This document shows positions 1 through 32,052 of a stretch of 32,052 nucleotides of DNA, in pieces. The notes beneath the pieces are model-generated. The model had not been told where the DNA came from. It worked only from the letters and a program-made list of their open reading frames with translations, and did no database searches. The stretch comes from Hyphochytrium catenoides. Taxonomy: Eukaryota; Protista; Hyphochytriomycota. Both the position numbers and the translations under genes were made by a program. The stretch spans positions 1 to 32,052 of the forward strand of contig FLMG01004093.1 of assembly GCA_900088475.1 (NCBI GenBank), read 5' to 3'. Positions within the stretch are counted from its first letter, which is position 1. Each line of letters begins with the position of its first letter.

Positions 1-499
1 GATCCCCCTCGTCCTAGTGCAGCGTGGAGCTTGACGAGTGCTCCCTCCGCGCCGCTGCTTTTCATGGTCGCAAGGGCAGCTGTTCCTCCTACATAGCCCT
101 CTAGAGCGGAAGAGGAAGCTGGAGGTGCAGTTCTCTTGGCCGTGTGTCGTGAGCGAAGTGCCGTAGTCCCAGGCAATGTCCTCAAGCTGCGAGCTAGATT
201 GAGGACGTGATCAGCCTTCAGCTGACACCTTGCAGTCATGAAGCGCGTGGAACGAGGAGGAGACGGAGACTCTCCCTCTCGCCTTTTCCTCTTGGGCGAG
301 CTTAGCTGCGGATTTCGTAAGGGATCGTCGCTGTCCGAAGAGCTGACTCTCCCCTTTCCTCGACTTTTTCTGTAGAGTATGGCCTCTGCCTCAGAGGTAT
401 CGGAAGAGTTATTTCCCCGTTTCCTTGTGCTTCTCTTGCGCAAAGGAGAGGAGCTCTCATGTCGTGAAGCTGTGGTTGCTCGCCCTAACGTCATCGTAG
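1..499 (-). CDS. Possible partial exon of an unknown Arg/Lys/Ser-rich protein running off the window start
   Basis: The minus-strand frame is open from ~499 to base 1 (ASRHESSSPLRKRSTRKRG...SPKRKRREGESPSPPRS...). It is preceded by a plausible 60-nt intron at 500-559 (GTGAGT...TTCAG). Upstream exons could not be joined cleanly and no family motif was recognised. Confidence 0.3.
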
Positions 500-1447
500 C
501 TGAACAATGGTGCTACGAGCGCCCAAATGCCTTGACTTCTATATTGTTGAGTGACTCACGCGCTCTCCCGTACACTTCCTACTCTACTGGCACTTGCTGA
601 CGTTGGACCCGGACCCCCTTTTACGTTGATTGTCCGCCTTGCGTCGGGCTTCTCTCTCTGCTAATGTCGACTCCCTCTCTCCTTGCGGCAGTCAGACCTC
701 GCTCTCTTCCCTAAAGGCATCAGTGNNNNNNNNNNNNNCTTCATCTGTTCTGATCTTCAACTGCGGGAGTTACAGCGCCAAGCCATCACCTCAGACATCC
801 TCCTGGACTACCTAGCCGTTACCCTCCCTAACGTGGTGTTGATGCTGAGGTGAAAGGTCAAATTTGTTCCTTTGCTTTCCTTCGTGTCATCAGAAGGTCA
901 GAATCGTAGGTCTCCAGGCAGCGGGAAGGGCCTGGTGAGGCAGGGATCAGGATCTCTCGTCGCTTGGACCTTCTCTTCTTTCTTGTGCTGTCCGCTTCCC
1001 TCTTTTTTCTCTTGCGCGGGGGAGAGTCGGTGTGCCAGCCAACTTTGTTTCTTTCCCTCTTCCTTTGGCTCCCGATGTCCAAGATTTCTCCGTTCTTTCC
1101 GGGTGACTGCAGCTACCAGCGGGGACAGAGGTTAATAAGGGAAGGGGAAGAGATGTGGACTGTGGCAGGCTACAACGGCACGAGATCAAAGGGAACTTTA
1201 CTCTGCATTGCCTCCACGGCTTTGTCCTTAATCCATGCCTAAGGAGGGTATTGAATGACTCTCTAGAGGTACAGAGAAGTTAAGAAAGGAAAGAGGACGA
1301 CGTGGCAATGGGAAGACAGATAGAATGGGACCTTGTCTCCTTTACGAAGGACAAGAGTGGCAGGAGCATTTTGGAGGGAATAAAGGAAGAGATATTGTAA
1401 GATGTATCGAAGGGTTAAGCCTAGCCCTGACCCTCCCCATCGCCTTC

Positions 1448-3484
1448 TTAACCCTCTTCCGTAGTCTTCTTTGTGCACCATTCTCGATCAAATGTCAGCG
1501 TCACTTGCACGCGATTCTTCCTAGTGTCGTCGTCAAACTCTCCCTTAGGAGCAACAATCGGCAAAATGTCCGTGATCCCCTTCTCAAAGAGCTTTAAAGC
1601 AAACGGACGATTGCGTGGAAAGATCTGGTAGGATGGAGTGTGCGGCAGGTCGTACGTCAGAGAACCCTTAACGATGTCCCATAGGTTCAGCTGTTGTCCC
1701 AGTTCATCCTCTTGCTTCTTCTCTTCTTCTGAATGAAGATCCAAACTGACAATCCATGGCCCAAAGTGGTAGGGAGAACAGTCAAGACTCAGCTCCAACC
1801 CCAAAGGGGCGTAGAGAGAGCCATCAGGAGGAAAGACTTCAGGCCGAAAGATAATCAGTTTAGTCCCTTCCAGATACGCTCTGTTTTCCTTGCGCAGGCT
1901 GATCCAACCATAGTACGCTCCCCCGCGCTTCGTGTTCTGTCCTCTCAGCTTCATTAGGAACTCCTGTAGGGGCTTTTCCCGTACCATGCCAATGCCCAAT
2001 AGTGAGTGGCAGATGTGTCTCAGACCTTCTTTCCAGAGCAGCAGAGGGCTGTGTACAAAGTCCTTGCATTCAAGCCAACAAGAGGTTGCTGTCTCTATCA
2101 CCTGGCGCCAGAGAGGCCGCAGAACTACCTCCGTAAAGACCTCATTCATCTGCAGTGACTCTTCACTCAGCGCGTTGAGGTTCTGCAAGATGCCATCCCC
2201 ATACATTTGCTGCAACAAAGGAAGAAGATGATTCCGCATCTTACCGCGATTGCTCCACTTAGGAGTCGTATCCTTAAAGTATGGGACGCCATACTTGTGG
2301 GCAAAGTCGAAGATATCCTGCTTCACATGGTGAAGGAAGGGCCTCCAGATAAGGACGCCGTTAACATAGCTCTCCTCACCCATACCCGAGAGGGAGAGAA
2401 GGCTCATCCCCTTCATAAAGTTAGAGATAACGTTCTCTTGAACATCACCCTTATGATGCCCAAAGATCACAGCCGAGAAAGAGTACTCTTTCTGCATTTC
2501 TTTGTAGAGATTGTACCGAATATCTCTGCTAATGGCTTCATAGTCGTCCCGCTTGGTCACGCCTCGAGTCACCTCGCTAATCGTCCGCTTTCTGAAAATA
2601 ATGTCATGCTTTTGGCACCATTCTTCAACGTAGTCCGCCTCCATACCACTCTCTGCTCTATTGGCGTAGTCCACATGCATTGCTACTATCCGCTGGAATT
2701 GAGGAAAGGTTCTCATGGCTCTTATCTTCACGAGGATCTTTGCAATCACCATAGAGTCTACGCCTCCGGAGAGAGACACCGCTACAGTTACCAGGGGATG
2801 CTGGCCCGGTACGTCACTCGAAGTAGACTGGCTCCTCGCGCGTAAGAACCTCTCCGTGGCCCTGTAAAGTTTCTCTTTAGGCATGTCGGTATCATCGACG
2901 TCGAATGGATGGAACTCCAGTATCTCATAGCCTTCTAAATCCTTTGCCTGCGGTCTGCCTTCCAAACCTTCTAACCTTCTTATGGTGGTTCGCCTGAAGC
3001 GGTGAATGAGCTCTCCTTCCTCTGGCAGGATAGACGCTTGCATGACGTTTATCCTGTCAGCTACTAACTTCAGTCTCTCCACCGTAGGAGTATGTCTCAA
3101 GGGCATCAAGGCAAAAATCTTTTGAGGGATGCCATAGTGTATGTCCCAGCCTCTATCGAGGACCATGAGTGAGAGCTCAAGGGCCTTTCTGTCATTTACC
3201 TCTATTTGTCCTCTATCGTGCCTATGGACATGCCTGGATAACTGATCCAGCGTAATAATGAGAGCTAGAACCCCGAGAGGCTCTCTCGTCCAGGTATCGT
3301 CTAGCTCTCCGTTCTCTGCTCGTGCAAGAAGCTCTCTAAAATGCTGTCTCACGAACTCATCAGCTGTATTCTGCTGATGGGAATTCGCTGCAGGGAACCA
3401 CCTTTGATGATAGTTCTCCTTAAGAGAGCCACCAAACCAGTAGCTAAGAATCTCAGAATACTCCTCAAACAGGGATATCGCCAT
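1448..3484 (-). CDS. tilS: DUF924 domain fused to a tRNA(Ile)-lysidine synthase-like (TilS/PP-loop ATPase) domain, intronless, ~678 aa
   Basis: N-terminal DUF924 signature (EILSYWFG..RWF..DEFVRQHF..LALIITLDQLSRHVHR..DRKAL..FALMPLRH). TilS motifs follow: SLSGGVDSM (PP-loop), HVDYANR, RDIRY, GHHKGDVQENVI, WRPFL, KDTTPKWSNRGKMRN. First ATG is at 3484 (the ORF track starts at an upstream GTG); stop is TAA. Confidence 0.88.
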   Translation of the reverse strand: MAISLFEEYSEILSYWFGGSLKENYHQRWFPAANSHQQNTADEFVRQHFRELLARAENGELDDTWTREPLGVLALIITLDQLSRHVHRHDRGQIEVNDRKALELSLMVLDRGWDIHYGIPQKIFALMPLRHTPTVERLKLVADRINVMQASILPEEGELIHRFRRTTIRRLEGLEGRPQAKDLEGYEILEFHPFDVDDTDMPKEKLYRATERFLRARSQSTSSDVPGQHPLVTVAVSLSGGVDSMVIAKILVKIRAMRTFPQFQRIVAMHVDYANRAESGMEADYVEEWCQKHDIIFRKRTISEVTRGVTKRDDYEAISRDIRYNLYKEMQKEYSFSAVIFGHHKGDVQENVISNFMKGMSLLSLSGMGEESYVNGVLIWRPFLHHVKQDIFDFAHKYGVPYFKDTTPKWSNRGKMRNHLLPLLQQMYGDGILQNLNALSEESLQMNEVFTEVVLRPLWRQVIETATSCWLECKDFVHSPLLLWKEGLRHICHSLLGIGMVREKPLQEFLMKLRGQNTKRGGAYYGWISLRKENRAYLEGTKLIIFRPEVFPPDGSLYAPLGLELSLDCSPYHFGPWIVSLDLHSEEEKKQEDELGQQLNLWDIVKGSLTYDLPHTPSYQIFPRNRPFALKLFEKGITDILPIVAPKGEFDDDTRKNRVQVTLTFDREWCTKKTTEEG

Positions 3485-4233
3485 AGCGATCAAGACACGC
3501 TCCACCTTGCAGCAGAGCCCAGTTCCTACGAAAGCACCGCGGGCGCGGCGCAGAAGAACCGCCTTAAAGAACTCTGTGCGGATTAGATCGAGAGGCTACT
3601 TAGACTAACGGGTTTGTTATGGACATGTCTGTATAGGACTTAGTATGGACGCTATGGTCGAGGCCCCTACTTTGAGACTCATCGCTCAGGGCTAAAGGCC
3701 AGAGGTACGAAGACCGCGCTCATCTAAAGAACTCAATGAGCTTCAGAAGTACAAAGCTCTGTTGAGGGAGTGATTCTGATGCTTCACCACACTCCCACCG
3801 CCCAGAACTTGATGGAACCTGGGTTGCCCGCCCAGGTTATTTGATCCAATACATAGATAGGGTAACCGTAAGATATTCCTCTGTATTCGACCATCTTGAT
3901 TAACCCAACCCATTAATCTTGGCTGACCCAGATTGGAAGCCTCTGTGGGTGGCGTAGTAATAACTTGAGAAGGGTGTTTGCCAAGGGATGTATAACTATT
4001 ATTGTGGCTTGCACCTGAGGAAACCCATCGTGTGCGTTACGAGCAGGAAGAGAAAGTCTGCGTCCGATCTGTGTAAAGCTTCCAAGGTCTGCAGGTCAGA
4101 GCTCCGTCACCTGTCAATGCCTCGCCTGGGCTTGCGGACAGAGCTTCGAAGTGCCGACTGGGCCACGGTTAAGTTCTCTGATATATAATAGTCTGAGGTC
4201 GTGGTCTTATTGTCTGGCGCAAAGATAAGGAAC

Positions 4234-5773
4234 ATGCCACCCGTCAACCTTGCAAAGTTAGAAGAGGCGGAGCAGCTCTACAAGGATGCTGAAAAGAAGA
4301 TCAAAAAGACCATGTTCAAGTGGTCTCCAGACTACGTGCTGGCAGCTCCAATATTCGACAAAGCCGCCACGGCCTATAAAGCGGTAGGGTCATCCACACT
4401 AGCCTTTTGTACTAGGTGTTCACTCTCACCCAGGTAGTGGCTGGTAGGCCGGAAAGCTAGAAGATGCTAGGGAATCCTTTGTCAAGTCAGCCGACTGCTA
4501 TTATAAATGTGGGTCTGTCTTCAAAGCTGGCCAGGAATTGGAGAAGGCTGCACAGACAGCCATGGAAGAAAAGCGGAGTGATAGGTGCGACTTAGTCACT
4601 CATCCGCAGTTGGTATCCATCTCGGCTGACCTCTACTTCATGTGAAGTGCTCCCATGGCGCTTGAGCACTACCGCAAGGCGGCTTCCTACTTCTGTGAGC
4701 AAGGCGAATTTGACAAGGGCGCAGAGTCTATCTATAAGGCTGCTCAGGCAAACGTTGAGAACGAGGAGCTCGCTGTCTCCTTGTTCAATGAGAGCATTGA
4801 GATGCTTGAAAGTAACAGTCGGGACCACATGGTCGTGGATAAGTACCGGTCAGTTCATCTATGAGGGCGGAAATGAGGAACTCGGCTGTCCGCGTCTAAC
4901 TTTTTGTGAGAACAGCCGTACGTTGGCGTATCTCGTGCAAAGGAAGCGTTATCCCGATGCCATCGCCCTATTGAAGAGAATGATAGCGCTTTTCTCTAGG
5001 ATGCAGACGGACAATCAGCGATTTAAGTGCAACCTTAGTGTCATAGTTCTTACTCTAGCGCTTGGAGATGTGGTCGAGGCAGACAAGCTATTCATGGAGC
5101 ACCTTCAAGACAGCAAGTACCTTCACTCTGATGACTGTGCTCTTGCTGAGGTACAGCAACGCATAACGCTTCATTTGATGTATGGCAATGCTTATATTTT
5201 TCCTCTCAGGGCATTTTGATGGCGTTCAAGGCAGCTGATGAAGAAAAACTAAAGAAGGAGACCGCTAAGCAAGGATTCAACTTTCTGGAAAATCAGATCG
5301 TCAAAGTCGCGAAGAACCTGAGTGTATACGGAAGGGCACCTAAACCCTCAGCTACATCTGCGCTCTCTGCGCCCTCGGCCCCTACTTCTCAGAGCTTCGC
5401 TCCCCAGGAACCAGGCAGGGATGCTCTTTTTGCCAGAACAGGGAATTCAGGCGGTGAAGGGGCGTCTGGCGCTCCCATTTCCGCTGGTTTCTCGCAGTCT
5501 CTGTCTGCCTTTGCGGGTACACATGCAGGAGCTCAAGAATCAGCCGAAGTTGAAGAATCCAAAGCCGATGCTGACCTGGATCTCCCGGAAAACTTGGGCG
5601 CTGTTGATATTGGAGACGATTTGTTGGCTACTGCTGCAGAAGCTCCTGCGGGCGATGCTGACCTGGATGCAGAGATTGAGAGAGCACGGCAAGATGCAGC
5701 GGCTATCCGATTAGAGTACGAAAGGGGACAAGGGTTGACAACCGCCGAAGAAGATATCGTTGACCTAACTTAA
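4234..5773 (+). CDS. NAPG: Gamma-soluble NSF attachment protein (gamma-SNAP), 5 exons, ~428 aa
   Basis: Exons 4234-4383, 4448-4584, 4648-4848, 4916-5150 and 5210-5773 join in frame across GT-AG introns. Motifs match gamma-SNAP: AEKKIKKTMFKWSPDY.LAA..FDKAATAYK, FKAGQELEKAA, LSVIVLTLALGDVVEA. The C-terminal tail is acidic. Confidence 0.88.
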
Positions 5774-8080
5774 TGGTCAAACGACGACAAAGTGTCTTTA
5801 TCGCTCGGGCCTTCTCATTCCTAACTCTGCCCTTCTTGTTCTTTCAATGAAGAACCGTTTAGTCTAAAGCCAAGCTGCTTCCCGGCAGGAACACTTATTT
5901 AACTGTTAAAGCGTTGACCTCAATCATCGTGTGCAAAAGAGCGACTGCCGAATAAGGAAAGCAAAAAATAGCTTCTCTTGTTACCTTCTACCTCACGGAC
6001 CTATTCGCTGCAGGTTGCTGTCATGCCGATGATGGTCGATCTGCTCAGCTGCAGCTGTCAAGAGACAATGGTCTTATGTAGTAGATAATAAGCGCCTGTA
6101 ATGCATAGAGTTCGTGGTCTGCGCTAAATCTGCTTGCATGGATCTATAAGAAGGGGCTAAGATCCAGCATGGACTAAAACCCGCACTGCAAGTCAGAGTT
6201 GGGCTCCTTCTGTTTTGTAGCATCCTTAGCGCCTTATTTGAGTCGCCTGGCACTATCTTTGTTCAAGGTTAGAAGGTCCAATTATCCACCCGCTTTTGGC
6301 CAAGACAGAGCCCTTCCGAGCAGAGAGCTTAGGCTGACCTCAGTTCATAACCCATAACCCTGAGGTGACTTTAAGGAGCCAATCTGGCATGTCTATAGCT
6401 ACAAGGAGGGTGTCGTTCTGATCCCTTCTTGTCGGGCAATCTCACCTTCCAGGACAAAGGATAATGTATCTCTTTCGCATGTCCCACCAAGAAGAAGCGG
6501 TGCTTCGTAACGGATTGTTGTCCAGCTTCCTCATAGCCAGTGTATCAGTGCGGATGGCAGAGGCTCCTCCTCCTCCTCCTCAACCCCCGCTCACCCTCCT
6601 TCCAATCCAGTTGATAGCCGCGTCTCACGAAACAAAAAGACTTACCGCAAGGATTTTGTAGAGGAGGAGGCAGCCTGCCTTTGGCTTAGTAATGGGAGGC
6701 GGAGCTCCTTCGACTCTAAGACGTGCAACGGGGTCACAAGGAAGCTTGGACTCGATGTTGCTCTTGGAGGAGGATTGTGAATCTCTTCTACTCTAAGCGA
6801 TCGCCTCCCGTTCCCAGGAGAAGAGACTTGTCCTTGTCTCCTGGAGAGAAGTCTGCCGCCTCCCTCCTCTGGAAGGAGCCAGGTGGTCGTGATGACTGAA
6901 TGCATGCTTCCTGATCTCTTGACTCCTTATTATACAGTCGTCCTTCTACCAAACAACAACAGTCACTCGACTTCTCACAAAAGAAAGTAAGCGCCTTTGC
7001 GCCTTTTGGTTCATTACTTATAAGGCTTAATGTAAGCCTGGTTCTTTGAGATTGCCATCATGAGTTCGTTGTTGTAGTTGTGTCGTATGTGGACAAACGC
7101 GTCAGTTCTATCTGGTAAAAGGAATTCGGGTGGCCTAAAAAAAATAATAATAAGCAGTCCCACACAGTGACTGATTAGTCATGTCATGCGTTGGAGTAAT
7201 AATAATAATGAGCCTGGATCACCTACTGTGCCCTCTAGGACCCACCTTTATAAATAGCTTTTGTCAAAAACACGCACATACAACTACACCTTCGTTCAGC
7301 AGATCCCGGAGTATTATATAAGGTATGACTCCAATCCTCATCGGTCTACAAGGGCGACAGTACTCAGTATAAGAGAACCACGGATCTTGCATACTCCGTA
7401 AATACCTCAACGCTCTCTCTACTATTAACTACCAGATCGCGTGGTGGCCCATCGGTTACTCTCACGCGGGATGTGCCGCCTCCATAGATAACAGTAGACT
7501 TGTGGGACCTGCCATCAGCGCCTCATGTGGCCAACAATAATAGTAATAGTAAGGCCACAGACAGACAGTCCTTCTCGTAGGCAGCGTGGGACAGCACTGC
7601 AGGAGAGGAAGTGGGCGAAGGCAGGATCTATAGAGAGACTGGGGAAGAGAGGAAAGTACGAAAGCCGTTGGTTTGGACCGGTTGGCATGGCTAGAGATCC
7701 GGCTTACCACGGGTATGACAGGGGGAGGGAGAGGGGGAAAGGAACCGGACAAAGATCAGCGCCTGCCGCATGTTCATAGCCAAAGCCCAGAGGGCGTGTG
7801 ACAGGAACAGAGAAGCGAAGTGAGGGATGAAGCTCTGCGGGAGAAGATGAAAGATGGAAGAAAGTGGGCTTTCCTTTTTATAAAAGACAGGCTCGACTTG
7901 AGTTGACTGCTGGGCCTCTCCCCTGCTAAACAGAGGAGGAAAGCACGAAGCTCGGGCTATTGCATTTTGAATCAGCGGGGTAAGAGAGCGGCGAGCTGCG
8001 CTAAGGGTTGACCGCCCTCCTCTTGTGAGTCTTATTAGTAGACTACTATACTTCTCTTCGAGGCGACATTAGCACAAACG

Positions 8081-9388
8081 ATGGAAGCAGAGCAGCCTTT
8101 AGTAACCACCAAGGAAAGTGCAAGCCCTAATAAGCAATGGCGGAGGGCTCGCAGCAGGGGGATGCTGATTGGCTTTGTCATGGGGCTTGTGGTGCTAACC
8201 TCGTTTCAAGCATTGTTTTGGTCGATGGGAACAGGATGCGAGAGTTTGACGCTACCTTCAGAGGGTTTTGTCGCAAGCCCCAGCAATAATGCCCTCCACC
8301 AACATGGTAACCTACGTGATGGAGCCAACCAAACCCAAACGCAGCCAACCTCCAGCCTGCCTGGTGAGCCAACAAGCACGCAGTCTTTACAGACGACTGA
8401 GACTCCAACTGTCAAGTCCGAAGCTCCTGTTGTCACAACTGAGCTTCCGCCTGTGAAGTTCACCAACCCAAAACCCCCTTATAAAGAAATAAGCTGGCCA
8501 TTAACTTGCCCTGCCGGGCGTAAAGGTACAGAGCAACCAGTGCTACGCACGGATAAGCCTCACATCCTTGTCGGAGTACTCGCACGAAATAGAGAACCCT
8601 ATCAGGAGAGATTTGCCCAAGCGCTGAACTACTCCTTACACCGACACCCTGAGTGGAAGCGCTATGTGCACGTGCGTGTCTATGATGATGCGTCTGACGA
8701 AGTATCGGCCGACAGAACCAAGCAACGGTTCAGCATGGCGGAAAGATTTATCTTACTCGGCCAACGGACAGGTCTCCGTGGTGGTGGCATTACCGAGACC
8801 TTCCAACACGATTGCGCTTCTACTGACTATGATATTTGCATTGTGGCCGACTCCGATACTCTTCTCCATCCAGACTGGATCCCTGTGCTCGTTAGAAACA
8901 TGAACAAGACAGACGGCCAGGTGACGCTCTATAATAGCTGTTCCCACCAGTTGGAAAACTGTAAGGATGAGCTCTGCGAAAAGCACTCTGTCGGCGGTGC
9001 ACTGAATGTCGTGACGAGGAAACTTCTCCTCGAGATAAACTGCAATGTGCGGATGGCACCTGGTAACAACCCCTCGTTTGACTTCATCTGGGGTGACTAT
9101 ATAAAGTGGACGGGCCGAAAGATGTACACCGTGACGCCAAGCATGGGTGAGCATCTCGGAATCTATGGTGCTTCAAATGGCGTTGGCTCGCAGAATGAGC
9201 AATCCCGGGACTTTAACCTCTTCGACCTCCCTCAACCTCTGAGCTCATTGGTGTACACACACCTTGAATCTCGGATGAACAGCGTCTGCAATAAAAAGAA
9301 GCTCGAGAAGCCTCCCGGCTGGGAGCTGCAGGCGCCACCTTTGAGTGAGAAGGAGAAGCCATACTTTATTCTGTCTCCGCGTAGGTAG
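8081..9388 (+). CDS. Type II membrane glycosyltransferase, GT-A fold (GT2-like), 435 aa, single exon
   Basis: Basic cytosolic N-terminus, one TM segment (MLIGFVMGLVVLTSFQALFW) and a Thr/Pro/Ser-rich stem. The catalytic region has ILVGVLARNR, VRVYDDASD, a DxD motif in ICIVADSDTLLHPDWI, and a C-terminal EHLG. Confidence 0.8.
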   Translation: MEAEQPLVTTKESASPNKQWRRARSRGMLIGFVMGLVVLTSFQALFWSMGTGCESLTLPSEGFVASPSNNALHQHGNLRDGANQTQTQPTSSLPGEPTSTQSLQTTETPTVKSEAPVVTTELPPVKFTNPKPPYKEISWPLTCPAGRKGTEQPVLRTDKPHILVGVLARNREPYQERFAQALNYSLHRHPEWKRYVHVRVYDDASDEVSADRTKQRFSMAERFILLGQRTGLRGGGITETFQHDCASTDYDICIVADSDTLLHPDWIPVLVRNMNKTDGQVTLYNSCSHQLENCKDELCEKHSVGGALNVVTRKLLLEINCNVRMAPGNNPSFDFIWGDYIKWTGRKMYTVTPSMGEHLGIYGASNGVGSQNEQSRDFNLFDLPQPLSSLVYTHLESRMNSVCNKKKLEKPPGWELQAPPLSEKEKPYFILSPRR

Positions 9389-11287
9389 AAGGGTCAGCNN
9401 NNNNNNNNNNNNNNNNNNNNNNNNNNNNNNNNNNNNNNNNNNNNNNNNNNNNNNNNNACGAATCATCGCCCGTCTGGGCCCACTCCAGGTGAAGATGATC
9501 TTTTCGAGTGCAAAAGAAGCTGTAACCGAACCGAAGTACTCCTCTCATCTGCCTGCGTGCGGAAGAATACCGTCGTCTCCAATTGATGGGTGTGCTGCGC
9601 TCCTCTGCTGGCAGCAGCCATTCTGGTCATCTCAATATTCGAAGCAGGCTACGTACGGAGAGGATAGAACTATAAAGCTCCTTACTCTGTTGTTCAGGAA
9701 TGATCGCACCTGTATGCATCCTGTACAAGGTATAGAAAGAGGCTTTAGATTATGCGCGCCCTGCTGACAATTCCTCTCATAATAAAGATCCTTTTATCTC
9801 TCCCCTTTCCCTATGATGCTTTATATCTGAATGAAGGAAGGGCAGGGCTTGCGGGTAGGTAGAAGCAACAGTTCGCAGCGATGGTAGTGCTGCAGTACAA
9901 GGAAGCCTGATACTGATACCTTTCTTGCGACTTCCTGCTCTTGCTATCTTCTTCTCGTGCGCGCCCTCCTCGCGGTGGTGCGGTAACTGTGGCAGCACGA
10001 AGGAAACGTCTCCCCAACAAGGTATGAGAGACCAAAGGTCCTCCCTCGAGGAAACACTTGCTTTGTGATGAGCAAGAACAGCAATTGTCCTTGTTTTTTA
10101 GTGATAAACACTTCCAACCTACTAATGCAACCGACCACAAGAGAATAAAGTTGGAACAATTATTTCACCAGCTCCAGCAGTTCAGAAAATATGATCAGCT
10201 CAAGAACGTTAGTAAGAAAGGCAGACGGACGCATGTGCACACCATCGACTAGTCGCGGGCTAGACAGGTAAAGTGCTCCACCACAACCGAACAACAGCCC
10301 TTGCTCTGGCTCCTGCCGCGATGGCGGCTGACGATAGACGTTGTTGACAATAATCATCATGAGCACTACCACCATGGAGGAGGAGCATAGTTGTTGTGAC
10401 CGGCGATATCAGGTGGGTGGAGAGAAGGTCACCTAAGGGAAGGCGCAGATACGGGAACAAGATCGCTATTCAGAGAGTTTGATGAGTAGTTGGGGCAGCA
10501 TAGCCTGAACGCCTGCTGATCCCATTCGGCAACAAGTACTCATGCCGGTGACGTTCCTCTTCTTTGGCATGATGTGATGGGTACTATTATTGTCGGATGC
10601 CATAATGACAGCTGTGCTGCGGGGGAGTTGGTGAGCTCTTGCTGTACTGCGGCGTTGCTGCTGTGTCGCGGCTGCTGCTGCTGATAATAAACTGCTGGCA
10701 TAATCATATGAACGATGATGACGGCGGCGATGAAGAAGCTGCCAAACTTCTTTTTGTCTGATGAGCTGCTGATGAGCAGCTTGTGAGTTTCCGATCGCCA
10801 AGCACACAAGCATCATACAATCATACTTCTTACCCCAACTCTACGATAACCGATTCGTCCCATAGAATGATAATCAGATCTGGGCTTAGTGGCATGGCGG
10901 GAGTTTTGTTGAAAAGAAGCCTGAGAGGAAGCCGCGGAGGAGGTTCTGATCAGGGTTTTGAATCTTTGACGAAGATCCTGGGCAGCAGCCAGAGATTGGC
11001 AGGAGCTGCAGCAGGAGAGAGGAGTGTCAATGCCTTGCTTTTCAAGCTTTGGGAGGAAGAAGGATCAGCAGCGGTCTCATAGGAAAGAAAGTACTGCAGC
11101 TCTTTCATGTCAGACCCTCGGCAGAGAGGAACACGTCGGCTACTTCTTCATGCCATAGCCTTTGAGGTTTGCGACCACACCAGCTGCTGTGCAAGGGAGG
11201 ATTTGCCTGTCAGTCTGTGCTTTTTGGTGGCAGGACTTCTGCTCATCCCCTTGAGTAAAGAACGCAAGGCTTGACACTCTATGAGTC

Positions 11288-14200
11288 ATGCAGACAGCAA
11301 CGACCGAATTTCCCACCACAGATGAGAACGACAATGGAAACAAGGCCTCGATGGCATTCTCAGCTATCTCTAGCTCATACGGAGGCCAAGCTCTGAAGGT
11401 CAGTAGTAACCTGTACAACTCTGGTGCTATGACTTTGTCCCTCATCTATGAGAGAATATTTTCAGGGTTTGGTGGATAAGAAGTGGAGCATCCGGAAGTG
11501 CGATCCCTTGAACGAAGACGACGGACCTTTGAAACACACTGCTGAGAAAGTACTTAACGTACTCCTAAGAGATATCCTGTCAGCCAAGGACTCCTTCTCC
11601 TACCACGCATCTCTGTCTACCTGTCCCCTGCTCTTGCCTCTAGCTTTCTGCCCCTGGTCTTCCCATGGGCTACTCTTTTCTCTTTGTTTATCATCACCCT
11701 CCTCTCAGATTCCGGTGAATTGCTCTTCATCTATCACTCGGAGTTAGCCCTTGACTTTCCATACATGGAGATACAGAGAGCACAGAGTTGATTGATGTTT
11801 ATTTCTATGATCTATGGGCTGAAGCGATGACGGTCCTAAAGCAGAAGGTAAGCCTTAGAGTCTGCACGCCTACCCGGAAAACAATATTCTGTCTTCCGTT
11901 TTCCTTTCGTCTCACCTTCTCGTCCACTTTCTATCATATGTCCTCCCTCTCTTTCCAGGACCAAATTGGCTTGTCTGGGAGTGGCGTCTACGCGGTTCCG
12001 AACCTAAGGTGCGGGCGTCTAAACGCTGCCGCCTCTAGATGTCTTTCTCCGACCTCTTTTGACCGCTTTTTTTCTCTCCTGCCTGCTCTCTCTGGGCCAG
12101 GATGACCTCAGCCATTCATCCTCTCTATTGCTCTTGCTCTGGCTCCGTCTTTAGATTTGTAGTGCATTGTCCTTCCGCTCAACTTCTCTTGCTCTTTCAA
12201 AACGGTGCTCCTTATCTCCCTTTGTATGTGGGACTTTGACTAAAGGCTGTACCAGGCGAGATCCCGATCATCCTTTGTGCCTTGTTATAGCAGAGGAGAG
12301 TCTCTTGCGCACCGCTGGGCTATTTACGGGTTCTTCTCTGGTGTCCGTGGAACACTGGCCTAACATCCAGTCTTCCCAATCGACAATGCAAAAATTGGGG
12401 CCAGTCCGAGCCATTCAGTCCACCTCTCTAAGACAGGGTCAGGCGGTGGTTCACCTTTACTCTTATTCCTACTCTTTTTCTTGCTCCTCCACCATCTGCA
12501 TTTTTCTTCCCCTTTACTTATCTTGCCAACGTGATCGCTCTAAAGAAGGGCCTAACCCCCTGTCTTCTTGTCTTAGATCTCTCAGCGTGGCTCTCAGGCT
12601 TTGCCTTGGCAGCAAGAGGAAACGATGCCACGGTGCGTCTCTCCACTATTGAGCTTTGAACGGCCAACGTCTTATTACTCCGTTACTCAGCTTCAAAGGT
12701 GTATGCATTCTAACCCCTATATGTGTTTGTAGACGTCGAGAAAAAGGGCCAGAGGATCTGCAGATGACTTCGAGTAATTTCCGCACTTCTTTCTCTTTGC
12801 TATTGCAAAAAACCGCAGCGAATGCATATCTCTGACGACTCGCTTTCGTTGCTTGGCACATTCATCTTCCTCGACGGCCCGCAGCTACACCGAGTTCAAT
12901 CAGTTAAGCCGGGGTCTCGCATGCATATATGGGGTCGTTGCCAACTTCAAGTTTCCTCAGAGGACTCGGGGAATCGACCACTATGTATGTTGTTAACCCA
13001 TTAGAGTGCTGACAGCGAAGGGCAGAGAGAAACATGATCTCACAAAAGGACCTTGCAGTCGGAGAGGCTTAGAGGAATTTTGATGGTTAGGGACAGACGG
13101 AAGAAGAGGTTAGGAACTGACAATAACCTCTCTTCCCAGATGAGCTTTTCACTTATTGATCCTACCATGCCTCGACGAGAGAAAAGTTTGACTGTAAACA
13201 TCTTTGCCAAAGATGAGAAGGACTTCCCTAAGGTCTTGGTACGTGTCCTTCGCGGTCTCTGCGTTTTTGCTACGTCGCCAGTTGTCACTGGTGAGGCCTC
13301 TCCTGCGTTCAGAAAGGCCACTAAACTTTGAGTCTAGTTTGCAGGAGACATCGTAAGGTTCCATCGCTTGAAGATTGACATGTACAATAACAGTCCACAA
13401 GGCCAAGGAGCGCTCTCAAAGTATGTTTTTCCTGGGGCTACGGAGAGGGTGAGGGGATACGGCAAAAGTTAGGATGCAAAATAGAACCAAAGGCTTGAAG
13501 AGCGAAACCGATTGCACATGCAGAGATTCATGAACTTTAGGGACACGGGGGGAGACCAGGTAAAGGCCTGAGATCGACCGCTTTTCCATTTTGAACTTTC
13601 AGAGGCCTATCCTGCCTTCTCATTCGTGGAGAAGAAGGGAACGAGACTATAGAAAGTTCGTCAAAAGAGTACACCTTCACACAGAGAGACAAGGACATCA
13701 TCTCTAGACTCAGGTGACCTTTGCATCCCATTCATTCTGCTGTAACTCTTGATGACCACTAGCTCACACTAGGACCTGGGCTCGGAAAGCTCTGGCTGAG
13801 GACAGCTCACCGTCCTTTGGCTGCATTCAGAGCCTTAGTGACATCAGACCTGGTATTGGGGCCACACGCTTTGATCTCGTGTGCGAGATGGTTCACGTAG
13901 GTCCAACCCCTTGAATCTATCTCAATTACTTATTGCTCCTATGACACGCAAGCTTTGGGCTGGACTGTGAGCAGACAGGTCCCCCATTCGCCATCTTCTG
14001 CTTCTTACTTTCATGGCCTTAAGTGTACTGTTCAGCGTCGGCCTCATCGCGGTCAATGCTCTTTCCAGAGAACCTCCTCGTTCGTTCTGACTTGCTTCTT
14101 GTGCCTCATCTATCTATCTTACATCTTGACTCTTCATCCTGCCCGGATAGCTTACAGCTCCAGACCCCATTGAGAACTCCCCTGCCTATCTGGTGGTCTG

Positions 14201-15906
14201 TGACGGAACCCTCTCTGCAGTAGAGAATAGATGGGTTACTCGCGCAAACGACAAGTACGTAGAGATTTACCGGCTACAGCTGTAAGGCCTGCGTCACCCT
14301 CAATCATCTCTTTGCTTTTTCCAAGAACTTGGCCTTGAGTTAGACCCTACTTCAAAGATGCTTTATCTCGCTTTCAACCTAATGCTTACGCATTCCCATA
14401 TCACTCTCGTTTTCGATTATTATCTCTTATAATAGGAGCTATCTGCACATCCAAATTGCTGGACATTGGGACGCTCTGAGGGCCATAGATATCGAAGGAC
14501 TCAGATCTAGCGGTAGCCGTCTGCATTAGAAATTCTGCGACTTATGCCCGAGAGAATGTTAATGGTCGAATCGTGGCTCTTATCTGTACAAAGGGAAAGG
14601 AAGCTGGGCAAGGCTTCGGAATCTAGACTATGTAGAGACTCGAGAGAGTGGAATGAGGGCAATCTTCACATCCTACAGCAGCTTGGTGCTCCTTCCCAGC
14701 TTCGCATTCGAAGTCCGTGGCAAAGAGATCAGGTAAGGATCTCGTGATCTCTTTCTTCTCTTATCCGCCACAACCCAGGTGCCTTCTATCTAATGTCCTG
14801 CCGCATGTTCCACTTTCTGTGCTCAGCCTGATAAGCGTCAGTGTCTCTTAAGCATGTCGTTTATCGGACTTCCTAGACGCGGCTTCTAACCCTCCTATCT
14901 ATCTATGGAACAGGGCTGCGGAGCAGGTTTTGGGATCTCTTCAAGGTATATATCGGGGGTTGCGGACAAAGAAGCTGTCTCATACGTCCTCTGCTAACCA
15001 GCGCTGACTTGACAGAAAGAGAGGACCCTATGGTAGTTTCGGAGATTACTGACGACATTATAAGAGCCTTCCAACCATTGGCAGCTGTACTATGTGCCGA
15101 ACCGGTCAGTAACTACAGGAGCCGGATAAGCATGCTCTGCCTCGTGCTATGTCCTCCCCTCTCTGACTCCATCGCCCTTTGCCTCCTCTTGCTTGTCTCC
15201 TCTCTTATCCCGTAATCCTTCCTGTGTCATGTTGAGCAGTCCTCGAGACATCGTTGCGTGTTACGAGTGCTCGACTATTGGCCCCAAAATCCAGCGGACA
15301 TGACCACAATAGATGATCGATGGTAGGATGGAGAGGCTGGACTGATGGTGACGAGAGGCTAGATCGCTTCCAAGGCTCACCCTCCCTCTCTGCTGGCTGT
15401 TTTCCACTTTCACCTCGCCTTTAGCGGTGAGAGAACTTTTCTCTTCTGTCTGCGGGTCCAGGACGAGAGCGCGAGCGTCGATCTCATTGTTGCTCACCGT
15501 GACGCGGTAGGAATCCGCCATTTTTTCAGCTCTTCACCTAGATAGCGCCACACAAGCCACCAAAAACACATGTGGATACCTTTATCGTTCTGCTAGTATC
15601 CCTCTTAGAGCTTACACGTATCGCTTCGTACTGTTACCTGTCGCTGTCGTGCCAATCGTCATATATTCTTCCCCTTAACGAACTTCCTATTCTTAGGTCA
15701 CCTTATTAGGCGGTACCACCGCGCAACAGTTTTATGAGGATCCGGGGCTGCAAGAGGCTGCTATTGAGAAGCTACAGCAACTTAAAGAGCCTACATCCCG
15801 GCTTGACTGCCATGTGCTAGCTTATGAGATCGACCTTGACGACGCTGAGGCGACGAAAAGGAAAGCCCGCAGGCGGTTCAGACTCATTGGTACTCGATTG
15901 AAATAA
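11288..15906 (+). CDS. POT1: Protection of telomeres 1 (POT1/TEBP-alpha family) single-stranded telomere DNA-binding protein, ~20 exons, with N-terminal extension
   Basis: Exons that join in phase: ~11777-11847, 11959-12008, 12256-12437, 12577-12632, 12733-12773, 12885-12984, 13140-13238, 13338-13420, 13603-13713, 13773-13896, 14151-14281, 14436-14512, 14594-14732, 14914-14945, 15016-15104, 15240-15322, 15425-15506, 15697-15906. Probable 5' exons are 11288-11398 and 11466-~11580 (junction unresolved). OB1: YTEFNQL..IYGVVANFKFPQRTRGIDHY..SLIDPT..VNIFA..FP..GDIVRFHRLKIDMY. Linker: SSKEYTFTQRDKDIISRLRTWA. OB2: FDLVCEM, LVVCDGT, GSWARLRNL. C-terminal OB: RHRCVLRVLDYWP, LRVQDESASV, LDCHVLAY..FRLIGTRLK. 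Confidence 0.88.
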
Positions 15907-16066
15907 AGTCAGCCTTCACCCATTTCTCCCATCATTCCTATCGCCGTCACCACGAGATGGGCGCTTGACTGTTGTCCATGCGCTAATCTCTTCTTCAAAC
16001 ACCACAGTCATTCCCATGCTACAGTTGTTCCTCCCATAGCTAATCGAGCATCTGCGGGGTGGTTCG

Positions 16067-17949
16067 TCACTGGTCCTGCTTGATCTCGCAGACTGACCAT
16101 TCTGTCTCTACCATTATCCAATGCAAGTAATTTGTAAAGAACGGTCCCCATGTAACATATTGAATGAACATGACCTTGAAAACCGAACGCCAGTGTTGAG
16201 TCCAGTACGCGAACATCTCTCCTTGGGACAGCACCTCCACAACCAAAGCGAAGCCCCAGACCACGCAGAGGACCACAAGGTATGGGTAGAACGTCAGATC
16301 TAGCTTGAAGACGCCCTCACCATCAGTGCACGAGGTATGGACCAGGTGTATCTTATAATAACGGCAAGCTGAAGCGATGACGGCTGTGGATCCAATCCCA
16401 AAGAGGATGCAGATGACGAGAACCAGAGCTTTGCGATGGAGCCAGTGGTAGGAGAGAGACGAGATGTAATGAGGCTCAACTTGCTCTTCTCCGGTCGGGC
16501 CTTTCTTCTGAGGACCTGTTTCTTCCCTCCTAGCTACGTCCTCCCCATTTGGAGCTCCTAGCCTAGCCGCACCGAACCCCACAATCTTGGGCTCTACTAA
16601 TGCTTTTGAGTTTGCCACTGGTGTGCAACGCTGGACTTCCGCTTTACCCGGCTTGTAACAGGTGCTTAGGGGCATTACCGCTCCCGATGGTAGCGGTGGA
16701 GCTGCAGGCAAGGCTCTATTGTTGATTTTCGACGACGCTCCAGCTTCTTCTCTTGGCGTCACTTGTCGGTCTGACAGTGTGTACACCCTTCCGCTGGACA
16801 CACGTCCCCATATAGTCCTAGAATGCCGTCTGTAGGCAAAAGAGATGATGAACCCAAGCAAGGTGGAGGTGGTGGCAAGCGCCATCACGACAAAGGGCCG
16901 CCTCGCGTAGCTAATGCTGAGGAGAATTTGCATCATCTGGAAGCCAAATTGAATAGCACCGAGTAGTGCCGACTCATCCATTCCTCTGCCCGTTTGACTC
17001 GTGAGCAGCTTGTAGATACTGGCCTGCAGCAACCAGGACAGACCGCTATAGAGAAAGGGAATGGCAATGGCTAAGATCGAAAGGACGTCTGACTTTCGTC
17101 CGGAGGTGCCTGCTACATGGGAGCTGGCTAGGGTGAAGATCACATTGGGAAAGAGCAACATTGCAGTGAAAGGCACCGGAATTGTAAGCAGTCTCCGGAT
17201 AAAGGTCATAGGATGCCGATGGTAAAGAAGCGCTATAAACTGAAACAGAAAGGCGAGTGTGTTGACCCCACTAGATCGCTGCTTGACGCTAACTCTGTCA
17301 TAGATAAAGTAGCCGATTCGGCCGACGGCTGTGATGGTGATGATAATGACTGAGAGATACATTCTCCTCCTTCCGTTGCCGCTGTTTACCTCATGTGGCA
17401 GGGTTAGACGGATAAAGATGAATAGCGCGATATGAGTGCACACGACCCACGTGAGGATCTCATGTATCAACCCTCCCACCGACCGCTGATGCTGCCAGCA
17501 GGAAGGGTTATCATCCTTATAGCAAGGGGACCACTCCGGCTTTGACGTGGCATTGGGCAGCACAGTAATAAGGAGGACTCGAACGGCTAGAAAGAGGGCA
17601 GCGAAGAACGCTGCCACCAGCGGCACGACGATGGACTGCAAAGTGAGCCAGAGCACCTTGGCTCTCAGGGAGGAACGCTTTCCTATTATATATGCCTTTT
17701 GAGCTTTGGTGCTCTGTGCATTGCCGCTAGAGAGTGAACAAGGTTTGAGGGAGAAACACGAGCTTGAAGGTAAGGAACAACGACCATATCGACAACAGTG
17801 TGAAGCTTCGTAGATTACCTTAAGCCATCCATAACTTGGGGAGGACCCTGAAGCAGCGGGTTACAGCCTTTGTCTTCTCCTACTAGCGCTCCCATCCGCC
17901 GCTGCTCTCCAACTCCTGAGGGCGCCGCTGCTGAATCACGCTTGCCCAT
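16067..17949 (-). CDS. Uncharacterised multi-pass membrane protein (~10-11 TM), paralog A
   Basis: 529-codon ORF 16067-17656 with many hydrophobic segments, extended by a phase-2 intron at 17818-17727 to a probable first exon starting MGKRDS at 17949. It aligns by eye along its length with the 22074-23678 ORF. Confidence 0.8.
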
Positions 17950-18661
17950 ACTTTTGCTTCTGTTCTGTATAAGAGTAAGATAGCTCGCTGTGAGGGAGGG
18001 ACCGACAAAGGAATGGCTTGGCTGTAGACGATGAATGGGTCCCACTATGGCGTACGGCTCTGGGATCGCTGTTGGTCCAAGTGAATCCCTAAGCATCAGC
18101 TTCTAGACCCGTCCATTATGCGAGGCTGACCTTGACGGGTGATGGTGCAATTAGTTTGCTGCATAATTTCAGTACCTTTTTGTCGATCTGGAGCCTATAT
18201 AACAAGAGGACGAGGTGACAGGGTAACACTTTCGAGCTATAGCGCTTGCCTCGTGTCACCAGCTGGTGTCCCATCCAGGATGTTCATGAGAGTTATTGTT
18301 TGGCGATGCGTGAGAAAGTCCCGATCAAGATGGCGTATGACGTACTTAGCACTCTTTCCTAACCTCATTATCCTCTCTCCTTTCTCCTATCTTCTGCTCC
18401 TCTTTCTTCCTCAATCATCCCTTGCCCTGTGTAGTGCTGAAGGAGCTGCGCTGCCCTGCAGTGCTAGGAACCCTGAGAAGAAGCAGGAGGAGGAGGAGAT
18501 GAGGAAGGCAGAGCTGAGACGAGTGACGTCCCAAGCGCTCGCTGCACGTGCTGCAGTGACTGAGAGAGGTTGCCTTGGGCCTTCCTTGTCTGACACAGAG
18601 AGGAGGAGAGACAAGCGCTTCTTGCACCTTCGCCCTGGACATCAGGAAACCCTAAGATATA

Positions 18662-20458
18662 TGTAACGCCCCATAGAGCCGCTAACGCCCATTACACACC
18701 CATAGTACTGACCTCTACACGTACGTACGTTCGGGGGGGGACCACCCCATGATTGATAGAGAGATATAATTCTTTGATGGAGGGTTGATATACAGCCATA
18801 ATATTAGTACAAGTACAGGGATAAAACGGTACTGGGGGGCGCCGCGTAGTAAAGACAAAAGGAGGAAGGAAAACGAAGAAGAAGGAAGAAGATTGCGGCC
18901 CAGTAGTGGGCAGTGTGTACTACCGAAGACGTCAACGAAGGGTCAGCTGTCTAAAGCTAGGGCGGAAAGGACCAACCGGCCGGCCTGCTACCACAAGGTC
19001 GACGTAGGAAGGAGTAGTGACGCTAATAACAACGGCGCCGGAGTCACCCCCAAATATAATGAGAAGAGCTCCTCTTAAGCAAAGAAAGGCACTCAATACG
19101 GGAAGAGCCGCCTTAGAGCGAAGGACGTCAATCTTCTGACTGAAGAAGGGAGCCATTGTGTAGCCTTCTGGCACGAGATGGTGACACTTTGACTCTACTG
19201 CGCCCTTCCCCTCTACTCTCTATCTGAAGTACTTCTTCATCTCCAAGCACCAAATACTATAACAGTAACTAGCAACCTTGAATAGGACAATCTAACAACT
19301 ATATAAGCCCACTTCTCAGATAACAGAAGCCCGATAAGAAGATTGAGGAGAACGTGTTAGTAGTCAGGTGTTGCTGCAGTGCACTGAAGAAAAAAAATGC
19401 TGTTGTCCTCTCCATGTTGTCAGAAAGAGCGACGCAATAGTCTCTAAGCAACAAGGAAGAGAAGCCAAAGCTATGAGTATTATTCTACAGCAACATAGAA
19501 TAATTGATCAGGCCGCCCCATGCAATAGACTATTATGCAGTAGCAGCAGGTCGCCAAAGCTGATTCGATGTCGAAGTGAGTGACTGCTGAGAAGGCACAT
19601 TTACTGCTGCGTCTACAGCAACTAATGGAGAGAGGCTGGTGCCAAGTCAAGCTCACAGAAGCAAAAGTCATCGTAAGGAGGTGCTGCTTCTAACGTATAC
19701 CATAGATCTCCATATAACCACCATCTGACCCAACAGCACGACCGCTGTTGTTGAGCATCATCCCAACCTTCGACTCCGGACCGGCTGATGTAACAATTCC
19801 TTCTTTTCATCGATACATTGAGAATGTTTCGGTCAAGCCAAAAGTCACGTCCGTAGTCAGAAGAGTGGTAGTCCTCCAAACCTTGATACTCTTGTTGACA
19901 CTCTTTTGCATATTTAGCTGTTAGTAGTAGTAGTCTGGACCTTGCATGTCCTGCATAGCAATGGGATGCAATTGCCGCGCTTGCCGCGCCCTAATTTGTC
20001 CTCTCACTTCACATTTTCCAGATGATCTGCACTTCGGCTATTGCGCTAGAGTGTTCTTTCCTAGGCTTCCTGTGTGCCTACCATTAGCGTACGGTGAGAG
20101 ACGGGTGTCGGGAAGAACTTATTCTTCTGGCAGGCTCTACTAGCTACAGACTGGTTCCCAACAGGTAAGGCCTTCGCTGAAGTTAAGCCCCTCTTCTCTC
20201 AGTCTGTCGCTCGTACGGCTAGTGCGCGACAACGGCGGCGACTATCACGTCAGGAGGCCAGGCCGCCTATGATCATCCCTTCTGCTATTGCTGCCTGCTG
20301 GCGGGAAGGCTTATTATTTGGAGCTCAGGACAGGCAAGCACAATTTTTCGATGATTGATCTATGTGTCCTGATCTATGTGTGTGCGTTGTTGTAACAGAC
20401 ACGCTGTACGCAGCCTAACCTCCCCATGTGAAGAGCGTTAGCGGCTATATCCGTTACA
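18662..20458. repeat. Imperfect ~27-bp inverted repeat pair (18662-18690 and 20433-20458) with TGTAAC...GTTACA ends; possible transposon or LTR remnant
   Basis: Left copy is TGTAACGCCCCATAGAGCCGCTAACGCCC; the reverse complement of the right copy is TGTAACGGATATAGCCGCTAACGCTC. No target-site duplication and no transposase or reverse-transcriptase ORF were seen. Confidence 0.45.
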
Positions 20459-20553
20459 GCCCCCAGCTGGTGAGCTGATTGATGTTGATGAGAACGGGAA
20501 ATGGGGGGGGATAGAGGGGTCTAGGAACTCTTCACTGTCGTCTCTCTCTTTCT

Positions 20554-20555
<2 letters not shown>

Positions 20556-20584
<29 letters not shown>
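20556..20584. repeat. (TC)n microsatellite at the start of a ~0.8 kb pyrimidine-rich tract
   Basis: Directly visible perfect TC run. Confidence 0.9.
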
Positions 20585-20588
<4 letters not shown>

Positions 20589-21890
20589 CTCTTTTGCTTT
20601 CTTTCGTTCTCCCGCTTCTCCGGTTATTCTCTGTCTCACTCCCTGCCACTCTCGCTTATCTTTCCCTTTCACTTTTCTTTTCGCTCTCTCTCCTCCTCTC
20701 TAATCCCTCTCCTCGATCTTAGCCGCCCCCACATCCCACTCCTTTCTCTCTCTCCGTCGCCCTGTCTCTCTTGTCGCTCTTTCCTTACACTTTATGCTAG
20801 CAACGATAACCTTCGTGCTGTCATTTCTGCCTCATATCTGATGGGCTCCTGCTGCTGAGGACTCCCTTCCCTTCTCTCCAGCCGCAGGATGGCCTGGGCT
20901 TATCTAGTTGCTTGATATAATATATAGGAACATCGTCGCTCTTCCTTCCCTCCTCCTCCTACTGTTGTCTCCGTCGCCCTCCTCGAAGTCCTTCTACCCT
21001 GCTCTTCGTGGAGGCTTTGACTATCTGTTGCGCTTCCTTCTTCTCTTACTTGTTACGAAGAGCTTTAGGAGCTTTTTCAGAATGTAGTGCAACCACTCTT
21101 TCCTTCCCTCTCTTCTCTCCTCTCTCCTCCCATCTCTCTGTCTCTCTCTCTTTTGCTGTATCGTCCTACCTCAGCGTCCTTTCTTCCTCTTACCCTTCTT
21201 TTCTTCTTCGTTCGCATCCTCATGTCTTTATCTCTTTCATCTTAGCTGTGCTGTCTTCTTTCTGCTGCGCCATTCTTCCCATCCTTCCCTGGAGCATCTC
21301 AAACCCCTATTGACTGCTGCTGTTGATGCTGTCCCCAGTCAAATGCATTCATTACCACTCACCACGGGGCTTCCTCCTCCCTCTTTCACAGTGCTAAGCC
21401 CGCCCCCACCTCCTCCTGCCTAGCTTCTGACAATTTCCCTATCAACGCGCCTCTCGCCCGCATCCCAGGTATGGGGGACTCGCTTATGGCCTCCCACCCT
21501 ACTTATTCTACCCATTAGCAGTCGCTGCCCACCCTTTAGCGGCACTACCAGCCGCCAGGCTATTTAGGGAGTCTTGCTGCTTCACTTGCTGCTGAGAGCG
21601 CTAATGTTGGAAGCCTTAGGACGACTGCGCAGGTCTTTCTAAACCGAGAGCAAGAGTCGATGGGCGAGAGCAGAGTTTTGACTTTCTTCCCTCGTCATCA
21701 GGTCAACCATATTGGCAGCAGGGAGCGAAGGAACATGGTGATGCCAGTACTACTGCACCAGAGTTCATAGATGGGAGCCCGTATATTCATTCATCTTTGG
21801 CGCGAGCCTCCTAGCAGGAACCGTTGTAGGGATAAAGCGGAGGGAACGTGACTCTTGCTCGCCACAAAGAGCAAGGGAGGTGAGCCCACA

Positions 21891-23678
21891 ATGTCTCAAC
21901 AGCCACTGCAGATAGTAGCAGCCACCAAGAGTGTTCCAGGGTAAGAATAGTCGAGATCGCTGTCATAAGGTACCAGGAAGAGGCTAAGTTCGCCCTACCG
22001 TCTTGTTACTCGTCCTTCCAGCTGTACGTCGTCCCAAGAGCAGCATTCAGCGGCTTCTTCAGTCTCCTCTATTATGACAGTGAAGGTCTCAATGAAGAAG
22101 AAAATCATTTGGCTGGTCCAGCAGTCTATTCTTCTTCCGCTATTCTCTGCCTTTCTCAGCTTGGTGTTCGTTGGGATAAAGCTGCTTCTCGTCAGCATTC
22201 TACCGGTGCCCACGTCCAAGCCGCTCTGGTTTGGCTGCAAGGCCGATGACGCCTTCTGCTGGATGCTCTTTCGCTCTGCTGGTGTGCTTCTCTATGAACT
22301 TCTGACGAACATCATAGGGAACCATGTGGCCCTCTTCATCTTTCTCCGTTTGACGATGCCTGACGAGATGAAGGACAACAACGATAGAGGGCGAAGACGA
22401 AGGCGGATGGTGGTCGTAACTATCGCAGTCACTGCTGCCGTACGCGGGTTGTACATGGTCTGGCGGTGCTTCTCAGTCGATGTGGCGGTGTCAGGAGTCA
22501 GCGAGTTCCTTTATGTCCTGCAGTTCTGTGCAGTTCTCTATCATCGAACATGTGGGACCTTTGTCCGCCGTATCCTGACTATTCCTCTGCCATTCCTCAT
22601 TGTCCTCATCTTCCCGCACGTTATGATGGCGCTGAGAATGTCTATGAAGAACTCGGCTTCTGGGTCTGACACACAGGTGCTATCTGTCTGTGCTGTCCTT
22701 ATTCCTGCACTCTACACTGGAATATCTTGGTTGGTGCAGGCCAGCGTCTATGAGCTGGCTAAGAGAGAGGGCGGCAGGAATATGGATGAGTCTGCGCTAC
22801 TCGCTGTGACGCAGTTCGCCTTCCAGATGATGCAGGTGGTCTTCTCTATCAGTTACGCCAGGATGCCGCTCATAGTGGTTGCCCTGGCAACCAGCTCAAC
22901 GTCCATGGGCTTTCTCTTAACGTTTGCCTATCGAAGACACTCTCCAATGATCTGGAAGAACCTTGCTCGAGTGTCCTTATCTGAACCGGAGATTGAATCT
23001 TTAGCGGCTGTGCCCACCTCCATTCCAAAGATAGCTATTCCAGGGGCCGTGCAGCCTCTCCCTTCCACAGCTACTAACGGTCGCATCGTATATCCCACGT
23101 ATCCTACGATAGCGTCTGTCAACAATTGCACGAATCCTGCTGACAACGAGAGGAAACATTCCAAACCAAAGACGGAAACTGAGAAGAAGATCGCCTTTGG
23201 GGAGAAAGATCAGACGATGGCTATAGCAGCCTCTGCTAAGGTTAATAGTGAGGTGGGGTCTTTTCGATCACACTACTACTGGCACCACCGCAAGGCTCTC
23301 GTCTTGCTCATTTGCATTTTCTTTGGGATTGGGGCCACTGCTGTTATCGCCTCCGCCTGCAGATTCATCTGGATTTACCTCTCTGATCAAGGCTCTTGCT
23401 CAGATGGACAAGGCGTCTTCAAGCTTGAACTGACCATTTACCCTTATCTGGTCGTGGTGGGAGTTGTTTGGTGGTTCGTGTTGGTGCTGGAGCTGCTCTC
23501 CAAAGGAGAGATGCTCACCTATTGGTACGTACATTGGCGCTCGGTCCTGCAACCAGTGGTTGTGCAGTATCTGACGTGGGGCCCTTACTTTGTGAACACT
23601 CTTCACTGGATCATGGTCGTGACCGAGTGGTCAGTCTGTTGGATCAAGGAGGATGGAGAAGAGCTTCAGAGCACATAA
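21891..23678 (+). CDS. Uncharacterised multi-pass membrane protein (~10-11 TM), paralog B
   Basis: 534-aa ORF 22074-23678, extended by exon 21891-21940 and a phase-2 intron at 21941-22021 (GTAAGA...TCCAG). Blocks shared with paralog A: TSKP.W..C..D...CW, ALFIF.RLT.P, ISWL.QAS.Y.L, MDESALL, S.SYAR.P, FAYRRHS, HRKALVL.ICI.FGIG.TAVIASACR, GVFKL.LT.YPYLVV, QY.TWGP.F.N.LHWIMV.TEWSVC.IK. Confidence 0.85.
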
Positions 23679-23738
23679 CTTATGTCTATGCTTAATGAAC
23701 ACTCTTCACTGGATCATGGTCGTGACCGAGTGGTCAGT
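23593..23738 (+). repeat. Exact 43-bp direct repeat (23593-23635 and 23696-23738)
   Basis: TGAACACTCTTCACTGGATCATGGTCGTGACCGAGTGGTCAGT occurs inside the 3' CDS of paralog B and again just after its stop codon. Confidence 0.95.
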
Positions 23739-23890
23739 TCGTTGTTCCTGGGACCCCTGTCGGGCTGCTTATGGTGAAAGCCTCGCAGTGTGTTTAGGGA
23801 GAAGATGCAGAAGCAATGAAGCTTGGCTCAACTTATAAGGGCACCATACATCTTTCGCACCCCTGACACCATCAAGGAGATCCAGGTTTG

Positions 23891-24463
23891 TCATTGAGCG
23901 ACAGAAGCGCATTGCGATGAAGCTTTCACATAGAGTGAGGGCTCTACGCATATCCAGTAGCGGCGAAGGGGCGAGAGATAGGAAGAACCTGAGCAGAGTT
24001 CAGATCGTGTTGCTCCATATTTCGCATAGCATAGCTCAGGCTCTCCTACCCCTTTGGGATGGGCAGAAGCGTACCCGGTCCTCACCACGCGGCAGGAGCC
24101 AAGTGGCAAGCATAATAAGACTCTATTATGTTCAAATTCAAAATGCTTACTACTAAATATCACCCCGCGCGCAGGATATGTTGCCCCTGGTAGCTCTGGG
24201 TCTGCTCGGCAATATGCACTCACGATCTGCCTCAAGCGGCAGGAGTTATCAGCCTCAGGTGGCCACCAATGGTCGGTGCTGCCTAAGGAGAAGGGTATCA
24301 ATGCTCCTGCAGTCTGAAGCGTATCTTCCGGCACCGTATCACCCTCTTCAGCACTCTTAGAGATCGCTTTAACTTCAAAGACTCTAGAAGAGTGTCTAGT
24401 GACTTTGTCAGAGAATTTGTCAGAGAAAACCTGGCGAGCATCCTGAACCCTGTTAAGTGCCAT
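23891..24463 (-). CDS. Unknown 190-codon ORF, possibly a 3' exon of the upstream BTB gene
   Basis: Long open frame with protein-like composition on the same strand as the BTB gene and ~230 nt downstream of it. There is a candidate acceptor TAACAG near 24450, but the junction is unresolved. Confidence 0.35.
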   Translation of the reverse strand: MALNRVQDARQVFSDKFSDKVTRHSSRVFEVKAISKSAEEGDTVPEDTLQTAGALIPFSLGSTDHWWPPEADNSCRLRQIVSAYCRADPELPGATYPARGVIFSSKHFEFEHNRVLLCLPLGSCRVVRTGYASAHPKGVGEPELCYAKYGATRSELCSGSSYLSPLRRYWICVEPSLYVKASSQCASVAQ

Positions 24464-24688
24464 CAGCCAACGCCAAGATTATAGAGGAGCTGTTGCGTTT
24501 GCCAAAAGACCACCAGCCTGTCCATCCAAACCCCCTAAAACGTGAAGGTGTCCATGTCCTGCCCTTCGATAATGTGAGAGAGCAAGCCAAGAATGTCCGT
24601 CCAGCATCCAGTCCGATAAAGATAACGCTGGTCCCCTTGGGTCGCTCTTCTGGGTTGACGTACCACTAAGGATGAGATCTGCTTGCTG

Positions 24689-25882
24689 CTAAGACTGACT
24701 AACCAGCACATGGGAGAACTCCTCTTCTTCGTCATCATCTTCTTCATCGTCATCATCATCGTCTTCATCTTCATCATTGTCGTCTTGGTCTATTGCTAGT
24801 TTGCGAAGCAGATGATCAATTCCTTCTCCCAGTCTTTGCATGTAGCCTCTTTTCTCCGCTCTGGGCTGTCGTAACTTGCCCCTTGAGCCTTCCCCATCTC
24901 CTTGCCCTGCTGACTGTACCTCTTCTCCTGCCTCGCCATCGCCATCCTTCCCCGACTGTACGCCGACGATGGCCAGAGTAGAAGCTCCAATAGCAGCGGC
25001 TGTGGCAAATATTCGCCGTCCCCAGCTCAATATAAAGCCTGTGACCGCTAAAGGGTTGAAGTGCCTCACCAGTCCCAAACTGGACGCAACCTGCTGAATG
25101 CCTCGGTTGCCCAACAAGTAGGTGGCCAAGGAAGAATGACGAATGCTGCTCATGAACTCTTGCAGATCGTAGAACTCTGCCTCACAATAGAGCTCCTTAA
25201 GCTGTTGTCTGCCGCTAGGAAGCGCGACCTCTACTCCTCTGAGATAGTTCAATATAAGAGGAAAGTAGGTGGGATCACGGTCGATGAAGGGAATGCCGTC
25301 CTTCATCCTTCCAATAGCCGAGCAATAATCCACGTGCCGCACTAAGGCCGGAGCTCCCTATTGTCACGGACAAGATAGTCAGGCTTGAGCAAGGGACCAA
25401 AAAAGAAAGAGCAGAGCTTGAGGTAGAGAAAAGGGGAAAGGATAACTGTCAGTCCAAGAGCCTCAAAAGAGAGAGAGAGAGACACAAGGGGCAGCAACGA
25501 TTTTCCATAGATGAATTGCGCTACAGATGTCTATCTAGTCCTGCCTTCGAACGGCGACGGAGCTGTGCTAGGAGAGCCGTACCTGAAGAGTTTCCCACGT
25601 CGTCGTGAAGGTGATACCGCCAACATTCAGCTCAACGACACCAGAGCGGCGGATGGATTCTGGCAGTTGAAGCTCCGCTGCAGAAGCACTGCCATTTACA
25701 TCTCTGCAGATAGAGCTCCGCACTGGAAAATAGGTACGAAATGTGCGATGTAGAGGCGATATTTGCTTAGCAAACGGCGTTGACCGCGCTCGGGTTACCA
25801 TTGCCCTAAAGGTGTGCGGCCTGCCCCGCAGGAGAGAGCTTTGTAGCGTCCAATAGATCGCCTTCATTCTGCCAGCTCGCAT
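24689..25882 (-). CDS. KCTD-type BTB/POZ (T1 tetramerisation) domain protein
   Basis: Exon 25882-25583 (VVELNVGGITFTTTWETLQ) splices in phase 0 to an exon starting at 25357 (GIPFIDRDPTYFPLILNYLRG..LKELYCEAEFYDLQEF). A hydrophobic segment and a D/E tract follow. The start (25882 or 25867) and the 3' end are uncertain. Confidence 0.82.
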
Positions 25883-26607
25883 CCGGGGCCAATGTCAGTG
25901 GGTGCTGCTATGAAGTAGCGTCTGGCGGTCTGGGACTTATGCTAGTTCCCTCGCCGACTTGCCAATGCATTTCCAGGCTCTCAGCCTTCCATGCAGGCCG
26001 AGTATAGTCCTTAGTACCCGCCAGAGAGAATCTCACTGGTCCTCTAACAAGCACGGAGACGCAATGCCGCCGGCTCCTGCTTTGGCGGCAGCGGCGGCTG
26101 CTGGTGCTGCTGCTGCGGCTTCTGAAGTTGCTGTTAATGAGGCCAAGGGCTAAAAGCTATTATATTCGGTAATGTCAACGCTAGTCAAAGGGCTTCTCGT
26201 CTTACTTTAGTCTTTTTGCGAAAAGCTAAGGCTATAACGCTAAACTATACTCGGGCAGGTGCTTTCGTCTCGGTCATATTCGTACTTTCGATGTCTTCGG
26301 CTGATTTTATCTGCCACCGAACCTGATGCTTCTGCCTCTTCTTCGGTGGAGCCATCCTTCGCCTCGAGAGAGAGACGCCGCGATGACCGTGGGCTCTAGT
26401 GAGCACCAGCACTCAGAGACTGCGGCTGCCCCTTCCAGACAAGAGCTACGGGCAGCACCACAGAGAGGCTGAAGAGTGTCCCTGAGATTTGTCCAACGCT
26501 CTGCGCTGGCATAAGCGATTCTGAGGGCAAGCTGTCTCTTGCAGCGAGTAAAAAGTGCGCCCGCCAAAGGAGAAGCGAAAGGGAAGCTGGAACCGTTGTC
26601 TGGGACG

Positions 26608-26890
26608 ATGCCGAAGAATCAACGCTCCTTAGCGAAGCCTCTCGCTACTCTCTTTACTGTCTCAGCGCTGACGCTGGGTTCAATCGTCTACGTGCACTAC
26701 ATTCAGAAGAAGGAGCAGGAGGTAAGGCTCACCTTGCCTCAATGGACGGTCTCCTTGATACAGCGACCCTTCGGCTTGACGGAGGCCTTTCCCTGGCCGT
26801 CTGGGTTAACCTCAATCCTCTTCCGATGTTGACCAGGATATGAGGAGAAATGTTCTGAGAGATATTGAGGCGGACAGGAAGAGGTTCTGA
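26608..26890 (+). CDS. PET117: PET117-family cytochrome c oxidase assembly factor, 2 exons, 55 aa
   Basis: Exons 26608-26721 and 26837-26890 (intron GTAAGG...ACCAG) give MPKNQRSLAKPLATLFTVSALTLGSIVYVHYIQKKEQEDMRRNVLRDIEADRKRF. This fits the PET117 pattern: hydrophobic segment, VHxxQxxExxxxxxxVxRDxE. Confidence 0.8.
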
Positions 26891-26923
26891 AGCTCTGGAG
26901 CCTGGCGGACACTTGGTGACGGA

Positions 26924-29293
26924 ATGAGTTCCCTGATAGAACGCGAGCCGTATAGGCAAGGAGGAAGACTCTTGTTCTCGCACTTTCTTACAGATGACAC
27001 AGAGAATCACTCAGAGCCGAGTGAAGAGCTTACTCTGCCTGCTGGCGTCCGTCGCCTGGTCAAGCGCCATCCCTTCAACAAGCGCTTTGAACTCTTTCTG
27101 CCAGAGTATCCCGCAGAGAACCAAGGCAGAAGAGCGATAGAATATGGAACTAGAGAGCAAGCAGCCGCCTCGAGGGAGATCACAGAGAGCTTGGAGTCAT
27201 ACGTGGCGAGAATGTAAGGAGGGACCTGCCTCTTCTCTCTTTTCCTTACGCCTTCTCTCTCTCCGTCCAAATTCTCCTGTCCATCCTCCGACACTTCTTA
27301 CTTCTCCTCCAGGCTCTCCCCGTTTCACCTCTCGTCTTACTCTACTCGTTTTCGCGGTCTTTCTCTGTCCGCCCTCCCCTTATATGCTATCTCCTCCTTG
27401 GTTTCCTCTCTTCCTGGAACCTCGTGCTCACGACGGACATATATTCTCGCTCTTCGTACTGTCCTCTCTCATCCTCTCAGAAAGCCCAGTATATCCTCCT
27501 CGCCCTTCTTTTATGAGATCACGGGTAGGGCAGCAGGGCTTCTGCACCCTGATTTTCTGGCCCAATGGATTGTCCCGGCAGACATTGCGTTGCTGGTCAT
27601 GCTGAAGAATTGTCCTCTCGATGCTGCCAACTCCTTCTGCATAGTTGACGGTAAGAATAAGGAAAGACCTAGGGACGAAAGGAGATGACGGGGCCAAGGA
27701 GTGGCACAACAGCTAAAGCGTTGAACAGGAATCGGCAAGAGGCCATCCACGAGAAAAGAGAAGGAACTGCCGTACTGCCTATAAGTATTGCACTGAAGAG
27801 TGAAGAGGAGGGGAGAACAGGGGATTGACGGAGGGGGGCAGGGTATCGAGAGGAAAACAGAGAGAAGGAGAGAGACGAGACAAAGAAAGAGAAAGAGAGA
27901 CAGACGAAAGACAAAGGATAAATTACTATCAACTTTTCGCGTAGGTCATCTGCTTCTCAACGTGGATCAAGAGACCTACAGTACGCTAGGCCTACAAGGC
28001 ACAGCTATATCCTGGCCTCATTCCAGAAAGAGCAAGAAGAGGAAAACGAGCAAGGCCAAGTCGCTATCTTCTTCCGCTCCATTTTCTCAGAGATACAGCA
28101 TCTCAATAGATCTACGCGCAAAGACCTTCCTGCCAGAAAGCGCATATCACCGTCGAGTCATCTCCTGCTTTCAACGGGCGGAGCAAGGAGAGGTCACTCT
28201 GCTGGCCGCGTGCAGCAAGGATGGGAGGGCAGTAGAGGTTGACTGGCCGTCCTCCTTTAAGGTTGAGAAAGTGACGTGCAGTCCAGAACCCTTTGAGTTC
28301 ATGGATATCGCTCTTCCCAGAGCAGAGGAGCTGCAGGTCTGGCATCCTTCGCTTGTTTCCACCCTATCTCTTATCGTCAATTTCTCTTTGTTGTCTTTCT
28401 TTGGCCACTCTATCTTATAGTGGGGATGTCTTGATGGTCCTAGTCTTATAGAGCAGCCGCTTCTCTCTCTCTCTCTCTCTCTGCGTGCCTGGACCTAATC
28501 AGCTTGCTGCTTGTCCACCAATACGAACCTCTCACTTACGTAGCTCAAGCCTCGAGCTGTCGAAGTAGCGATGAAGCCTAGTCTTCCATCTCTCTCCTCA
28601 AGGTCGCAGTGGGTGGACCACCAGCTCCTACAGGAGAAGCTAAAGGACTTGAACGATTGGCTTGGGATCATGGCTTGTCGGATTGAAGAGCTCCTGAGCA
28701 CTCATAAGAACATAGAACCTTTTGTTTCCACCTACTCAAGGTACTTATGGCATTGCTGTTTAGAGTGACTGTCCTAGGCTAGGTTCGATCTCTTGGGAAC
28801 TGGAGACAGGGTGAGAGGAGAGAGAAGGGTTGAGGAAGAGTTCTCCGCTGACGGAGGGTATAGAGTGGTGTTGCAGAGACGCACTCGTAACATTATTCCT
28901 TCCAACTGATCCTCTTTATCTATGAGTGTCATCATGGGTTCAGCCTTCTTACAGCTCTTCTTCTCTTTTCCCAGTCCCCAAGTGGTTTCTACCGTCGGTG
29001 GATGTGCAGCGTACTCGCTAGCGTGGGAAGGCTTTTTCTCTTCTTCTACCGTGTTGGAAGGCATACAGCGAGCCCAGCAATTCCTCAAAGCAAGAAAGGC
29101 TCCATGGGCCGCAGTGCTCTGCTGGGGTTATGAGGACTCTCCGCTCTCCTGGTACAAGGAGTCTCGCTCTCTCTCTAAGGCGTCCAACCGCGACTATCTT
29201 CTTGACGGTGCCAATCATTATACGCTCATTCTCCTCCCAGACGGACAGATCTGGGTCACTCAGCTCCTGGGAGCCTTGGATCCCACAGAGTAA
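26924..29293 (+). CDS. RPP40: RNase P/MRP protein subunit p40, 5 exons
   Basis: Exons 26924-27213, 27481-27650, 27945-28336, 28544-28740 and 28975-29293 join in phase. Motifs: HPFNKRFELFLP, LLHPDFL, GHLLLNVDQETYSTLGLQG, RYSISIDLR, DWLGIMAC, WEGFFS, PWAAVLCWGYEDSPLSW, GANHYTLIL. Confidence 0.9.
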
Positions 29294-29979
29294 TAGGCCA
29301 CCGGTCGTCTGGCCACATGTTCTGCCCTTTCAGACCTCGCTACTTCCTTCTCTTTAGTCTGTCATCTCATCTGCTTAAGGAAACACCAGCTTACGGAGAG
29401 AGAGACACACGTGTAGCGCGGTCCCCACGTAGATCATGGCTATGGAATGATGCCTATAATACCTCTACTCCGACCCAACATGTCTCAATTAGACCGTTAT
29501 CCCCAGTGAACTCTAACTCAGAAGGATCATCTTCGACCCTGGATCAAGCTGTAGGAGGAGGACCAGTGAGTCCAGCCATTTGGCTGACTTCGTACGAGCA
29601 GAGCATCAACACAGAAAAGACCAAGGGTGGGGAGCAGAAGAGAGAGGCCGCGGGGCAGTAACAACCAGGGGAAGACAAGCAACCAAGAAGAGAATTATCA
29701 GAGTAGAACAGAGAGAGAGAAACCGAGGGAAACCGGGAGAGAGGAAGGATTGGCAATGACAGGCTAAAGAGAGAGAGAGTGAGAGGGAAGGAGAGAGAGA
29801 GAAACTCTGCGTGACCTTTCGCGCCACCAAGATGCTAATCATCTGAGAGCCGTTAACGGTCATCACTGACGGCCCGGCCTTGAGTGCCAACCAAAAACTG
29901 AGGAAAACAACTTTCCGTTCGATCAGAAGCTGCCTCCTCCTTCCTCTTCCTTCCCCTTCTCTGACAGGCAAGAGTGCAA

Positions 29980-30085
29980 CAGAGAGAGGCGAGCGCCAGA
30001 GAGAGAGAGAGAGAGGTCAAAAGAGAGAGAGAGAGAGAGCAAGAGACAGAGAGAGAGAGAGAGCAAGAGAGAGAGAGAGAGAGAG
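29980..30085. repeat. Interrupted (AG)n microsatellite upstream of the WKF-domain gene
   Basis: Directly visible AG runs. Confidence 0.9.
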
Positions 30086-30185
30086 CATATCGGGTCTTGA
30101 CGCGCCTCCCTTCGCCCTCATAAGTGCATCATCTTACTAGTTCGTGCCTTTCTCTCTCCTTTGCAAAGAGGATTGGATCGGAACA

Positions 30186-30489
30186 ATGACTAGCGAGGGC
30201 AAGTCAGAGAGGAAGAAGCGGTCTAGAGCAGGCCCGGTGGAGGAGGAAGAGGAAAGACAGAGAGGAGAGAAAGAGGAGAGCAATATCACTGGAGAAGAAG
30301 CTGTGGCCGCGGAGAAGAAGAGACCTCGAAGAGGCAAACGAACGAGAGAGAAGACTGCAGGCGGGGAAGAAGAAGAACCAGAGAAGCCTGGCACGACAGA
30401 GAAGCTCATTGAAGAAGGAAGAGAATACCTCGAGGATTGGTCCCGGAACAAGGATACCACGTGGAAGTTCAAGGTTGGAGATGGCTTTT

Positions 30490-30520
<31 letters not shown>

Positions 30521-31540
30521 CTTCTCCCGCTGTCGTTCCTTTCACTCTACCCTGGTCACGTCCTTACCCCGCCGCTGTGTGCAGAAAGCTAAACAGGTTT
30601 GGTTGCTGCGCTGGATGTATCACCCGGACGTGGTAAGTGCGCGAGCTGGTTAGGGAGATGACCGCGACGAGAAGCGTGTTCCCCTTGTGATTTGCTCTCT
30701 TTAGCCCTCTCTCTTGCTCTCTCTTTGTTCTTCCTCTTTCTCTCTCTCTCTCTCTCCGTCCCTCGCTCCGCTCCCCTTCCTCCTTTCTCTCTCATTCTCT
30801 CTACTCTGCTCTTCTGTCTTTCTCTCTCTCCCTCTCTCTCTCTCTCTCCCTCTTTCTTTTTACTTTCTTTCTNNNNNNNNNNNNNNNNNNNNNNNNNNNN
30901 NNNNNNNNNNNNNNNNNCTCTCTCTCCTTCCCCTCTCTCCCTCCACATCCTTCCGCATCCCTCCCCTAATCTTTTGGCGCTTTGCGCTCCTTAACGCTTT
31001 TTCCCGCGCTGTCTGCTCTTCTCCCACTCTCTCTCTCCTTTTCTAGATCGGAAAGAAGATGTTCGGCACTCTTGTAGACTATCTGAAGGAAATGAAGGGG
31101 AGAGCAGTGGAGGTAGAACGACTTCTACTTAGCTCTCCCTCTTTCTTCCCATCCGCTCTCATCTCCTGTGCTCTCTCTCTCTCTCTATCTCCTTCTTTCT
31201 CTCTTGTGCCACTCTTTACTCTCTATTCCTCTTTCACGCTGCCCTGCCCATATCTAACACTCATCCTCTCACTACTTTCTCTTTCCTTCTAACGCAACCA
31301 TGTGGACTTCCGCCATCTCCATCACTCTGTCGCCCTCGTCCGTCCGGCTAGCGTGTTATCGCAAACGCCAAGGATATTCTCGCGGAAGGCTTACCTGAGA
31401 AGCCGTCTGAGGATGGCGAGGGCGAAGGAAAGACGGAGATGACGATGCGGAGAAGGAGGTACAAGAGAGCTGTCAAAGTCCTGCAGACGCTGGCTCCTGA
31501 GGAAGTAGACGCCTTGCGGAGACCCCAAGATAGTGACTGA
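30186..31540 (+). CDS. WKF-domain protein (C7orf50/DUF2373 family), 4 exons
   Basis: Exons 30186-30473, 30585-30632, 31047-31112 and 31352-31540 join in phase 0. A charged N-terminus precedes EYLEDW..TWKFKKAKQVWLLRWMY..FGTLVDYLKEMKG..YKRAVKVLQTL. Confidence 0.87.
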
Positions 31541-31791
31541 TGACCAAGGAGGACTCAACGCTACGTCCCTACGTTATTTATTATGAACCCTCTCCTTGTT
31601 TCCTGACCTTTCTAGACACGACACCTATCAACCTCCTTCGCCCACAAGTGCCATCGCGCTTCCCCTGCGTAGTCTCCTGAACTGAGCTCCATGATCTTGA
31701 TGAGCCTGGCACTTCTTCATCCTCCATTTCTGGTCATTTTTAGGGAGATAAGGGCTAGGCACCCATCATGCTGCCGCCTATCTTCATAAAT

Positions 31792-32052
31792 TTATGCAAA
31801 CGCTTGACTTAGTTTACACTGGGCAATGACGAGGGCTTCTTTCTCTTCATGGAGCTCCGCCCTTGTCTTTTCATAGTATGATGTGTCCTCAGCCCTCGCG
31901 CGTTCGTTTTTCTTCTCTGCGTCCCGGCTGTTTCTCTTTGCAATGTCTTCCCTGGCTTTCGTCCTACTACGCTGAGCCTGACTCGAGTCCTTTTTATTTA
32001 AAGGCGCTAATTCGGCTCTCGTCATGATGGTGTCTGTCTATCACGCAAGGAG
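31792..32052 (-). CDS. Possible 3' portion of an unknown coiled-coil-like gene entering from the window end
   Basis: Charged 77-aa ORF (KAREDIAKRNSRDAEKKNERARAE...). No family was recognised and the exon structure is unresolved. Confidence 0.25.

What the first reader, a model, noticed from the sequence alone, without database searches (positions are those of the whole stretch)
26608..29293. PET117 and RPP40 only 33 nt apart: candidate eukaryotic bicistronic locus
Seen: the PET117 stop (26888-26890) is separated from the RPP40 ATG (26924) by AGCTCTGGAGCCTGGCGGACACTTGGTGACGGA. This spacer has no AT-rich polyadenylation-like signal and no room for a 3' UTR plus promoter. Known: small-ORF-first bicistronic mRNAs occur in eukaryotes; vertebrate PET117 shares transcripts with KAT14/CSRP2BP, and RNase P subunit RPP14 is bicistronic with mitochondrial HTD2. 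Inference: one mRNA could couple a complex IV assembly factor to an RNase P/MRP subunit by leaky scanning or reinitiation, an independent RNase P-mitochondria pairing.
Basis: partly seen in the sequence, partly recalled or inferred. Interest (0 to 1): 0.75.

Follow-up and report, generated by a model that had tools for sequence, protein, structure and literature searches.

The report
PET117 and RPP40 genes 33 bases apart
In what is probably the soil pseudofungus Hyphochytrium catenoides, a tiny mitochondrial assembly-factor gene ends only 33 bases before an RNase P subunit gene starts, so the two probably share a messenger RNA, but no RNA data could be reached to prove it.

Summary
A two-exon PET117 reading frame (55 codons, 26608-26890) stops 33 nt before the only possible start codon (26924) of a five-exon, 455-codon RPP40 gene. 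Both are on the + strand and both are single copy in the genome.

The genome has 61 Mb in 4759 contigs. That count fits the published Hyphochytrium catenoides assembly (4758 scaffolds plus the mitochondrion).

The neighbouring genes lie about 0.7-0.85 kb away, so the pair is unusually tight. The spacer is 64% G+C, unstructured, and has no convincing splice acceptor.

Whether one mRNA carries both frames could not be tested. No RNA run was listed, no transcript contig of this locus is on record, and no close relative was found for a synteny check.

- Five more distant RPP40 loci have no PET117 beside them.
- Eleven other small mitochondrial genes of this genome show no such tight partner.
- PET117's start codon has the usual strong context, so the leaky-scanning signature is absent.

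Points in favour:
- A MOCS2A-MOCS2B tandem about 18 nt apart exists in the same genome.
- This scan's earlier notes list similar small-frame-first loci on other DNA of this genome.

Verdict: a sound candidate dicistronic or overlapping locus of a known kind, not yet proven.

The parts
25883..26607 (.). Gene-free region between a minus-strand BTB-domain gene and PET117. It is the only room for a promoter serving the pair, and is inferred to be a divergent promoter region.
   Evidence: BTB_2 Pfam hit on the minus-strand ORF 24692-25342. A further minus-strand ORF at 25568-25882 looks by eye like the start of a BTB domain; this was not run against Pfam. No start site was mapped.
26608..26721 (+). 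PET117 exon 1 (38 codons; N-terminal hydrophobic helix)
   Evidence: PF15786, E 9.7e-6, profile positions 4-29 of 67. GTAAGG donor at 26722.
26722..26836 (+). PET117 intron, 115 nt, GT..AG
   Evidence: Read-through would end the frame at 26830-32.
26837..26890 (+). PET117 exon 2 (17 codons plus TGA). It carries the V-L-R-D-I-E motif. It is in the same frame as RPP40 exon 1.
   Evidence: It is too short for a Pfam hit of its own. The motif's resemblance to other PET117 proteins rests on my own knowledge.
26840..26858 (+). The two AUGs between the PET117 and RPP40 starts. 26840 is in the PET117 frame and opens 16 codons that end at PET117's stop. 26850 opens AUG-UUC-UGA, ending at 26858. Both frames close before 26924.
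26891..26923 (+). Inter-ORF spacer: 33 nt, 64% G+C, no A/T-rich signal, no stable fold, no pyrimidine-tract acceptor
   Evidence: RNA fold z-score +0.96.
26924..27213 (+). RPP40 exon 1 (start codon and the conserved N-terminal H-P-F-N..E-L-F-L-P motif)
   Evidence: Alignment A1 with P0001, P0004 and P0005; exon check.
27481..27650 (+). RPP40 exon 2
   Evidence: Colinear with homologues; GT-AG borders and frame checked. An alternative in-frame acceptor lies 9 nt downstream, so the exon could start at 27490.
27945..28336 (+). RPP40 exon 3. It includes a lysine/serine-rich insert that is absent from the homologues.
   Evidence: PF08584, 49.4 bits.
28544..28740 (+). RPP40 exon 4
   Evidence: PF08584, 23.8 bits, E 3.4e-5.
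28975..29293 (+). RPP40 exon 5 with the TAA stop
   Evidence: PF08584, 51.0 bits.

Best explanation
Two genuine, single-copy nuclear genes lie head to tail with 33 nt between stop and start. One is PET117, a membrane-anchored assembly factor of cytochrome c oxidase. The other is RPP40, a protein subunit of nuclear RNase P/MRP.

Most likely they form one transcription unit, driven from the roughly 0.7 kb region upstream of PET117. Any PET117 mRNA whose 3' UTR is longer than 33 nt must contain the RPP40 start. The PET117 message therefore at least overlaps RPP40 and is probably a full dicistronic PET117-RPP40 mRNA.

RPP40 would then be made at a low level in one or more of three ways:
- by ribosomes that miss the PET117 AUG;
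- by ribosomes that resume scanning after the short frames opened at 26840 and 26850 or after PET117 itself, since all of these frames end before the RPP40 AUG;
- from 5'-shorter isoforms that begin inside PET117.

Shown: the gene identities, the exon structures, the spacing, the shared frame, the single copy number and the wide spacing to the neighbouring genes.

Inferred: co-transcription and every translational step.

Nothing indicates that the two proteins work together.
For: - Anatomy and Pfam identities.
- Both genes are single copy, so both must be expressed from here.
- The spacer is 33 nt, 64% G+C and unstructured.
- The upstream coding neighbour is on the other strand, about 0.7 kb away. 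The next open frame on the same strand is about 0.85 kb downstream.
- The genome-wide mean gap is about 1.7 kb, by my arithmetic from PMC5795050.
- All upstream AUGs open frames that end before the RPP40 AUG.
- In the same genome, MOCS2A, which ends in Gly-Gly-stop, is followed about 18 nt later by an ATG. That ATG is the likely MOCS2B start, ahead of the MoaE exons.
- In green algae, colinear frames this close are typically on one mRNA (PMC7896298).
- Unchecked leads from this scan: other small-frame-first loci in this genome, one of them reported on spliced RNA contigs.
Against: - No RNA evidence of any kind was available. No run was listed and no transcript-derived protein or contig was found.
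- PET117's AUG has the consensus A at -3, while RPP40 has the rarer G. This is the opposite of the algal leaky-scanning signature (PMC11291117).
- There are two intervening AUGs in about 200 nt, which is no clear depletion.
- As I understand the reinitiation literature, a 55-codon frame followed by a 33 nt gap is unfavourable for classical reinitiation. PMC5972666 surfaced but I did not read it.
- The pairing is absent from five other RPP40 loci.
- Eleven other small mitochondrial genes show no tight partner.
Confidence: 0.5

Rival explanations
1. Two overlapping monocistronic mRNAs. RPP40 has its own start site inside PET117, in the intron or exon 2, giving a leader of 35-200 nt with one to three tiny upstream frames. 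PET117 mRNAs are polyadenylated early, within RPP40 exon 1 or intron 1.
For: RPP40's AUG context and the short upstream frames would suit an ordinary leader. The leaky-scanning signature is missing. The pairing is not conserved elsewhere. From my own knowledge, compact protist and oomycete genomes tolerate promoters inside neighbouring genes.
Against: No promoter-like or poly(A)-like motif could be identified. The one shared 12-mer in the PET117 intron proved to be a compositional match. An early poly(A) site inside RPP40 would also truncate RPP40 transcripts.
Confidence: 0.3
2. Polycistronic precursor resolved by processing. A long primary transcript is cut, and the RPP40 part is capped by spliced-leader trans-splicing, as in nematode or kinetoplastid operons.
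For: An unchecked note of this scan (s1-347986) says many genes here have a splice acceptor a few bases before the ATG. Several of the starts I sampled do show a YAG just upstream.
Against: Within 17 nt of the RPP40 ATG there is no AG at all. The only two AGs in the spacer lack a pyrimidine tract. To my knowledge spliced-leader trans-splicing is not known in stramenopiles. No leader sequence was identified.
Confidence: 0.05
3. Translational read-through fusion. PET117 exon 2 and RPP40 exon 1 share a frame: TGA, then 11 sense codons, then ATG. Read-through of the TGA would give a membrane-anchored PET117-RPP40 fusion.
For: The shared frame is real.
Against: A shared frame is expected by chance in one case out of three, and about a third of algal dicistrons are in frame (PMC7896298). 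From my own knowledge, the base after the stop is A, which is not a read-through-prone context. RPP40 homologues start where this one does.
Confidence: 0.03
4. PET117 acts here mainly as a regulatory upstream frame that throttles RPP40. It is not an independently needed protein.
For: Its position and size resemble those of a long upstream frame.
Against: It is the only PET117 in the genome. It keeps the family's helix and motif and has its own spliced intron. The organism has a mitochondrial genome, and I presume it respires aerobically (PMC5795050).
Confidence: 0.07

Closest known systems
Green-algal nuclear dicistronic mRNAs (Chlamydomonas, Chromochloris, Auxenochlorella; PMC7896298, PMC11291117)
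   Same: Two colinear conserved frames with the small one first and an inter-ORF gap far below 100 nt. The first frame often encodes a small mitochondrial or assembly protein (LYR proteins, TOM22). There is no IRES-like structure in the gap.
   Different: In the algae co-transcription was shown by Iso-Seq, and translation was shown to work by leaky scanning. There the first frame has a weak start context and internal AUGs are depleted. Here there is no RNA evidence, the first start has the consensus context, and two AUGs intervene. The lineage, a stramenopile, is also different.
Human RPP14/HTD2 dicistronic mRNA (PMC4705651)
   Same: An RNase P protein subunit shares a locus with a mitochondrial protein.
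   Different: The order is reversed: RPP14 comes first and the mitochondrial HTD2 lies in the 3' UTR. The subunit and the mitochondrial partner are both different, and the human mRNA is experimentally shown. The resemblance looks coincidental.
MOCS2A/MOCS2B dicistron of animals, and its tandem counterpart in this same genome
   Same: The small frame comes first, followed by a very short gap: about 18 nt in this genome at contig C4108.
   Different: The MOCS2 products form one enzyme, so coupling has an obvious rationale. PET117 and RPP40 have no known functional link.
Ordinary upstream open reading frames in 5' leaders
   Same: A short frame ends shortly before the main start codon.
   Different: This frame encodes a conserved, single-copy, spliced protein of a known family, not a regulatory peptide.

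Membership tests
PET117 (Pfam PF15786) | Match to the family profile above the curated cut-off | tested here: inconclusive
Exon 1 alone scores 26.1 bits, E 9.7e-6, over profile positions 4-29 of 67; the cut-off is 27. Exon 2 is too short to score alone.
PET117 (Pfam PF15786) | Small protein with one N-terminal hydrophobic helix, followed by a charged segment with a V/I-x-R-D-I-E type motif | tested here: met
   55 codons; a hydrophobic stretch in exon 1; V-L-R-D-I-E in exon 2. That this motif is typical of the family is my own knowledge.
RPP40 (Pfam PF08584, Ribonuc_P_40) | Match to the family profile above the cut-off, colinear over the whole protein | tested here: met
   Exons 3, 4 and 5 score 49.4, 23.8 and 51.0 bits over profile positions 40-117, 152-203 and 213-286. 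All five exons align in order with three homologues.
Eukaryotic dicistronic mRNA (green-alga type) | Two colinear frames on one strand with a very short inter-ORF gap | tested here: met
   33 nt.
Eukaryotic dicistronic mRNA (green-alga type) | Both complete frames on one mature polyadenylated RNA molecule | not testable with these tools
   No RNA run was listed for the locus, so read laying could not be used. No transcript contig is on record.
Eukaryotic dicistronic mRNA (green-alga type) | Weak start context at the first frame and a stronger one at the second | tested here: not met
   PET117 has A at -3, as do 10 of 12 sampled starts. RPP40 has G. The sample is small.
Eukaryotic dicistronic mRNA (green-alga type) | Depletion of AUGs between the two starts | tested here: inconclusive
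   Two AUGs in about 200 nt, where about three are expected. Both open frames of 16 and 2 codons that end before the RPP40 AUG.
Eukaryotic dicistronic mRNA (green-alga type) | Colinearity conserved in related species | tested here: not met
   There is no PET117-like frame or motif beside RPP40 in five other eukaryotic loci: L006, L007, L008, L050 and L051. All five are distant, at no more than 39% identity. No close relative could be found.
Operon with spliced-leader trans-splicing | A 3' splice acceptor with a pyrimidine tract just upstream of the downstream start codon | tested here: not met
   The last 24 nt before the ATG hold no AG. The two AGs at the 5' end of the spacer lack a pyrimidine tract.
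Programmed stop-codon read-through fusion | Shared frame plus a read-through-prone stop context | tested here: inconclusive
   The frame is shared, which is a one-in-three chance. The context is TGA followed by A, which is not a known leaky context (my own knowledge).

The most novel reading that the evidence does not exclude
Hyphochytrium catenoides makes a true dicistronic PET117-RPP40 mRNA from which both proteins are translated. Together with the MOCS2A/B tandem and the other small-frame-first loci noted in this genome, that would extend nuclear dicistronic expression of conserved proteins to stramenopiles. Because the first start codon is strong, the mechanism would be reinitiation-based and would differ from algal leaky scanning.
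Probability: 0.3. Interest if true: 0.6.

Novelty: new member of a known kind. Interest (0 to 1): 0.38.

Why it matters
If one mRNA does carry both frames, this would be a clean case of nuclear dicistronic expression of two conserved proteins in a stramenopile. My literature searches found no such report for that lineage. It would add to the view that 'one mRNA, one protein' is often broken for small mitochondrial proteins.

There is also a practical point. A 55-codon spliced gene like this is easily missed by gene finders, so PET117 may be wrongly scored as absent from this organism. I did not see the published gene models.

The specific pairing of a complex IV factor with an RNase P subunit shows no sign of conservation or functional meaning.

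Tried and rejected
- RNA evidence. The look-up of sequencing runs listed no RNA holder for 26400-27300, so read laying could not be used. None was listed; that does not mean none exists.
- Transcript contigs through proteins. A profile made of RPP40 homologues plus the five exons as separate rows found no protein of this organism. The exon 1 ORF is not on record.
- PET117 relatives. The corrected 40-aa reference found no candidate sharing words, within a length range of 22-70 aa only. PET117 neighbourhoods in other species therefore could not be examined.
- RPP40 relatives. A full HMMER scan of 1.8 billion representatives with exon 3 gave only five weak hits. Two metagenome scans found none.
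- Promoter motif. A 12-mer (TCAATCCTCTTC) is shared by the PET117 intron and the leader of a Tim10-family gene and looked like an initiator. It occurs 45 times against 27 for the reversed control. Its flanks are not conserved and it has no fixed position before frames. I rejected it as compositional.
- Spacer structure or IRES. The fold is no better than shuffles, z +0.96.
- General rule for small mitochondrial genes. Seven LYR and four Tim10-family loci show no tight downstream frame. This was a rough, ORF-based look.
- Rfam. No family matched in the window.
- Literature. I found no paper linking PET117 with dicistronic expression or with Toxoplasma-type organisms in a relevant way. I found none on polycistrons in stramenopiles. 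Shared PET117/KAT14 transcripts were not verifiable.
- My first guess of a coccidian origin was wrong.

Full report
**What is there**

The + strand between 26608 and 29293 holds two intron-bearing genes.

PET117:
- It starts at ATG 26608 and runs 38 codons to a GTAAGG donor at 26722.
- It resumes after a 115-nt intron at 26837 and ends 17 codons later at TGA 26888-90.
- Exon 1 alone matches Pfam PET117 (PF15786) at E 9.7e-6, 26.1 bits. That is just under the whole-protein cut-off of 27.
- Exon 2 is too short to score on its own. It carries a V-L-R-D-I-E motif that I know from other PET117 proteins (my own knowledge).
They are 64% G+C.

RPP40:
- It starts at ATG 26924.
- I checked its five exons one by one: 26924-27213, 27481-27650, 27945-28336, 28544-28740 and 28975-29293.
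- All borders are GT-AG. No exon body has a stop. The three split codons are sense codons. The sum is 1368 nt, or 455 codons.
- Exons 3, 4 and 5 match Pfam Ribonuc_P_40 at 49.4, 23.8 and 51.0 bits, in profile order.

**Is 26924 the true RPP40 start?**

Yes, as far as sequence can tell.
- In an alignment with three homologues, all five exons fall in order.
- Exon 1 supplies the N-terminal segment with the conserved H-P-F-N..E-L-F-L-P motif.
- The N-termini line up.
- Exon 1 has no other methionine.
- Its frame is closed 36 nt upstream by PET117's own TGA.
- The spacer has no credible acceptor for an upstream coding exon.

**Whose genome**

The assembly has 61.0 Mb in 4759 contigs. [quoted passage not shown] The contig count and intron sizes fit. 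I take the identification as probable, not proven.

From those figures the mean distance between coding regions is about 1.7 kb (my arithmetic).

**Context**

- Both genes are single copy.
- The upstream neighbour is a minus-strand BTB-domain gene whose coding exons reach about 25882. That leaves roughly 0.7 kb before PET117.
- The next + strand open frame begins near 30144. It carries a sub-threshold WKF-like match and lies about 0.85 kb after the RPP40 stop.

The pair is therefore much tighter than its surroundings.

**Tests of the dicistronic reading**

Direct evidence was out of reach.
- A profile search that included every exon as its own row returned no protein of this organism.
- The exon 1 ORF is not on record.

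Indirect tests gave a mixed picture.

In favour:
- Any PET117 mRNA with more than 33 nt of 3' UTR must contain the RPP40 start.
- The spacer is unstructured, z +0.96, as in algal dicistrons.
- Every AUG upstream of RPP40 opens a frame that ends before 26924. These are PET117 itself, a 16-codon in-frame remnant from 26840, and AUG-UUC-UGA from 26850. Scanning or reinitiating ribosomes are therefore never carried past the RPP40 start.
- The same genome has MOCS2A, ending Gly-Gly-stop, followed about 18 nt later by an ATG. That ATG is the likely MOCS2B start, ahead of the MoaE exons.
- In green algae such closely spaced colinear frames sit on one mRNA (PMC7896298).

Against:
- PET117's AUG has A at -3, like 10 of 12 starts I sampled. 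RPP40 has G. This is the reverse of the weak-first, strong-second pattern that marks leaky scanning in algae (PMC11291117).
- AUGs are not clearly depleted between the two starts.
- As I understand the reinitiation literature, a 55-codon frame with a 33-nt gap is unfavourable for classical reinitiation. PMC5972666 was listed but I did not read it.

**Conservation**

RPP40 of this organism is very isolated. A full scan of 1.8 billion representative proteins gave five weak hits, and two metagenome scans gave none.

I examined five more distant RPP40 loci. None has a PET117-like frame or motif nearby.
- One is a transcript contig with a 200-nt leader.
- Two are genomic contigs from the same lineage as that transcript.
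- Two are from annotated genomes of other eukaryotes.

The pairing is therefore not ancient or widespread. Whether it is shared with close relatives is unknown.

**Is it a general habit of this genome?**

A rough look at seven LYR-family and four Tim10-family small genes found no tight downstream partner. Small mitochondrial genes are thus not routinely arranged this way.

Earlier notes of this scan, on other DNA of the same genome, list further small-frame-first candidates. These lie before OBAP, before TTC38 (reported on spliced RNA contigs) and at MOCS2. I re-checked only MOCS2, and only partly. The others are leads, not evidence.

**Rivals**

- The main rival is a pair of overlapping monocistronic mRNAs, with a start site for RPP40 inside PET117 and early polyadenylation of PET117 mRNAs inside RPP40. 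I could find no motif for either. One apparent shared 12-mer proved compositional.
- Resolution of a precursor by trans-splicing lacks an acceptor in the spacer.
- Read-through fusion rests only on a shared frame, which chance gives one time in three.
- A purely regulatory role for the PET117 frame is unlikely, because it is the only PET117 in the genome.

- RPP14/HTD2 is a documented human dicistron (PMC4705651). There the order is reversed and the partners differ.
- The held papers show only that PET117 and CSRP2BP/KAT14 are neighbours on human chromosome 20. Shared transcripts were not verifiable.

**Left out by rule**

The joined spliced proteins were not searched or folded. All searches were done exon by exon, by reference.

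**Verdict**

It is a new candidate member of a known kind of locus, and it is cheap to settle with existing or new RNA data.

Noticed in passing
window 26837-26926: PET117 exon 2 and RPP40 exon 1 are in the same reading frame, separated only by the TGA and 11 sense codons. Chance gives this one time in three, and nothing else points to read-through.
   Followed up: partly
window 27990-28090 (RPP40 exon 3): A lysine/serine-rich stretch of about 20-25 residues in RPP40 is absent from all aligned homologues. It looks like a nuclear localisation signal or a disordered insert.
   Followed up: no
RPP40 as a whole, window 26924-29293: This RPP40 is unusually isolated. Only five proteins among 1.8 billion representatives reach E 1e-3 with exon 3, the best at 36% identity.
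   Followed up: partly
G000 contig C4108, about 34250-35740, minus strand (L053): A MOCS2A-like frame ending Gly-Gly-stop is followed about 18 nt later by an ATG. That ATG is the likely MOCS2B start, with an intron after about 11 codons, ahead of the MoaE exons. It is a second tight small-frame-first tandem in this genome.
   Followed up: partly
window 26812-26823 and G000 C3773:46320-46331: The 12-mer TCAATCCTCTTC occurs in the PET117 intron and in the leader of a Tim10-family gene. Genome-wide it occurs 45 times against 27 for the reversed control, without flank conservation. It is probably compositional.
   Followed up: yes
upstream of sampled start codons (L010, L011, L014, L015): Several genes have a YAG a few bases before the ATG. 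This echoes the scan note on acceptor-like sites before starts. It could be start-codon context rather than splicing.
   Followed up: no
window about 30750-30800: A run of unknown bases (an assembly gap) lies in a CT/GA-rich stretch downstream of the WKF-like frame. CT/GA microsatellites are also common in the introns, for example at 28460-28482.
   Followed up: no
window 24692-25882, minus strand: A BTB_2 (potassium-channel tetramerisation type) domain gene with a very acidic tail is transcribed divergently from PET117.
   Followed up: no
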